Assembly (NCBI GenBank): GCA_965243025.1
Contig: CBDETY010000003.1
Span: forward strand, 4,832,001-4,896,000
DNA length: 64,000 nt
Direction: 5' to 3'
From: Candidatus Latescibacterota bacterium
Lineage (GTDB): Bacteria; Latescibacterota; UBA2968; UBA8231
Every line of letters begins with the position of its first letter. Positions within the stretch are counted from its first letter, which is position 1. This document shows positions 1-64,000 of this stretch, piece after piece. Under the pieces are notes generated by a model that was given only the letters and a program-made list of their open reading frames with translations, was not told the origin of the DNA and did no database searches. The translations under genes were made by a program, and so were the position numbers.

Positions 1-314
1 ACCTGCCAGGTGACGGCGCTCTCGTGGTCGTTGCTCTCGAAGAAGTAGAAAGGGGCGGAGGAGCGGCCGGAGCGGCTGTAGAACTGGACGCTGTACTTCC
101 GTGGGAAGGCGCTCTCCCTGAGCCTGTCGAGCATGCCGAGACGGGCGAAGGTCTGCCAGGTTCCCGGCATCAGCGACTCGCCGACCTGGAACTGCGAGGA
201 GGCCTCGCGCTCGAGCAGGAGCACGCGGTGGCCCTTTTCCGCCACCAGGGCCGCAGCAGTGGTCCCGGCCGGCCCCCCTCCGATGACGACGACGTCGTAG
301 ACCGGGTCAGCCAT
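1..314 (-). CDS. Flavin-dependent halogenase-like / FAD-dependent oxidoreductase (N-terminal part; runs off the window)
   Basis: Absent from the ORF track. Manual translation from ATG at 314: MADPVYDVVVIGGGPAGTTAAALVAEKGHRVLLLERE...QVGESLMP...FPRKYSVQF. Contains the Rossmann GxGxxG, GESLxP and FxxKxxxxF motifs. Start overlaps the upstream stop (307-309). Confidence 0.8.
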   Translation of the reverse strand, partial: MADPVYDVVVIGGGPAGTTAAALVAEKGHRVLLLEREASSQFQVGESLMPGTWQTFARLGMLDRLRESAFPRKYSVQFYSRSGRSSAPFYFFESNDHESAVTWQ

Positions 315-1605
315 CGGTCGCGCGGTGATCGGTGACGCGCCGCGCCTTGAGCTCGAAGCGCGGCAGGGTGCCGGCGGGAACCGCGGCGACCGCCGCCCGC
401 AGGCCGAGGCCGGTGTGCAGGGCCTGCGTCAGCTCCGATTCGAGGCGGTCAGGGTCCGCGGCGTCCAGCTCCACCCGGACCTCGAGCTCGTCGAGGGCGC
501 CCCGGCGGCGCACGTCGACGGCGAACTCCGCCACCTGCGGAAAGCGGCGCACGACGTTCTCGACGGCGCTGGGATAGACGTTGGTGCCGCGAATCAGCAG
601 GGCGTCGTCGAGGCGGCCGATCACCCCCCCCTGAAGCCGCCTGCCCGGCCGCCCGCACCGGCAGGGGCCGTCCCCGGCGAGGCGCACCAGGTCCCCGGTG
701 CGGTAGCGGATCACCGGCATCCCGGCGCGGCCGAGGTTGGTGACGACCAGCTCCCCTTCGGTGGCCGGCTCGCTGCCGCCGGGGGTCAGCACCTCGAAGA
801 TGAACTCCTCCTCGTTGAGGTGCATCCCGCTCCGTTCGCCGCACTCGAAGCCCCAGGCGCCTACCTCGGTGGCCCCGGCGTGGTCGAAACAGCGCGCGCC
901 CCAGGCCGCCTCGATGCGGGCGCGGGTTGCCGGCAGTCCGGCCCCCGGTTCCCCGGCGTGGATGGTGGTCGCCACGCTGCCCGAGGGCAGGTCGACCCCG
1001 AGATCCCCCGCCACCTCGGCCAGGTGCAGGGCGTAGGTCGGAGTGCATACCAGCACCGTCGCCTCGTTGGCGGCGATCGCCCGGACCCGCTGCTGGGAGC
1101 TCATGCCGCCCCCGGGAATGATCAGCGCCCCGAGGCGGCGCGCCCCTTCGCAGGCGCTCCAGAAGCCGATGAAGGGACCGAACGAGAAGGCGAAGAAGAT
1201 GCGGTCGCCGGGCCCCACCCCGGCGCCGGCGTACACCTCCCCCCAGCAGCGTCCCCACCAGTCCCAGCTCTCTGCGGTATCGAGCCAGCGCAGGCGCTCG
1301 CCGGTGGTGCCCGAGGTCAGGTGCAGGCGGGTGTACCGGTCGCGGCCGAAGGTGAGGTTGGTGCCGTACGGCGGGTGGCCGGCCTGATCGAGGGAGAGCT
1401 CCTCCTTGGTCGTGAAGGGAAGCCTCGCGTAGTCGGAGGCGGTGCTCACTTCGGCGGCGTCGCTGAGGCCCGCGGCGCCCAGCTTGCCCCGGTAGAACAG
1501 GTTCCCTTCCAGGACCGTTGCGAGCACTTCCCGCAGCCTGGCCAGCTGGCCGGCGCCGATTGCGCATTCTGCCGCCGGTGCCGGCGGGGCGGGTGCCGCT
1601 CTCAC
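307..1605 (-). CDS. Phenylacetate--CoA ligase (PaaK)-family acyl-CoA ligase
   Basis: LPFTTKEEL, TSGTTG P-loop, HAGATE, YRTGD and IRGTNVYPS motifs. Probable GTG start at 1605 (GTGA overlap with the receptor stop); the ORF track extends to 1617. Confidence 0.85.
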   Translation of the reverse strand: MRAAPAPPAPAAECAIGAGQLARLREVLATVLEGNLFYRGKLGAAGLSDAAEVSTASDYARLPFTTKEELSLDQAGHPPYGTNLTFGRDRYTRLHLTSGTTGERLRWLDTAESWDWWGRCWGEVYAGAGVGPGDRIFFAFSFGPFIGFWSACEGARRLGALIIPGGGMSSQQRVRAIAANEATVLVCTPTYALHLAEVAGDLGVDLPSGSVATTIHAGEPGAGLPATRARIEAAWGARCFDHAGATEVGAWGFECGERSGMHLNEEEFIFEVLTPGGSEPATEGELVVTNLGRAGMPVIRYRTGDLVRLAGDGPCRCGRPGRRLQGGVIGRLDDALLIRGTNVYPSAVENVVRRFPQVAEFAVDVRRRGALDELEVRVELDAADPDRLESELTQALHTGLGLRAAVAAVPAGTLPRFELKARRVTDHRATDG

Positions 1606-3698
1606 TGGATGGCCCACTCCAGGCTCGAATGGAAGGATGCCGGATCCCCAGGAATGACGGCGGTGCCGCCGAAACCGCGGGTCTCGTACTCGTCACCGGT
1701 CAGATTTCGTACGTGCAGGCGGATGCGGGCGCCCCCGACACGATACCCCAGGGCGGCGTCGACGGTGAATGCGGGGTCGATCCGGTAGCCGTTGTCGGGG
1801 GCGATGTACTGGCCGCTGACGTAGCGCGCCCCGAGGGCGGCCTCGAGGCCGAGTACTGTGCGAACAGAACTCCAGAGGTTGAGGATATGAGCCGGGGCGA
1901 AAGCGGGAACGTTGCCGGCCCGGTCGGCGAATTCGTACTCGCCGGTGAGTGTCGGCACGAACTCGGTGAACGCCGTCAGCTCGGGGTCGGCAAAGGCGTA
2001 GGCTGCGAGGAAATACCAGCGCCGGGACGGCTGTCCCGCGATTTCGAACTCCAGCCCCCGGGAGCGCTGGGCCCCGTTCTCCTTGACGATCCCGGTCCCG
2101 TCGGGAATGGCGATGTTCTCCTTCTCGAGCAGGTAGGCGGCGGCCGAAGCGCGCACCCTGCCCTGCAGCCACTGGCGGCGGACGCCCGTTTCGAGCTGTC
2201 TGCTCTCCTCGGCCTCGCGCTCGCCGGTTACCTGGGTGGAAGGAGGAGCGAAGGCCCTGCCGGCGCTGGCGTACAGCCGCAGGTCGTCCGTCGCCGACCA
2301 CGTTGCGCCGAGGAAGGGACTGAGCTTGCCGTAACTGCGCTCGCTCTCCGAGATCTCCTCATCGTAGAGGATGCGGTCGAAGCGGAGACCGGCAATCGAT
2401 TCGAGATTCCCGGTGATTGGCGACTGGGCGGCGACGTACGGGGCGAGGACGGTGGACCGGGCTTCGGCGGTCTGCGACTGGACCGGGAAGCCGCTCCCCC
2501 CCGGTTCGACCGGATCGTGGAGATCGATCATTGGCAGCAGCACCGCATCGAGAGTGAAGTCGTCCGTCAGCAGCGCGACCTCCAGGCCGGCAAGCAACCG
2601 GTGCCTGCCCGCGGCCATGACCGCCTCGAGCTGGTTGCCGGTGAAGCGCTGGCGGTCGTCGAGCGACAGCCGGGTGCGCATCACGCCGAGGGAGCCGTCC
2701 TCGCCCGGCAGGACGCCGTTGAGCAGGGTGCCGGCCGACGGCCACTCGAAGTTGGTGAAGTAGAGCTTGTCCCGCAGGGTCAGGCGGTCCGACAGCTTCA
2801 TCTCGCCGTCGAGCCTGAGACGCAGGATCGCCTGCTCGGAGAAGTCGCCGGGTGCCTGGTACGAGCGCGTCCGCGGCACCGGCGCAAGGGCATCTCCCAG
2901 AAGCGGCAGCCCGGAGTCCGGACTGTAGTCGTTGGCGATGTACTCGGCGCTCGCCTCGATGAAGGCGACGTCGCCGAAGCGGACCGCCAAAGCCGGGTTG
3001 ACCGCCCATTCGGAGTATTCCTTGTCGTCGCGGTAGTTGTCCGAGCCGCGCGTCATGGCGTTCAGCCGCAGCGCCACCCGCTCTCCCCGCCTCCAGCCGG
3101 CGTCCGCTGTCGCCCGGTAGCTGCCGTAGCTGCCATAGCTGCCCCCGAGAACCGCGAACGGGCGGCCGGCGAATACCGGTTTCCTGCGGACGACGTTCAC
3201 GGCGCCTGACATCGGCTTGCCGCCGTACAGGAAAGCCCCCGGGCCTTTGAGAACCTCGATGCGGGCGACGTTGTACATCGGGTAGAAGCTGACCTCGGGC
3301 TCGCCGGCGCCGTCGTAGAGGACCATGCCGCTCGACAGCGAGTCGAAGCCGCGCACGACGAAGTAGTCGGAGACTCCAAAGCCGGTCTGCACGTTGACGC
3401 CGCTGACGTTGGCCAGCGCGTCGCCGAGGATCCCGCCGTGCTGGGCCTGGACCAGAGCAGCCGGAACCACCGCGACGGAAGCCGGGGTGTCGCGCAGCGC
3501 CAGAGGCCACCTCGTCACCATCCCGCTCCGCTCCGGAAGGGTGAAGCGCGACCCGGTTACGACCACCTCGCCGGCGGTGTAAGCCGGCGGGTCCGCGGCG
3601 CTTTCGGTTTCGTCGGCGGGGGCCGCCGCCGCGGGGGCAAGCGCGGCCAGGAGCAGGAGCCGGCGCCCCAGGCCCCGGCCTTCAGGTGTAGCGCGCAT
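1602..3698 (-). CDS. TonB-dependent outer-membrane receptor
   Basis: Signal peptide, EVVVTG TonB-box region, plug motifs (VRGF; RIEVLKGPGAFLYG), C-terminal NLTGDEY and an aromatic final strand. Confidence 0.9.
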   Translation of the reverse strand: MRATPEGRGLGRRLLLLAALAPAAAAPADETESAADPPAYTAGEVVVTGSRFTLPERSGMVTRWPLALRDTPASVAVVPAALVQAQHGGILGDALANVSGVNVQTGFGVSDYFVVRGFDSLSSGMVLYDGAGEPEVSFYPMYNVARIEVLKGPGAFLYGGKPMSGAVNVVRRKPVFAGRPFAVLGGSYGSYGSYRATADAGWRRGERVALRLNAMTRGSDNYRDDKEYSEWAVNPALAVRFGDVAFIEASAEYIANDYSPDSGLPLLGDALAPVPRTRSYQAPGDFSEQAILRLRLDGEMKLSDRLTLRDKLYFTNFEWPSAGTLLNGVLPGEDGSLGVMRTRLSLDDRQRFTGNQLEAVMAAGRHRLLAGLEVALLTDDFTLDAVLLPMIDLHDPVEPGGSGFPVQSQTAEARSTVLAPYVAAQSPITGNLESIAGLRFDRILYDEEISESERSYGKLSPFLGATWSATDDLRLYASAGRAFAPPSTQVTGEREAEESRQLETGVRRQWLQGRVRASAAAYLLEKENIAIPDGTGIVKENGAQRSRGLEFEIAGQPSRRWYFLAAYAFADPELTAFTEFVPTLTGEYEFADRAGNVPAFAPAHILNLWSSVRTVLGLEAALGARYVSGQYIAPDNGYRIDPAFTVDAALGYRVGGARIRLHVRNLTGDEYETRGFGGTAVIPGDPASFHSSLEWAIQ

Positions 3699-5031
3699 TG
3701 CGGTACCTCGGGTCGTAGAACGCCGGCAGCAGCTGGTCGACGCGCAGCAGGCCGGTGGGGGTGAGGGCGACGGTCGCGTCGTCCCAGGTCAGCATCCCCT
3801 CGTCGCGCAGGACCTCGAGGGGAGCGGCGAAGCGGTCGAGTATGTCGACTCCGTGCTTGTCGGCGAAGTATCCGGTGCTGACCTGTCCCAGCTTCAACTG
3901 CAGGATCAGCTCCCGGGTCAGCCGCTCGCCGGCGTTGGTCGCGAAGGCCCGCGCCAGCGGCAGCCGGTCGTCGGCCAGGTCGCCGAGGTACTGCTCCCAG
4001 GAGGAGGCGTTCTGGTAATGGACGCCCCCCATGTGGGAGAAGGAGGCGACCCCGGCGCCGATCATGTCGCTGCCGCGCCAGAGCGCGTCGCGGTAGACGA
4101 ACGACTGCTCCGTCCCCTTCCTGACGACGGTGTAGGCGCTCGCGCGCTCGTACCCTGCCCGCTCGAAACGGTCGAAGGCGAAGGCGTGCCACTCCCGCTT
4201 GGTCCGCCAGTCGGCGAGGACCATCTCCTCGCGTCCTCCCCCGGCGATCGACTGCGAGTACACGGTGTTGAACGGCAGCTCCATCTGGTAGACGGTGATG
4301 CTGTCGGCCCCGAGGTCGACGGTGCGCTCGACGGTCTCCCTCCAGGACTCCCAGGTCTCGCCGACCATGCCGGCGATCAGGTCGACGTTGATTTGGGCGA
4401 ACCCCTGCGCCGCGATCCAGGGCTGCACGCGGAACACCTCCCGGGTGGTGTGGGCGCGGCCGTTCTCGCGCAGGATGTCGTCGTTCATGTTCTCGACGCC
4501 GAGGCTGAGGCGGGTCACCCCGATCTGCCGGATCGCCCGCAGCTTGGCCTCTGTCAGCGTTCCCGGCTCGCACTCGAAGGCGATCTCGGTTGCCGCGTCC
4601 CAGGGCAGCGCCGCCTTCAGCCGCGCCGCCAGCGCCTCGAGGTGGCGGGCGCTTATGTAGGAAGGGGTGCCACCGCCGAAATAGACGAACCTCAGCTCGC
4701 GGCCGGCGACCCGGGGGGAGCCGGCGTACAGCTCCACCTCGCGCGCCATCGAGTCGAGATACTGCCGGATCTGCGCGGCGTTCTTGTCGACGTAGACGCG
4801 GAAGTAGCAGAACTTGCAGCGCTTGCGGCAGAACGGCACGTGCAAATAGAGGCCGAGGTCGGGAACCTCCGGCGCGGGCCGGGTATCGAGAAGGGCGCGC
4901 GCCGCGGCGACGTCGCTCTCGTTCCAGAACGAGTACGGCGGGTAGTTGGAGACGAAGACGCTGCCTACCTCGGTGTCGGTCAGCAGGTCGTCGAGGCGGG
5001 TGGTCGCCGGTTCCGGGAGGTGGGTGGTCAT
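3682..5031 (-). CDS. HemN-like radical SAM protein (putative class C methyltransferase-type)
   Basis: YLHVPFCRKRCKFCYF (CxxxCxxC), YFGGGTPS and RLSLGVE motifs plus a HemN C-terminal domain. Start MTTHLPE at 5031 (ATGA overlap). Confidence 0.85.
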   Translation of the reverse strand: MTTHLPEPATTRLDDLLTDTEVGSVFVSNYPPYSFWNESDVAAARALLDTRPAPEVPDLGLYLHVPFCRKRCKFCYFRVYVDKNAAQIRQYLDSMAREVELYAGSPRVAGRELRFVYFGGGTPSYISARHLEALAARLKAALPWDAATEIAFECEPGTLTEAKLRAIRQIGVTRLSLGVENMNDDILRENGRAHTTREVFRVQPWIAAQGFAQINVDLIAGMVGETWESWRETVERTVDLGADSITVYQMELPFNTVYSQSIAGGGREEMVLADWRTKREWHAFAFDRFERAGYERASAYTVVRKGTEQSFVYRDALWRGSDMIGAGVASFSHMGGVHYQNASSWEQYLGDLADDRLPLARAFATNAGERLTRELILQLKLGQVSTGYFADKHGVDILDRFAAPLEVLRDEGMLTWDDATVALTPTGLLRVDQLLPAFYDPRYRNARYT

Positions 5032-6167
5032 CCTGGGTTTCCGAAGCAGTAGAGCATGCCGTCTTCCGAGCCGATCACCAGTCTGCCCGCGGCCACCGCG
5101 GGAGAGGCGGTGAACGATTCCCCGGTCTCGAACCGCCAGCTCTCGCCGCCGCCGGCGAGGTCGAGGGCGGCCAGCCTGCCGGCGGTGGTGGCGACGAAGA
5201 CGCGCTCGCCGGCGATGACGGGAGAGGAATCGACGCGGGCCCCCGCCGCGTAAGTCCAGCGCACGGTTCCGTCGGCCGCGTCGAGGGCGTGCACCTGCTT
5301 GTCGCGGCCCCCGACGACTACGGTCTCCCCGCTCACCGCCGCCGAGGAGTAGAAGGGGAACTGGCGTTCCGGCGCGTAGCGCCAGGCGAACCGGGCTTCT
5401 TCCAGGTCGACGGCGACCACCTCGTTGTCGAAGGTGCCGGCGACGGCGGTCCCGCCCTCCAGGACCGCGGCGCTTGCAGCAATGTACTGGCCTGCGTGAA
5501 GGCTCGCAGTCTCGACCCCGGAGCGGAGGCCGATGAGTCGCAGCTGTCCGTCGCAGCCGCCGGCGACGGCGAGGGTGCCGGCCACTGCCGGCGAGGCGTG
5601 CACGTAACCCCCGGTCTCGAACTTCCACAGCAGCTCGCCGTCGTCGAGCCCCAGGCAGTACAGGCGGTGGTCGTAGCTGCCGAAAAGGACGCGGCCTTCC
5701 GACAGGTTCGGGGAAGAGGTGACCGCCCCTTCCGCCGCGAAGGTCCAGAGGGCGGCGCCGCTGGTCCGGTCGACGGCGTGGAAGGTTCCGGACTCGTCGC
5801 CGAAGAGCACGGCGTTCCCGTGGACCGCGGGTGAGGATTTCACCTCGCCTGCGGCCTTGTAGGCCCACTCGATGCGGCCGTCGGCGAGGGCGGCGGCGAG
5901 CAGTCGGCCGCCGAGGGTGCCGACGTAAACGGTGCCGCCGCTGATCGCCGCGGTCGACTCGATCCCCCCGCTCCCTCCCCGGGCGGCGCTGTCTCCGTAC
6001 GCCGCGGTATCCAGGGCCCACAGCAGCTCCAGGTCGCCGTCGACGGGGGAAGCGGCGACGCCGGTCAGGCCGGGGCCGCCGCGGAAACTCGGCCAATCGG
6101 ACGAAGCGGCCGCAACCGCGGCGCACGCAGCCAGGACCTGGACCGCCAGGCGCTGAGGAGCCCGCAT
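5028..6167 (-). CDS. Secreted PQQ-like (BamB-type) beta-propeller protein
   Basis: Signal peptide followed by DWPSFRGG; repeated SSPAV...LYxLDxxxGxxxW blades. ATG at 6167 overlaps the Fe-ADH stop (TGATG). Confidence 0.85.
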   Translation of the reverse strand: MRAPQRLAVQVLAACAAVAAASSDWPSFRGGPGLTGVAASPVDGDLELLWALDTAAYGDSAARGGSGGIESTAAISGGTVYVGTLGGRLLAAALADGRIEWAYKAAGEVKSSPAVHGNAVLFGDESGTFHAVDRTSGAALWTFAAEGAVTSSPNLSEGRVLFGSYDHRLYCLGLDDGELLWKFETGGYVHASPAVAGTLAVAGGCDGQLRLIGLRSGVETASLHAGQYIAASAAVLEGGTAVAGTFDNEVVAVDLEEARFAWRYAPERQFPFYSSAAVSGETVVVGGRDKQVHALDAADGTVRWTYAAGARVDSSPVIAGERVFVATTAGRLAALDLAGGGESWRFETGESFTASPAVAAGRLVIGSEDGMLYCFGNPG

Positions 6168-7303
6168 CAGAAGGCCGCCTCGTACAGGCCCGCGAGCTCC
6201 CGCTCCCCCGCGGGCCGGGGGTTGAAGCCCGCCGTTCTCTGGGACGCGGCCTGGCGCGCGAGATCCGGCAGGGCTGCCGCCTCGACGTCGAGATCGCGCA
6301 GTCGTTCGGGCAGGTCGGCCGCGGCGTTCCAGCCGCGCACGCACTCGGCCAGGGCATCCGCCCCCGCTTTCTCCAGGCCGGCGGCCATGGCCAGCTCGGC
6401 GTAGCGTCCGTCGACCGCGGCGCCGTTGAAGCGGATCACGTGCGGCAGCATCACCCCGACCGCCACTCCGTGGGTGATCCCGTAGCGTGCGGTCAGCGGG
6501 TTGGCGCAGGCGTGGGCGGCCCCCAGCATCGAGTTCTCGATGGCGGCGCCGGCCCAGTGGGCCCCGAGCAGCATGCCGGCGCGCGCCTCGACGGAGCCGC
6601 CGCGCAGGCTTTCGCGCAGGTTGGCCGCCAGCAGCTGCAGCGCGCGGGCGGCGAACATCCGCGAGACCTCGTTGCCGTTGGCGCTGACGAAGCTCTCCAC
6701 GGCGTGCGAAACCGCGTCGACCGCCGCGGCGGCGGCCACCTCCCGCGGCGCCGTCGCGGTCAGCTCGGGATCGAGCAGGGCGGCGCGGAAGCGGGCGCTG
6801 CGGTCGCCGCAGGCCATCTTCATGCCGCTTTCCCCTGCCCCGATCAGGGCGAAGCGCTGCGCCTCGCTGCCGGTCCCCGCGGTGGTGGGGACGCCGATGG
6901 CGGGAAGCAGCGGCTTCTTCGCCTTGCCGTCGCCGCGGTAATCCTCGATGCGGCCGCCGTTGGTCAGCAGGAAGTTGATCCCCTTGGCGCAGTCCATGGC
7001 GCTGCCGCCCCCGAGGGCGACAACGAAGTCCGGAGGCCGCGGCAGCTCCCCGGCGAAGCGGCTTCCGGCCTCGACGTTGCGGCTGCGGGGGTTCTTCTCT
7101 ACCCCGTCGAAGACGGCGTGCTCCAGTCCGGCGGCGGCGAGGGATTCGACGGCCCTGGCGAGGATGCCGGCGGCGGCGATCCCCGGGTCGGTGACCACCA
7201 GAACCCGGCCGGCCCCCAGCTCGGCGGCCAGGCCGCCGAGCCGGACCAGGGCGCCGGCGCCGAACACCAGGCGCGTGCCGCTCTCGTACTCGAACCCCCG
7301 CAT
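6167..7303 (-). CDS. Iron-containing alcohol dehydrogenase
   Basis: GGGSAMD, PTTAGTGSE, DAVSHAVES and HACAN...HG metal-binding motifs. Confidence 0.92.
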   Translation of the reverse strand: MRGFEYESGTRLVFGAGALVRLGGLAAELGAGRVLVVTDPGIAAAGILARAVESLAAAGLEHAVFDGVEKNPRSRNVEAGSRFAGELPRPPDFVVALGGGSAMDCAKGINFLLTNGGRIEDYRGDGKAKKPLLPAIGVPTTAGTGSEAQRFALIGAGESGMKMACGDRSARFRAALLDPELTATAPREVAAAAAVDAVSHAVESFVSANGNEVSRMFAARALQLLAANLRESLRGGSVEARAGMLLGAHWAGAAIENSMLGAAHACANPLTARYGITHGVAVGVMLPHVIRFNGAAVDGRYAELAMAAGLEKAGADALAECVRGWNAAADLPERLRDLDVEAAALPDLARQAASQRTAGFNPRPAGERELAGLYEAAF

Positions 7304-8739
7304 CAGGCGCGCTTTCTCATGGTGAACGCCCGCTGCCGGTACAGCAGCTCGAACAGGTTCCCCTCGTGCGGCTGGTCCCAGGCGATCTCGTTCGTCGCCA
7401 CCTCGCCGAAGTTGAGGCGGTCGATCCCGGCGGAGCTCATCAGCTGCGCCCGCAGCTCAGGATCTTCCGTCAGGGCGGTGACCACGAGGGAAGGGCCGAT
7501 CCTTTCCGCCATCTCCTCCGCGGGGGCCTCGACCACGGCGACGAACGGGAACAGGAACTCGGTGTCGGCGAGCGGGTGACCGGGGTCCTCGCACCAGATC
7601 ACCGTCGGACGCAGGAAGGTGCATCCCCCGGCGGTGGCGACGCGGCCGCTGCCCCTGACCGCGGCGGTGAGGTCGACGGCCCCGGGGGTTTCCAGCTCGC
7701 GGTCGATGAAGTCGGAAATCCGCCGCGCCCCCTCCGGGTCGGGGAAGGCGGCGAGGGCAGCGTCGGGATGGTCGAGGGGGAGCGGCTCGATCCCGGCCAA
7801 GTGCCTGGCAAGGGCCTCGGCGATCTCGCGACCGCTGCGGGGAACCCAGACGCCGGAGGCGTTGATGCAGGAACGGCCGCTGTTGTCGGCGACCGAGGAG
7901 AGCAGCAGCGGCAGCGCCTTTTCCCAGTCGCCGGCCGCGTCGCTGCCGATCAGGACCTTGCTGCGTCCAGGGCCGTGAATCTCGACGCGCGGGTCGCCGC
8001 GCCAGGGAGCGACCGTCTCCTCCCCCCCGAACAGCAGCGAGCGGCCGCAGCGGAGCAGCAGCTCCCCGGCGGCGTCGTGTCCTCCCGGGTAGAGGCTGAA
8101 GGCGGCCGGCGGACAGCCGGCGGCGATGAAGGCCTGGGAGATTCGAAAAGGGGTCCACGGCTCCCGGCTGCCCGGCTTGAGCGCCAGCGGAACCTTCAGG
8201 GCCAGGGCCGGCAGCCACAGGGTGTGCACACCCGGGGAGTTGTTGGGCAGCACCGCTCCGAGAACGTCGGAAAGTCGCCGGTAGCTGAGGGTGCGCCCCC
8301 CCTGCTCCCCCCAGCCGCTGTCGATGACCTCGAGGCCGGCGCCGCGCGTCAGCCCGCCGACGATCCGGTCCATCTGCTCGAGGGCGGAGGATATCTTCGC
8401 GGCGTTGCCGCGGCACAGGGTACGGGGCAGCCCGGTGGTGGCCGACAGCTGCGCGACGTACTCCTCGAACGGCTGCACCCGCTCCCCGAGCGGCAGGTCG
8501 GCGCCCGCGAACAGCCCGCCGGCGCGGCGGCAGATGCGCAGCAGCTCTTCCGCCGGCAGGGCAGCCAGCTCCCGCTGCGCGAGGCGGGCCCGGGACAGGT
8601 CGCGGGCGATGAGCCCGGCGTTTGCCTGGGAAACCTCGGCCACCGGCTCGCCGCCGGCCGCGTGCGAGAGGGTTTCCAGCCGCAGGCTGCGGTAGGGCTC
8701 CCCCTGCCTGAGAACGGGTATGTGCACCGGAGCGGTCAC
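7303..8739 (-). CDS. Aldehyde dehydrogenase-fold acyl reductase (EhpG/LuxC-like)
   Basis: LPNNSP, LKPGS, HGPGRSK (in place of ELGGK), catalytic SGRSCINAS and EFLFPF motifs. Probable GTG start at 8739. Confidence 0.8.
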   Translation of the reverse strand: MTAPVHIPVLRQGEPYRSLRLETLSHAAGGEPVAEVSQANAGLIARDLSRARLAQRELAALPAEELLRICRRAGGLFAGADLPLGERVQPFEEYVAQLSATTGLPRTLCRGNAAKISSALEQMDRIVGGLTRGAGLEVIDSGWGEQGGRTLSYRRLSDVLGAVLPNNSPGVHTLWLPALALKVPLALKPGSREPWTPFRISQAFIAAGCPPAAFSLYPGGHDAAGELLLRCGRSLLFGGEETVAPWRGDPRVEIHGPGRSKVLIGSDAAGDWEKALPLLLSSVADNSGRSCINASGVWVPRSGREIAEALARHLAGIEPLPLDHPDAALAAFPDPEGARRISDFIDRELETPGAVDLTAAVRGSGRVATAGGCTFLRPTVIWCEDPGHPLADTEFLFPFVAVVEAPAEEMAERIGPSLVVTALTEDPELRAQLMSSAGIDRLNFGEVATNEIAWDQPHEGNLFELLYRQRAFTMRKRA

Positions 8740-8744
8740 GGCGG

Positions 8745-9848
8745 TCAGTACACCCCGACGGTCACCGACTCCTGCAGCGACGACAGCAGGCGCACGTTGG
8801 CGACCCCGTCCCAGGGGTATTCGTCGATCGGCCCGGCGCGCTCCCCCTCGTCGCGCTCGAGAAAGCGGGGCATGAAGAACTCCCGGGTGAGGGTGGTCAG
8901 CATGACGCGCCCGGTCTCCCCGCAGGCGACGGTCCGGCTGTGGTCCTCCCGGTCCACGAGCTCGATGACGGCGCGCGGATGCGAGGGGTGGTAGACGATG
9001 TCGTACCCCTGTTCCGGGTCGAAGGGACGGCAGTGCGCCAGGCCCATCAGGGTGTTGCCGTAGGTCGGTACGAAATCGATGCCGGGGACCAGCTCCTCGC
9101 GGGCGAAGCGGTGGAACTGGGCGTCCATCTCGGTGCCGCCGCAGAAGATCCCGGTGATGCCCGCCCTGGGGAGCGAGACCTTCTCGCACAGCGCCTCGAG
9201 CAGCCTCGGGGTCGTGAACAGGCAGCGGACGCTGTCGTGGGCGCGCAGGATCTTCAGCCCCTGATCGACGACGTGGCTCTTGTAGGCCTCGAGCTCCTGG
9301 TGGGCCCGGCGGCGGATCAGGTTGTTGACCCAGCGCGGGTCGAGGTCTACGAAGAAGCAGATCCCTCCGCGCATCTGGGCCAGGCGCTCGACCGCCAGCC
9401 GCAGGCGCCGCGGTCCGGTCGGTCCCAGCATCAGCCAGTCGCCGCCGCTTGGGAACCCCTCCTCGGAAAGCCGCTCGCCGAACTGCCGGTAGTCGATCTC
9501 GAAGTCGCGGATGTTGATGCGGTTCTTGGGAAGGCCGGTCGACCCGCCGGTCTCGAACACGAACACCGGATCGTTGGCGTACGCCCCCGGCACCCACCTG
9601 CGCACCGGCCCGCCGCGCAGCCACTCGTCGCGGAAATGCCCGAGCAGCTTCAGGTCCCCGTAGCCGCCGATCTCGGCCCGGGGGTCGAAGTCGAGGTTTC
9701 CGGCGAACTCGAGCCAGAACGGGCACCCGGTGTCGGGGCCGAAATGCCAGGCCACCATCTCGCGCACGTGGGCGTCGAGCCGCTCCCGGGCCGCCGCTGC
9801 TTTTCTGGCCAGGGAGGCGGGCTGGTCTCCTGCGGGGGCCGCGCTCAT
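8745..9848 (-). CDS. Truncated ANL-family adenylating enzyme (EhpF/LuxE-like)
   Basis: WHFxxxTGCPFW, ETGGSTGLPK P-loop, PTYGNT and ERD motifs; ends in GVY. At 367 aa it lacks the usual ANL C-terminal subdomain. Confidence 0.75.
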   Translation of the reverse strand: MSAAPAGDQPASLARKAAAARERLDAHVREMVAWHFGPDTGCPFWLEFAGNLDFDPRAEIGGYGDLKLLGHFRDEWLRGGPVRRWVPGAYANDPVFVFETGGSTGLPKNRINIRDFEIDYRQFGERLSEEGFPSGGDWLMLGPTGPRRLRLAVERLAQMRGGICFFVDLDPRWVNNLIRRRAHQELEAYKSHVVDQGLKILRAHDSVRCLFTTPRLLEALCEKVSLPRAGITGIFCGGTEMDAQFHRFAREELVPGIDFVPTYGNTLMGLAHCRPFDPEQGYDIVYHPSHPRAVIELVDREDHSRTVACGETGRVMLTTLTREFFMPRFLERDEGERAGPIDEYPWDGVANVRLLSSLQESVTVGVY

Positions 9849-9864
9849 CCTTCCCCGAGGCGTC

Positions 9865-10008
9865 CAGTGCCTGCGCGCGCAAGCAGTACGAAAGAGACCG
9901 CCGAAGCGCCCGGCTCGCGCGGCGTCCAGGTGGGTCGTACCGGGGATGTACGGCCAGCAAAGGCAACGCCGCGGCCGGATTCAGACACAATGACGCCGGC
10001 AGGCACTA
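9865..10008. mobile_element. MITE-like structured repeat, type A copy 1
   Basis: Terminal inverted repeats AGTGCCTGC (9866-9874) and GCAGGCACT (9999-10007). The right end sits on the CTAG containing the propeller stop. The reverse complement aligns with 36408-36575. Confidence 0.7.
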
Positions 10009-11457
10009 GGGCCCTCCGATGGCGAACAGGCGGTTGCGGCTGGCTATGTAGAGGATGCCGCCGGCGGCGACCGGGGTGGTGTACACGGAGCTGCCCATGT
10101 TGATCTCGGCGAGCACCTCGAGCTCGCGCCCCGCCTCGAGGATCGCCACGTCGCCGTCCTCGTCGCCGATGTAGACCTTGCCGTCGGCGACCAGGGCCGA
10201 ACCCCAGATCGCCGCGAAGGCGTCGTACTTCCACTGCACCTCGCCGGTCTCGGCGTCGATGCAGTAGACGAAGCCGCTGAGGTCGGCGAGGTACACCAGG
10301 CCGCCGTGGATGGCCGCGGTCGAAAGGGTGCGGTGAAAGTTCCTGCCCCCGAGGTGCCAGACCGCGGCGGTGGCGGTGACGTCGCCGTTCCCGGTGGCGT
10401 CGATGCACCACAGGTTGCCCACCCCTTCCCCGTGCTCGGGATCCTGGCCGACGCCGATGTAGACGCGGTCCCGGTAAATGACGGGTGTGGAGATGATGGC
10501 GTTGCGGGTCCCTCTGCCCCCCAGCTCCCAGACCGAGTCCTCGGGGTTGCCGTCGAACTTCCACAACAGCCTGCCGGTCGCCGGATCGAGAGCGTAGACC
10601 CAGCCGTCGCCGCCGGGAAAGATCACCTGGGGCCGGCCGGCGATGACCCCGTAGGCCGGGTTCGACCACTGGCCGTGGAGGATGTTCTCCCCCGGAGAGG
10701 CGTCCTCCCACGCCACCTCGCCCGTCCTCTTGTCGACGGCGATGAAGCTCGGGGCGAACGGCGACGGGATGTGGACGTGGCCTTCGTCGACGCCGTTGCC
10801 GGTGATCACGAACAGCAGGTCGCCGGCGGCCACCGGAGAGCAGACCGCGAGGTTGTGGGGGAAGACGTTGAGCTCCTCGATCATGTCGAGCTTCCAGACG
10901 ATGTCGCCGTCGATGCCGCTGGTGTCGGCCTCGTCCCGGTAGGGGCCGTCGTTCTCGCCGTCGCGGAACCCCTCGGTGTCGGCGGCGACGACCTCGCAGC
11001 GGTTGGAGATGTAGTACAGGCGCTCTCCCTCGACGTACGGGGTCGAGCAGACTCCCTGCTGCGGCCAGTCGTTGACCCGCCCCGAGGGCAGCTTGGTGTG
11101 CGTCGACTGCCAAAGGAAGCTGCCGTCGCCGAGGGCGAAGGCGGCGATGACGCCGCGGTCCCCGGTGAGCTTTCCGTTGTACAGCGCCTGGTTGTTGGTG
11201 CCGATGAACACCTTGCCCCCGTGAACGAGGGGGCCGGCGTAGGTCTGGGACCCGAGCTGCGCCGTCCACAGGATCCCCTCCCCGGTTTCCGTGTTCCACG
11301 CTGCAGGCAGGGGACCGGCTTCCACCGTCATGTTGCGGTCCGGGGTGAAGCCGAACATCGCCGTTTCCCCCGCCCCCGCGGGGACGACCGCGGAAGCGAT
11401 CGCCGCCGCGGCCAGGACCGCGCCGGGGAACCGCCGATTTGCGAAGAATCCTGTCAT
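10006..11457 (-). CDS. Secreted PQQ-like beta-propeller protein
   Basis: Start MTGFFANRR at 11457 with a signal peptide; Trp-docking blade repeats and acidic loops (DGENDGPY, DATGNGDVT). Confidence 0.85.
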   Translation of the reverse strand: MTGFFANRRFPGAVLAAAAIASAVVPAGAGETAMFGFTPDRNMTVEAGPLPAAWNTETGEGILWTAQLGSQTYAGPLVHGGKVFIGTNNQALYNGKLTGDRGVIAAFALGDGSFLWQSTHTKLPSGRVNDWPQQGVCSTPYVEGERLYYISNRCEVVAADTEGFRDGENDGPYRDEADTSGIDGDIVWKLDMIEELNVFPHNLAVCSPVAAGDLLFVITGNGVDEGHVHIPSPFAPSFIAVDKRTGEVAWEDASPGENILHGQWSNPAYGVIAGRPQVIFPGGDGWVYALDPATGRLLWKFDGNPEDSVWELGGRGTRNAIISTPVIYRDRVYIGVGQDPEHGEGVGNLWCIDATGNGDVTATAAVWHLGGRNFHRTLSTAAIHGGLVYLADLSGFVYCIDAETGEVQWKYDAFAAIWGSALVADGKVYIGDEDGDVAILEAGRELEVLAEINMGSSVYTTPVAAGGILYIASRNRLFAIGGP

Positions 11458-11477
11458 CCCTGTTTCCCCCGTGCCCG

Positions 11478-13733
11478 CTACCAGACGCGGACGTTGTCGT
11501 AGAAGATCTCGGCCGCCGAGTACCCGTAGAGCCCCGGACTGCCGCTGCGGTTCGGCAGCGGGTCCTCCGCTTCGATCGTCCAGTCCCGGGGCTCCTCCTC
11601 GCCGCGGCGCCAGACCTTGCCTTTGACGACCGCCCTGTCCGCTTCGACGTCGACCGTCATCCTGACGGTGTACCAGACTTCGGGTTCCCAAGCGAAGTCG
11701 ATGGTCTTCGCCATGCGCAGGTCGGACGCCCAGGAGCGGATCTGCAGGCGCTGGTGATTGCCCATCATGTCGAGGGTGTAGCGGTTGGCGATCAGCCCCA
11801 TGTCTGGGCGGTTGCGCTTCCCCCGGGCGGCCATCATGTCCGCCTGGACGGTGTACCCCGACATCTGCGGCGGACCGAGGTAGACGTTGGAGCGCTGCAG
11901 TCCGCGTTTGGCCAGCGGTTTCGCCAGGACCTTGTTGCCGTCGAGCTCGCGGACGAAGAACTTGCGCGCCGCCCCGATCCAGTGGGAGGGAGCCGCGTTC
12001 TCACCCTCGGCCGCGCTCAGGGACTCGAAGTCCTCGCTCCAGCCGCGTTCGGGGACGACCCGCACGCGGGCGTGCGCGGCCAGCGGCTCGCTCTCATTCC
12101 CGCCGAAACGGATGCTCGCGGTTACGCGGCCGGTCCGGGAAACCTCCGGGGCCGCAGTGAAAAGGGCGGTCTCCACGCCCGCTCCTGTTTCCTCCTCAGC
12201 CTCGATTTCTCCCGCCAGTCCTTCGAGCCGCCAGTCCACCCCCTGCTGGAGGAGGGACTCTTCCGCCAGCGCCCGGCCCGCGTCATCGAAAAGACGGACC
12301 CTGAAGCGCACCGAGTCTCCCGGAGCGAGCAGCACCTCGGCGGGCACGAGCTGAACCGATGCCGGGGGTTTATCCGAAACAGGTACGTCCGTCGAGGCCG
12401 GAGAACCGGACGGGCCGGAGGCCGAAGGACCGCGGAAGGAGTCGCCGAGGCAGAACAGCCCGTCTTCGGTCGTGAAGTAGACGCAGCCCCAGGCGGCCGC
12501 CGGGGAGCCGTATATCTCGAGCGGCCGGCCTTCTTCGGCGGTCAAAAGCTCCTCGTCGAGGAGCAGGCACTCCCCCTCTCCAGGCTGCAGGATCTGGAAC
12601 CTGCCGTTGACGGTGGCGGCGTAGATCCTGCCGTCGGCGGCCACCGGCGAGCCCCTGCCGACAGTGCCGATGTTGCGCTCCCAGAGCAGGGTGCCGTCGC
12701 CGGCGTCGAGGCAGAGCAGGTTGGCGGAGTTGTCGACGACGTACAGCCTGCCGTCGTCGAGCGCCGGCGAGGCGTAGCCGGCCAGGCAGGCGTCGCGGCG
12801 CCAGATCTCCCCGGTGCCGGTCACGTCCCCCGTGCCGGTGGCGTCGATGCAGACGACGCGGCCCATCTCGGTGTTGTCGACGTTCTCCTCGCTGTGGGAT
12901 ACGTAGACCCGGCCGTCTCCGGCGACGACGGAGACGTTGATGCCGCGCTTGCTGAGCCGGAAGCCCCACACCTTCTCTCCGGTGGCGGCGCACAGGGCGT
13001 ATACGGCGCCGTCGGCGTTGCCGGCGATCATCAGCCGCTGACCGCCGATATCGGCGGCCACCGGGGTCGAGTAGGTGGTGTCGAGGGGTCGTCCGCCCGG
13101 AGTCGACACCCAGACAACCTCGCCGCTGTTCTTGTCGAAGGCGAAATACCGGTGCCGGGGCACCGCCTGGTCGCCCCAGCTCGAGTTGAGGAAGGAGATC
13201 ACCACGAGGCCGCCGTCGACGAACGGCGTGTGGGTGCGGCCCCCGTACCCGGAGATGCGGCCGAACTCCTCGGTCAGCGACCGCGACCACAGCAGCTCGC
13301 CGTCGCCGGAGTAGCAGTTGAAGATCCCCTGCACCCCGTGGGCGTAGACGTTGCCGGTTTCGGGATCGCCTGCGAGGCTGGCCCAGCCGACGCGGTTGAA
13401 CGGGATCGTCGTGTGGAAGACGTTGAGGCGGTCCTCCCAGAGCAGGGCGCCGGTGGCGGCGTCGAAGCAGGCGATGCGCTCCTGCTCGGTGATCCCCTCC
13501 CCGACCCGGCCGATGACGTAGACGCGCCCGTTCATGAGGATGGGTGTCGAGCGGCCGACGAACTCCGCGCGCCACAACAGGCCGCTGCCGGACCGGGACC
13601 AGGCCGAAACCAGGCCGGTCTCTGCGGATGCCCCGGTCTGACCGGGGCCCCTCCAGTGGGGCCAGCCGGCGGCCGCCGGCTCCGGACCGGGTCCGGAAAC
13701 GAGGGTGAGTGCTAGGAGAAGGAGAAGAACCAT
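11478..13733 (-). CDS. Secreted PQQ-like beta-propeller protein with Ig-like and C-terminal lectin/DUF1080-like domain
   Basis: Signal peptide, WPHWRGP, multiple blades and DATGTGDVT. The C-terminal beta-sandwich ends GSPGLYG...FYDNVRVW. Confidence 0.82.
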   Translation of the reverse strand: MVLLLLLALTLVSGPGPEPAAAGWPHWRGPGQTGASAETGLVSAWSRSGSGLLWRAEFVGRSTPILMNGRVYVIGRVGEGITEQERIACFDAATGALLWEDRLNVFHTTIPFNRVGWASLAGDPETGNVYAHGVQGIFNCYSGDGELLWSRSLTEEFGRISGYGGRTHTPFVDGGLVVISFLNSSWGDQAVPRHRYFAFDKNSGEVVWVSTPGGRPLDTTYSTPVAADIGGQRLMIAGNADGAVYALCAATGEKVWGFRLSKRGINVSVVAGDGRVYVSHSEENVDNTEMGRVVCIDATGTGDVTGTGEIWRRDACLAGYASPALDDGRLYVVDNSANLLCLDAGDGTLLWERNIGTVGRGSPVAADGRIYAATVNGRFQILQPGEGECLLLDEELLTAEEGRPLEIYGSPAAAWGCVYFTTEDGLFCLGDSFRGPSASGPSGSPASTDVPVSDKPPASVQLVPAEVLLAPGDSVRFRVRLFDDAGRALAEESLLQQGVDWRLEGLAGEIEAEEETGAGVETALFTAAPEVSRTGRVTASIRFGGNESEPLAAHARVRVVPERGWSEDFESLSAAEGENAAPSHWIGAARKFFVRELDGNKVLAKPLAKRGLQRSNVYLGPPQMSGYTVQADMMAARGKRNRPDMGLIANRYTLDMMGNHQRLQIRSWASDLRMAKTIDFAWEPEVWYTVRMTVDVEADRAVVKGKVWRRGEEEPRDWTIEAEDPLPNRSGSPGLYGYSAAEIFYDNVRVW

Positions 13734-13811
13734 GAGGCGTCCCTGACGAAACTCAGAAAATACAGGCTGGTTCCGGGAACCGGAACCCGCCGCGGGGCTT
13801 CCGCGCTCCCC

Positions 13812-14960
13812 TTACCAGTTGGTGTAGGAGCCGTCCAGGCGGCGATACCCCCAGACCGGGCCGTCGTTCTCGACGGGGGGATTGGCCGCAGCGGCCTCTT
13901 CGTCGATCTCCACCCCGAGCCCCGGCCCCTCGGGAACCAGCAGGTGGCCGTCGGCGAAGCCGACCTGGACGGGGAAGACGTCGTTCAGGGCGGTCCCCGG
14001 CTCGCGCGACAGCTCCTGCACCCCGACCAGCGGCGAGGCGAGGCAGAAGTGCAGGCTGGCAGCGGTGCATACAGGTCCGAGGGGATTGTGGGGCACCAGG
14101 GCGACGTAATGGGTCTCGCACCAGCCGGCGACCTTCCTGCCTTCGGTGAGCCCGCCGACGATGCACAGGTCGAGGCGGCAGTAGTCGAGCAGGTCCTCCT
14201 CAAGGACCTCGCGGAACTGCCACTTGCTGGCGAACTGCTCGCCGACCGCAAGCGGAACGCTGGTCTGCTGACGCACCAGGCGCAGGCTGGCGGCGTTCTC
14301 GCTGCGCAGCGGATCCTCGATGAAGAAGGGGCGGTACGGCTCCACCTGGCGGCAGAAGTGGATGGCGTCCGGCGGGTCGAGGCGGGTGTGCACGTCGACG
14401 CAGATCTCGAGCTCCTCACCCAGCTCCTCGCGGACGGCGCGCACCCCTTCGACGGTCCGGCGCACGGCGCGCCCCGGCTCGAACAGCCGCTCTCCCCCCT
14501 CGATGTCGTCGACGGAGAAGCGCACGAACTTCCACCCCGCCTCGGCGCGCGCGCGGCAGCCGGCGACCAGGCTGTCGGTGTCGGCGCCGACGACGTGGGG
14601 ATAGCAGACCACCTTGTCCCTGACGCGGCCGCCCAGGAGCTCGTAGACCGGGACGTTCAGCGCCTTCGCCTTGATGTCCCACAGTGCGATGTCGACGGCG
14701 CTCAGGGCCGCGGTCTGCACCACTCCTCCCGGGAAGAAGCCGCCGCGAAACATCACCTGCCAGAGGTGCTCGATGCGGAACGGATCGGCTCCTGCGAGGT
14801 CGCGCTCGAACGACTTCCAGACCTCGGCCACGGCGGTGACGCGTCGGCCTATGCCGGCCTCGCCGAGACCGTGGATGCCCTCGTCGGTTTCGACCTTGAC
14901 GAAGGAGTAGTTGCGCCCCCCCTCGCTGACCAGGACCGGTTTTATCGCGGTGATCTTCAT
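13812..14960 (-). CDS. Mandelate racemase/muconate lactonizing enzyme family (galactonate dehydratase-like)
   Basis: MKITAIK start with GAGGAG RBS; DIALWDIKAK, DVH, FIEDP, GEQ and PHNP motifs. Confidence 0.88.
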   Translation of the reverse strand: MKITAIKPVLVSEGGRNYSFVKVETDEGIHGLGEAGIGRRVTAVAEVWKSFERDLAGADPFRIEHLWQVMFRGGFFPGGVVQTAALSAVDIALWDIKAKALNVPVYELLGGRVRDKVVCYPHVVGADTDSLVAGCRARAEAGWKFVRFSVDDIEGGERLFEPGRAVRRTVEGVRAVREELGEELEICVDVHTRLDPPDAIHFCRQVEPYRPFFIEDPLRSENAASLRLVRQQTSVPLAVGEQFASKWQFREVLEEDLLDYCRLDLCIVGGLTEGRKVAGWCETHYVALVPHNPLGPVCTAASLHFCLASPLVGVQELSREPGTALNDVFPVQVGFADGHLLVPEGPGLGVEIDEEAAAANPPVENDGPVWGYRRLDGSYTNW

Positions 14961-15003
14961 CCGTCTCCTCCCCTTCCTGTGGTTTTTCTTGCGGCTTTCC
15001 GTG

Positions 15004-15657
15004 TCAGGAGGCCGTTCGAGTCGGCGCCCCGCGGCCTTTCGCCAGTCCATCCGTCCCCGTCCCGCCCAGCAGCCGCGTCCTCATTTCGTCGAGGGGAAAG
15101 GCGGGGCCCGGGTCGACCTTGCGGTCCGGCGCGATCTCCTCGTGGCCGACGATTTCGACGATTCCGTACTCCGCAATCAGCAGACGACAAAGCTGCCCGA
15201 CGATGTTCAGCTGCGATTCGGGATAGGCCTGCCAGTAAGCCGCCCCGGTCTCGTTGCGGTGCACGGCGCGCACCGTCTCCGCGGCCGGGTAGCTGTCTCC
15301 GAAGTGGGCGAGGTAGCGCCCGTCCCGCGCTTCGAGGCGACCGGCGTTGTCGACCTCGATGCCGAGGGAAAACCGGTTGAGGGCGGTGCGGCCCTTCCAG
15401 GCGCTGACCCCGGCGTGCCAGGCGACCGTATCGAACGGGACCAGCTGCGCGACGGCTCCGTTCCGGGCGACCACGAGGTGTGCGGATACCTTCCGCGCCG
15501 GGTTGGTCAGGGTGGCGATGGCCGCGCCGGCGTCGCGGCACGCGGTGTAGTGAATGACGATGGTGTCGGGGTACCCGGGCTCGAAGGGATCCCCGATGTT
15601 CGGCGATTCGGTGAACTCCACTCCATCCCCCCGCAGCAGGTGGTTTTCTATGTGCAT
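15004..15657 (-). CDS. N-acetylmuramoyl-L-alanine amidase (Amidase_2/AmpD-like)
   Basis: IVIHYT, SAHLVV, AWHAGVS, SLGIE and GHEEIAPDRKVDPG motifs. Confidence 0.9.
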   Translation of the reverse strand: MHIENHLLRGDGVEFTESPNIGDPFEPGYPDTIVIHYTACRDAGAAIATLTNPARKVSAHLVVARNGAVAQLVPFDTVAWHAGVSAWKGRTALNRFSLGIEVDNAGRLEARDGRYLAHFGDSYPAAETVRAVHRNETGAAYWQAYPESQLNIVGQLCRLLIAEYGIVEIVGHEEIAPDRKVDPGPAFPLDEMRTRLLGGTGTDGLAKGRGAPTRTAS

Positions 15658-15752
15658 CGAATCAGCTCACCGCCTCCCGACCGCATCGCCTTCTGGGGAT
15701 CCAGGGGGAGTGGGGACCGGAGCGGACCCTCCAGTGGCAAAGAGAGGACCTG

Positions 15753-16400
15753 CTACCAAGGACGCCGGAAACGTTCGATGCGTTGCTGGAGCTCTGCGGT
15801 GATCCGGCGCACCTCCCCCAGGTCGGCCGGGCTGAGCTGGGAACCGAGGGCCGCAAAAAGTGGTTCGAGGTCCGGCTGATAGGTGTGCATCAGGGTGGCG
15901 AGGTCATTTTCGTAGAGACCGACGCGGGCGAAGTTTCCTTGGCGGTAGAGGGAAGGAAGGGCATACAGTTTGAGCAGGATGAGACCTTCGACCGTAGCGC
16001 AGGGAATCCGGCGCTCCCGAAACGTGTGTCGGGTGGCGTATCCCTCCTGCACCATGGCGAAGAGAGGGTTCGTGGTCAGCAGGAAATCGACGCGCAAGTC
16101 CTCGAATCTGCCCCGGAAAAAGTGGCCGTCCCGGTGTTCGATGGTGATTTCGGGAAGCGCCTTCAGCGAACCGACGCTTACGATCAGATCGATGTCTTCG
16201 GTATTCCGCCCCTCAACGTATTGGAGCAGGGCCACACCGCCGACCAGCAGGTACTCGATTTCCCTTTCCTCCAACAGTGAAAAAAAACGGGATACGGTCT
16301 GCAGCAGGGCATCGGCATTCATAGGGGATTGCTCGTACCGGCGGAAGTTGAAGAGGCAGGCGTTTCGGATGGTCTGGCCGATGTGGACGGGGGTGGGCAT
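15753..16400 (-). CDS. Nucleotidyltransferase-fold protein (AbiEii/DUF6036-like)
   Basis: LLVGGVAL...RNTEDIDL...VDFL and LILLKL motifs. Start is either 16400 or the later MNADAL Met. Confidence 0.65.
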   Translation of the reverse strand: MPTPVHIGQTIRNACLFNFRRYEQSPMNADALLQTVSRFFSLLEEREIEYLLVGGVALLQYVEGRNTEDIDLIVSVGSLKALPEITIEHRDGHFFRGRFEDLRVDFLLTTNPLFAMVQEGYATRHTFRERRIPCATVEGLILLKLYALPSLYRQGNFARVGLYENDLATLMHTYQPDLEPLFAALGSQLSPADLGEVRRITAELQQRIERFRRPW

Positions 16401-16426
16401 ATATCCAACAGGAATGCGGGAGGGCG

Positions 16427-17728
16427 CTATGAACCGGATCCCGGTTCGTACCAGTCGTTGCGCAGCAGGGGAAAACCGCTGAGACCGTTGCGGCGCTTGA
16501 CCAGCAGGGTCTGATACACACCGCTGTGGCCCGCGGCGAACCAGTGGGCGCATCCGGCCATGTAGAGCCGCCACACCCGGTAGGTCGTCTCCCCGACCTC
16601 CTTCTTCGCCTCCTCCTGCCGCGCCTCGAGACGCCGCACCCAGTGTCTGAGGGTCATGGCGTAGTGCTCGCGCAGGCTCTCGACGTCGCGCGGCTCGAAG
16701 CGGCAGTCCTCCGCGGCGGTGACGACCGACGAGATGGAGGGCAGGTCGCTGTCGGGGAAGACGTAGGTGCGCACGAAGCCGGGCTTGCGGTTGCGCGGCC
16801 GGCCCGGGAGCTCGCCGATCCCGTGGTTGAGGAACACCCCGCCCGGCTTCAGCAGCTCGTAAGCGGCGCCGAAGTACTCGTGCAGCCGTTCCTCGCCGAC
16901 GTGCTCCACCATGCCGATGCTGGCGAGCTTGTCGAACCCGGACTCCTTCAGCTCCCGGTAATCGACCACCTCGGCGCGGCAGCGGTCCTGCAGGCCAGCC
17001 CCGCGGATGCGCTCGTTGGCGAGATCGGCCTGCGGCCGGCTCAGGGTGATGCCGAGGGCCTCGGCTCCGTACTCGCGGGCGGCGTGCATGATCAGCCCGC
17101 CCCACCCGCAGCCGATGTCGAGGAAGCGCTCCCCCGGCTGCAGCCGCAGCTTGCGGCAGATGTAGTCGAGCTTGCGCTCCTGGGCGGCGTCCAGCGACTC
17201 CTCCTGCGAGCCGAAAAGCGCGCAGGAGTAGACCAAGTTGCGGTCGAGCCAGAGGGCGTAGAAGTCGTTGGAAACATTGTAATGGTGGGTGACCGCGGCG
17301 CTGTCGCGCTCGACGGAATGCTCCGAGCCGGACAGCCGCGCCCGCCCGAAGCCGTTCCCGGAGCGCCGGCGGCCCCCGGGCAGACTGAGCAGCCGGCGCC
17401 CGATACGCAGCTTTTCCCAGAAGCTGCGGGGCTGCTCGACCAGCTGTTCCCCGACCGGCATGAGAGCTTCGGCGTCTCCCTCGATATCGTAGTCGTCGTG
17501 GAGATAGCACTCCGCCAGGTTGAGCTCGGTCTGTGTGAGGAACATCTTGCGCAGGGCCCCGGGATGCTTCAGCACGACAGTGCACTTCGCCTCCGTGCCC
17601 GGGTCCGGCTCCCAGGTGGTGCCGTCCCAGAGCCGCATGGCGATGCTGGGCTGGTCGAGCCCGCCGAAGATCTGCCGGATCAGGTCCAGCGTGGTCTCGA
17701 CCGCGGAATCAGCGGCGGCGACAGTCAT
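16427..17728 (-). CDS. cfa: Cyclopropane-fatty-acyl-phospholipid synthase
   Basis: HHYNVSNDFY, YSCALF, LDIGCGWGG, SIGMVEHVG and HYAMTL motifs. Confidence 0.9.
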   Translation of the reverse strand: MTVAAADSAVETTLDLIRQIFGGLDQPSIAMRLWDGTTWEPDPGTEAKCTVVLKHPGALRKMFLTQTELNLAECYLHDDYDIEGDAEALMPVGEQLVEQPRSFWEKLRIGRRLLSLPGGRRRSGNGFGRARLSGSEHSVERDSAAVTHHYNVSNDFYALWLDRNLVYSCALFGSQEESLDAAQERKLDYICRKLRLQPGERFLDIGCGWGGLIMHAAREYGAEALGITLSRPQADLANERIRGAGLQDRCRAEVVDYRELKESGFDKLASIGMVEHVGEERLHEYFGAAYELLKPGGVFLNHGIGELPGRPRNRKPGFVRTYVFPDSDLPSISSVVTAAEDCRFEPRDVESLREHYAMTLRHWVRRLEARQEEAKKEVGETTYRVWRLYMAGCAHWFAAGHSGVYQTLLVKRRNGLSGFPLLRNDWYEPGSGS

Positions 17729-17747
17729 GACCGCCCATACTCCTTCC

Positions 17748-18305
17748 TCATGGATCTATCAGAACGATTTCGACCTGGGTGAGCATGTCGGAGACCTCGT
17801 CGAACAGGGCGACGAACATCGAGCCTCCGAGCATCGCGAGGTCTACGGAACTACCGGATCGGGAGTCCCCGTCCTCATCGTCCCCGGCGGACAGGCAGCG
17901 CGACGCGAAGGCCATGCCGACCTGCTCCGTCAATCCCGCGGCGCCGATGTGGGAGGTGTTGATGACTTCGGTGTAGAAGTTGAGGCGCTCTTCCAGGCCC
18001 TCGATCGTGCCGTGGCCCGTTCCCTCCGCCACCATCTCCCAGTGCCGGTAGTACTGCTCTGCTATCGCCCAGCGCGCCGGACCGTCCCCCAGCGACATGT
18101 TGAGGGCGAAATCGACGGCGAAGGCGCGCAGAAACAGCAGCTCGGACTGCATCCGCCCCAGGGGGGTGCCGAGGTACTCGGCCAGCTCCTCGAGGGCCGG
18201 CTGCTCGGAGGCCCCCGAAACGCACACTGTCTCCATCAGGAGGGCGCCGATCTCGATCGGCGTCGCGTTCTTTTTCCGGGGTGCTTTGCGGGTCTTTGCG
18301 ATCAC
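17748..18305 (-). CDS. Hypothetical protein
   Basis: Protein-like composition; sits in series upstream of cfa, with AGGAG in the gap before cfa. Confidence 0.65.
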   Translation of the reverse strand: MIAKTRKAPRKKNATPIEIGALLMETVCVSGASEQPALEELAEYLGTPLGRMQSELLFLRAFAVDFALNMSLGDGPARWAIAEQYYRHWEMVAEGTGHGTIEGLEERLNFYTEVINTSHIGAAGLTEQVGMAFASRCLSAGDDEDGDSRSGSSVDLAMLGGSMFVALFDEVSDMLTQVEIVLIDP

Positions 18306-18396
18306 GGTGAAAGGGCCTGCCTGGGGTCGGCGCGAACAGATTCAAGAAGCGGAATTTACCTGTCCCGGGCAACGGCTGGAGCCCGCGTTCCCACGC

Positions 18397-19356
18397 TCAT
18401 TTTGCCGCCCCCTCGATCTTCAGGGCAGCCTTGATTCGACCCCAGGTGGCCTGCCCGACAGCCGTGCCTCCAGCGGGGTCGGCAGGCAGCAGGATACCGT
18501 CCAGAAATGAATCCGCTCGACTGGTAAGCATATCCAGGGTCAGAGAGTCGAACTCGTTACCTGGCTCTATTCCTCTCGGCACCCAGATCTCCGGTTCGGA
18601 ATGGTCCTGGTCGACTGCCGCTACCGCAAACCCGACGGTCTGTCCCGCAGCCAGATCGCTTACCACGTTGTCTACCCCGTTTTCCAGGAAATCGGAGTCC
18701 CACCGGTCAAATGGGGTCACGTACAACTCGATCACACTGATCGTGGGTGCTTCTCCGGCTACGCCTCCGCCACTGTCTCCATAAGGCGGAAGCACGGTCC
18801 AGGGAAATTCCTCTATCGTATTTCGGGTGCGCGGGTCATCCAAGGTGGGCCCGCTGACTGTACTGGCAATGGCCTCGTAATGCTGGGCGTTCCCTCGATG
18901 GTTCAACCAATCATCCGGCGTGCCTGCAAAACCCGCACCCCCACTGTGGTCTCCATCGATCGTCAGCATCATCATGTCATTTTCGAACATGAGATCCTGG
19001 AATCCATCCCCACTGAAGTCGTGAGTGTTGATGTACACGTCGTCGCTGGCCACGAACGCCACGTAGAAGCGAGCCGGATCGTCGTGCCAGGCCAGCCAGA
19101 TGCGGAAGTCCAGGTCGGAAGGATCGAGCGGCAGGTCTCCTCTTTCCTCTTCGAAATCCAGCAGGGTCATGCCAGGCTCGCCGATCAGGTCGAACCACTC
19201 CTCTATCAGGCCGTCATCAAGCCGAATCTCCGCCAACATTTCGTCGGTGAGACAGGTAATCGGAAACACTCGCTCCCCGCTATGGGCGTTGGCTGAAACC
19301 ACTATCCAGAAAAGCACCCCGATCGCAGCGCACCATTTTTTCCGGTCAAGGCCCAT
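18397..19356 (-). CDS. Secreted CBM9-like sugar-binding protein with C-terminal TWGxIK motif
   Basis: Signal peptide (VSANA), LDDGLIEEW, WLAW...YVAF..SDD, and terminal TAVGQATWGRIKA. Confidence 0.7.
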   Translation of the reverse strand: MGLDRKKWCAAIGVLFWIVVSANAHSGERVFPITCLTDEMLAEIRLDDGLIEEWFDLIGEPGMTLLDFEEERGDLPLDPSDLDFRIWLAWHDDPARFYVAFVASDDVYINTHDFSGDGFQDLMFENDMMMLTIDGDHSGGAGFAGTPDDWLNHRGNAQHYEAIASTVSGPTLDDPRTRNTIEEFPWTVLPPYGDSGGGVAGEAPTISVIELYVTPFDRWDSDFLENGVDNVVSDLAAGQTVGFAVAAVDQDHSEPEIWVPRGIEPGNEFDSLTLDMLTSRADSFLDGILLPADPAGGTAVGQATWGRIKAALKIEGAAK

Positions 19357-19534
19357 GAAATTCCGTCACTTCAAGCCACGGAGGGGGCAACAGACAGGAC
19401 ACTTGAGAGCAAACCCCGAGTGTGCGACCGACCCCGGCCCCAATGGCGAGACCATCCGCGTTGCCTTCCCCTGGCAGGTCCGCGCAACTGGTTTCTCCAA
19501 GAAAACCGATGCTGACGTGGAAAGCGGATCAGCC

Positions 19535-19948
19535 CTACTCCGAAGTGTCCGGCGGCACCTCGATTTCCAGCTCCTCGTCGAGGTCGGGAACACCGATGCG
19601 CTCCCCCATGCGCTCCAGCCAGCTGTTCTCCAGCCGCTGGAGGTACCTGGTCGCGGCCGTCAGCTCCTGGCCCTTCTGGGTGATCATGCGCTCGTACAGA
19701 GTCTCGCCGATCACCCCCTCACGGCGCGCTTCTTTCAGCTCCTCCGCTTCCTCTTTCAGCTGATACAGGAGCGTGACGTGCTGCATCACCTCCTGTTCGA
19801 GGCGATTCAGGGTGGCGTCGACATCGATACCGGAGGCGATCTTCCTCGCTTTCTGAAGGCTGTAATCGTGCTCGAAACGCAGGTGCCCGTTCAGTCCCCG
19901 CAGGGAGACCCTTTTTCCACATTCAGGACATATTACCTGGATTTCCAC
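19535..19948 (-). CDS. C2H2-type zinc-finger / coiled-coil hypothetical protein
   Basis: CPECGKRVSLRGLNGHLRFEH followed by an E/K/L-rich helix. Probable GTG start at 19948. Confidence 0.65.
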   Translation of the reverse strand: MEIQVICPECGKRVSLRGLNGHLRFEHDYSLQKARKIASGIDVDATLNRLEQEVMQHVTLLYQLKEEAEELKEARREGVIGETLYERMITQKGQELTAATRYLQRLENSWLERMGERIGVPDLDEELEIEVPPDTSE

Positions 19949-20189
19949 GGTTTGTCCGCTTCCCTTCGGTTGGCCGCGAGAGCCCCCGGGGGGTTGCCCG
20001 AATGAGTGCCGTGCCCCGCGCCGGAATGCCTTCGTGAATATACGGTACAGGGGCGCGCCGGTACGGGGACGGGTAGCCGCATCCCCTTCCAGCGCTTGTG
20101 CTTCCGATCCCCGACGCCTTGACCACCGCGAGCCTCGCCGGTAGGTTGGTGCCTCGCTTTCGAAAAACTCCACCTCGCCCTTCAGACCT

Positions 20190-21191
20190 GTGCAGCCCCT
20201 CAAAAAACCTTACCTGCTGTTCCTCGGAGACGCGGCCGACCAGCTGGCAGCCAAGACCGCCGGCGGCATAGCCTACTGGCGGCCCGACTGGTGCGTCGGC
20301 CAGCTGCGGCTCGACGGCTGCCGCGCCGACCTCGGCCTGCAGGATCTCACCCTGGAAGAAGGGCGCGCCGCCGGGGCGCGCACCCTGATCGTCGGGGTCG
20401 CCAACCGCGGGGGCGTCATCTCCGACGAGTGGATGACCTCCCTTTCCGGGGCCCTCGATCTGGGGTACGCCATCGCCAGCGGGCTGCACACCAGGCTGTC
20501 GCAGATCCCCGCGCTCGCCGAAGCGGCTGCCGCCAGGGGCCTCGACCTCGTCGACGCGCGCTACCCGGAGGTCGATCTACCGATCGGGAACGGCGTCCGC
20601 CGCAGCGGAAAGCGGCTGCTCACCGTCGGAACCGACGTCTCCTGCGGCAAGATGTTCACCGCCCTGGCGATCGAGAAGGAAATGCGCGCCCGCCGAATCC
20701 CTGCCGACTTCCGGGCCACCGGACAGACGGGAATCTTCATAGCCGGAAGCGGCATCTCCGTCGACGCCGTGATCGCCGACTTCATTTCCGGAGCCGCGGA
20801 ACTGCTGAGCCCGGACGCCGCTCCCGATCACTGGGACCTCGTGGAGGGCCAGGGATCGCTGTTTCACGCCTCCTACGCCGGCGTCACCCTGGGGCTCATC
20901 CACGGCTCGCAGCCGGACCGGCTGGTGCTCTGCCACGACCCGGGCCGGGAGCACATGCGGGGGCTGCCAGGCTACCCGCTCCCCTCCCTGGCGGCCTGCG
21001 TCGACCTCAACGAACGCACCGCCCGCCTCACCAACCCCGACTGCCGGGTTGCGGGCATTTCCATCAACACGTCGAAGCTCGACGACAGCGGGGCCGAATC
21101 GCTTCTGGCCGCGATCGAAGGGGAAACCGGACTGCCGACGGTCGACGCCTGCCGCCACGGGGCCGGCCGGCTGGTCGACGCGCTTCAGTAG
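20190..21191 (+). CDS. dgcN: DUF1611 family D-glutamate N-acetyltransferase
   Basis: AKTA, SGLH, VGTDVSCGKM, ATGQTG and EGQGSL motifs; adjacent to an epimerase. Confidence 0.82.
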   Translation: MQPLKKPYLLFLGDAADQLAAKTAGGIAYWRPDWCVGQLRLDGCRADLGLQDLTLEEGRAAGARTLIVGVANRGGVISDEWMTSLSGALDLGYAIASGLHTRLSQIPALAEAAAARGLDLVDARYPEVDLPIGNGVRRSGKRLLTVGTDVSCGKMFTALAIEKEMRARRIPADFRATGQTGIFIAGSGISVDAVIADFISGAAELLSPDAAPDHWDLVEGQGSLFHASYAGVTLGLIHGSQPDRLVLCHDPGREHMRGLPGYPLPSLAACVDLNERTARLTNPDCRVAGISINTSKLDDSGAESLLAAIEGETGLPTVDACRHGAGRLVDALQ

Positions 21192-21198
21192 CGCCGGC

Positions 21199-22191
21199 GT
21201 GGCATCCCTCGAGCTGCGCGTACGCACCGAGAGCTGGCCGATCGCCGGCAGTTTCGCGATCTCCCGGGGCGCCAAGACTTCTGCCGATGTAGTGGTCGTC
21301 GAGCTGTCCGACGGACGCGGGGCCACGGGCCGCGGGGAATGCGTTCCCTACGCGCGATACGGCGAGTCCCTCGAGAGGGTTGTCGCCGCGGTCGAGGGGC
21401 TCCGAGGCGAGCTGGCCTCCGGCCGCACGGGCCGCGCCGAACTGCAGGGCTCCCTGCCCGCGGGAGCGGCGCGCAACGCCCTCGACTGCGCCTTCTGGGA
21501 CTTGGAAGCCCGCCTCCATGACCTGCGCGTGTACGAGCTCGCAGGCCTGCCGCCGCCGAAGCCGGTGGCCACCGCCTACACCCTGAGCCTCGACACCCCC
21601 GAGGCGATGGGACGGGCGGCAGCCTCCCACCGGGAGCGCCCCCTCCTGAAGGTCAAGCTCGGCGGAGAAAGCGATATCGAGCGGGTCGCCGCCATCCGCG
21701 AGAACGCCCCGGAATCCCGGCTGATCGTCGACGCCAACGAAGGGTGGTCGGCTGCCGGGCTGGAAGAATCGGGCAGCCGGCTGGCCGGGCTCGGTGTCGC
21801 CCTCATCGAGCAGCCTCTCCCGGCCGCCGACGATGCCGTCCTCGAGCGGCTCGAGCACCCGGTGCCGCTGTGTGCCGACGAGTCCTGCCACACCAGCGCC
21901 GACGTCGAGCGCCTCGCCGGCCGCTACGAGTTCGTCAACGTCAAGCTCGACAAGACCGGCGGCCTGACCGAGGCCCTGGCCGTCGTCGCGGCCGCCCGGA
22001 ACGCCTCCCTCGGTGTGCTGGTCGGATGCATGGTGGGAACTTCCCTGGCAATGGCCCCGGCGGCGCTGCTGGCCGGGGACGCCGAATTCGTGGACCTCGA
22101 CGGCCCGCTGCTGCTGCGGAGAGACCGCAACCCCGGGCTGCGCTACGAGGGCAGCCTGCTGCATCCTCCCGCCCGGGAACTCTGGGGATGA
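21199..22191 (+). CDS. dgcA: N-acetyl-D-Glu racemase / L-Ala-D/L-Glu epimerase
   Basis: FAISRG, KVKLG, DANEGW, EQP, DES, KLDKTGG and DLDGP motifs. GTG start at 21199. Confidence 0.82.
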   Translation: MASLELRVRTESWPIAGSFAISRGAKTSADVVVVELSDGRGATGRGECVPYARYGESLERVVAAVEGLRGELASGRTGRAELQGSLPAGAARNALDCAFWDLEARLHDLRVYELAGLPPPKPVATAYTLSLDTPEAMGRAAASHRERPLLKVKLGGESDIERVAAIRENAPESRLIVDANEGWSAAGLEESGSRLAGLGVALIEQPLPAADDAVLERLEHPVPLCADESCHTSADVERLAGRYEFVNVKLDKTGGLTEALAVVAAARNASLGVLVGCMVGTSLAMAPAALLAGDAEFVDLDGPLLLRRDRNPGLRYEGSLLHPPARELWG

Positions 22192-22376
22192 TCCCCCCCT
22201 CGAGAAGCCGGGATCTGAGCTGCCTCTCCCGCCCGAGCCGGGTATACAGTCACCAGGGCAAGCTGCACGCTGCTTGAGGACAGCACAGGCGCGAGTGCAG
22301 CGACGCCTCCCAAGGTGCCTGAGGGAGTTCCCGCGGGGGTTGTACTGCGAAGGAGAACGCAGCGAGATCTTCAGGG
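22189..22376. mobile_element. Degenerate MITE-like structured element (candidate)
   Basis: Begins at the dgcA stop; imperfect CCCCT...AGGGG ends. The reverse complement carries a GGCGTCGCTGCAC...GTGCAGCTTGCC core resembling the other elements. Confidence 0.35.
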
Positions 22377-22391
22377 GCCGGCGCCAAATCC

Positions 22392-23009
22392 TTACCCGCC
22401 CGCGAGGGCGAGCAGCTGCCGGAGGTGGCCGACCGCGTAGTCGGCGAACTGCGGCCACGGGAACCGCCCGGTGACGTCGAAGTGGACGGTCGTGACCTCG
22501 GCAGCCCTTCCCGCCTGCAGGTCGTACAGGTAGTCCCCGACGACGACCGCGGCGGCGGCGGTCGCCCTCCAGTGCCGCAGCAGGTGGTGCACCCCGGCCG
22601 GGTCCGGTTTCGGGGCGCAGGTTTCGCGCGCGACGATGGCGCCGTCGTTGAAATACGGCATCAGGCCTGCGGCGACCAGGGTTTCCCTGGCGGCCGGGGC
22701 GGTGTTGCGCGTCAGGATGCCGATGTTCCGCCCGCCCTCGCGCAGGTGGGCGAGAAGCTCGGCGGCCCCTTCCTGGGCGACGGCGTTGGCCGCGATTTCA
22801 AGCTCTATTTCGGCGAGCCGTTGGTTGGCCCTTTCCGCTTCCTCCGCCGGCAGGGTCGCCAGCGTCTCCAGCAAGGGCTTCCCCGCGGGCACTCCGAGCT
22901 CGCTGCGGATTGCGTCGAAGTCGTGGGCGGCCACGGTCAGGGTGCCGTCCATGTCGAAAACCCAGTGGCCGCGGCCGGCCAGGGGCGACTGGGGGGAATC
23001 CGGTTTCAT
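22392..23009 (-). CDS. HAD-family hydrolase
   Basis: FDMDGTL, LTRN, PKPDP and VGDYLYD motifs; ATG at 23009. Confidence 0.88.
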   Translation of the reverse strand: MKPDSPQSPLAGRGHWVFDMDGTLTVAAHDFDAIRSELGVPAGKPLLETLATLPAEEAERANQRLAEIELEIAANAVAQEGAAELLAHLREGGRNIGILTRNTAPAARETLVAAGLMPYFNDGAIVARETCAPKPDPAGVHHLLRHWRATAAAAVVVGDYLYDLQAGRAAEVTTVHFDVTGRFPWPQFADYAVGHLRQLLALAGG

Positions 23010-23223
23010 GAGGTGCCGTGTCGACCCCGCCCGGGGGAACGCCGGCCAACGGCACGGTCGGCGACGGCATAGCCGCGGCCGGCTCCCCGGGAAGTGCAGG
23101 AATCCTGCGTCCGGCGCGGTTGCCGGACGCGCTGCAGAAGAGTATGCCCCCTTCCGAAAGAATGGCAAACCAGGGCGCCGCCCCGTATTCTTTCGCATTC
23201 ACCATTCATTCCAGGAACTGGTC

Positions 23224-24108
23224 ATGGCAAACGAATACGCCGAGTTCGAAGTCGTCGTCGAGAAACCAGCCCGCCTGGGCGAGGGGGCTGTCTGGGACCC
23301 GCAGCGCAAGCTTCTCCTGTGGGTGAGCATCCTCGACCACGAGCTCTATCTCTACGACCCCGAAACGGGCTCCAACCGTGCCATCCCGACATGCCAGGCG
23401 GTCGGAACCGTGGTCCCCCATGCCGGCGCCGGCGTCGTGATCGCCCTCCACAACGGGATCGCCACCCTCGACCTCCAGTCGGAGAAGATCGCACCGATCG
23501 TCGATCCGGAGCGGGACATCCCCGGCAACCGCTTCAACGACGGCAAGTGCGATCCGGCGGGACGCCTGTGGGCGGGAACCATGGCCTTCGACGCCACACC
23601 GGACGCGGGAGCTCTCTACTGTCTGGATACGGACCGTACCCTGACCCGGAAGATTTCACCTGTGACGATCTCGAACGGCATCGTCTGGAACGGGGCTTGC
23701 GACACCATGTTCTACATCGACACCGCCGCCAACAACGTCCGCGCCTACGATTACGACATCGACAGCGGCGAGATCGGCAACGAGCGCGTAGTGGTCGTCA
23801 ACGAGGCTGACGGCGGATTCGACGGCATGGCGATCGACGCCGAGGACAACCTCTGGATCGCCGTGTACCAGGGATCGGGGGTGCGCTGTTACGATCCGGC
23901 GTCGGGCGCAATGATTCGCGAGCTCAGGCTGCCGGTGAGCAACGTGACCTCCTGCGCCTTCGGGGGTGAAGAGCTCGATGATCTCTACGTCACCTGCGCC
24001 CGCGAGGGCCTCGACGAGGAGGCGCTGGGCGGGCAACCCCTGGCCGGCTCTCTGTTCCGCCTGAAGCCCGGGGCAGAGGGCGTCCCTTCCTACTCCTACG
24101 CCGGCTGA
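23224..24108 (+). CDS. SMP-30/gluconolactonase family protein
   Basis: LGEGAVW, RFNDGKCD, SNGIVW and DGMAID motifs; ATG at 23224 after CAGGA. Confidence 0.9.
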   Translation: MANEYAEFEVVVEKPARLGEGAVWDPQRKLLLWVSILDHELYLYDPETGSNRAIPTCQAVGTVVPHAGAGVVIALHNGIATLDLQSEKIAPIVDPERDIPGNRFNDGKCDPAGRLWAGTMAFDATPDAGALYCLDTDRTLTRKISPVTISNGIVWNGACDTMFYIDTAANNVRAYDYDIDSGEIGNERVVVVNEADGGFDGMAIDAEDNLWIAVYQGSGVRCYDPASGAMIRELRLPVSNVTSCAFGGEELDDLYVTCAREGLDEEALGGQPLAGSLFRLKPGAEGVPSYSYAG

Positions 24109-24335
24109 GGGACCGTAAGCCACAGGCTGGCCCTTTGGAGCCGGCGGCCCCATGGAAACCGCGGCCGCCTTCCTGCGGCACACCGACGCGGCAAGCTCCT
24201 GGTTTCCGGACCATTCCACCGGTATCCCCCCCGGGAGAAGCCGGGGCTCGGCCGCCGATGCACCTGACTGGCGGCGGCCCGACGATGGCCACCCCACCGA
24301 ACCGGGAGCTTCCGCCCCTGCCTGTCCGTTGAGCC

Positions 24336-25106
24336 TCAGCTCAGCGCTTCTTCTACGGCCTCCCGGCTTCTCCTCAGGGCATCGGCCGGGTCGGGGAGTT
24401 CGGGGTTCAACTCGAGACTGACCGGACCGTCGTAGCCGACCGACGGCAGGGCTGCCAGGGTGCGGCGCAGCGTTTCCCTGGTCAGCACCCCGTCGAACAG
24501 CCCCAGGTGGGAGTCGTCGACGCCGTTGTTGTCGTCGAGGTGGACGTACCCCAGCCGCGGCCCTGCGGCTTCGATCGCCCCCGCCGGATCCTCCTCCGAC
24601 ATCTGCGCGTGCCCAAGGTCGAACAACAGGTAGAGATTGGGGTGATCGATCTCCACCAGGAGGTCGAGGGTGGCTGCCACGGTCGGGAGGGCGCGGCCGG
24701 GGAAATGCTCCACCGCCAGCCGCAGGCCGCGCTGTTGCGCGAGCCCGGCGGCCTCGCCGAGGGCCGCTGCATACCTTGCGAAGTCCCCCACCGCCTCCCC
24801 GCCGGGCACGATGTAGGCGGTGCCCGCCCGGTGCGAGGCGGCGTACTCGAAGGCGATGTCGAGCTGGCCCAGCGCCGCGCTCACGACGGCTCGGTCGGAC
24901 GACTCGAGGGACAGGTCGTCGTGAACGCCGGCGGAAGCCGCGACGCAGCGGACTTCCAGACCGGCGGAGGCCAGCTGGTTTCTTCCCCTCTCCCCGGCAA
25001 AGGCGAAGGGCCGCAGGTCCACCGATTCGAAGCCGAGGCCGGCGACCTGGCCGGCCACTCCGGAAGGGGTCCCGGACAAAGCCCAGGCACAGCAGGACAG
25101 GTTCAT
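24336..25106 (-). CDS. Sugar phosphate isomerase/epimerase (xylose isomerase-like TIM barrel)
   Basis: AVEH, FDLGH, VHLDDN, H...G and SLE metal-binding motifs. Confidence 0.82.
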   Translation of the reverse strand: MNLSCCAWALSGTPSGVAGQVAGLGFESVDLRPFAFAGERGRNQLASAGLEVRCVAASAGVHDDLSLESSDRAVVSAALGQLDIAFEYAASHRAGTAYIVPGGEAVGDFARYAAALGEAAGLAQQRGLRLAVEHFPGRALPTVAATLDLLVEIDHPNLYLLFDLGHAQMSEEDPAGAIEAAGPRLGYVHLDDNNGVDDSHLGLFDGVLTRETLRRTLAALPSVGYDGPVSLELNPELPDPADALRRSREAVEEALS

Positions 25107-25224
25107 TCTTCCGAGGTCTCCTGGCAGGGGGTGGGACGGACAACAGGCAACCGGGTCCGGAGTTCTCAAGGCCGCCCCCGAAAAAGCCGGGCGGCCCGAT
25201 TCACGTCGATACCGGCCTGCGGCC

Positions 25225-25956
25225 CTACTGAACCACCGGGTCGTGATCCTGCGCCGAGGGGGGCGCGAGCAGCCGCTGCTGCTGTGCCGTAAGCTCTCCG
25301 ACATCGCAACCGCCGTACCAGTCCCTTGCCCACGACGAGTGGCCCGGACTGTACTTGAACAGCAGAGTCCGCCGCTCCGTCGAGGAACGCCAGGGCATCG
25401 TGCCGTGAATCACCGCCTCGGTGAAAATCAGGGCATCCCCCGCTTCAACCGGCGGCTGGACCACGTACTCGACGGGGCGTTCGAAGGAACGCACCTCTTC
25501 CGGGATGTCGCCCGCATCGAAGTTGCTCTTGTGGCTGCCGGGCACGCAGGCGAAGCCGCCGGCGCCCCCGGGGGCAGGGGTCAGGAACCAGGTGACCACG
25601 GTCAGGCCGTTGGACATCCTGCCGTTGCGGTAGCGATACCAGTGGGTGTAACCGGTTCCGCCGTGGAGCCCCCCTCGTTTTTCCCCTTCATCCATGAAGA
25701 GCGCGTAGTCGTGGTCGAGGCGGACGCGGTCGCCGAGAAGCTCCACGAGACAAGGCAGGATCCTCGGGTGATCGATCAGCCGTTTCACCGGCTCGCCCCA
25801 AGGCAGAACCGACCACTCCCCCTTTTCGTTTTGCTCTCCGTAGGGGTACCTCTCGTCGGCGACGCGGTTGATCCCGGCAACCTCCTCCCGGGACAGCGCG
25901 TTCCTGATGACGAGATACCCCTCGAGGTCGAACTGGAAGCGTTCTTCGTCGTTCAT
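25225..25956 (-). CDS. PhyH-family Fe(II)/2OG oxygenase with HxG motif
   Basis: FDLEGYLVI, LHGG, VPGSHK, GDALIF..AVIHG and RRTL motifs. Confidence 0.82.
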   Translation of the reverse strand: MNDEERFQFDLEGYLVIRNALSREEVAGINRVADERYPYGEQNEKGEWSVLPWGEPVKRLIDHPRILPCLVELLGDRVRLDHDYALFMDEGEKRGGLHGGTGYTHWYRYRNGRMSNGLTVVTWFLTPAPGGAGGFACVPGSHKSNFDAGDIPEEVRSFERPVEYVVQPPVEAGDALIFTEAVIHGTMPWRSSTERRTLLFKYSPGHSSWARDWYGGCDVGELTAQQQRLLAPPSAQDHDPVVQ

Positions 25957-25999
25957 TCCATCCGCTTTTCGGTTTTCCGTCCCCTTGACCTTTCCCCGG

Positions 26000-26035
26000 G
26001 AAACCGCTCCTCGGGGTGAAACCGCTCCTCGGGGT
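26000..26035 (+). repeat. Perfect 18-bp tandem repeat (2 copies)
   Basis: GAAACCGCTCCTCGGGGT at 26000-26017 and 26018-26035; a partial third copy (CCTCGGGGT) ends at 26061. Confidence 0.85.
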
Positions 26036-26061
26036 AAGGAATGGGATTCCCGCCTCGGGGT

Positions 26062-26484
26062 CTACCGGCCGCGCCGGAATCCACCGCCGAAGTCCCGGCG
26101 CTGCGAGCGCAGCTCGACGAGACGGGCGACCTGAGCTTCCGACAGCGTCTCGTTGCGAGCCGCGTCGAGTTCCGCCCGGATACTCCCCATCAGGTCGGGT
26201 ATCCGGGCGCGATCGATCTCCTGGTTGCGGATGCGGGCGAACAGGTCGCTGCGTTGATCCCATGCCTTCTGGTACACAGGTCTCAGCTTCCCGAGAGCGA
26301 CCGGGGAGACGTCGAGCTCGAAGCTGATCAGGGCCCAGTCGCTTTCGAGCGGCATCATTGCGCCGCCCCCGGAGCGCCCAGGACCCCCTCCCCCGCTGAA
26401 TCGCTGCGCAAAGCTGGTTGCCGCGACGACGAGCAGCAGCGCCGCGAGCAGCATGGCCATCCTCTTCCACGCCATCGGATTCAT
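26062..26484 (-). CDS. Secreted helical hypothetical protein (Spy/CpxP-like)
   Basis: Signal peptide (TSFA), Gly-rich termini and a LSEAQ helix motif; AGGAGG RBS. Confidence 0.6.
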   Translation of the reverse strand: MNPMAWKRMAMLLAALLLVVAATSFAQRFSGGGGPGRSGGGAMMPLESDWALISFELDVSPVALGKLRPVYQKAWDQRSDLFARIRNQEIDRARIPDLMGSIRAELDAARNETLSEAQVARLVELRSQRRDFGGGFRRGR

Positions 26485-26542
26485 CCTCCTGATAAAGGGT
26501 TGGCTCCCTCGGAAATTGAGACAGCCGTGAGCGTGGCGGCGT

Positions 26543-28084
26543 TTAACCGCTTTCCCGCGATCGGTGGAAGATCTCCCGCACCGCGGCGACGGTGTCGGCC
26601 TCGGCCGCCCGCTTGTCGGGGCGGTAGCGCTTGACGCGTGCGAAGCGGAGCGCCATCCCGGCGGGGTACTGGGGGCTCGCCTGCACGCCGTCGAAGGCGA
26701 CCTCGACCACGAGCTCGGGACGCACGTGCACGACGTGCCCCTCTTCCCCCACTTTCAGCTCCTGCAGCTTTGCAGTCTGCCAGCGCAGCATCTCGTCGGT
26801 CATTCCCTTGAAGGTCTTGCCGAGCATGGCCAACCCGCCGGCCTCATCGCGGGCACCGAGGTGAAGGTTGGAAAGCCAACCCTTGCGCCTGCCGCTTCCC
26901 CACTCGACGGCAAGGACCACGAGGTCGAGGGTGTGCGACGGTTTCAGCTTCATCCAGCCGGCGCCGCGGCGCCCCGCTTCGTACGGGGCTTCCATGTCCT
27001 TGGCCATCACCCCTTCGTGACCGGCCTGGAGGGCGCCGTCGATGAACATTTGCGCCTCCTCGGACGAGGCGGCCACCAGCCCCGGCACCCGGCTCTCCCC
27101 GGGCACCACCCCGTCCAGGGCCGCGGCGCGTTCCCTGCCCGGCAGATCGATGAGGTCCTGCCCGTCGAGGTGAAGGCAGTCGAAGAAGAACGACGACAGC
27201 GGCAGCTCGGCTTTAATCCCGTCGACGTTGAGCCTGCGGCCGAAGCGGCGCATCGTCGTCTGGAACGGGGCCGGCCGGCCCTGGCCGGTCAGGGCGATCG
27301 CCTCGCCGTCGAGGATCAGGCTGGCGGCCGGCAGCGAGCGCACCGCTTCGACGACTTCGGGGACGGCGGCAGTCACGTCGTTCAGCTTGCGAGTGAACAC
27401 GCGGACGTCGCCGCCGAGACGGTGCACCTGCACGCGGGCGCCGTCGAGCTTGTACTCGAGCCCGACGCTCTCGTGGCGGCCGAACACCTCCTCCAGGTTC
27501 CGGGCGGTCTGCGCCAGCATCGGCTGCACCGGCGACAGCAGCTGCAGCCGGAATCCGGCGAGCGCCCCCTCCCCCCCGGTGAGGGCGGCGACGGCGACCT
27601 GGCGCAGGTCTCCCGACAGCATCACCGCTCGCCGGACCGATGCCGCGGGAAGGCCCGTTGCCCGGGCCACCGCCTCGACGACGATCCCCTCCTGCGCCCC
27701 CTGGCGCAGCTCGCCGAACACCAGGCGGGCAAGGAACTCCTGCTCCTCCGCTGTCGCCTCCGACAGCAGCTTTTTCAGTCTCTGCAGTTTTGCCCGCGCC
27801 GAACCGGGACCGCTCATGGAGGCGATCTCGGAAAAAGCGAGATCGACGGCGGCGACCCCGAGCCGGGGCGACGGCGCGGCGCTGCCCGGCATGGCGTCGC
27901 GGACGGCGGCGTACCCGAGCCCGATGCGGCCCTGGCGCAGCTCGCCGGTCAGGAAGGCGACCCCGGCCTCGCGCTCGGCCGGGGCGAGGCCGCGCATGCA
28001 CCCGGCGAGGTGGTCGATCTTCTGCAGCCGGGCCCGGGTTCCAGCCACGGACCGGGAGGTCTGGACTATCTCGGCAAACAGCAT
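26543..28084 (-). CDS. ATP-dependent DNA ligase (LigB-type)
   Basis: PMLAQ, EYKLDG (adenylated Lys), LDGE, EGVMAK, WMKLK and LRFARV motifs. Probable start MLFAEIV at 28084. Confidence 0.9.
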   Translation of the reverse strand: MLFAEIVQTSRSVAGTRARLQKIDHLAGCMRGLAPAEREAGVAFLTGELRQGRIGLGYAAVRDAMPGSAAPSPRLGVAAVDLAFSEIASMSGPGSARAKLQRLKKLLSEATAEEQEFLARLVFGELRQGAQEGIVVEAVARATGLPAASVRRAVMLSGDLRQVAVAALTGGEGALAGFRLQLLSPVQPMLAQTARNLEEVFGRHESVGLEYKLDGARVQVHRLGGDVRVFTRKLNDVTAAVPEVVEAVRSLPAASLILDGEAIALTGQGRPAPFQTTMRRFGRRLNVDGIKAELPLSSFFFDCLHLDGQDLIDLPGRERAAALDGVVPGESRVPGLVAASSEEAQMFIDGALQAGHEGVMAKDMEAPYEAGRRGAGWMKLKPSHTLDLVVLAVEWGSGRRKGWLSNLHLGARDEAGGLAMLGKTFKGMTDEMLRWQTAKLQELKVGEEGHVVHVRPELVVEVAFDGVQASPQYPAGMALRFARVKRYRPDKRAAEADTVAAVREIFHRSRESG

Positions 28085-28206
28085 TTCGCCATTGAAGATC
28101 CGCATCGGCCGGCGCCGGGAAAAGTGGTGCGAGCCCCTGGCCGGGTTCCGTGACAAATCGAGGTACGGCTACTCAGGCCGGGATGCTTTTCGTACCCTTT
28201 TTCGTC

Positions 28207-30000
28207 ATGGAAAGGAACGGACTCGAAGCCCATGCGCCGCTCCTGACGCTCGACAGGCCGGTGCACCCGCCGCGGTGGGCCTTGCTCGAGCGCCAGCTTC
28301 TCGACGCCCAGGCAGAGGCATGCAGGGAGTTCTACGACCGCTACTTCGACGAGCGGGGCTACCTGCTGTGCGTGCCGCGCTGGGGGGGCGACGACGGCCC
28401 GGACGACGCCGCGGAAAACCAGTTGAACTGGACGGTGCTGCACGCCCTCGGGGCGGACGACGACATCCTCGAGCTGTTCCGCCGCGGCTTCGAGGGCCAC
28501 CTGCGGCAGTACACCGAAGCCAAAACCGTCGAGGTGCCCTTCGCGCGGGACGGCATGTACTACAAGGAATTCCCCGTCAGCCTCGACTGGTTCCACCACG
28601 GCGAGGGGTTCAGCGCCTTCTTCCACTACGGCCTGTGCGACCCCCGCGACCGGCGCTACCTGCAGCGCGCCAAGCGCTACGCCGGGTTCTACATGGACGA
28701 GGATCCTCAGGCCCCCAACTACGACCCGCGGCATCGCCTGATCCGCTCGCTGATGAACGGCAGCCGCGGGCCGATGCTGCGCAAGGCCACGGCGCTCGAC
28801 TGGGCCGGCGACCCTATAGAGGTGGAGGGGCGTTTCAGGCTCCTGCACAGCGAGCGCAGCTACGCGGAAATGCTGGCCCATTTCGTGGAGTACACCGACG
28901 TCGCCGGCGACCACCCGAACAACCTCGGGGCGACGCAGCTCGCCCACACCGCCTTCGCCCTCGGCGGCGGCGAGCGCTACCGCGACTGGCTGCTGGAGTA
29001 CGTCGACGCCTGGGTCGAGCGCACCGACGAAAACGACGGCATCATCCCCAGCAACGTCGGCCTCGACGGCAGTATCGGCGGCGAGTGCGGCGGCCGGTGG
29101 TGGGGCGGCTGCTACGGCTGGGGGTTCACCGTCATCGTACCGCAGACCGGGGAGCCGGCGCACCGGTGCTGCGCCTACGCCCGCGCCTTCTACGGGTTCG
29201 CCAACGCCCTGCTGATGACGGGCAAGCAGTCCTACGTCGATCTCTGGAGAGGGGTCATCGACCGCGTCAACGACAACGCCGCCGAGATCGACGGCCGCAC
29301 CATGTACCCGCGCATGCACGGAGACGGGGGTTGGTACGCCCACCAATCGACCCCTTTCGACGCCGGCGCCCTGCAGACCTGGTTCTGGTCCCAGGACGCC
29401 CAGGACGCCGAACGCGTCGGCGGCGACGAGTGGGTGGCTTTCGTGCGTGGAAACGGCGGTGCCTTTCCCGAAAAGGCGCTCGAGTCCGATCTCGAGCGGC
29501 TGCGCGGCCGCGTCGCCGGGATGCGCGACGACACGACCACCCCCGACACCCGCCTGTCGGACGACATGAACGGCCTGAACCCGGCGGTCACCGAGAACCT
29601 GACCCGCCTGATGCTCGGCGGCCTGCCGACGGGACGGGACGGCCACTCGCTGCACTGCCGCCTGCGCTACTTCGACGCCGACCGCCGTCGCGCCGGGTTG
29701 CCGCGGGATGTCGGGGCACTCGTCGAGCGCATGGACGCGGAAAACGTCGACGTGTCGCTGGTCAATCTCAGCCCGGTGCACGAGCGCACCGTCGTCGTCC
29801 AGGGAGGCGCCTATGCCGAGCACCGCAGCGAGGTGGTTTCCTGCGCCGGCCAGTCTGTCGAGATTCAGGGGGGGATCGACTCGCAACGGCGGTCGGCCTT
29901 CGTCGTGCGCCTGGAACCGGGGTGCGGCGGGCAGCTGCGCATCCGCCAGCGGCGCTACGCGCACCCGTCGACGTTCGCCTTTCCCTGGGACCGGGCCTGA
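28207..30000 (+). CDS. Large hypothetical protein (possible alpha/alpha-barrel enzyme)
   Basis: About 600 aa with strong GC3 bias; RWGGDDGPDD, DWFHHGEG and WWGGCYGW segments. Start uncertain (28150-28207). Confidence 0.7.
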   Translation: MERNGLEAHAPLLTLDRPVHPPRWALLERQLLDAQAEACREFYDRYFDERGYLLCVPRWGGDDGPDDAAENQLNWTVLHALGADDDILELFRRGFEGHLRQYTEAKTVEVPFARDGMYYKEFPVSLDWFHHGEGFSAFFHYGLCDPRDRRYLQRAKRYAGFYMDEDPQAPNYDPRHRLIRSLMNGSRGPMLRKATALDWAGDPIEVEGRFRLLHSERSYAEMLAHFVEYTDVAGDHPNNLGATQLAHTAFALGGGERYRDWLLEYVDAWVERTDENDGIIPSNVGLDGSIGGECGGRWWGGCYGWGFTVIVPQTGEPAHRCCAYARAFYGFANALLMTGKQSYVDLWRGVIDRVNDNAAEIDGRTMYPRMHGDGGWYAHQSTPFDAGALQTWFWSQDAQDAERVGGDEWVAFVRGNGGAFPEKALESDLERLRGRVAGMRDDTTTPDTRLSDDMNGLNPAVTENLTRLMLGGLPTGRDGHSLHCRLRYFDADRRRAGLPRDVGALVERMDAENVDVSLVNLSPVHERTVVVQGGAYAEHRSEVVSCAGQSVEIQGGIDSQRRSAFVVRLEPGCGGQLRIRQRRYAHPSTFAFPWDRA

Positions 30001-30056
30001 CCGCGCCGGCCGGGACGGTGCGTTTCGCCGACGATGCTGAAGAAAGGTCAAATCCT

Positions 30057-31106
30057 ATGAGTGAAGCGCTGAGGAAATTCAGGGTCTCCAACGACGCCCT
30101 CGACGACGGGGAGGAACTGCGGCGCCGCATCGCCGGGGAGGGCTACCTTTTCTTTCGCGGCCTGCAGGACGCCGACCGCATGCTCGCCCTGCGCCGCGAC
30201 ATGCTCTCGGTGATAGCCGAGGCCGGGTGGCTGATCCCCGGCACCGACCCTGCCGACGGCATCGCCGACCCGTCCAGGGCCTGCACCGAGGGCGATCCCG
30301 AGTACACCCCGGTGTACTCTGCTGTCTACAAGCTCGAATCCTTCCACCGCGCCGGTCACTGGCCCGAGGTACTCGACCTCATGGGCAAAGTCATCGGCGA
30401 GCCGGTGTTGCCGCACCCGCAGAAAATCGCCCGCCTCTGGTTCCCGCAGTTCACCGACCACACCACCCCCGTGCACCAGGACTTCGTTCACTTCCAGGGG
30501 AACTTCGAAACCTATACGTGCTGGGCCCCGGTCGGCGACTGCCCGGTCGAGCTGGGACCGCTGGCGATCCAGCCCAGGTCGCACGAGCTGGAGGGCCTGC
30601 TCGACCACCACTTCTCGCTCGGTGCCGGGGGGTTGAAGATCGAACCCGGGGAGCTGGACGGAGAGTGGTTCAGCACCGACTTCGAGATCGGGGACACCCT
30701 GGTCTTCAACGCCCTCATGGTGCACAAGGCGCTGCCCAACCTCACCGCCGACCGGCTGCGGGTTTCGCTCGACAACCGCTACCAGGCCGTCTCCGGCACC
30801 ATAGCCGAACACATGCTGCAGCCTCACCTTCAGCGGCTCAGCGGCCTTGCCTGGGATGAGGTGTACGCGGACTGGAGCGGCTCGCGCGGTCTCCGTTACT
30901 ACTGGGAAGGGCTCGATCTCGAGACCCGGCCCCGCGACTTCAGCTACGCCGAACGCGGATTCGAGGAAGCAGTCGCCCTGGCCCGGCAGGGAGACGAGTG
31001 GGGGCGGATCGCCATGCAGCGGGTGGTTCGCAACAACGTCAGCCCCCCCCAGGTCGAGGTCGCACGCGCAGTGCTGCGCGAGCTGGAAGAGGTCCCCGCC
31101 AAATAG
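30057..31106 (+). CDS. PhyH-family Fe(II)/2OG dioxygenase
   Basis: EGYLFFR, HQDF, GDTLVF..LMVH and RVSLDNRY motifs; ATG at 30057. Confidence 0.85.
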   Translation: MSEALRKFRVSNDALDDGEELRRRIAGEGYLFFRGLQDADRMLALRRDMLSVIAEAGWLIPGTDPADGIADPSRACTEGDPEYTPVYSAVYKLESFHRAGHWPEVLDLMGKVIGEPVLPHPQKIARLWFPQFTDHTTPVHQDFVHFQGNFETYTCWAPVGDCPVELGPLAIQPRSHELEGLLDHHFSLGAGGLKIEPGELDGEWFSTDFEIGDTLVFNALMVHKALPNLTADRLRVSLDNRYQAVSGTIAEHMLQPHLQRLSGLAWDEVYADWSGSRGLRYYWEGLDLETRPRDFSYAERGFEEAVALARQGDEWGRIAMQRVVRNNVSPPQVEVARAVLRELEEVPAK

Positions 31107-31146
31107 CGGCCCGAGGTTGGGGCCTTTCCCGGGACGATCCTGGCGG

Positions 31147-32829
31147 TCAGGCGCCCTGGAATTCCCTGAGGAACTTTCGCTCCCCTTCGGCGGTGGCGAT
31201 CAGGATCATCTCTCCGCCCGCGGGCAGCACCTTCCCGGGATCGGGGTTGACGCTGGTCGATCCGTTGAGACTGGTGGCGACGACCGAGCAGCCTGTGCGC
31301 GGCCGGATACCGGAGGCGGCGATGCTCTTTCCCGCAAGGCTGTCCGGCACCGGGAGCCGCACCACCTCCAGGCCCTCGGCGATCATCAAGGTGCTGCTCC
31401 GCTTCAGGAGGTTGACGATCTCCCGGGCGCCCATCGAGGGGTAGGACATCACGAAATCGGTGCCGGCCCGGTGCAGCGTCGGCACGCTGCGCTCGGAGTT
31501 CGCCCTGGCGATGATCTGAATATCCGGCCTCAGCTGCCGGCAGTAGATGGCGAGGTAGACGTTGGTCTCGTCGTCCCGGGTGGTCAGCACCACGGCCGGG
31601 GCCCTGTCGATTCCCGCCTCCTTCATCACCTCTATCTCGGCGGCGGACCCGACCACGGTATTTCCGCCGTCGGGCACCGCACCCGGGTCGCGCTCGACGA
31701 TGCGGTAGTCGACGTTGCGCTCGGCGAGGGCCCTTGCCGTCGCCCGGCCGACGCGCCCGGAGCCGATGATGATCACCGGGTCGGGATTCTGGTTGTAGAT
31801 CGCGAACAGACTGTCGTAGCGGTACAGCTGCTGCCGGTTCGCCGCCAGGACCAGCACGGTGTTCTCTGCGATGAGGGCTTCCGGCCGCGCCGGCTGGAAC
31901 TCCCCCCGTTCCCAGACCCCGACGACGGTAATTCCGACGTTCCGGCGCAGGTCGGCCTGCGCCAGAGTCTTGCCGACCAGCGGGGTTCGGGTGACGGTGG
32001 CTTCGGCGATCATCAGCTCTTCGAACTCGCCGATCACGTGCGCCATCGCGTCCCCGGCGGTAATTCGCCGCGCCAGCGATTCCCCCAGCATGTCCGCCAG
32101 CTGCAGCACGTGGGTGCATCCTGCGAGCTGCAGGATGTCGACCGACGCCGGCGCATCGGCAGTGCCGATGATCGGGATCTCTTCGGAAATCCCGCGCACC
32201 GTCGAGGCTACCTGGGCGTTCACCTCGTCGCTGCAGGCGGTGACCACGAGCGCCGCTTCGGAGACACGGGCGCGGCGGTAGGCGTCCGGATCGTCGAGAT
32301 CTCCGACGAGGACCTTCAGACCTTCGTCGGAGAAACGAATCGCCTCCTCCCCGTCCGACTCGATCAGCACGTAGGAGTAGTTGAACTGGGTCAGGCGCTG
32401 GATCAGGGCCATGGAGACCGGGTCGGGCCTGGTGAGAACGACGTGGTCGCGGGTGCCCGGGTCGAGCTCGCGGGGTCTCCGCGCGTCGATCCGCGACTGC
32501 ACCCACGGGGTCCAGAAAAACTGCAGGAAGGTGATCGGCAGCAGCATCAGCATGAAAAGAGTTCCGCTCAGCAGCACCATCATGCTGAAGGCGCGTCCGA
32601 GATCGGTGTGGAAGGTGATGTCGCCGAAACCGAGGGTCGACATCACCGTCAGCGTCCAGTACAACCCGGTGAACCAGGTGTATTCGCGCCCCTCGTGAAG
32701 CATCAGGACGTGGAAGAGGACGCTGAACAGCGCCACCAGCGCCACGAACACCGACAACAGGCGCAGCAGGCGGGAAAAGTTGCGGCGCCGCTGGGGATCG
32801 TCGAGGAAAAACCGGAGAAGCCTCAGCAT
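31147..32829 (-). CDS. Potassium channel protein with two RCK (TrkA-N/TrkA-C) pairs
   Basis: Two TM helices around the TMSTLGFGD filter; GSGRVG Rossmann motif; ATG at 32829. Confidence 0.87.
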   Translation of the reverse strand: MLRLLRFFLDDPQRRRNFSRLLRLLSVFVALVALFSVLFHVLMLHEGREYTWFTGLYWTLTVMSTLGFGDITFHTDLGRAFSMMVLLSGTLFMLMLLPITFLQFFWTPWVQSRIDARRPRELDPGTRDHVVLTRPDPVSMALIQRLTQFNYSYVLIESDGEEAIRFSDEGLKVLVGDLDDPDAYRRARVSEAALVVTACSDEVNAQVASTVRGISEEIPIIGTADAPASVDILQLAGCTHVLQLADMLGESLARRITAGDAMAHVIGEFEELMIAEATVTRTPLVGKTLAQADLRRNVGITVVGVWERGEFQPARPEALIAENTVLVLAANRQQLYRYDSLFAIYNQNPDPVIIIGSGRVGRATARALAERNVDYRIVERDPGAVPDGGNTVVGSAAEIEVMKEAGIDRAPAVVLTTRDDETNVYLAIYCRQLRPDIQIIARANSERSVPTLHRAGTDFVMSYPSMGAREIVNLLKRSSTLMIAEGLEVVRLPVPDSLAGKSIAASGIRPRTGCSVVATSLNGSTSVNPDPGKVLPAGGEMILIATAEGERKFLREFQGA

Positions 32830-32840
32830 CGCAACCCCCC

Positions 32841-34466
32841 CTACGCTCTCAACGGATTCTCCCGCAGCCAGGTGATCCAGCTGATGATCTCCTGGTGGCG
32901 GTCGCGCAGAAGCACCTCGATCACCGCCGGACGCTCCGCGGCCAGGCCCCGCTCCAGAGCCGCGCGAAAACCGTCGAGATCCTCGACGCGCTCGGCATGG
33001 GCTCCGAACGAGCGGGCAAAGGCGACGAAGTCCGGGTTGGTGAGCTCGGTGTCGATGGTGCGGCCCTCGCAGTCCCGCTGCTGGGAGCCCTTGATCGCCG
33101 TCAGGGCGCTGTCGTTGACGACCACCGCGACCACGTTGATTCCATAGCGGACCGCGGTGGCCAGCTCGAAGCTCCCCATCAGGAAACCCCCGTCGCCGCT
33201 GAAACAGACCACGGGCCGCTCCGGATGGGCAACCTTGGCGCCCAGGGCGGCGGGAAAGGCGTGTCCGAGGGAAACCCCGATGCAGGGATAGATGAAGGTC
33301 CTCGGGTCGGCGATCGGATACTCGGAAAAGACGGAGTAGCCGATGCCGTGCACGTCGACCGACAGGATGCCCTCCTCCGGCAGCAACTCCCGTATCTCGG
33401 GCAGCAGCGGCAGCGGCATCTGCGCCGCAAACCGCCCGCGCCACTCCTCGAGCAGGCCGCTCCACTGGCAGGTGGGGGAGCCGGCGGCTTCGGCCAGTCC
33501 CCGCAGGCTCGCCCGCAGGTCGCCGGGAACGCCGGCGTCGCACTCGTATTCGCGGCCGATCTCGCTCTTCTCGGGATCGAGTTGCAGCAGCGGCCGCGGG
33601 AACTCGCGGGTCCAGTTGGCCGTATCGATCGAGGTAAAGCGACAGCCCACCGCCACCGTGCAGTCCGCGGCGGCCAGGGCCTGCTGGCCGCGGTAGCCGC
33701 TGAGGTCGCACAGGGCCAGCTCGTGATCCTCCGGCAGGGCCCCCTTGCCGCGGCGCGTGGTCGCGACCGGGGCGTGAATCCTTTCAGCCAGCCGGCGAAG
33801 CTCGGCCCGGGCCCCGCTCGCGATCACCGCCCCGCCGGCCAGCAGCAACGGCCGCCGCGCGGCGCGCAACCTGGCGGCGGCGGCCCGTACCAGGGCCTCG
33901 TCCGGAGCCGGGGCGGGCTGGTGCTCGACGCGGGGGCAGGCCGCGGCGTTGCCCTCCGCGGTGATCACGTCCTGGGGAAACTCCAGCAGCGCCGGGCCCG
34001 GCCGCGGCGAGCGCATGGCGGCGAACGCCTTCCCGACCTGTACGGGGATCTCCTCGACGGAGCGGACGCTGGCGCGGTACCTGGTTATCGGCGCGAAAAA
34101 AGAGAGCTGATCGAGGCCGTGGAAATGCTTGCTCGGATCGCGGGAGTAATGCTTCGACTCGTGCTGCCCGGTGATCAGCAGCACCGGAACGGAGTCGGTG
34201 CAGGCCTGCAGAATGCCGGTGGAAGCGTTGCTGGCGCCGGGCCCGGGGACGGTCAGCGCCACCCCGACGTCGCCGGTGGCCCGGGCGTAGCCGTCGGCCA
34301 TCACCGAGGCGGAGTACTCGTGGCGCACCAGCATGTGGCCGAGCCGGTCTCCTCCGCAACGCAGCAGGGAGTCGTAGATCTGGATGTTCTGCGTCCCCGG
34401 CATGCCGAAGATGCAGCCGACTCCCTGTGCCTTCAGGCACTCGATCAGGAGATCGCCGCCGCGCAT
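32841..34466 (-). CDS. Thiamine pyrophosphate-dependent enzyme (acetolactate synthase-like)
   Basis: FGMPG, RHE, PGPG and GDGGF...NDS motifs; ATG at 34466. Confidence 0.88.
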   Translation of the reverse strand: MRGGDLLIECLKAQGVGCIFGMPGTQNIQIYDSLLRCGGDRLGHMLVRHEYSASVMADGYARATGDVGVALTVPGPGASNASTGILQACTDSVPVLLITGQHESKHYSRDPSKHFHGLDQLSFFAPITRYRASVRSVEEIPVQVGKAFAAMRSPRPGPALLEFPQDVITAEGNAAACPRVEHQPAPAPDEALVRAAAARLRAARRPLLLAGGAVIASGARAELRRLAERIHAPVATTRRGKGALPEDHELALCDLSGYRGQQALAAADCTVAVGCRFTSIDTANWTREFPRPLLQLDPEKSEIGREYECDAGVPGDLRASLRGLAEAAGSPTCQWSGLLEEWRGRFAAQMPLPLLPEIRELLPEEGILSVDVHGIGYSVFSEYPIADPRTFIYPCIGVSLGHAFPAALGAKVAHPERPVVCFSGDGGFLMGSFELATAVRYGINVVAVVVNDSALTAIKGSQQRDCEGRTIDTELTNPDFVAFARSFGAHAERVEDLDGFRAALERGLAAERPAVIEVLLRDRHQEIISWITWLRENPLRA

Positions 34467-34500
34467 CCGCTGGCCCTCCGTCAGTCGCCCCGGCGGTGCT

Positions 34501-34719
34501 TCAGTTCTCCCAGGAGCAGGCTTCCGAGGGCGCGCAGCCGCAGGGGCCGCAGGGGGTCGGCGGAGCAGAGGAGCGCGCAGGGAGGCTGGCGAAGGCGGAC
34601 AGCTGGCGGTCAAGCCGGGGGCTGCCGCAGGATTCGCATACGGTTGCCGTTGCCACGGAGAGCTCGACAACCTCGAACTGGTGCCGGCATTCCTGGCACT
34701 GGTACTCGCGGATAGGCAT
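34501..34719 (-). CDS. FmdB-family zinc-ribbon protein
   Basis: MPIREYQCQEC...FE...CESCGS with a Cys-rich tail. Confidence 0.82.
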   Translation of the reverse strand: MPIREYQCQECRHQFEVVELSVATATVCESCGSPRLDRQLSAFASLPARSSAPPTPCGPCGCAPSEACSWEN

Positions 34720-34823
34720 CGGAAAGCCCTTTCTGTCGTCGCACCGGCAGTCGGCGGAGGCAACAGAATAAGGTAGGCCATCGCCGGCCCTCCGCCGACA
34801 AGGGCCCGCGCCGTGCAGGAAAC

Positions 34824-36398
34824 TCAGCGCAGCAGGAGAAGCTTGCGCGAGCGCTGCCGGTCTCCGACCTGCAGGCGGTAGAAGTAGACGCCGCTGGCAG
34901 CCTCGACGCCGCTGTCCGTGCCGCCGTCCCAGAAAACCGCGTGCATGCCCGCCGCCCGGAGACCGTCGACCAGGGTCGCCACCCGGCGGCCGGTGACGTC
35001 GAACAGAGCCAGCTCGACATCCGCGCCGGCATGCAACGAGTAGCGGATGGCGGTGCGGGCGTTGAACGGGTTGGGGTAGGCGGCTTCCAGCTCGAATTCA
35101 GCCGGCTCCGCCGCTGCCTCTTCGATTGCCGTGGCGGTCTGGAAGGTCACGCGAATCACCATGTCGTTCACGAAGTCGCTGGTGACATAGAGGTTTCCCC
35201 CGGCGTCGGAAAGGACTCCCACCGGTTGTCCGCGCACCCCCTCGCCGGGTGCCGCGGCGGGATTCCTGACAAGCGGTCCGAGTCCGGTCATGAAGTCGGC
35301 CAGCACCGCCCCGATGCCGTCGGGCTCGACGAACAGCACCATCACCTTATACCCCGGGACCGCGGCCTTGTGGCCTGACCGGAAGGCGATGAAGGCGGCG
35401 TTCCGGTACTCCGGTGGAAAGCGGTCGGAGGTGTAGAAATGAATGCCCATCGGCGCCAGGCGGGCAGGAGCGAGGGCCACCGGACGCGGAACCGATGCGA
35501 CGAGCAGGCTGTCCTGACGGGTGATCGGAAGCACCGGGGCGTACTGAAATACCGAAAAGTCGACCCAGGACCGGTACGCGTAGGCGAACGGCCAGCCGTA
35601 GAAGCCGCCGTCGCGGATAATGTCGATGCGCTCGGGAGGCAGCCGCGAACCCTCGCGGTCGTGGCCGTTGACGACCCCCCACAGCTCGTTCGTCGAGGGG
35701 TGCAGCGCCAGTCCCGTGGCGTTGCGCAGGCCCGAGGCGAAGACGCGGCGATTGGAGCCGTCCAGGTCGAACTCGAGGACCGCGGCCCGCTCCGGCGTCT
35801 CCTCCCGGCACACGTCGCAGGTGGAACCGACGTTGACGTAGATCTTCTCCCGAAGCTCGTCGATCACCACCGTGCGCGCCGGGTGCAGGTCGCCGTCGGC
35901 TTCCGGCAGGGGGGCGAGCTCGACGCGCTTCTCGTACACGCCGTCGCGGTCGCGGTCGGACAGGCGGACCAGGACATGGGTGTCGGCGGCGTAGAGATCG
36001 CCGGCGAAGAAGGCGATGCTGTGCAGCCAGCGGAAACCGCCGGCGGCGACGTACCACTCGTCGGCGACGCCGTCGCCGTCGCGGTCGGGAAGGGCGACCA
36101 CCTCGCTTCGCAGGCGCATGCTGGCGACGTGCAGCGTGCCATCGGGGCTCCAGGCCATGGATCGCGGACCGACCAGTCCGGTCGAGGCGAATACCCGGGC
36201 ACTGAAGCCGGGCGGCATGTTGAGGGTGATGTCGCCGGGAACCTCGCCTGCGAACCGCCCCGGCACGACGAGCGGAACCGGCTGCAAACCCAGGTCCCGT
36301 TTGGGAGTCAGCTCGAAGGTGCCGGGCGGGTACTCCTGCGCCGCGAGCGCGGCGGCGAGAAACAGCCCCAGTGCCGGAAGTGCCGGACGCGGTCGCAT
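34824..36398 (-). CDS. Sorbosone/glucose dehydrogenase-type beta-propeller with C-terminal FlgD/T9SS-like sorting domain
   Basis: GSTCDVC, GLRN, YGWP and APMG motifs; DRDGDG Ca-binding loops; tail YPNPFN...WDG...SGVYFYRL. Confidence 0.82.
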   Translation of the reverse strand: MRPRPALPALGLFLAAALAAQEYPPGTFELTPKRDLGLQPVPLVVPGRFAGEVPGDITLNMPPGFSARVFASTGLVGPRSMAWSPDGTLHVASMRLRSEVVALPDRDGDGVADEWYVAAGGFRWLHSIAFFAGDLYAADTHVLVRLSDRDRDGVYEKRVELAPLPEADGDLHPARTVVIDELREKIYVNVGSTCDVCREETPERAAVLEFDLDGSNRRVFASGLRNATGLALHPSTNELWGVVNGHDREGSRLPPERIDIIRDGGFYGWPFAYAYRSWVDFSVFQYAPVLPITRQDSLLVASVPRPVALAPARLAPMGIHFYTSDRFPPEYRNAAFIAFRSGHKAAVPGYKVMVLFVEPDGIGAVLADFMTGLGPLVRNPAAAPGEGVRGQPVGVLSDAGGNLYVTSDFVNDMVIRVTFQTATAIEEAAAEPAEFELEAAYPNPFNARTAIRYSLHAGADVELALFDVTGRRVATLVDGLRAAGMHAVFWDGGTDSGVEAASGVYFYRLQVGDRQRSRKLLLLR

Positions 36399-36407
36399 GC
36401 GAACCCT

Positions 36408-36575
36408 CTAGTGTCCCGTCGCAGAAATATTTCGACATCGGGAAGCCGATCCATCCCGGCTCACGGCGTTGCCTTCGCTCGCCGTACACCCTCGGTACGA
36501 CTCGCTCAGGCGCCTTGTGAGCCGGGCGCCTCGGCATCCCGATTTTGTCAACCTATCTCTGCGACGGGACACTGA
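36408..36575. mobile_element. MITE-like structured repeat, type A copy 2
   Basis: 20-bp TIRs with one mismatch: AGTGTCCCGTCGCAGAAATA (36410-36429) and TATCTCTGCGACGGGACACT (36554-36573). CTAG at the left end; no credible coding capacity. Confidence 0.8.
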
Positions 36576-36576
36576 G

Positions 36577-37464
36577 TCACCCTGCGTCCCGGCGATGGCC
36601 GACGAATCCCCTGGGGTTCTCGAAGGCGTCCACCCAGCGCTCGCACCAACGGTCGTAATTCCGCTGCACGCTGTCCGGGTCGCAGGCGCTGCGCACGACG
36701 AACGCCGGGTGTCCGGTTCTCCCGGTGTGCTGCCCGCTTGTCTGGTAGCGCAGGTCGATCGACCAGCGGCAGCGGTCGGAACGGTTGGGCATCGAGCGGT
36801 GGGGTATGAAGCGGTGCATGAAGATGACGTCGCCGCGGCGGCACTCGAGGTCGACGGGATCCCCGGCCGGAATCTCGCCGGGGACGACGGTGGTCCCGAA
36901 ATCGGCGTGATGCCTGAGGTAGCCGATCCTGTTGACGCCGGGGAGCACCTGCAGGCAACCCATCTCCCTGGTCGCATCTCCGAGGGGCAGCCAGCAGGTG
37001 ACGATGTTGGTCTCCTCGGCCTCCTCCATCATCACGCCGGCGTCCTGGTGCCAGGGCACCACGTTAAAGCGGTCGGTTCCCTCTCCGTCAGCTGCAGGCG
37101 GTTTGGGGCGAATGTGCTGGATCGGGCTGCAGGTGATCTCCGGTCCGACGATCGACTCGACGGCGTCGAGCAGGTTGTCGTTGAACAGGAACCCGAACAT
37201 CGCCGGTCCGCGGCGGTGCATGATGTCCATGCCCTGGGCGACCTCCCCGCACTGCCGAGCCAGCAGGCCGAAGCGCCTGTCGAACGGCTCCTCCTCGTGC
37301 AACTGCTCGATCTTGCCGGCGATACGCAGCTCGCGCGCCCTGGAATCGATGAACCCGGATATCTCGTCGATGACCGGCTGCAGGTCGTCCCGTTCGAGGA
37401 TTCCCCGGGCGACCACAACGCCCCGGTCGTCGTATTCGGCATGCTGTTCAGGGGTCAGGCTCAT
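36577..37464 (-). CDS. PhyH-family Fe(II)/2OG dioxygenase
   Basis: PWHQDAG, WLPL, GDVIFMH...H and RWSIDLRY motifs. Confidence 0.87.
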   Translation of the reverse strand: MSLTPEQHAEYDDRGVVVARGILERDDLQPVIDEISGFIDSRARELRIAGKIEQLHEEEPFDRRFGLLARQCGEVAQGMDIMHRRGPAMFGFLFNDNLLDAVESIVGPEITCSPIQHIRPKPPAADGEGTDRFNVVPWHQDAGVMMEEAEETNIVTCWLPLGDATREMGCLQVLPGVNRIGYLRHHADFGTTVVPGEIPAGDPVDLECRRGDVIFMHRFIPHRSMPNRSDRCRWSIDLRYQTSGQHTGRTGHPAFVVRSACDPDSVQRNYDRWCERWVDAFENPRGFVGHRRDAG

Positions 37465-37560
37465 CTCTTCCCTCGCGGTAAACGGTCGCTACGCCGTCGT
37501 CATTTCCCGTAAATATACGTACCGCAGAAGATCGCAAATCGCACTCACCGGAGACCTGCC

Positions 37561-38484
37561 GTGGCCCGCACCCCCGAAGTACTCGCCGATGGACTGTTCT
37601 TTCCCGAAGGACCGCGCTGGCGCACCGCCGGCATGCTGCCCCCGGCCGCCGCCGCCAGCGCCGGCGAAGGACGGCTGTTCTACTCCGACATCCTCGGAAA
37701 AAAGGTGATGAGCCTCGGCCTCGACGGAAGCCTCGAAGAGATCGCCGCGGTCCCCGGGATGCCCTCCGGCCTCGGGTGGCTTCCCGACGGAACCCTGGCC
37801 GTCGTCTCGGTAATGGACGGAAAGCTGATGGCGTTGCGCGGCGGCAGGCTCGAGGAGATCGCCGACATGATGGCGGTCACAGGCAACCTCTGCAACGACA
37901 TGGTGGTCGACGCCGGGGGGCGCGCCTACATCGGCAGCCCCGCGGGCGGCTGGGACGAGTCGAAGATCCCCAACCCGGGCAACATGCAGGGGTTCGGACA
38001 CGTGGTCCTCGTCCGGCAGGAGGGCGACCGCTTCGAATCCCGCATCGTCGCCGACCGCGTCACCTGCCCCAACGGCCCCTGTATCACCCCGGACGGCAAG
38101 ACCCTCGTCTTCGCCGAGTCGCTGGGGTTCCGCCTCACCGCCTTCGACATCGCCGAAGACGGCTCGCTCGAAAACCGGAGGCCCTGGGCAGATCTCGGCG
38201 CCCCGCCCGACGGCATCTGCATGGACGAGGAGGGATGCGTCTGGGTGGCCCTCTGCTACTTCGAATTCGGCGGCCCGGGGGGTTACGTTCGGGTCCGGGA
38301 AGGGGGCGAGATCGCAGACCGCATCGACGTCGAGGGGTACAGCGCCTACGCCTGTACCCTCGGAGGCCCGGAGATGAGGACGCTGTTTCTGTGCGAGTCG
38401 AAGGTGTTGGGGCAGGAGCGCTTTGCGGGCGACGGCCGCATCCGCGCGGTCGAGGTCGACGTCCCCGGCTCCGGTTCTCCCTGA
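37561..38484 (+). CDS. SMP-30/gluconolactonase family protein
   Basis: FPEGPRW, NDMVVD, PNG and PDGIC motifs. Confidence 0.87.
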   Translation: MARTPEVLADGLFFPEGPRWRTAGMLPPAAAASAGEGRLFYSDILGKKVMSLGLDGSLEEIAAVPGMPSGLGWLPDGTLAVVSVMDGKLMALRGGRLEEIADMMAVTGNLCNDMVVDAGGRAYIGSPAGGWDESKIPNPGNMQGFGHVVLVRQEGDRFESRIVADRVTCPNGPCITPDGKTLVFAESLGFRLTAFDIAEDGSLENRRPWADLGAPPDGICMDEEGCVWVALCYFEFGGPGGYVRVREGGEIADRIDVEGYSAYACTLGGPEMRTLFLCESKVLGQERFAGDGRIRAVEVDVPGSGSP

Positions 38485-38545
38485 TTCGTTGTTTCGACCG
38501 CGGCTGACTTGTCCAAGGCATCCGGAGGTGGGGGCGGCGGACCAC

Positions 38546-38911
38546 TCAACCGCCGGCCCTCCTGGCCTCGAACCCCTCTTCCTCGAGGACGCGCACCACG
38601 GCGTCGCGGTGCTCTCCCTGAATCTCGATCACCCCGTCCCTGACGGTACCGCCGGCTCCGCAGCGGGCTTTGAGCCGCTTCGCCAGTTCCCGCAGCTCAT
38701 CCTTCCCGAGGGGCAGGCCGGTGACGACGGTCACTCCCTTCCCCTTGCGTCCCCTGGTCTCGCGCCCGACGCGCACGATTCCGTCCCCTTTCGGTGCCTT
38801 CGATTTCCCTGTGGGGCAGCTGCACCCGGCGGCCGGCCGGCCGCACCCGGGACAGACGCGGCCGTGCTCGCTCGAGTAGACCAGCGACGCGTTGCGCTGC
38901 CTGCGCCTCAT
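38546..38911 (-). CDS. yciH: Translation initiation factor SUI1/YciH
   Basis: LVYSSE, GRKGKGVT, LKARCGAGG and IEIQGEHR motifs; ATGA overlap at 38911. Confidence 0.88.
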   Translation of the reverse strand: MRRRQRNASLVYSSEHGRVCPGCGRPAAGCSCPTGKSKAPKGDGIVRVGRETRGRKGKGVTVVTGLPLGKDELRELAKRLKARCGAGGTVRDGVIEIQGEHRDAVVRVLEEEGFEARRAGG

Positions 38912-40137
38912 GCGGCCACCCACATGTCCCGCGTGACCGCCTCCTCCGAGGTCAGCACCTCGGCCCCGGAAGCGGTCACCAGTACGACGTCTTCGAGGCC
39001 GAACTTCTCGCTCGCCTCCCAGAAAGGAAACACGCCGTCGAGAGTGACAAACGGCTCCACGCAGAGCACCATGTTCTCCTCCAGTGTCGCGGTGTCGGTT
39101 GCGGAAAGTCCCGGCTGCTCGTGCAGGTCGAGGCCGAGCCCGTGCCCTATCGCCGACCAGCCCGAGCGCAGGCACCACTCGGAAAAAGGGCGGTATCCGG
39201 CGCGGTTGTTGACCTCGAAGGCGGCATGCAGGAGGGCGTTGATCTCGACTCCCGGCTTCACCATGTCGATCGCGGCCTCCAGGCCGGCCCTGGCCAGGTC
39301 GAAGTGGCGGCGCTGATCCGCCCGCGGCTCGCCCACGGCGGCCATCCTCTTGAAATCGCACCAGTAGCCCTCGTACACGCAGCCGCCGTCGAACTGCACG
39401 AGGTCCCCTGGCTGTATCGCGTAGTCGGTCGGCATGCCGTCGGCCCACATGGCGCGCGGGCCGGCGTAGAGGGCGTTGAAGCGCTGCTCGCTGGCCCCGG
39501 CCGCGCACATGGCCGAGGTCATTACGTCGGCCACCTGCTTTTCGGTCATGCCCGACCGCAGCTGTTCGAAACCGGCCTTCACTCCCTCGGCGGAGATCTC
39601 CGCTGCCTTGCGCAGGCGCGCGGTCTCGGCTTCCGACTTGACGCTGCGAACCGACCAGACCGCGTCGCTGCCGTCGACGACCCGCGCCCCCGGCAGCCCC
39701 GCCAGGATTCCCGCAAAGTGCTCGTGGCCCATGTGCGGCTGCATGTCGGAGCTCAATTCCATGCCGAGCACACCGCGTTCCAGGGCTTTATCGCGCAGGA
39801 CATCCAGGATCAGGGGCGTTCCCGCGAAGTCCTTCGACATGTAGAACTCCCTGGACAGCGGCCAGTGGCGCACGTCTTCGATCCAGCACTGCTTCACCAG
39901 GTGCTGAAAGCCGTCGGAGGCCAGGAGCACCGGCTCCCCCTCGGCTGGCAGAACCGCCGGGAAGTAGAAATGGCGGGCGTCCCAGGCGCCGTCCCGCAGT
40001 CCGGCGAAGTAGCGCAGGTTGGATCGCCCGGTCAGCAACAGGCCGTCCAGTCCGCGACGCTTCAGGGCTTCCTGCATGCGTGTGTATCTCTCGACGTACT
40101 CCCGCCTTGGGAAATCCGCAAACGCCAAAGGTTTCAT
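38908..40137 (-). CDS. Xaa-Pro peptidase (M24) family protein
   Basis: RSVKSEAE, D...GYWCD, GHGLGLDLHEQP, EP and LEDVVLVT motifs; probable start at 40137. Confidence 0.87.
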   Translation of the reverse strand: MKPLAFADFPRREYVERYTRMQEALKRRGLDGLLLTGRSNLRYFAGLRDGAWDARHFYFPAVLPAEGEPVLLASDGFQHLVKQCWIEDVRHWPLSREFYMSKDFAGTPLILDVLRDKALERGVLGMELSSDMQPHMGHEHFAGILAGLPGARVVDGSDAVWSVRSVKSEAETARLRKAAEISAEGVKAGFEQLRSGMTEKQVADVMTSAMCAAGASEQRFNALYAGPRAMWADGMPTDYAIQPGDLVQFDGGCVYEGYWCDFKRMAAVGEPRADQRRHFDLARAGLEAAIDMVKPGVEINALLHAAFEVNNRAGYRPFSEWCLRSGWSAIGHGLGLDLHEQPGLSATDTATLEENMVLCVEPFVTLDGVFPFWEASEKFGLEDVVLVTASGAEVLTSEEAVTRDMWVAA

Positions 40138-40262
40138 CGGCTGCCTATCCGGCTGTTTATTCGGGATTTGCGCAAACTCCACCTCACCAATACTCTTGTG
40201 CGGCCGCAGCGACTCGAACCATACCTGCGCCGTATCCGCAGACTCGCCCCGGGAGGCAAGCG

Positions 40263-40766
40263 ATGGACTTCAACAAAGTTTCCACCCAGATACTGGAGCC
40301 CGACAGGAAGCTGGCGGCAATCGTCGGAGATACTCCTCGAACTCGCGGCGAGATCATTCGAAAATTCTGGGATTACATCAACGAGCGCGGGCTGCAGGAC
40401 ACGGACCGGCGCATGATCAACGCCGACAAGGAGCTGCAGTTGGTGCTGGGGGGCAAGAAACAGGTCAACATATTTCAGGTCGCGAGCCTGGTGAGCAAGC
40501 ACCTGAAAAAACCCAGGCCCAAGACAGACGGGGCCCAGAAACCGAAGAAACCGGCCAGGCCGGCGACAGCGAAAAAAGCCCCGAAACCATCCGAGGCGGT
40601 AAAGAAACCGGCGCCTCAGAAACAAAAAGAGGTAAAAGCCGTTTCCAAAAAACCAATAGTCGAGAAATCCAAGCCCGGAAAAGCCGCGCCCCCGAAAAAG
40701 GCCGGCGAAAAAAAACCGGCCGAACGTGCGGCACCCGAACCGGCCACCAAAAAACCGACTGCCTGA
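40263..40766 (+). CDS. SWIB/MDM2-domain protein with Lys/Pro/Ala-rich tail
   Basis: LAAIVG...RGEIIRKFWDYI...LQD...RMINAD...SKHL followed by KKP/KKA repeats; GGGAGG RBS. Confidence 0.85.
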   Translation: MDFNKVSTQILEPDRKLAAIVGDTPRTRGEIIRKFWDYINERGLQDTDRRMINADKELQLVLGGKKQVNIFQVASLVSKHLKKPRPKTDGAQKPKKPARPATAKKAPKPSEAVKKPAPQKQKEVKAVSKKPIVEKSKPGKAAPPKKAGEKKPAERAAPEPATKKPTA

Positions 40767-40895
40767 ATACGGCCACCAGAAAAAACCCCGGGCGGATGCA
40801 CCTTCGGGAAACCACAGAGACAACGAAGCCGGCGGCCTCGCCACGACCGCCGGCTCGAGACTTCGCGTCATCTCTCAGGCACCGGGGGCTTATGC

Positions 40896-41819
40896 TCAGG
40901 CCGCCGGTCCGTCGAGCGGCGGCAGTCCCAGCGCCCGCACCGCCCAGGGCAGCGACGTGCCGAGCTGTTGCCGCTGCACCTGGCGCACCCGGGGCGCCGT
41001 CGGGATGACCGGCTTGCCGGCCCGGCTTGCGAAATAGCCGCTGATCACCGCCGCCAGCGGCCCCCGGCCGGGCAGGATCTCTTCGGGGGCCGGTCCGCCC
41101 TCGGCATGCAGGCTCGGCGCCCATCCGGCGAGGTCGAGGTCCGGGTGGGCGAGACAGGCATGGTTCCAGTCCACCAGCACCGCCCTCCCGTCGCGAATAC
41201 AGAGGTTGTCGCTGCGCACGTCCAGGTGAGTGGGGAACGAGCCTTGGATCACCGCTTCGTCCGCGGCCGCGGCGAGTACCGGGGCGCTGTCCCGGAGCCA
41301 GCGACCGGTCGCCAGACCGAGGGACAGAAACGGCGCAGGTTCCTCGGCGACGCCGTGCCAGCATCCGGCAAGGCCCGAACCGGCAGAGTCCAGGGGGGAC
41401 AGGTGGCGGGAATCCGCCGCTTGCAGACGCGCGAACGCTTCGAAAACCCGGTCCACCTTCCCTGCATCCCACGGGGGAGGCCAGAAGCAGCCGCTCAGGT
41501 CCTCCAGCAACAGCAGGGGCCGTTCGCCGTCGTCCCACCCCTGCAGCTCCGGCATGAAATCCCCGTCGAGAGCGCCATACGCCCGGTGTTCCTGCCGCAG
41601 CCACCCCGCCGTCAGGGGATCGACGCCGATCTTGGCGAACGCACCGGGGCCGCCCTCGAAGTCCACCACCCAGCGCTCGGCCGCGGTGTAACCCCCGGCA
41701 GCGCGGCGAAACCGGATGGGCCTCCGGCCCGTCAGCCCGCCGATGCGGGCGACATCTTCACGACGCGGACCTTCCAAAATACAGTTCTCCTTCGTCACAA
41801 CAGTACCACGTCCAGGCAC
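40896..41819 (-). CDS. Aminoglycoside phosphotransferase-family kinase
   Basis: GGY, FAK, LLEDL, HLDVRSDN and VDW motifs. Start uncertain (possibly 41798). Confidence 0.75.
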   Translation of the reverse strand: MPGRGTVVTKENCILEGPRREDVARIGGLTGRRPIRFRRAAGGYTAAERWVVDFEGGPGAFAKIGVDPLTAGWLRQEHRAYGALDGDFMPELQGWDDGERPLLLLEDLSGCFWPPPWDAGKVDRVFEAFARLQAADSRHLSPLDSAGSGLAGCWHGVAEEPAPFLSLGLATGRWLRDSAPVLAAAADEAVIQGSFPTHLDVRSDNLCIRDGRAVLVDWNHACLAHPDLDLAGWAPSLHAEGGPAPEEILPGRGPLAAVISGYFASRAGKPVIPTAPRVRQVQRQQLGTSLPWAVRALGLPPLDGPAA

Positions 41820-41951
41820 CCGGGCAGCGGCCGGCGGCGGTAAATGCAGGTGGACCAGGTCCTCGGCTGAATTCGGCGTTGTCCGCCATGGTCCGCCGGT
41901 TTTACTTGGTTCAAACCGCTGCTGGACGAACCCCCTTTTCCTGGAGAAACC

Positions 41952-43334
41952 ATGTCACCATCAGGCGACTTCCTTCAGTCCTACGCCGAGGCGCGAAAGC
42001 AGTCTGCAGCCCTGTACGCCCGCGCCGCCGACGCGCTGGGTGGCGCGGTCGGTCACGACGTCCGCCACTTCGAGCCGGTTCCCATGTACGTCGCCCGCGG
42101 CGAGGGGGGCCGCAAGTGGGACGTCGACGGCAACGAGTACATCGACTTTCTGATGGGCAACGGCGCCCTGCTTCTCGGACACTCGCCTGCGGCCATAGTC
42201 GAGGCGGTTCAGCAGGCCCTGGCCGACGGCACCCACTTCGGCAACGACCACCCGCTGCACGTGGAGTGGGGGGAAATCGTCAGGCAGCTCGTTCCCTCGG
42301 CCGACAAGGTGCGGTTCGTCAACTCCGGCACGGAGGCGACGCTGCTCGCCCTGCGACTCGCCCGGGCGTTCACCGGGAAGAACAAGGTGCTCCGCTTCGA
42401 GGGCCACTTCCACGGCTGGCACGACGGCGTCGTCCACGGGTTCCAGCCGCCGTTCGACGCCGACGGCTCTCTCGGGGTGCCGCCCGAGGTCTGGCGCAGC
42501 TTCGTCACGGCGCCGGCCAACGACCTCGACCTGACCGGCGACATCCTCGCCGGGGACGGCGACATCGCCGCTGCCATCATCGAGCCGTCGGGGGCCTCGT
42601 GGGGGCGCATCCCCACCGAGCCGGAGTTCCTCCACGGTCTGCGCGCCCTGACGTCGAAACGGGAGGTGCTGCTGATTTTCGATGAAGTGGTCACCGGTTT
42701 CCGCCTCGCCCCGGGGGGCGCCGGGCAGTACTACGGCATCACTCCGGACCTGTCCTGCTTCGCCAAGATCCTCGCCGGGGGAATGCCCGGCGGCGCCGTG
42801 ACCGGGGGCGAGGAGATCATGTCGCTGTTCGATTTCACCGGCGACGCCGAGCGCGACCGCCACCGGCGCGTCGTCCACTTCGGAACCTTCAACGCCTCGC
42901 CGCTTTCGGCCGCCGCGGGCATCGCCTGCCTGCAACAGGTGGCTGCGGGAGAGCCAATACGAAAGGCGGACCGCCTGGCGGCGCAGCTGCGGGCCGGTTT
43001 CGAGGAGGTCCTCGAGCGCCACGGCATCGCCGGCTACGTCTACGGCATCAGCTCGACATTCCACGTCTTCTTCGAGACCGACGCCGCGGTTGCCGCCGCG
43101 GCGGGGAAACGGGACGACCTGCGCACCAACGACCCGCGCAAGCTCAAGGGAATGCCCGGTGAGCTGATCAACAGCTACCAGCGCCATCTGCGCTACCATG
43201 GCGTCGACAACATGAGCTCGACGGGGGGCGTGCTCTCGTCGGCGCACAGCGGCCGCGATCTCGAGGAGGCGACCGCCGCCTTCGAAAAGACCGTCCTGGC
43301 GCTGGCGGCGGAGGGGCTGATTCTCAGGCTTTAG
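41952..43334 (+). CDS. Class III PLP aminotransferase (GSA-aminomutase-like)
   Basis: WDVDGNEYID, NSGTEA, FDEVVTGFR, FAKILAGG and GTFN motifs. Confidence 0.87.
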   Translation: MSPSGDFLQSYAEARKQSAALYARAADALGGAVGHDVRHFEPVPMYVARGEGGRKWDVDGNEYIDFLMGNGALLLGHSPAAIVEAVQQALADGTHFGNDHPLHVEWGEIVRQLVPSADKVRFVNSGTEATLLALRLARAFTGKNKVLRFEGHFHGWHDGVVHGFQPPFDADGSLGVPPEVWRSFVTAPANDLDLTGDILAGDGDIAAAIIEPSGASWGRIPTEPEFLHGLRALTSKREVLLIFDEVVTGFRLAPGGAGQYYGITPDLSCFAKILAGGMPGGAVTGGEEIMSLFDFTGDAERDRHRRVVHFGTFNASPLSAAAGIACLQQVAAGEPIRKADRLAAQLRAGFEEVLERHGIAGYVYGISSTFHVFFETDAAVAAAAGKRDDLRTNDPRKLKGMPGELINSYQRHLRYHGVDNMSSTGGVLSSAHSGRDLEEATAAFEKTVLALAAEGLILRL

Positions 43335-43563
43335 CTGCCCCCTGAAAGTTCATCCGGGCTGCGGCTTGCCCTGGGCGGCCGAGACCCCTTCGGGCTGGTG
43401 TCGAGAACGGCTTTGCCGTTCCCTGAAACGCTCGACAGACCGTTCAGCAGCCGGCGTTGCGCTCCGTCCCGAAGTCCTCTGCGATTCTACTCGGCCGCAC
43501 ACCTTCTCTTCGACCGCCTGACCCGGTCCTGCCTTCAGGACAGCTGTATCAAGGGGGTTGTCA
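43333..43563. mobile_element. MITE-like structured repeat, type B copy 1 (degenerate)
   Basis: Begins at a TAG stop. Shares long blocks with the reverse complement of 58660-58947 (CATCCGGGCTG, ACCCTTCGGG.TGGTGT, GAACGGCTTTGCCGTT.CCTGAAACGCTCGA, CGGCGTTGCGCTCC). Confidence 0.75.
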
Positions 43564-43573
43564 GGCCCTGCCC

Positions 43574-44581
43574 TTACGGGTTCCAGACCCGCTCGAACAG
43601 GCTCATCCAGTTACCGCCCAGCAGCCTGGCGATGTCCTCGCCGCCGTACCCCCGGTTCGCCAGCGCCTCGGCGAGGTTGGGGAACTCCGCCGGGCTGTCG
43701 ATCCCCTTCGGCTGAAAGCTCAGCTCGGTGTACGGGATCGAGCCGTCGGCGAAGGTCGAGGGGAACTTCGTCCCCTGCTGCGAGGAGATGTAATGCCAGA
43801 ACTCCAGGGGCTGGTCGTGGGTGGAGTCGGTGCCGATGGCCACGTGGTCGATGCCGATCCGCTCGACCATGTCGTCGATGGCATCGACGAAATCCTCGAC
43901 CGTCGAGTCGAACCCCTTCGGGAGGAAGTTGGCGAAGGACGTGGCGCCGACGACGCCCCCCTTTTCGGCGAGGGCGACGAGGGCCTCTTCCTCCTTGTTG
44001 CGCCGGTGGCCGCAGAAGGTGCGGGCGTTGGCATGGGTGATGGCGACCGGCTGCTCGGAGACCTCGATGGCGTCCAGCGTCGTCTTCGGGCCGACGTGCG
44101 ACAGGTCGACGACGATCCCGAGCCGGTTCATTTCGCGCACCGCGTCGATGCCGAAGTTGCTGAGGCCGGCGTCGTTCCGCTCCCAGCAGCCGCTGCCGAG
44201 CAGGTTGGTCTCGTGGTAGGTCACCTGGATCACCCGCACCCCGAGGGAGAGGAAGAGCCCGAGGCGGTCGAGGTCGTTCTCTATCGGGGAGGCGTTCTGG
44301 AAACCGAGGATGATCCCGGTCTTGCCGAGCTTCTTGGCGGCGTGGATGTCGGCGGTCTCCTTCACCTGCAGGATGTCCTCGCGCTCGCGAAAGCGCCGCA
44401 TCCAGGCCGACAGGTGGTCCATGGTCTGCAGGAAGTTCTCCCACGTCGCCACCGTGGCGTTGATGGCGGTGATGTTGCCGGCCCGCAGCCGCTCGAACAC
44501 GGCGTCGCTCTCCCAGTTGCTGACGTTGAGACCGTCTATCACGATCGCCTCGTCGTAGATCCGTCTCGCTTCGCTCGCCAT
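43574..44581 (-). CDS. Membrane dipeptidase (M19) family
   Basis: VIDGL, FQN, EMNRLGIVVDLSHVG, HRRNK and IGTD motifs. Confidence 0.87.
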   Translation of the reverse strand: MASEARRIYDEAIVIDGLNVSNWESDAVFERLRAGNITAINATVATWENFLQTMDHLSAWMRRFREREDILQVKETADIHAAKKLGKTGIILGFQNASPIENDLDRLGLFLSLGVRVIQVTYHETNLLGSGCWERNDAGLSNFGIDAVREMNRLGIVVDLSHVGPKTTLDAIEVSEQPVAITHANARTFCGHRRNKEEEALVALAEKGGVVGATSFANFLPKGFDSTVEDFVDAIDDMVERIGIDHVAIGTDSTHDQPLEFWHYISSQQGTKFPSTFADGSIPYTELSFQPKGIDSPAEFPNLAEALANRGYGGEDIARLLGGNWMSLFERVWNP

Positions 44582-45723
44582 CAGTCGGCTCCTTTCTCGA
44601 ACCTCGTTCCGATCCGGAACAGGTCTCCCAGGCGGTTCTCCCTGTCTTCCAGGGCGTCGGCGATCACCGGCCCGATCGAGCCCCCGAACTTGAAGCCGTG
44701 GCCGCAGCCGCAGCCGGCGATCAGCACCCTCTCACACCCCGGGGCCCAGTCAATTACGAACTGTTCGTCCTCCATGTCGGCCATGTTGGTGTAGAGACAG
44801 GAACGGCCCCCGGCCAGCCCGGCCCCGTCGAGGGCGGGGATGCGCGCCGCGACGAACTCCCGCGCCCAGGCGAGGAACTCCGGCGTCGGCTCGCGGGAGA
44901 CATCGACCTCGGTGTCGTCCACCTTGCTGTCCTCTGCCACCTTCACCAACCCCTCGTGCAGGTAAGGGAAGCCGTACCAGAGGTTTCCGGGGGACAGGAT
45001 CGACCACACCGGAAGGCGGCCGCGCTCGAAGGGGGCCGGGTCCTTCGGGTGGAAGAAGGCCATCTGCTGCCTCGTAATGCGCACCCGGGCCGCCATCGCC
45101 GGCAGCAGCTCCCCCACCCAGGGGCCGGCCGCCACCACGGCGCGGTCGCAGTCCCGCGATCCGGTGTCCCACCTTACCCTGGCCCCGGAGGGGGTTTCTT
45201 CGACCGCCGTCACCGGGGTGTTCTCGCGAATCTCCACACCTGCTTCCCGGGCAAGTCCGGCGAGGTCGGCCAGCGCCTGACCGCTGCGCAGGTACCCCGC
45301 CCAGGGATCGAAGAACAGCCGGTCCTCGTCGCTTACCGAGAACTGCGGAAACCGCCGGTTCACCTCTGCCGCGGTCAGCTCGGAGACATCCTTGCCCAGC
45401 CGGCTCAGCGTCTCCCAGCCGGCCAGCGCCTCGTGTTCCGGTCCGAAACCGTTGACGGCGATCAGCTTGCCGGTCTGGAAGTAGATGGAGCCGCTGGTGC
45501 GCTCGTGCCATTCCCGCCACTGGGCGGCCGCCCGCGTCACCAGCTCGACGTAGATCTCGTTCGGGTAGTTGGTGCGCCGGATCACCTTGGAAACATCGGT
45601 GCTCGACGCTTCCGGGTTGGGGATCCCGCCGCGCTCGAACAGGGTCACCCCGTGTCCGCGCCGGCGCAGCTCGAGCGCCGCGGCCATGCCGAAGATTCCC
45701 GCCCCTGCGATGCAGGTTTTCAT
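44581..45723 (-). CDS. FAD-dependent amine oxidase (sarcosine/fructosylamine oxidase-like)
   Basis: GAGIFG, SSTDVSKVIR, AAGPW, CLYT and GHGFKF motifs; TGATG coupling to the dipeptidase. Confidence 0.82.
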   Translation of the reverse strand: MKTCIAGAGIFGMAAALELRRRGHGVTLFERGGIPNPEASSTDVSKVIRRTNYPNEIYVELVTRAAAQWREWHERTSGSIYFQTGKLIAVNGFGPEHEALAGWETLSRLGKDVSELTAAEVNRRFPQFSVSDEDRLFFDPWAGYLRSGQALADLAGLAREAGVEIRENTPVTAVEETPSGARVRWDTGSRDCDRAVVAAGPWVGELLPAMAARVRITRQQMAFFHPKDPAPFERGRLPVWSILSPGNLWYGFPYLHEGLVKVAEDSKVDDTEVDVSREPTPEFLAWAREFVAARIPALDGAGLAGGRSCLYTNMADMEDEQFVIDWAPGCERVLIAGCGCGHGFKFGGSIGPVIADALEDRENRLGDLFRIGTRFEKGAD

Positions 45724-45813
45724 GCTCTCAAGTTCGCCCCTGGCGGCGGCTGGTTCAAACCCCGGTTTCGGCCGGGAACAGGACGGTCCGTGTCATTTGG
45801 CGTCCGGCCAGGC

Positions 45814-46647
45814 TCAGCCCGCCTCTCCCGCGCTGGCGCGCCGGCGCAGCCATTCCACGGCGAACAGCAGCAGCACGGCAAAGAGGATCAGGAACGCAGC
45901 CACCGCCAGGATGGTCGGGCTGATCTGCTCGCGGATGCCGGCCCACATCTGGCGCGGGATGGTGCGCTGCTCGAGGGCGGCCATGAAGAGCACCACCACC
46001 ACTTCGTCAAAGGACGTGGCGAATGCGAAGAGCCCCCCCGAGAACACCCCCGGCGCGATCAGGGGCAACTGCACCCTGCGGAAGGTGCGCAGCGGTCCGG
46101 CCCCCAGGCTGGCGGCCGCCCGCGTCAGGTTCGCGTCGAAGGCGGACAGCGTCGCGGTTACCGTAATCACGACGAACGGCGTGCCCAGCGCCGCGTGCGC
46201 CAGTATCAGGCCGAGGTAGGTCTGTGACAACCCGAGGCTCGAGTAGAAGAAGAACATGCCCGCCGCCGAGATGATGACCGGGGTAACCATCGGCGAGATC
46301 AGCAGTCCCATGACCAGCCGCCGGGCCGGCATGGCGGCGCTCGACAGCCCCAGGGCGGCGAGCGTTCCGAGCGCGGTCGCCAGCCCCGTCGAGGCGACGC
46401 CGATCACCAGGCTGTTGACCAGGGCGCGGGTCCAGGCATCCTCCTCGACGATCTGCCGGTACCAGCGCAGCGAGTAGGCCTCGGAGTCGAGGCGCAGCAT
46501 GCCCTCGGTGAACGTGAAGTAGGGCTCGGCGTTGAAGCTCAACGGCACGATCACCAGGATCGGCGCGACGAGAAAGGCGAACACCGCGGCGCACAACGCC
46601 AGGTACCCGAGCCTGAGCAGGCGCTCCCTGGGTTCCAGTGGGGTCAT
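45814..46647 (-). CDS. ABC permease, PotC-like
   Basis: SLRWY, AAASLGA (EAA loop) and SFDE motifs. Confidence 0.88.
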   Translation of the reverse strand: MTPLEPRERLLRLGYLALCAAVFAFLVAPILVIVPLSFNAEPYFTFTEGMLRLDSEAYSLRWYRQIVEEDAWTRALVNSLVIGVASTGLATALGTLAALGLSSAAMPARRLVMGLLISPMVTPVIISAAGMFFFYSSLGLSQTYLGLILAHAALGTPFVVITVTATLSAFDANLTRAAASLGAGPLRTFRRVQLPLIAPGVFSGGLFAFATSFDEVVVVLFMAALEQRTIPRQMWAGIREQISPTILAVAAFLILFAVLLLFAVEWLRRRASAGEAG

Positions 46648-46648
46648 T

Positions 46649-47896
46649 TCAGCCCAGCCGCATGCGCTCGACCCCCACGAGGCGGTCGTACAGCCAGTAG
46701 AGCGCGATCACGCAGACCAGCAGGATGCCGCCCAGGGCGGCGGCGAGGGACCAGTTGAGGGAAGTCTGCATGTGGTAGGCGATCATGTTGGAGATCAGCT
46801 GGCCGCTGCTGCCCCCAACCAGGGCCGGAGTGATGTAGTAGCCGATGGCGAGGATGAAGACCAGCAGCGAGCCGGCGCCGACGCCGGGGAGCGTCTGCGG
46901 CCAGTAGACGCGCCGGAAGGCCTGCAGCGGACCGGCCCCCAGAGAGGCCGCGGCGCTCATCTGGACCGGCGGGATGGCGCGCATGATCGAGTAGAGGGGC
47001 AGCACCATGAAGGGGAGCAGCACGTGGGTCATGGCCACGAAGGTTCCGGTCATGTTGTAGATCATGGCGAGCCGGCCTTCGTCGCCGACGAGCCCCAGGG
47101 CCACGAGGGCGTCGTTGAGAACCCCCTGGTTCTGAAGCAGGACGATCCAGGAGGTCGTCCGCACCAGCAGCGAGGTCCAGAACGGGACGAGGACAAGCGC
47201 CAGAAGCAGGTTGGCGCGGTGCGGCGGGGCGTGGGCGATCAGGTGGGCGATGGGGTAGCCGAGGATCAGGCACACCCCGGTGATTCCCAGGCTCACCAGC
47301 AGGGTCCGCCACAGCAGGGACAGGTAAATCCGGCGCTCCTCGGGCTGGCGGGCGACCGAGCCGTCCGGCAGCCGCTGCAGGTCGACGGCGTTCAGGTAAT
47401 GCCGCGCCGTGAACCTCTCCCCGGCGCTGCGGATCGCGTGCCAGGTCCGCACCTCCCCCCAGGCGCCGTCGACCCCGATCATCGCCTCGCGCCAGGGCCC
47501 TTCGCCGACCTTCTGCAGCTTCCGGGCGCTCCGCGTCAGGACGCTGCGCAGGCCGCCCTGCACGCGGTTCACGCGGCTGGCGACCTGGCCGAGGGTGCGC
47601 TCCCCCCGCGCCTTCACCAGCTCCCGGGCGGCTGCCTCGTACACCGCCTCGCCGGGGGTGCCCTTGCCGTCCCACTGGCGCAGCAGGTCGAGGGTTCTGG
47701 GGAGGGCGTCCGAGACCACCGGGTCGTACACGCTGCGCACGAGCATGTTTCCCAGCGGCGCGAGGAAGGTCAGGGCGATGAACGCCAGCAGCGGGAGCAC
47801 CAGTCCCGCGGCGCGCAGCCGGGGGCGGAGGTTCGAGTAATCGATGGTTATTTCAACCTCGGACGATGGTATGGGATTCCGGAATCGTCGACTCAC
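46649..47896 (-). CDS. ABC permease, PotB-like (long periplasmic loop)
   Basis: LGYPIA, PFWTSLLVRT, LPFMVLPLY and AAASLGA motifs. Start uncertain. Confidence 0.85.
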   Translation of the reverse strand: MSRRFRNPIPSSEVEITIDYSNLRPRLRAAGLVLPLLAFIALTFLAPLGNMLVRSVYDPVVSDALPRTLDLLRQWDGKGTPGEAVYEAAARELVKARGERTLGQVASRVNRVQGGLRSVLTRSARKLQKVGEGPWREAMIGVDGAWGEVRTWHAIRSAGERFTARHYLNAVDLQRLPDGSVARQPEERRIYLSLLWRTLLVSLGITGVCLILGYPIAHLIAHAPPHRANLLLALVLVPFWTSLLVRTTSWIVLLQNQGVLNDALVALGLVGDEGRLAMIYNMTGTFVAMTHVLLPFMVLPLYSIMRAIPPVQMSAAASLGAGPLQAFRRVYWPQTLPGVGAGSLLVFILAIGYYITPALVGGSSGQLISNMIAYHMQTSLNWSLAAALGGILLVCVIALYWLYDRLVGVERMRLG

Positions 47897-47924
47897 TTCA
47901 GAACCGGTGATTGCCCATGGTTCC

Positions 47925-49025
47925 TCACCGGGCCAGCCAGGTGCTGAAACGCTCGTTCATTTCGTCGCCGTGATCGCTCCACCATTCCCAGTCGTTGTGC
48001 AGGGCGCGCTTCGAGTTCTGCTCGCTCGTGGGCATGTGCGGGCTCATTTCCACCCCCTTTTCGGCATGCGTCGAGATCAGGGGCATCGCCGACCGGCGCG
48101 TCGGACTGTAGGCGATGTAGCGCCCGACGTCGGCGCTCGACCGGGCCGTCGAGGCGAAAGCGACGAACTTCATCGCCGCTTCGAGTCTGGGAGTCCCGGC
48201 GACAACGGCCAGCCCGCCGGTATCCAGCACCTGCCCGTCCCAGACGATGACGAAGGGCTGGTCTTCCAGCACCTGGGCGTTGAAGATGCGGCCGTTGTAG
48301 GCCGTGCTCATCACCACCTCGCCGTCGGCGAGCATCTGCGGCGGCTGCGCGCCGGCCTCCCACCAGACGATGTGCTCCTTGATGGTATCGAGCTTGCGGA
48401 AGGCGCGGTCCACCCCCCCGGGGGTATCGAGGGTTGCATACACCTCGTCGAGCGGCACCCCGTCGGCGATCAGGGCGAACTCCAGGTTCACCAGCGGCGA
48501 GCGGCGCATGCCCCGGCGGCCGGGGAATTTCTCCAGGTCGAAGAAATCCGCCATGGTGGCGGGTTTCTCGCCGGCGATGTTCTTCTCGTTGTAGGCGTAC
48601 ACCGTCGAGTAGAAAATCGTGGCAGGGCCGCAATCGGTGACCGTCCCCTCGACGAAATCCTCGGCTGCAGGCGTCCCGTCGGCTCCGGCCGGCAGCGAGT
48701 CGATCTCGACGACCTCGAGCAGGCCCTCGTCGCAGCCGCGCACCAGGTCCGGGATCTCGAGGTCGACCACGTCCCAGTAGACGTTGCCCACGTCGACCTG
48801 GGCGCGGATCTGCGCCAGCCCGCCGTTGTAGTCCTCGAGATTGATGGCGATTCCCGTTTCCGCGGTGAAGCGCTCGTGGTAGCCCTTGACGCAGGCGCGC
48901 GCATAGGACCCGCCCCAGGATACCACCGTCAGGGACTGCTCCTCGGCAATTGCGCTCCTCCATGGCAGCAAGGCAGCGGCGATCAGCGCCGCGAAGGGAA
49001 CAGCTCTTCTCTCCCTGTTCTTCAT
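47925..49025 (-). CDS. ABC substrate-binding protein, PotD-like
   Basis: Signal peptide; VVSWGGSY, WDVVD, DFFDLEKFPGRRG and YNGR motifs. Probable start at 49025. Confidence 0.87.
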   Translation of the reverse strand: MKNRERRAVPFAALIAAALLPWRSAIAEEQSLTVVSWGGSYARACVKGYHERFTAETGIAINLEDYNGGLAQIRAQVDVGNVYWDVVDLEIPDLVRGCDEGLLEVVEIDSLPAGADGTPAAEDFVEGTVTDCGPATIFYSTVYAYNEKNIAGEKPATMADFFDLEKFPGRRGMRRSPLVNLEFALIADGVPLDEVYATLDTPGGVDRAFRKLDTIKEHIVWWEAGAQPPQMLADGEVVMSTAYNGRIFNAQVLEDQPFVIVWDGQVLDTGGLAVVAGTPRLEAAMKFVAFASTARSSADVGRYIAYSPTRRSAMPLISTHAEKGVEMSPHMPTSEQNSKRALHNDWEWWSDHGDEMNERFSTWLAR

Positions 49026-49285
49026 CTTTCTGCTCCTGTCGTTCTGTTTTGGGTCGGGTTCCCGGTTCTTCGGAGTACCGGCCGGTTTGACTCCAGGTTC
49101 TTCAGCAACAGGGGTTGCCAACTCCCCTATGTCAGGATTTTCCGGGTTGCCCGTGATTCACGGCGATTGCCCGATGCAAAACTAAGCACGATGATTTTGC
49201 CCGGTCCCCTATCCTGCAGATTGCCTCATGGGTATCCGGGACGTCCGCTTGGCGTATAAACCTGAACCACGGATCGAGGTGTGGC

Positions 49286-50902
49286 ATGAATTACGATACC
49301 CAAACGCTCCGGGGGGATCTCTTCGGCGGCATTACCTCCATGGTGGTGGCACTGCCTGTCGCGCTGGCCTTCGGGGTGGCGTCGGGACTGGGGGCGGCCG
49401 CCGGCCTGTACGGGGCGATCGCGGTCGGCTTCTTCGCGTCGGTATTCGGCGGGACGCGGTCCCAGATATCCGGCCCCACCGGGCCGATGGCGGTCGCCAT
49501 GGCCGTCATCGTCACCAGCCGCGCGGCCGACCTGACCGAAGCCCTGACCATCGTCGTCCTGGCCGGACTCCTGCAGGTGATTCTCGGCCTGTCGAAAGTC
49601 GGCCGCTTCGTCGTTTACACCCCGCACGTGGTCGTTTCCGGTTTCATGTCCGGCATCGGCATCATCATCATTCTGATTCAAAGCATGCCCTTCCTCGGAT
49701 CCCCTACCGCCCTGGGGGGACCCATGGCCGCGGTCAGGGCGTTGCCGGAGGCGGTGGGCAATATCGATTTCGGCGCCTTCGCCATCGCCGCGGTCACCCT
49801 CGCCGCCGCGGCGCTCTGGCCTCGGCGGCTGTCGCGATTCCTGCCCGCTCTCCTCGTGGCCCTGATCGCCGGCACGCTGCTGGGCGTCCTGTGGCTGCGC
49901 GACGCTCCGGTCATCGGACCGATACCGACCGACCTGCCCAGCCTGCAGTTCACCCTGCCCTCCGCAGGTTTCCTGGTGCGCGCCCTGGAACCGGCCCTCA
50001 TCCTCGCCCTGCTCGGCTCCATAGACAGCCTCCTCACCTCGCTGGTGGCCGATTCGCTGACCGGCACGCGCCACAACCCGAACCGCGAGCTCGTGGGCCA
50101 GGGTATCGGCAACATGGTCTCCGGGCTGTTCGGCGGCGTGCCCGGGGCAGGCGCCACCATGGGCACGGTGACCAACATTCGCGCCGGGGGTCAGACTCAG
50201 GTATCGGGGGCACTACGGGCCCTGCTCCTGCTGGCGCTGCTGCTGGGCCTCGGCCGCTACGTCGAGCCGATCCCCCATGCGGCTCTCGCCGGCATCCTCG
50301 TGAAAGTGGGCTGGGACATCATCGACTGGCGCCTCCTCACCCGGGTTCACCGCATCCGGCGGGAGCATCTCCTGGTCATGGGGATCACCCTGGGGCTCAC
50401 GGTTTTCGTCGACCTGGTGACCGCCGTGGCGATAGGGCTGATCGCCGCGGGCATGGCCAACGCGCGGCAGCTGGAACGCCTCGAGCTCGACAGCGTGGTC
50501 TCGGTGCCGCTGATGGACCAGACGTTCTTCTCGGAACAGGAGGATGCGGCGGGGATGGATCCGTATTCGGCCCGCGTCGGCCTGGTCGCCCTCAGGGGGA
50601 GCTTCACCGTCTCCTCCTCCAACAAGCTGGTGGGAGTGATAGGCGGGGACATCAAGGATCACGAGGTCGTAATCTTCGACTTCTCGGACGCCACCTACCT
50701 CGACGACAGCGCCGCCATGTTGATCGCCCAGCTCCTGGAGGTCGCGGAAAAGGAGCATACCGAGTCGATCGTGATGGGCCTCAAGGGACCTGTTGCCGAG
50801 ACCCTTTACGGTCTCGATATCCTGCGCAACGTACCCGAGAAACAGATCGTCGGATCGCTGGACGAGGCGCGGCCGGTAGCCAGGGACCTCCTCGACGGCT
50901 GA
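49286..50902 (+). CDS. SulP-family anion/bicarbonate transporter (BicA-like) with STAS domain
   Basis: GDLFGG, ALAFG, QISGPTGPM, NRELVGQGIGN and GATMGT motifs; C-terminal DFSDATYLDDSAA. Confidence 0.9.
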   Translation: MNYDTQTLRGDLFGGITSMVVALPVALAFGVASGLGAAAGLYGAIAVGFFASVFGGTRSQISGPTGPMAVAMAVIVTSRAADLTEALTIVVLAGLLQVILGLSKVGRFVVYTPHVVVSGFMSGIGIIIILIQSMPFLGSPTALGGPMAAVRALPEAVGNIDFGAFAIAAVTLAAAALWPRRLSRFLPALLVALIAGTLLGVLWLRDAPVIGPIPTDLPSLQFTLPSAGFLVRALEPALILALLGSIDSLLTSLVADSLTGTRHNPNRELVGQGIGNMVSGLFGGVPGAGATMGTVTNIRAGGQTQVSGALRALLLLALLLGLGRYVEPIPHAALAGILVKVGWDIIDWRLLTRVHRIRREHLLVMGITLGLTVFVDLVTAVAIGLIAAGMANARQLERLELDSVVSVPLMDQTFFSEQEDAAGMDPYSARVGLVALRGSFTVSSSNKLVGVIGGDIKDHEVVIFDFSDATYLDDSAAMLIAQLLEVAEKEHTESIVMGLKGPVAETLYGLDILRNVPEKQIVGSLDEARPVARDLLDG

Positions 50903-51045
50903 GGGGGATGCGGCCGCATCAGCGGCGCGCGCGCCTGTCTTCACGCCGCGACTTCGGCGTTCTGTCCGGTCCCCGGCTGGCTGTGGTTTGCCGCCCCCTG
51001 GAGGTCTTGGACCGGGTGTACCGAAGCTCGCGCGACGATCCCCCT
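50902..51045. terminator. Long imperfect hairpin between convergent genes (bidirectional terminator or MITE remnant)
   Basis: Ends AGGGGGAT and ATCCCCCT; internal CGCGACTTCGG pairs imperfectly with CCGAAGCTCGCG. Flanked directly by both stop codons. Confidence 0.4.
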
Positions 51046-52795
51046 ATTCGGGATCAGCTTCTCCTTCGACGCGCACGGTGACGATGTCGGTGTCGTGGTA
51101 CTGCTGGTGGCGCACCGACGAGGCCACGTGCCGCAGCAGGCGCAGCGAAAGCTCGCGCTCGTCGGGGGCCTCTGCCCGTTCCCCGAGCAGGACCATCATG
51201 TCCTCGAGGTTCTCGTCGCCGATGGCGGCCACGAACTCCAGCTCCAGGGCGCTCGCGTCGCGGTTGGCGAACAGGAGCAGACGCCGCTTCTGCCCGGCCT
51301 CTTCCCCCTCCTCGGGCATCCCCAGGCTCAACAACGTCTCCTCTCCGGCCAGGCACAGGCGCTCCACGGCCATCGCGCTCCAGCCGAGGCGGCCGGCGCA
51401 CTCGCGCAGGAACGCCTCCACCCTGGGAACGGCGGCCCGGTCCAGCTCCATTTCGATGCGCCGCCGGCGCGGGCGGGTCAGCTCCATGAACAGGGTCAGC
51501 ACGATGGCGACAAGGCCGCCGGTGGTCATGCCGTTTCCCAGCAGGACCCCCCAGGTCTCGCCGAGGGAGTCGGCGAAAATCGCCTTGTTCTGGAACCCCG
51601 TCCCGATCCAGAACCCCAACCCGGCCACCGTTGCCTTGCGGTAATCGATGCCGTCCTGGACGACGATCCTCATCCCCTGAATGAAAAGAAGCGCCAGCAG
51701 CATGGTCAGGTAGGCGGCGGCCACCGGGTTGGGAATGGCCAGCGGCAGCGCCGTCAGCTTGGGCATGAACGCCAGGACCGCCAGGACGATGCCGATGTAT
51801 ACCCCGACGTTCCGGGAGGCCACCCCGGTCATCTCGGCCAGGGGAATGCTCGAGGAGTAGGTGGTGTTGGGCACCGTGCCGGCGACCCCGGAAAGCAGGT
51901 TGCCCACGCCGTCGGCGGCGACCGCTCCCTGCACGGTGCGGAAATCGACCGCCCGTTCGTTCCGCCAGGAAACCCGCTGAATGGCCACCGCGTCGCCGAT
52001 GGTCTCTATGGCCCCGACCAGGGTCACGAACACGAACGCCGGCAGCAGCGCCCAGAACGAGGCCCCCAGGCTCCATTCGAACCCCTGCCAGCCTCCGGCG
52101 GGTACCCCGACCCAGGGGGAGGAAGCGATACGCTCGACGTCGTAGAGGCCGAAAAGCGAGGCCACCCCGCAGCCGACGACGATGCCGACGACGGGGGACC
52201 ACAGGCGCCAGGTACCTGTTGCGCGCAGGCCCAGCGCCGCCACCGCGACCAGGGTGGCCGCGGCGGTAACCGGGGCCGCGGCCGGCGGCGTCCCCTCCGG
52301 GACGTCGGACAGCATGTCGAAGGCGATCGGCATGATGGTCACGGCGATCAGCATGATCACCGTGCCGGAGACGACCGGGGTGAGGATTCGCCGCAGCAGC
52401 GACAGCCGCGCCGACAGGGCGAACTGGAACAGCGACGAGACGATGACGAGGGTAGCGAGCAGCGCCGGGCCGCCCTCGACCAGTGCCGCCACGCAGACGG
52501 CGATGAAGGCGCCGGAGGTGCCCATGATGAGGACATGCCCGGAGCCGAAGCGGCCGAGGCGAACCGCCTGCAGGACGGTGGTGGTTCCGCTGACCACAAG
52601 GGCGGCGAAGATGGCCCAGGTCATGTAGGTCTCGTCCTGGTCCGCCGCCCGGATCACGATGGCCGGGGTCAGGACGATCCCGGCCAGGACGAGCATGGCC
52701 GCCTGAACTCCCATGCCTGCGGACAGCAGGTGCGGCGGACGCTCGTCGGGCTGATAACGGATCCCCGAATGGCTGGACCTGTCTCCTGAAGCCAT
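51044..52795 (-). CDS. NCS2 nucleobase permease with C-terminal degenerate HATPase (RsbW-like) domain
   Basis: DERPP, TPVVSG, ETIGD, ADGVGN and PNTTYS...TGVASR motifs, followed by a soluble tail of about 140 aa. Confidence 0.8.
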   Translation of the reverse strand: MASGDRSSHSGIRYQPDERPPHLLSAGMGVQAAMLVLAGIVLTPAIVIRAADQDETYMTWAIFAALVVSGTTTVLQAVRLGRFGSGHVLIMGTSGAFIAVCVAALVEGGPALLATLVIVSSLFQFALSARLSLLRRILTPVVSGTVIMLIAVTIMPIAFDMLSDVPEGTPPAAAPVTAAATLVAVAALGLRATGTWRLWSPVVGIVVGCGVASLFGLYDVERIASSPWVGVPAGGWQGFEWSLGASFWALLPAFVFVTLVGAIETIGDAVAIQRVSWRNERAVDFRTVQGAVAADGVGNLLSGVAGTVPNTTYSSSIPLAEMTGVASRNVGVYIGIVLAVLAFMPKLTALPLAIPNPVAAAYLTMLLALLFIQGMRIVVQDGIDYRKATVAGLGFWIGTGFQNKAIFADSLGETWGVLLGNGMTTGGLVAIVLTLFMELTRPRRRRIEMELDRAAVPRVEAFLRECAGRLGWSAMAVERLCLAGEETLLSLGMPEEGEEAGQKRRLLLFANRDASALELEFVAAIGDENLEDMMVLLGERAEAPDERELSLRLLRHVASSVRHQQYHDTDIVTVRVEGEADPE

Positions 52796-52829
52796 GCTCA
52801 ACGCACTCTGAAACCGGTCCGGCCCCGGA

Positions 52830-53996
<1,167 letters not shown>

Positions 53997-54002
53997 TTCC
54001 GT

Positions 54003-54806
54003 TCAGTCCCGCCTCAGCTCGCCGAACTCCGGCTTCGGCCCACCAGTTTGGCGATCCCACTGCCAGTGTTCGAGATACGGCTGCAGGGCGTCGAAGCCGA
54101 AAACCCGCCTCCCCTCCGCTCCTGCCCGTTCGAGAACCTCCGGCTCCACCATGCGGCACAGCTCGTACGGCCCCCGCGACCAGTTGCGCCGCCAGGGCGC
54201 GATCATCGCGTAGCGCCTTTTCGAGCTTCTGTTTCTGGAGCTTCCGTGCCAGATGTTGGCGTGGAACAGGATCGCCGATCCCCGCTCCGCTTCCACGATG
54301 CGGGCCTGTTCCGCGGCGTTCTCCGGAATTTCGATCGATTCGACCTTGTGGCTGCCCGGGACCAGCCGCGTGGCGCCGTTGGTTGCGGTGAACTCCCCGA
54401 CGCAGAAAATCGTGTTGATCGACATCGCGTGAGAGGTGATGCGCCGCCCCTCGTCCGCGGCTGCCTGCGACCGCGACCGCAGGTGGCCGGTAACCTCCCC
54501 GTCGGCATGCAGGCCCCCGCCCCCCTGGCCCGGTTCGATGACGGAACCGTGAACGGCGCACAGCACCGCGTCCCCGCCGAGAAAGTGACGGACCAGCCGC
54601 AACACGGAGGGGATCTGGTAGGCCCTTTCGAACACGCGCGCCTTGTTGAACACGCATTCGAGCCCCCCGCGGTTGCTGTCCTCAACCAGCCTCTCAAGTT
54701 CCACCGTGGCGGCATCGCATTCCTCGCTGGTCATCGCCGCCGGCAGAACCGTGTACCCCTCTGTTTTGACGTTTTCGCAATGACGGTCGAATTCAGCACC
54801 GGTCAT
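54003..54806 (-). CDS. PhyH-family Fe(II)/2OG dioxygenase
   Basis: GYTVL, LHAD, NGATRLVPGSH and WHG motifs. Confidence 0.85.
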   Translation of the reverse strand: MTGAEFDRHCENVKTEGYTVLPAAMTSEECDAATVELERLVEDSNRGGLECVFNKARVFERAYQIPSVLRLVRHFLGGDAVLCAVHGSVIEPGQGGGGLHADGEVTGHLRSRSQAAADEGRRITSHAMSINTIFCVGEFTATNGATRLVPGSHKVESIEIPENAAEQARIVEAERGSAILFHANIWHGSSRNRSSKRRYAMIAPWRRNWSRGPYELCRMVEPEVLERAGAEGRRVFGFDALQPYLEHWQWDRQTGGPKPEFGELRRD

Positions 54807-55043
54807 ACCGGATCTTCCTTGTTCAGCTGATTGCGGGCAGCCCTGAACTCATCCCGGGCTGCCCTTCCTTTTGGGACGGCAAGTATGCGCCGGCCGTATT
54901 TCAGGAGCAAACCTGTCGGGCCGAAACACCCCTGTCCACAGCAGCCGAAGATTTCACCAGGGCACAGGGGGTGGTTACCTCCGCGACCGTACCGCGGGTG
55001 CATCTGAATCGAACCGCTTGCCTGGCCGGTCTGCATCTGCGTA

Positions 55044-55064
55044 CGTTTACATGCATGCGTTTAC
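55044..55064 (+). promoter_or_regulatory. Candidate operator upstream of the toxin-antitoxin pair
   Basis: CGTTTAC repeated at 55044 and 55058 around the palindrome CATGCATG, about 27 bp upstream of the RHH gene. Confidence 0.3.
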
Positions 55065-55090
55065 GCCAACCATGTCAGGGGAGTTTGCCC

Positions 55091-55357
55091 ATGGACCGCG
55101 TCCTTTCCGTCCGCGTGGACGAATCCGTTATCCACCGCCTCGACCAGCTCATGCGCAGGCTCGGTGGTACCAAAAAGGCCCTGATTGAAAAAGCGATTGC
55201 CCGCTACGCCGAGGAGGTCGAGTCTGAAACAGGAGAGTTCGACGTCTTCACGCAGACCTTCGGCGCCTGGGAACGCACTGAAAGCGTCATCGAAACAACC
55301 CAGCGCAGCCGCGTCAATCTCAGCGACTCCCTTTCTCACAGGGAGGCGGAAGAGTGA
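55091..55357 (+). CDS. Ribbon-helix-helix (CopG-like) antitoxin
   Basis: MDRVLSVRVDESV...KKALIEKAI; GTGA overlap with the PIN gene; GGGGAG RBS. Confidence 0.78.
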   Translation: MDRVLSVRVDESVIHRLDQLMRRLGGTKKALIEKAIARYAEEVESETGEFDVFTQTFGAWERTESVIETTQRSRVNLSDSLSHREAEE

Positions 55358-55737
55358 GAGCCTACGTCGATTCCGAGATCCTCATCCGCCATTTACGCGG
55401 AAAGCGCAAGGCGTTGAAATTCCTGAGGAAACTGGCCTCAAACCCCGCCTATGAGCTGTGGATAAGCGCCCTCGACCGCAGTGAAATCCTCTCTTCCATG
55501 CACATGGGGGAAGAGCAAAACACCCTGCTTTTTCTCAGCGGCTTCAAAACCGCCCCGGTCGACCAGGTAATCGCCGACACCGCGGCCGGTCTGTACCGCC
55601 AGTGGAACCCGACCTACGGGATCGGCCTGGGGGCGGCCTTTCTCGCGGCCACTGCCATCCGCACGGGCGGCCGCATCTTCAGCCTAAACCAGATGAGGTA
55701 CCCGATGCCGGAGGTCTCTGTGGAAAAGGCATGGTAA
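55354..55737 (+). CDS. vapC: PIN-domain (VapC-like) toxin
   Basis: YVDSEILI, WISAL..SEIL, AATA and SLN..Y motifs; downstream of an RHH gene. Confidence 0.78.
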   Translation: MRAYVDSEILIRHLRGKRKALKFLRKLASNPAYELWISALDRSEILSSMHMGEEQNTLLFLSGFKTAPVDQVIADTAAGLYRQWNPTYGIGLGAAFLAATAIRTGGRIFSLNQMRYPMPEVSVEKAW

Positions 55738-55802
55738 TCCACACGGGGGGGTGTGGATAAGTTCCCCTGTGCTTTCCAGAGTTTTCCACCGCTCTTTCCA
55801 CA
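55719..55802. promoter_or_regulatory. DnaA-box cluster
   Basis: TGTGGAAAA (55719), TAATCCACA (55735), perfect TGTGGATAA (55752), TTTTCCACC (55782) and CTTTCCACA (55794). Confidence 0.6.
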
Positions 55803-55884
55803 TCCCGCTGCATTTTCAGCCTGGAAACGTTCTCCAGACGTATACTTCTTTGTAAACGTTTTCACGCTGCCGTTGGCGTGCTTT

Positions 55885-56721
55885 TCAGGCGGCCGCCCAA
55901 TCTCCGACATGCCGGCGCAGCCACCCCCTCAGGGGAACGTCCTCCTCCGCCGGCGACGTGTACCCGTATCCCCCGTTTTTCGAATAACCCAACAGCTGCC
56001 TCCGGACCGGCTCGCACCGGTCGAACAGTCCCTCGACGCTCTGGTCGTCCCGCGGCCGCAGCCAGCGGTAGCTGTATCCATAGAACAGGACCTTGCGCGC
56101 AACTGCGGAAATGTTGGTGCTGGAGGCGTGCCAGATCCGGCGGTCGAACAGGACGGCTCCCCCTGCCGGCACCAGGATCGGCACTGCCCCGGCAGGGGCC
56201 GACCCGTCTGCCGGCCGCTCGAGCCCGTCCTGCAGGTGGCTTCCCGGAACCGCCCAGAAGTTCGCCCTCCCCGGCTCGCTGCAGTCGCTCAGGAAAAACG
56301 CCACCTTGATCGAGATCCGGGGGCGCGGGCTGACCTCGAGATCCCGGTTCAACTGGCCGCTGTCCTGGTGCCAGCCCAGGAAGTCGACCTCGGTCTTGCC
56401 GGGCTCGGACGGGCTGTACATCAGCACCGTGTGGTAGACCTGGATGTTCCACCCGAGAATCCCCCACACCTTCGGCAGGGTGGCGGGCCAGTCGACGAGA
56501 TCGAGAAACAGCGGGTCGCGCCACAGGACGTCGCGAATCGTGAAGCGCTCGCCCGCATCCTGCCCCCCGGAGCAGGCCTCGGCGACCATGCGGTCGAAGG
56601 CGCCGGTAATCCCGGCGAGCTGCGCGGCCGACATGACCTTCTCCAGCACGAAGTAGCCGTCCCGCTCGAACCGGGTCTGCTCCTCCTCGGTAAGGGTGTG
56701 CTGGAGACAGTCCGTGTTCAC
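55885..56721 (-). CDS. PhyH-family Fe(II)/2OG dioxygenase
   Basis: FERDGYFVL, WHQD, VPGSH and FDRRIWH motifs; GTG start at 56721. Confidence 0.87.
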   Translation of the reverse strand: MNTDCLQHTLTEEEQTRFERDGYFVLEKVMSAAQLAGITGAFDRMVAEACSGGQDAGERFTIRDVLWRDPLFLDLVDWPATLPKVWGILGWNIQVYHTVLMYSPSEPGKTEVDFLGWHQDSGQLNRDLEVSPRPRISIKVAFFLSDCSEPGRANFWAVPGSHLQDGLERPADGSAPAGAVPILVPAGGAVLFDRRIWHASSTNISAVARKVLFYGYSYRWLRPRDDQSVEGLFDRCEPVRRQLLGYSKNGGYGYTSPAEEDVPLRGWLRRHVGDWAAA

Positions 56722-56756
56722 GGTATTTCCCTGTCGTCGGGTCGTCCCGAGACGCG

Positions 56757-57329
56757 CTAACCGGCTATCGCACGCGGCCACAGCCAGCCGAAGACCGCGG
56801 CGGTCGCCAGGGCGTACAACAGGGCGTCGAACAGGTGCTTGACCTGTTGCGACCACGGCAGACCGAACCACACTGATTCGAGAACGCGGCCCCAGCCATA
56901 AGCCAGCCACGCCACCGTACCGGCGACGCGAAACACCTGCAGGAATTCCGCCCCCGGCGCCAGCACGCGTCCGCTCACGTAGGCGACGGCGATACTGGCG
57001 ACGACGAAGTACGCGAAGGTAGCGAGCATCTGTCCGGCCATCGCCGGATCCTTGTTCGGCAGCACGGTGAGGAATGCCACCGGACCTTCGGTGAATTTCC
57101 TCCGGTTCTCCGGTTCCCTGGCCGCATCCCGCGAGGGCATGTGGGGTATGTTGTATAGCCCGGGCGCCAGGTTCTGCTGCTGCAGAGCCTGGCGGGCGGC
57201 TTCTTCGTCGGGCAGCCCGGCGAACTCCGACCGGTGATGAGGCAACACCATCCAGACCAGGGCGCTGACGATCCAGACAAACGCTCCCGACAGCAGAATC
57301 GGCAGCCACAGCTCGGTCATTGTCACCAT
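56757..57329 (-). CDS. Hypothetical membrane protein (about 4 TM)
   Basis: Hydrophobic segments and WMVLPHH; AGGAGG RBS. Confidence 0.72.
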   Translation of the reverse strand: MVTMTELWLPILLSGAFVWIVSALVWMVLPHHRSEFAGLPDEEAARQALQQQNLAPGLYNIPHMPSRDAAREPENRRKFTEGPVAFLTVLPNKDPAMAGQMLATFAYFVVASIAVAYVSGRVLAPGAEFLQVFRVAGTVAWLAYGWGRVLESVWFGLPWSQQVKHLFDALLYALATAAVFGWLWPRAIAG

Positions 57330-57584
57330 GGGACCTCCTCCTTTTTTACAATTTGGACGGGGCTTAGACCTTACACTACTTCACCCCTCGCTGCTAACCA
57401 TGCGCCGCCCCCGTTGTCCGCGCCGGGCGCCCGCGAGTCGAATCCTTCTCCCCGACCCGTTCCCCCCTTCCCCTGGCTCACCTTTCTCCCGGGCAAGCTT
57501 GAGAGCGAGCCCTTTGTTGCACATTTTGCTGCCGATTGTTCAGCCCTGCTTTCTCTCCCCCAAACCGGAAAGGGTCCATCAACC

Positions 57585-58661
57585 GTGAAGACCTATCGCG
57601 TCGGGGTTCTCGGCCTGGGACGTATGGGGTCCTACATCGACGATCAACAGTCCAGCCGGGACCTGCCGTATTCCATCGCCAACTCAACGGTGGCGAGCGA
57701 CCGCCTCGAACTGGCCGCCGGCTGCGACCTGCTCGCCGACAGGCGCAGCGGGTTTGCCGAGCGCCACAGGGTCCCCGTGTACGAGGATTACGCTGAAATG
57801 GTCAGGCAGGAAGCCCCCGACATCGTAGCCGTCTGCACGACGGCGACTGGCTTGCAGAAACCCGGCAACAGGGCGCCTGCGCCGGATTTCCGCGGCGACG
57901 CCCACGCCGACCTCACCGTGGCCCTGGCGGACCTCGGGGTCCCGATGCTCTTCGTCGAGAAAGCCGTCGCCTGCTCGATGCGGCGGTGCGACGAGTTGCG
58001 CGAGGCCGTGAAGCGCAACGGCACCTTGTTCAACTCGGGGGTTCTGCGGCGCTTCGACGTTCGTTACGACCCGGTTCGCGAGGCCGTTCTGAACGGGGAG
58101 ATCGGCGAACCTGTGGCCGTCGTCCACTACGCCCGGTCGAGCCTTCTGCACGGACACATCCATTCGATCGACACCCTTTCCTGGCTGATCGGCGACCCCG
58201 CCATTTCCCAGGTCCGGGGAGAACTCGAGCCGAGAGACCTGCCCATCGAGGACAGTTTCATTCCCCACGACCCCCTCGGTACCTATGAGCTGTTGTTCGA
58301 AAACGGGGTGCGCGGCTGGTCGATCCCCGCAGGAAACTGGCAGTTCGAGGTGCTGGGCACCGAGGGCATGGTCCGCTCGCTGGACAACGGCGCCGGGGCG
58401 GTGATGCGGCGGCAGGATGGTGAAGACCGCTATGGCTGGGAAGGATGTGAGCTGCCGGAGTTGCCGCCCAGGAGCGCCACGGTCTCCTGCCTGGAGGATC
58501 TCGTCGACGCATTCGAGAACTCCCGGCCGACGCGCGGCCACGTCGACGTCACCCACCACATCACCGAAGCCACCCTGGCGGTGGCGGAAAGCCATCGCCG
58601 CGGCGGCAGCTGGGTCGATCTGCCGATCGCCGATCGCGATCTCTACGTCTTCCACGTTTAG
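57585..58661 (+). CDS. Gfo/Idh/MocA-family oxidoreductase
   Basis: GLGRMG, PDIVAVCT, EKAVA and HSID motifs; GTG start at 57585. Confidence 0.85.
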   Translation: MKTYRVGVLGLGRMGSYIDDQQSSRDLPYSIANSTVASDRLELAAGCDLLADRRSGFAERHRVPVYEDYAEMVRQEAPDIVAVCTTATGLQKPGNRAPAPDFRGDAHADLTVALADLGVPMLFVEKAVACSMRRCDELREAVKRNGTLFNSGVLRRFDVRYDPVREAVLNGEIGEPVAVVHYARSSLLHGHIHSIDTLSWLIGDPAISQVRGELEPRDLPIEDSFIPHDPLGTYELLFENGVRGWSIPAGNWQFEVLGTEGMVRSLDNGAGAVMRRQDGEDRYGWEGCELPELPPRSATVSCLEDLVDAFENSRPTRGHVDVTHHITEATLAVAESHRRGGSWVDLPIADRDLYVFHV

Positions 58662-58947
58662 CAGCCCGTTGGAAAAGTTGCTCTGCAGCCGAGGCCGAGC
58701 CATGGCGGTCGAAGACCTGGGGCAGAAAAACCCCGAAATCGAATCCGGCCCCTGCCTTGATTTATCTGCCCCGGCAAGCCGCGACCGAGTCGAATCGAGG
58801 GATTCGGCGAGGGAGCGCAACGCCGTCTGCGGAACGCTCTTTCGAGCGTTTCAGGCAACGGCAAAGCCGTTCCCAACACCAACCCGAAGGGTTCGCGGCC
58901 GTCGGGGCCGGCCCCAGCCCGGATGGACTTTTTTCAACGGGCTGTCA
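58660..58947. mobile_element. MITE-like structured repeat, type B copy 2
   Basis: TIRs CAGCCCGTTGGAAAAGT (58662-58678) and ACTTTTTTCAACGGGCTG (58927-58944). Begins at a TAG stop; homologous to 43333-43563. Confidence 0.8.
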
Positions 58948-58974
58948 GGGAACCCGGCAGACCGGTACCGGCTG

Positions 58975-60135
58975 TCAACCGTTCTGCAAGAAGGTCAGAA
59001 AGGGTTGGTAGCAGAAGCGACGATGGCGCCGCCGGCCGCTGATCTCGGTCAGCACTCCCAATCTTTCGAGCCTCGAGATCAGGTTGTTGGTGTTTGCGAA
59101 CGTGCGCCCCGTGATCTCCGAGGCCGACGCTACGCTTATCAAGGGCTGGGAAAACAGCGCGTCGAGCAGGGCCATCGCCGGACCGGCCGTTCCTCCGAGT
59201 TCCCTTCGCAGCAGCTCCCGATGCCCGGAGCGAAGCCGTATCAGCCAGTTCAGCAGCCTCCCGCCCTCCCCGGCCGCTTCGCGGATACTGCCGAGGAAGT
59301 AGCTGATCCACCCTTCCCAATCCCCATGCAGGCGCACCCGTTGCAGGCGCTCGAAGTGATCGCGGGGGTCGCGCCCGAAGATCGATGCAAGACCGATGAA
59401 TTGCGGCCAGAGCCCGCGCTCTCTTCCGAGGAAAAGCTGCACCGCGAGACGGGCGACCCTGCCATTGCCGTCCACGAAGGGATGGACGGTCTCCAGCTGA
59501 TAGTAGAGGAGCCCGGCGGCAACCAGCGGAGGCGTTGTGCGGTCCTGTTTCAGAAAACCCTCAAGCTCCTGCATCATCCGGGGAACCTCCCGGTGAGGCG
59601 GTGGGACGAAATGGGCATCCCGGGCTGTGCTGCCGGAAGGCCCGATCCATATCTCGGAGGAACGGTAGTTTCCAGGTGCTTCGTCCCTGCCTTCCAGTCC
59701 CCCGTAGAGCTCCTGATGCGCCTGCCGGAGCGTGACTGTGGAAACCCCGGTCTCGCCCGTTGCAGGCAGCAGGCGTTCGGCCGCATGGACGTAGTTGAGA
59801 GCTGCCCGAACCACCCCGCGCGGCGCTTGCAGGCCTTCAACTGCCGCTCCGTCCAGGGAATACCAGAGCAGGTCGGAAAGCGCCACCCGGTTGCCCTCGA
59901 GCCGGGCCGAAAGCACCGCTTCCTTCCGAAGTGCCAAGGCGGCATAGGGAGCGGCGTCGTCGAGATGGGCTGCCCGGCCGGAAATCCATCCCAGGGCCCG
60001 TTCCGCCTCCCCGAGCCGGTGCCAGAGCGACGGTCCGCCTCCTATACTGGGAGGAAGCGGATTCGGGATAAATACAATATGCCCGTCCTGCTGCCGCTCA
60101 ACGCGCCCGGCGCGGTCGCTCTCTGGTCTCTTCAT
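58975..60135 (-). CDS. Fic-family protein (AMPylase-type) with C-terminal HTH
   Basis: HPFVDGNGRVAR Fic motif; N-terminal SARLEGN inhibitory-helix motif; PGNYR. Confidence 0.9.
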   Translation of the reverse strand: MKRPESDRAGRVERQQDGHIVFIPNPLPPSIGGGPSLWHRLGEAERALGWISGRAAHLDDAAPYAALALRKEAVLSARLEGNRVALSDLLWYSLDGAAVEGLQAPRGVVRAALNYVHAAERLLPATGETGVSTVTLRQAHQELYGGLEGRDEAPGNYRSSEIWIGPSGSTARDAHFVPPPHREVPRMMQELEGFLKQDRTTPPLVAAGLLYYQLETVHPFVDGNGRVARLAVQLFLGRERGLWPQFIGLASIFGRDPRDHFERLQRVRLHGDWEGWISYFLGSIREAAGEGGRLLNWLIRLRSGHRELLRRELGGTAGPAMALLDALFSQPLISVASASEITGRTFANTNNLISRLERLGVLTEISGRRRHRRFCYQPFLTFLQNG

Positions 60136-60376
60136 TTTTCAGACAATTTATTACTGAAAGTCTTTTGAAACAATAATTTGTTTTCCGCGCACCGTCCTTC
60201 CTAACCGGGATTACCCAACACTTGACCAGGAATGAGGCAAGCCGGAAAACCGACCGGTCTCCTGACAATTTTCAACATTTCAACATGAATTGTGGAAAAA
60301 TTCGGTTGATTACTACGCACATTGAACTCACCTTGATCTGTTGTTTTTCTAAAATATCGAAAACAGGAGGAATTTA
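60136..60376. promoter_or_regulatory. AT-rich divergent promoter region
   Basis: Markedly AT-rich. TTTCAACA tandem; inverted repeat TGTTTTTC-N9-GAAAAACA (60342-60366) abuts the AGGAGG RBS. Confidence 0.55.
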
Positions 60377-61459
60377 ATGGCGATTTACCGGGCAGCGCTG
60401 ATTGGCTGCAGCCGAATGGGAGCATTTATCGACAATGAAGGAAGCGAAAAAAGGCCGTTCGCCTATTCCCACGCAGCCGGATACGAGGCTTCCTCCCGAA
60501 CAGAATTGATTGCCCTTTCCGATACGCGTGCAGAGGTCATGGCCCGGGCGGGCGAGCGTTACGGTGTCCCGGGCGATCACCAGTACCGCGACTACCGGGA
60601 GATGCTGGCCAGGGAAAAGCCGGACATTGTCAGCGTGGCCACACAACCGGAGCACCGCACCCGCATCGTCCTCGACGCGGTCGAAGCTGGAGTCCCTGCG
60701 ATCTACGCCGAAAAGGCGATGGCTGCATCCATGGGGGAGGCCGACGCCATGATGGCAGCTTGCGAGGAAAGGGGGGTGTTTTTCAACCTCGGCACCAACC
60801 GCCGCTGGGATGTCCGCTGGGAAAAACTCCGGGAAGCGATCGGCTCCCAAGGCCTCGGCTCCGTGAATGCCGTCGTCTCACACTGGACGGGAACCCTGTT
60901 CAACAGTGCCAGCCATATGTTCGACCTCATGCTCTGGCTTCACGGCGACTGCCCCGTCGAGTGGGTCCAGGGATTTCTCCGCGACCCCGACGAAGGTCTG
61001 TTCGACGGAGACATCCTCACCGAGGATCCGGTAGGCGAGGGGATTTTCCGCTTTTCGGACGGGGCCTACGGCTATGCGCTCAATACCAGCCACGGCCTTC
61101 GCTTCGAGCTCGTCTGCGAAAAAGGCACGGTTCTCGGACAGGAACCGGAGAATCTGTGGGAAGTTTCCACGACGGGAGAGGTCGGGGGACGGTCCCGGGT
61201 CGAGCGCACCTCCATGGACCTCGCTGCGGCCAGCAGCACCCAGGCGATTATCGAGGATCTCGCCCGTTCGCTCGACACCGGGGAGCCGCCCCGCGGCGGC
61301 GTGCGGTCGGCTCACCAGAGCACGGAGCTGATATTCGCTTTCATCGAGTCGCATCTGCAGGGAGGCAAACGCATCCACCTGCCGCTGCAGGGTTCCAGAG
61401 TCCGGCTGGCGCGGGACCGCCAGCCGAGGCTGCCGAAGTTCCAGCCGGTCTGGAAGTAA
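60377..61459 (+). CDS. Gfo/Idh/MocA-family oxidoreductase
   Basis: IGCSRMG, PDIVSVAT, EKAMA and HMFD motifs. Confidence 0.87.
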   Translation: MAIYRAALIGCSRMGAFIDNEGSEKRPFAYSHAAGYEASSRTELIALSDTRAEVMARAGERYGVPGDHQYRDYREMLAREKPDIVSVATQPEHRTRIVLDAVEAGVPAIYAEKAMAASMGEADAMMAACEERGVFFNLGTNRRWDVRWEKLREAIGSQGLGSVNAVVSHWTGTLFNSASHMFDLMLWLHGDCPVEWVQGFLRDPDEGLFDGDILTEDPVGEGIFRFSDGAYGYALNTSHGLRFELVCEKGTVLGQEPENLWEVSTTGEVGGRSRVERTSMDLAAASSTQAIIEDLARSLDTGEPPRGGVRSAHQSTELIFAFIESHLQGGKRIHLPLQGSRVRLARDRQPRLPKFQPVWK

Positions 61460-61473
61460 CCCACCGGCGGTAT

Positions 61474-61643
61474 GGGGCAGCCGTTCCTCTCGGACGGGCC
61501 GCGATTCAAACCCGCGGAGGCCCCAAACGAGGACTTTCGGAATGTTTACGTCACCAAGTAAACGTATTCCGGCCCTCGGAATGGGAATCGGCCATGTCCG
61601 GGGTTGAAATGCAGGCTCTCCGGTTCTGCCCGAGGCTGCCCGG
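61474..61643. repeat. Nested inverted-repeat element between convergent genes
   Basis: GGGCAGCC...GGCTGCCC ends; TTCAAACCCG pairs with CGGGGTTGAA; central GGAATGTTTAC...GTAAACGTATTCC hairpin. Confidence 0.45.
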
Positions 61644-61649
61644 GCACAC

Positions 61650-62753
61650 TCAGATCTTTCGGAATTCGTCGTTCTCGCCGATCAATTGCCGCGGCTCGAC
61701 CACTACTTTGCCAGAAAGATCGCCGGCCGCCCGCCCCAGGACCCAGGCTTCAAAGCCGTGGCGGCGGGCAATGGCGCGGACTGCGGCCGCATCCTTCTCC
61801 GGAGTGACTACTCCGAACCCGATCCCCATGTTGAAGACGAGAAACATCTCCTCGTCCGACAGCCGGCCGCCTTCCTGGAGTACCTGAAACACCGGATCCG
61901 GTTCCGGCAGGTAGTCGAGGACGAACCCGGTACCGGTTCGCACTCGCAGCAGGTTGAGGAGGCCGTCGCCGGTCATGTGGCTGAATGCCTTGATGCGCAC
62001 GTCCGCCCGCATCATTTCGACTGCCGGGCGCACGTAGATGGCAGTCGGGCGCAACAGCTCCTCGCCTACGGTGCCGCCCAGCTCAGGGACGCGGGAATCG
62101 ACTGTCAGGCCCATTTCGTCGAACAGCACCCTGCGGGCCAGGGTGTAGCCGTTGCTGTGGATGCCGTTGCTTTTCAGGCCGACGACCACGTCGCCGTCAT
62201 CGATGTCCTCCCCCACGATCATTTCCTCCAGCGGCACCAGGCCGATGGCCATGCCGACCAGGTCCAGGCCGCTGCCCTCGCGGTATCCCCGCAGCATCTC
62301 CCTCACCTGGGCGGTTTCCCCACCTGAAATCGAGATGTTCGCATAGTCCGCCCCTCGCTGCAGGCCGATGCCGATCTGCTCGAATACCTCCGGGTCCGCC
62401 TTCTCCACCGCAATGTAGTCGAGCATCGAGACCGGTTCTGCGCCGACGCAGACCAGGTCGTTTGCAACCATGGCGACGCAGTCGATGCCGACGGTGTCGT
62501 ACTTCCCCATCATCTGGGCAACCAGCAGCTTGGTGCCGACGCCGTCGGTCGTCATCGCCAGCCCGAGGTTTCCGATGTCGATTACAGTCGCGAAATACCC
62601 CGATTCCAGCGCCACCCTTCCGACCGGGCTGCCGTCGCAGCGGCAGTGCTCCGCCTGATTCACCCGGTACAACAGGCGTTGGAGCGCACCGATCGCGCCG
62701 CCGGTCTCGACCCCTGCTTCCATGTAAGTCAACCCCGTTTCTTCTGATGGCAT
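61650..62753 (-). CDS. purM: Phosphoribosylformylglycinamidine cyclo-ligase (AIR synthetase)
   Basis: Y..AGV, TDGVGTK, DCVAM..ND, GGETA, HSNGY and FNMGIG motifs. Confidence 0.92.
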   Translation of the reverse strand: MPSEETGLTYMEAGVETGGAIGALQRLLYRVNQAEHCRCDGSPVGRVALESGYFATVIDIGNLGLAMTTDGVGTKLLVAQMMGKYDTVGIDCVAMVANDLVCVGAEPVSMLDYIAVEKADPEVFEQIGIGLQRGADYANISISGGETAQVREMLRGYREGSGLDLVGMAIGLVPLEEMIVGEDIDDGDVVVGLKSNGIHSNGYTLARRVLFDEMGLTVDSRVPELGGTVGEELLRPTAIYVRPAVEMMRADVRIKAFSHMTGDGLLNLLRVRTGTGFVLDYLPEPDPVFQVLQEGGRLSDEEMFLVFNMGIGFGVVTPEKDAAAVRAIARRHGFEAWVLGRAAGDLSGKVVVEPRQLIGENDEFRKI

Positions 62754-62789
62754 GCCAGGCCTCTCCTTGCCGTTGAAAATCCGGTCTGC

Positions 62790-64000
62790 CTACTCGAAAA
62801 ACTCCGCATAGAGCGACTGCACTGCGGCGGCGACATCCGTCTCCTTGACCCCGAACATCATGCTGACTTCGCTCGATCCCTGGTTGATCATCTCCAGGTT
62901 TACCCGGGCGCGCGAGAACGCGGAGGTCGCCCGCGCCGCCAGCCCGATCGTGTGCCGCATGCCTTCGCCGACCACCATCACCAGTGCCAGCCCGCGCTCG
63001 ACCGAAACCTCGTCCGCTTCGAGCTCGGTGCGAATGCGGCGGACCACCCGTTCTTCCGCGGCGTGGTTCAGGTACTCCTCCCGGACAATCACGGAGAGGT
63101 TGTCGATCCCCGACGGGGTGTGCTCGAACGGGATCCCCTCGTCCTCGTAGATCTGGAGCAGCCGCCGTCCGAAGCCGACCTCCCGGTTCATCAGGTATTT
63201 GCTGACGTACATGCTGCAGAAGCCGCCCGTGGCGGCGATGCCGACGACCGGGTCCCCGGCGACGGTCCGCGACGGGACGATACGTGTTCCGGGGGCATCG
63301 GGGTTGCTGGTGTTTTTCACCGCGACCGGAATTCCGGCGTGAAACACCGGCTCGAGGGCTTCGTCGTGAAACACCGAAAAGCCGGCGTACGACAGCTCTC
63401 GCATCTCCCGGTAGGTGATTTCCGGCACGCCGCGCGGGTGGTCGACATGCCGGGGACTGGCGGCGAACACGGAGTCGACGTCGGTGAAGTTCTCGTAGAG
63501 CTCCGCGTCGACCGCGGCGGCGAGGATCGCCCCGGTGATATCGGAGCCCCCGCGTGGAAAGGTGACCAACCGCCCCCTCTCCGAGTAGCCGAAGAACCCT
63601 GGAAAGAGGGTGATGCCGGGCAGCTCCCGCAGTTTTCTGAGTCTGCCGTACGACTGGCGCAGGACGCGGGCGTTGCCCGGCTCATCCGACAGCAGCATGC
63701 CCCCTTCCCCGGGGTCGACGTAGTGGGCCTCTGTTCCCAGGGAGCAGAGGTACTCCGCCATCAGACGCGCGCAGTTGGCTTCGCCCGCCGCCTTCAAGGT
63801 ATCGGTAAACAGACCCTCGTCCCCCGTGTCGGACTGCAACCGGGCTTCGAGGTCGTCCGCTATCGACTGGATCGATGACGACCCCAGACCGAGCCCCCGG
63901 GCGATTTCTTCGAAGCGCGCCACGACCCGGTCCATCTCCTCGCGGCCGTTCCTGTTGGTCAGGCGCGCCTCGGCCGCGGCGATCAGCAGGTCGGTGACCT
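62790..64000 (-). CDS. lysC: Aspartate kinase (YclM/AKIII-like; start lies beyond the window)
   Basis: Frame open to the window edge (VTDLLI...). RGGSDITG, ENFTDVD and YREMRELSYAGF motifs; two ACT domains (HTPSGID, QGSSEVS). Confidence 0.88.
   Translation of the reverse strand, partial: VTDLLIAAAEARLTNRNGREEMDRVVARFEEIARGLGLGSSSIQSIADDLEARLQSDTGDEGLFTDTLKAAGEANCARLMAEYLCSLGTEAHYVDPGEGGMLLSDEPGNARVLRQSYGRLRKLRELPGITLFPGFFGYSERGRLVTFPRGGSDITGAILAAAVDAELYENFTDVDSVFAASPRHVDHPRGVPEITYREMRELSYAGFSVFHDEALEPVFHAGIPVAVKNTSNPDAPGTRIVPSRTVAGDPVVGIAATGGFCSMYVSKYLMNREVGFGRRLLQIYEDEGIPFEHTPSGIDNLSVIVREEYLNHAAEERVVRRIRTELEADEVSVERGLALVMVVGEGMRHTIGLAARATSAFSRARVNLEMINQGSSEVSMMFGVKETDVAAAVQSLYAEFFE

Follow-up and report, generated by a model that had tools for sequence, protein, structure and literature searches.

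A conserved ten-gene operon of uncultured marine and sponge-associated bacteria may couple exported beta-propellers to the tailoring of an aromatic acid

Ten co-oriented genes on the minus strand of the window (the whole 64,000-nt stretch of DNA analyzed, from a Candidatus Latescibacterota bacterium), running from position 13733 down to 939 nt past position 1, form a real operon that is kept near-unchanged across several uncultured marine and sponge-associated phyla. As a tentative reading, held with somewhat less than even confidence, the operon would encode one two-compartment unit, in which a cytoplasmic line halogenates, modifies by radical SAM chemistry and reduces an aromatic acid, with the product working together with exported propellers. 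The features are as follows.

g01 (propA), 11478..13733, minus strand: 751 aa, Sec-type signal peptide, PQQ_2 beta-propeller, C-terminal ~300 aa without a family
g02 (propB), 10006..11457, minus strand: 483 aa, exported PQQ_2 propeller, the most conserved of the three
Dispersed short repeat (REP/MITE-like), 9849..10005, no strand: fills the 157-nt gap between g02 and g03
g03, 8745..9848, minus strand: 367 aa, EhpF-like short ANL adenylating enzyme
g04, 7303..8739, minus strand: about 478 aa, EhpG-like ALDH-family protein
g05, 6167..7303, minus strand: 378 aa, iron-containing alcohol dehydrogenase
g06 (propC), 5028..6167, minus strand: 379 aa, exported propeller of the ACSF4 type
g07, 3682..5031, minus strand: 449 aa, HemN-family radical SAM enzyme of an unnamed subfamily
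g08, 1602..3698, minus strand: 698 aa, TonB-dependent receptor with Plug and barrel
g09, 307..1617, minus strand: 436 aa (or start at 1605), PaaK-like aryl/acyl-CoA ligase
g10, 1..314, minus strand, start at 314 and running 939 nt past position 1: N-terminal 104 of 417 aa, flavin-dependent halogenase

The coordinates and a scripted reading of the junctions bore out the ten genes, their order and the junction types described in the initial annotation. Eight of the nine gene boundaries overlap or nearly touch, which counts in favor of one functional unit: a 20-nt gap separates g01 from g02 and a 5-nt gap g03 from g04, g04/g05 and g05/g06 are joined by TGATG and g06/g07 by ATGA, and overlaps of 17, 16 and 8 nt link g07/g08, g08/g09 (GTGA if g09 starts at 1605) and g09/g10, respectively. 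The repeat in the remaining gap had 41 matches in its own genome (73–81% identity over about 80–120 nt) and imperfect 23-nt inverted ends that are 74% complementary; the earlier label of a MITE thus seems fair, judged by these sequence features. When the contig was read beyond position 1, as had been proposed, g10 was completed (G000:C3:4831064-4832314) and a convergent Antibiotic_NAT gene was found 3' of it, which places the operon end at g10.

The expectation that synteny would extend across phyla held both in 80 loci fetched with g03 and in genome surveys. Gene order was the same, on the same strand, in 80/80 loci as far as each reaches, and these were labeled Poribacteria, Latescibacterota, Gemmatimonadota, Acidobacteriota and KSB1. 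In tblastn searches of these loci, many of which stop before the later genes, g01 was found in 72, g02 in 75, g04 in 65, g05 in 34, g06 in 35, g07 in 29, g09 in 17 and g10 in 11; eight loci carried all of g01–g07, g09 and g10. Among 168 genomes of the window's phylum, g03 was present in 98, g02 in 97 and g10 in 96, in the same families and with neither g02 nor g10 in any genome without g03. Of the 176 Poribacteria genomes, 158 carried g03 and 159 carried g10; 154 had the two together, 13 had neither and 9 were discordant. These counts span related genomes and hence overstate independence. The genes co-occur in Latescibacterota and Poribacteria even where they are unlinked, in line with the earlier prediction of co-occurrence. 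The distance between g03 and g10 exceeded 1 Mb in six genomes (G102, G142, G141, G130, G085 and G088); in genus g24, g02 lay about 0.4–1.2 Mb from g03 in the single-contig genomes with both placed (G052–G056) and on a separate contig in further genomes, both genes being present in 15/15. Clusters fetched from G167 and G102 confirmed the split. The g03 tree allows Poribacteria to be placed on one side of a single branch, and the Acidobacteriota sequences group as a clade; at 70–77% identity between orthologues across phyla, g03 is a slowly evolving protein, with 80% mean column identity in alignment A7.

Since the same gene order recurs in other genomes, the arrangement goes beyond chance. That the propellers and the enzymes are unrelated and adjacent by accident or genome compaction is therefore highly improbable: sulfatase, M19 dipeptidase, LamG, PhyH and TPP-enzyme genes break up the cluster in Poribacteria, and in several genomes the cluster lies in distant pieces, but the order in 80/80 loci, together with presence and absence that nearly coincide in two phyla, largely refutes chance adjacency. 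Contigs of the sponge metatranscriptome library X20 (~95% identical) bridge the g01/g02, g04/g05, g05/g06 and g07/g08 junctions, which lends slight support to one unit, given that the contigs were assembled from a related strain, that DNA may be present in an RNA library and that a bridging contig does not equal one transcript.

From the gene families, motifs, operon structure, synteny, co-occurrence and export signals observed, we infer a substrate, each chemical step, the step order and a connection of the product with the propellers. Six cytoplasmic enzymes would tailor a small aromatic carboxylic acid. Firstly, g09 is predicted to form the acyl-CoA. The PaaK-like assignment already made for it agrees with PDB matches to 2-hydroxyisobutyryl-CoA synthetase (1.3e-54) and PaaK (2.5e-51), with AMP-binding_C_2 (69.8 bits) and with two PaaK models (239 and 208 bits, under cut-offs of 700 and 646). 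The flavin-dependent g10, of the PltA/Bmp2/CndH kind, would then halogenate the ring, probably on the thioester-bound substrate and with seawater bromide. Its earlier description as halogenase-like was strengthened by the whole protein (417 aa in L004:17061-18314), which scored 97.3 bits with Trp_halogenase and matched solved halogenases strongly (8ZOP 1e-62, PltA 1.3e-53, 3E1T 2.3e-53, 5BUK 7.2e-51, 5BVA 1.3e-45, CmlS 9e-43), GGGPAG, K73 and W218-x-W220-x-I222-P223 being invariant in 8/8 sequences. It aligns near full length with the carrier- or thioester-dependent PltA, Bmp2, Mpy16 and CndH (E 1e-43 to 1e-54) and shares their GxGxxG, WxWxIP and conserved Lys; unlike in those systems, the operon has no carrier protein gene, and the partner of g10 is the CoA ligase g09, always adjacent.

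The third enzyme, g07, would carry out a C-methylation or a HemN-type side-chain reaction. HemN_C (26.4 bits), Radical_SAM (78.9 bits), PDB matches to HemN (1OLT, 7.8e-35) and NocN (9P2U, 1.7e-29) and the invariant CRKRCKFCY and GGGTP motifs sustain its reading as HemN-like. It has CxxxCxxC, GGGTP and HemN_C in common with HemN, ChuW (HutW) and class C radical SAM methyltransferases such as NocN, but differs in falling under every curated cut-off: HutW/ChuW 181.7 (400), HemN 171.5 (324.95) and the STM4012 family 170.9 (380). Its reaction is for this reason left wide, with methyltransferase, decarboxylase or another activity each conceivable. A Tyr follows the third Cys of the cluster motif, where HemN has a further Cys.

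The last three enzymes would act in reduction. Here, g03 would adenylate a carboxylate and hand the acyl group to Cys278 of g04, which, without the hydrolytic Glu, would release an aldehyde with NAD(P)H, and g05 would convert the aldehyde into the alcohol. The earlier EhpF/EhpG assignment stands: EhpF (3L2K/3HGU) was the only PDB sequence match of g03 (E 5.1e-41, residues 24-357 against 20-355 of 366; Pfam AMP-binding was weak), and an ALDH partner adjoins in every locus with room, including a 36–42% identical subfamily from soil and freshwater. As to the proposed likeness to LuxE and LuxC, the LuxC and LuxE Pfam models gave no match at E ≤ 0.01. With an Aldedh score of 63.4 bits, g04 has its Cys278 aligned with the catalytic Cys of KauB (6B4R) and an invariant His242 in the place of the Glu of L-E-A-G-G-K-S, both traits being kept in 22/22 sequences, and is probably a thioester-forming reductase. 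For g05, Fe-ADH (153.5 bits) and ADH_Fe_C (128.1 bits) were matched, and the best NCBIfam models, ErcA (271.8, cut-off 550) and lactaldehyde reductase (230, cut-off 523), met no equivalog level.

We assign the reduction step of the phenazine pathway to EhpF/EhpG, a chemistry that is itself inferred in the accessible literature, which counts against our preferred reading. The pair belongs to the D-alanylgriseoluteic acid (phenazine) cluster of Pantoea agglomerans Eh1087, and g03 (367 aa) aligns end to end with the EhpF chain (366 aa). In the accessible part of one source (PMC11278526), phenazine clusters carry ehpF (1062 bp) and then ehpG (1371 bp), as g03 precedes the ALDH-family g04. In that of another (PMC3175449), a ring carboxylate of phenazine-1,6-dicarboxylate becomes a hydroxymethyl group in the EhpF/EhpG pathway, the conversion being ascribed to EhpF-O with no finer step assignment. 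Unlike the phenazine cluster, the locus has no phz genes in or beside the operon, and its context comprises propellers, the halogenase and the HemN-like and PaaK-like enzymes. Family searches of the operon genes likewise confirmed that PKS, NRPS, phz and pqq core genes are absent; they also gave no enzyme that would form a scaffold, no carrier protein, no regulator and no inner-membrane transporter, so that substrate and export route are not visible, which again weighs against our preferred reading.

The initial annotation knew of no described pathway with this gene set. This calls for a qualifier, since similar orphan clusters appear in a 2026 preprint (Loureiro et al., bioRxiv 10.64898/2026.08.03.742642), the available text of which describes 840 halogenase plus AMP-binding clusters from sponge and seawater metagenomes, in 20 connected components, with PQQ-like domains 'at high frequency', rSAM and TonB genes, and matches to BagE/YtkN-type ligases and Bmp2-type halogenases; its 'Halo_AMP' pseudoclass consists of orphan BGCs with no function assigned. 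As far as that text goes, such clusters share with the operon the halogenase, PaaK-type enzyme, rSAM, PQQ-like and TonB genes, both occur in sponge Latescibacterota, Poribacteria and Acidobacteriota, and neither matches MIBiG; the focus cluster CC A is acidobacterial and has P450s, which the operon lacks. The text available makes no mention of the EhpF/EhpG pair, of the cluster being near-universal in Poribacteria or of its co-retention with propellers.

It is possible, though rather unlikely, that the operon is an ordinary natural-product cluster of this type, making a free secreted brominated molecule (e.g., a halogenated phenolic or an alkaloid precursor) for sponge chemical defense, with the propellers as bystanders or in resistance or processing. 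The preprint, in its available part, reads similar clusters as brominated-product BGCs; g10 resembles PltA, Bmp2, CndH and CmlS, g09 weakly matches the FlxY and BagE/FevW models, and sponge metagenomes from several studies contain the operon stretch. However, the genes, nearly always with one match per genome, occur in 158/176 Poribacteria and, within the window's phylum, in 20/22, 28/31 and 48/75 members of three families, which is unusual for a strain-variable BGC; the 70–77% identity across phyla, the absence of a scaffold enzyme, exporter and regulator from the operon, the retention of propellers with enzymes even ~0.4 Mb or more apart and the occurrence of the cluster in pelagic MAGs (by record titles) also speak against it.

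In our preferred two-compartment reading, the TonB receptor, where present, would serve in product re-import or precursor uptake. Import as a core feature, as earlier envisaged, was not supported: among 20 loci showing the interval from g07 to g09/g10, g08 was present in 9 and missing in 11, including all 7 of the Poribacteria type, and it scored 41.5 bits with the PqqU model (cut-off 1200). The receptor is thus an accessory member of the operon; its score with the siderophore-receptor subfamily TIGR01783 was 224.2 (cut-off 223.5). We consider it unlikely that the system serves salvage or catabolism, with an exogenous aromatic or heterocyclic acid taken up through the receptor, acted on by periplasmic propellers and then activated and reduced in the cytoplasm. 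Such uptake would fit a receptor gene lying within the operon in this genome and at 8 further loci, as well as one directly upstream in 10/29 loci of the distant EhpF/EhpG subfamily from soil and freshwater metagenomes (L089, L091, L094, L095, L097, L098, L101, L103, L109 and L114), and PaaK-type ligases are classic catabolic enzymes. The genome also encodes a true PQQ-dependent alcohol dehydrogenase (555.6 bits, cut-off 480) with no PqqC found and no PqqE above cut-off, and may scavenge cofactors, but the PqqC search was weak, giving no match in 14 control genomes either. The loci devoid of the receptor and the lack of an inner-membrane transporter in the operon also argue against uptake, as does g10, a flavin-dependent halogenase with intact motifs and no known catabolic role.

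Outside the cytoplasm, the two-compartment reading has g01, g02 and g06 use, bind or further convert the product. As suggested earlier, the substrate could be a polycarboxylate and the product a modified redox cofactor for these propellers. PQQ_2 was matched by g01 (105.7 bits), g02 (100.5 bits) and g06 (135.9 bits), the last also meeting Beta-prop_ACSF4 (181.5 bits, cut-off 133). Hydrophobic N-termini followed by DWPxWRGP were seen in 21 g01 orthologues and, with a W-x-S/R-F-R-G-type motif (e.g., DWPSFRG), in most of 30 listed g06 orthologues, that of L071 being an exception; g02 orthologues carry signal peptides. Judged by eye, the predicted export route of all three is Sec-type and not Tat-type. 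Any propeller ligand would then have to be loaded outside the cytoplasm, which counts against our reading, as do the matches of g02 to generic propellers only in PDB profile searches (designed 'Cake' proteins, BamB, quinoprotein repeats) and TIGR03075 scores of 26.3, 44.8 and 70.3 bits, far under the PQQ-dehydrogenase cut-off of 480. The propellers share the PQQ_2/PQQ repeat fold and export with quinoprotein dehydrogenases and BamB but fall far under the cut-offs of both. Cluster-positive genomes held more propeller-like first-look candidates than negatives, which weakly supports the link to propellers: 11 or fewer were counted in 2/97 positives compared to 18 of the 20 negatives listed, a further 51 negatives being unlisted. 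The C-terminal 300–340 aa of g01 had no Pfam family and no PDB sequence match at E ≤ 5, and correspond to a separate ~306-aa protein in most Poribacteria.

A further reading, which we regard as very unlikely, is that the enzymes modify the propellers themselves, giving a protein-derived cofactor or covalent adduct by analogy with QhpG/QhpD or LodB, the flavoprotein and radical-SAM maturases of quinoproteins. It would account for three propellers being so tightly retained alongside a flavoprotein and a radical SAM enzyme and for the large number of invariant His, Asp, Glu, Trp and Cys residues in g02 (71% mean column identity over 30 sequences, alignment A1). The N-terminal 104 aa of g10 do match QhpG (45.4 bits), GoxB (41.3) and LodB (29.4), but far under the cut-offs (240–400) and in the FAD-binding fold only, the whole protein being nearer to true halogenases. 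Moreover, g07 is HemN-like and not SPASM-type, Sec-type signals imply that the propellers leave unfolded, and small-molecule chemistry is the better fit for a set of two adenylating enzymes, a reductase and an alcohol dehydrogenase.

The operon in the window (G000:C3:4832001-4896000) consisted of ten minus-strand genes (g01–g10) running from position 13733 to beyond position 1, with three propellers (propA, propB and propC) encoded by g01, g02 and g06, and the 18 kb preceding the window were fetched to complete g10. Both strands were rich in long open frames because the window is G+C-rich (0.60–0.75), and protein-like translations with family matches were found on the minus strand only. Relatives were collected by a scan with g03, taking one genome per species, which yielded 109 relatives, 80 of whose loci were kept and searched by tblastn with eleven proteins (>50% query cover).

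Genes of the operon and its flanks, read from 13733 towards 1, with presence in the 80 related loci and median identity
13812–15050, minus strand: mandelate racemase/muconate lactonizing-family (MR_MLE) gene, co-oriented, 78 nt upstream of g01
g01, minus strand: PQQ_2 propeller, 751 aa, upstream-most gene; 72/80 loci, 62%
g02, minus strand: PQQ_2 propeller, 483 aa; 75/80 loci, 69%
g03, minus strand: short ANL enzyme, 367 aa; 80/80 loci, 74%
g04, minus strand: ALDH family; 65/80 loci, 58%
g05, minus strand: Fe-ADH; 34/80 loci, 54%
g06, minus strand: ACSF4-type propeller; 35/80 loci, 47%
g07, minus strand: Radical_SAM and HemN_C; 29/80 loci, 61%
g08, minus strand: Plug and TonB barrel; 9/80 loci, 49%
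g09, minus strand: PaaK-like; 17/80 loci, 62%
g10, minus strand: Trp_halogenase family (97.3 bits), 417 aa, first 104 residues inside the window; 11/80 loci, 64%
L004:15873–17018, plus strand: Antibiotic_NAT (aminoglycoside 3-N-acetyltransferase family) gene, directly outside the window at its position 1 end, convergent with g10

Since the Antibiotic_NAT gene is convergent after g10, the operon comprises ten genes and ends at g10. No counterpart of the MR_MLE gene was found across the 80 related loci, and it is therefore probably not a member of the system. From g01 to g10, scripted detection of in-frame start and stop codons gave gaps of 20, 157 and 5 nt for the first three junctions, then TGATG twice and ATGA once, and finally overlaps of 17, 16 (or GTGA) and 8 nt, in agreement with the junctions described in the initial annotation. 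The 157-nt gap (9849–10005) holds a dispersed, REP/MITE-like element with imperfect inverted ends, which had 41 matches of 73–81% identity in the 6.8 Mb genome and a repeat core of ~80 nt (query positions 52–130). A further copy lies within the window at ~36456–36535 (G000:C3:4868456-4868535). The stretch occurs in sponge metagenomes of several studies, and in one sponge metatranscriptome library contigs of ~95% identity covered parts of most genes and bridged four junctions, which weakly suggests that the operon is transcribed, contig bridging being no proof of a single transcript.

According to their NCBI titles, the 80 loci belonged to Poribacteria (57), Gemmatimonadota (9), Latescibacterota (7) and Acidobacteriota (2), with five lacking a phylum label, one of them from candidate division KSB1. 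Gene order and strand were constant in all loci, many of which are cut off at the contig or flank end, and g01–g07, g09 and g10 occurred together in eight. In the Poribacteria loci (L005–L068) the cluster was lengthened by co-oriented inserts: in 43 loci g03 is followed by a small propeller-like gene, in 27 LamG proteins lie upstream, and a sulfatase, an M19 dipeptidase, PhyH and a TPP enzyme occur in 31, 19, 16 and 11 loci, respectively. A variant found in L078–L083 had no g01 or g02 upstream of g03 and carried there LarA-like (lactate racemase family) and GFO/IDH/MocA oxidoreductase genes; g02 was retained elsewhere in these genomes. A g03 tree of 81 rows, computed by a quick method, was star-like, with an Acidobacteriota clade (support 99) and a branch (support 54) that can set Poribacteria apart from the rest, a shape consistent with ancient inheritance that was mainly vertical and strongly constrained. 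The labels Gemmatimonadota and Latescibacterota were mixed within it, which is taken to be inconsistent naming.

Propellers and enzymes were retained in the same genomes even without linkage, and this is the best indication that they form one system, with the caveat that related genomes are not independent. Of 168 species-level genomes in the window's phylum, 98 carried g03 (E≤1e-60), 96 g10 and 97 g02. In particular, g03, g10 and g02 were found in 48, 46 and 48 of the 75 genomes of family f1, each in 20 of the 22 of family f3, and in 28, 28 and 27 of the 31 of family f4; families f5–f14 were without all three. Genomes with g03 and without a partner were G101 and G147 (no g10) and G068 (no g02), all of them 84–86% complete. 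Similarly, among 176 Poribacteria species genomes, g03 was present in 158 and g10 in 159, with both in 154, neither in 13 and only one in 9. This joint presence extended to complete genomes in which over 1 Mb separates g03 from g10 (G102, G142, G141, G130, G085 and G088). For genus g24, single-contig genomes with both genes placed (G052–G056) have g02 and g03 ~0.4–1.2 Mb apart, and further g24 genomes have them on different contigs. The cluster was split into g01–g05 and g06–g10 in G167, with ~25 kb between them, and G102 had blocks g02–g04 and g08–g10 ~1.5 Mb apart; the adjacency of g09 and g10 was kept even where the cluster was split. Fusions of g03 with g04 and of g09 with g10 in genus g18, suggested by open-frame lengths of 800–900 aa for g03 and g10, were rejected, as the ORF lists of the G167 loci gave separate stop codons and different frames.

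With regard to the individual enzymes, g03 matched EhpF alone in the PDB at E≤1 (E 5.1e-41; query 24–357 against chain 20–355 of 366), and the assignment to EhpF, the ANL enzyme that is partnered by the ALDH EhpG in a phenazine (D-alanylgriseoluteic acid) cluster, had thus been made correctly from sequence alone. EhpF is reportedly short (~360 aa) and lacks the C-terminal subdomain that is usual in ANL enzymes. The g03 protein is likewise short, with orthologues of 356–378 aa, and its Pfam AMP-binding match is partial (residues 206–316). The gene g04 came next after g03 in 65 of the 80 loci, the remaining loci ending or carrying inserts beyond reach, and an ALDH-family gene followed the distant g03-like gene in 23 of the 25 loci with such a match. 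The likeness to LuxE and LuxC in the initial annotation was not borne out, neither Pfam family matching g03 or g04 at E≤0.01, and no phz-family match was obtained among the ten operon proteins and the two flanking genes. In the ALDH superfamily, the Glu of the ELGGKS motif activates the hydrolytic water, so that hydrolytic, acid-forming members combine a catalytic Cys with this general base. An alignment of g04 with 21 orthologues, whose profile was compared with the solved ALDH KauB (6B4R), showed that the catalytic Cys is kept (C278) and that His242 occupies the Glu position in 22/22 sequences. With this Glu lost, g04 is better read as a putative thioester-forming reductase than as a dehydrogenase of the acid-forming type.

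The g10 protein aligned along its length with the halogenases 8ZOP, PltA, 3E1T, 5BUK, 5BVA, CmlS, ChlB4 and RadH in the PDB (E 1e-62 to 3e-34). Its K73 was invariant in 8/8 sequences and corresponds to the conserved, catalytic Lys ~70 residues into flavin-dependent halogenases. The motifs GxGxxG and WxWxIP are identifiers of flavin-dependent halogenases (PMC6644159). Both GGGPAG and W218-F-W220-x-I222-P223 (WxWxIP) were invariant in 8/8 sequences, and on these motifs and the solved-structure matches g10 is a putative flavin-dependent halogenase. For g09, the nearest structures were 2-hydroxyisobutyryl-CoA synthetase and PaaK, with fold and domain order as in PaaK, and the curated PaaK cut-offs were not reached (TIGR02155, 208.5 vs 646.3; NF041878, 239.4 vs 700). 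In the radical SAM protein g07, CRKRCKFCY and GGGTP were invariant in 20 sequences, and structure matches were to HemN (1OLT) and the methyltransferase NocN. It scored below the curated NCBIfam cut-offs for hemN (171.5 vs 324.95), HutW (181.7 vs 400) and HemW (150.7 vs 205.4), as well as below those of the STM4012 family and HemZ, and its reaction can therefore not be named. The TonB receptor g08 barely reached the cut-off for siderophore receptors (TIGR01783, 224.2 vs 223.5) and, as judged by its profile score (41.5 vs 1200), is probably not PqqU; it was present in 9 of the 20 loci with visible sequence downstream of g07 and in 0/7 of the Poribacteria type.

All three propellers were below the cut-off for PQQ-dependent alcohol dehydrogenases (TIGR03075; 26.3, 44.8 and 70.3 for g01, g02 and g06 vs 480 bits) and matched only generic repeats in the PDB. 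Their orthologues start with hydrophobic Sec-type signal sequences, which predict export. In the window's phylum, the propA propeller and its C-terminal domain of ~300 residues form a single 751-aa protein; most Poribacteria encode them in two genes, one for a propeller of 438 aa and one for the domain on its own, ~306–317 aa (L054:6009–8278; 452 short homologues). Homologues of this domain were unnamed proteins only (~306 aa); a ConA/DUF1080-type assignment, based on a likeness by eye, was rejected with 0 Pfam families and 0 PDB sequence matches at E≤5. Furthermore, a fourth PQQ_2 propeller of ~366–415 aa (propD) lay between g07 and g08 or g09 in 13 loci, including L030, L059, L071, L074, L077, L079–L083 and L086 (L086:13614–14714). 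The window's own genome seems to be without propD, with the qualification that an empty answer to a single query (the G167 copy, E≤1e-20) shows little. That genome encodes one true PQQ-dependent alcohol dehydrogenase (G000:C3:543245-544771; 555.6 bits vs a cut-off of 480), alongside three partial relatives of 162–173 bits. PqqC was not found in it, a result that does not establish absence since the PqqC control matched nowhere, and PqqE-like matches were far below cut-off; together with the true dehydrogenase, this suggests a possible dependence on external PQQ.

The enzyme set would be suited to small-molecule tailoring of an aromatic acid, in which g09 would provide CoA activation beside a thioester-type halogenase g10, g07 a HemN-family radical step, and the EhpF/EhpG/ADH line (g03/g04/g05) the conversion of an acid to an alcohol. 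No scaffold-making enzyme was present in the operon, and the substrate would therefore be a primary metabolite or an imported compound. Mere uptake and conversion of a compound, for which g08 would be the receptor, is an unlikely purpose of the operon, and modification of a protein is very improbable. Release of a free natural product is a more serious candidate, albeit doubtful. An ordinary variable BGC would be unlike the near-universal, mostly single-match and slowly evolving distribution of these genes, and unlike their co-retention with three or four exported propellers. On account of these two features we tentatively prefer the reading that the pathway product serves the exported propellers. 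The boldest reading, which takes up the modified-cofactor idea of the initial annotation and which we regard as speculative and rather improbable, is that an aromatic cofactor or prosthetic ligand of a new kind, halogenated and in part reduced, is built, or salvaged and remodelled, and loaded outside the cytoplasm into dedicated propellers resembling an "empty quinoprotein"; the true PQQ dehydrogenase in a genome where PqqC and PqqE were not found is only a hint in this direction. If true, Poribacteria and several further marine phyla would have a new cofactor system as part of their core, and a flavin-dependent halogenase would for the first time be seen to work in a phylum-wide core pathway and not in secondary metabolism.

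Brominated sponge metabolites have long been suspected to come from Poribacteria and the other sponge-associated bacteria around them, which are abundant and uncultured. In this analysis, a pathway with a halogenase was near universal in Poribacteria (158–159/176 species genomes) and common to four further phylum labels, with its most conserved enzyme 70–77% identical, a distribution that speaks for a conserved role in physiology and against an antibiotic of sporadic occurrence. It also connects the exported "PQQ-like" propellers, a large family without assigned function, with one specific small-molecule pathway, whose nine core genes form a compact, defined set for heterologous expression.

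In a recent preprint, "Halo_AMP" clusters of sponge metagenomes are described in the available text as frequently containing PQQ-like domains, rSAM and TonB genes and as having no MIBiG match (Loureiro et al., bioRxiv 10.64898/2026.08.03.742642). As stated in that text, the underlying antiSMASH rule asks for Trp_halogenase and AMP-binding near each other. With regard to this rule, g10 matched PF04820 (97.3 bits), the adjoining g09 matched AMP-binding_C_2 only, and g03, ~8.4 kb from g10, matched PF00501 with 27.7 bits (Pfam cut-off 29.9). Going by the available part of the preprint, the gene set is probably already listed there as an uncharacterised orphan; a functional description of it was not found beyond this 2026 source in the literature outside subscription papers.

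Against 1.84 billion representatives at 50% identity, g03 had 235 matches at E≤1e-30 and 1463 at E≤1e-3, and its named relatives came from uncultured organisms. Homologue and cluster look-ups returned only names such as "hypothetical", "PaaK-like" and "PQQ-binding-like beta-propeller repeat protein". A second EhpF/EhpG subfamily, 36–42% identical, was found in 29 loci (L089–L117) of soil and freshwater metagenomes, the ALDH partner adjoining in every locus with room for it. This subfamily has its own conserved cluster (e.g., L098:3435–12486) of AMP-binding, SDR, two unknown proteins, a TonB receptor and the EhpF-like and EhpG-like genes. As the pair is also found in this different cluster, it is a portable module, twice located beside a TonB receptor, and as a putative two-protein unit for acid reduction it reaches beyond phenazines.
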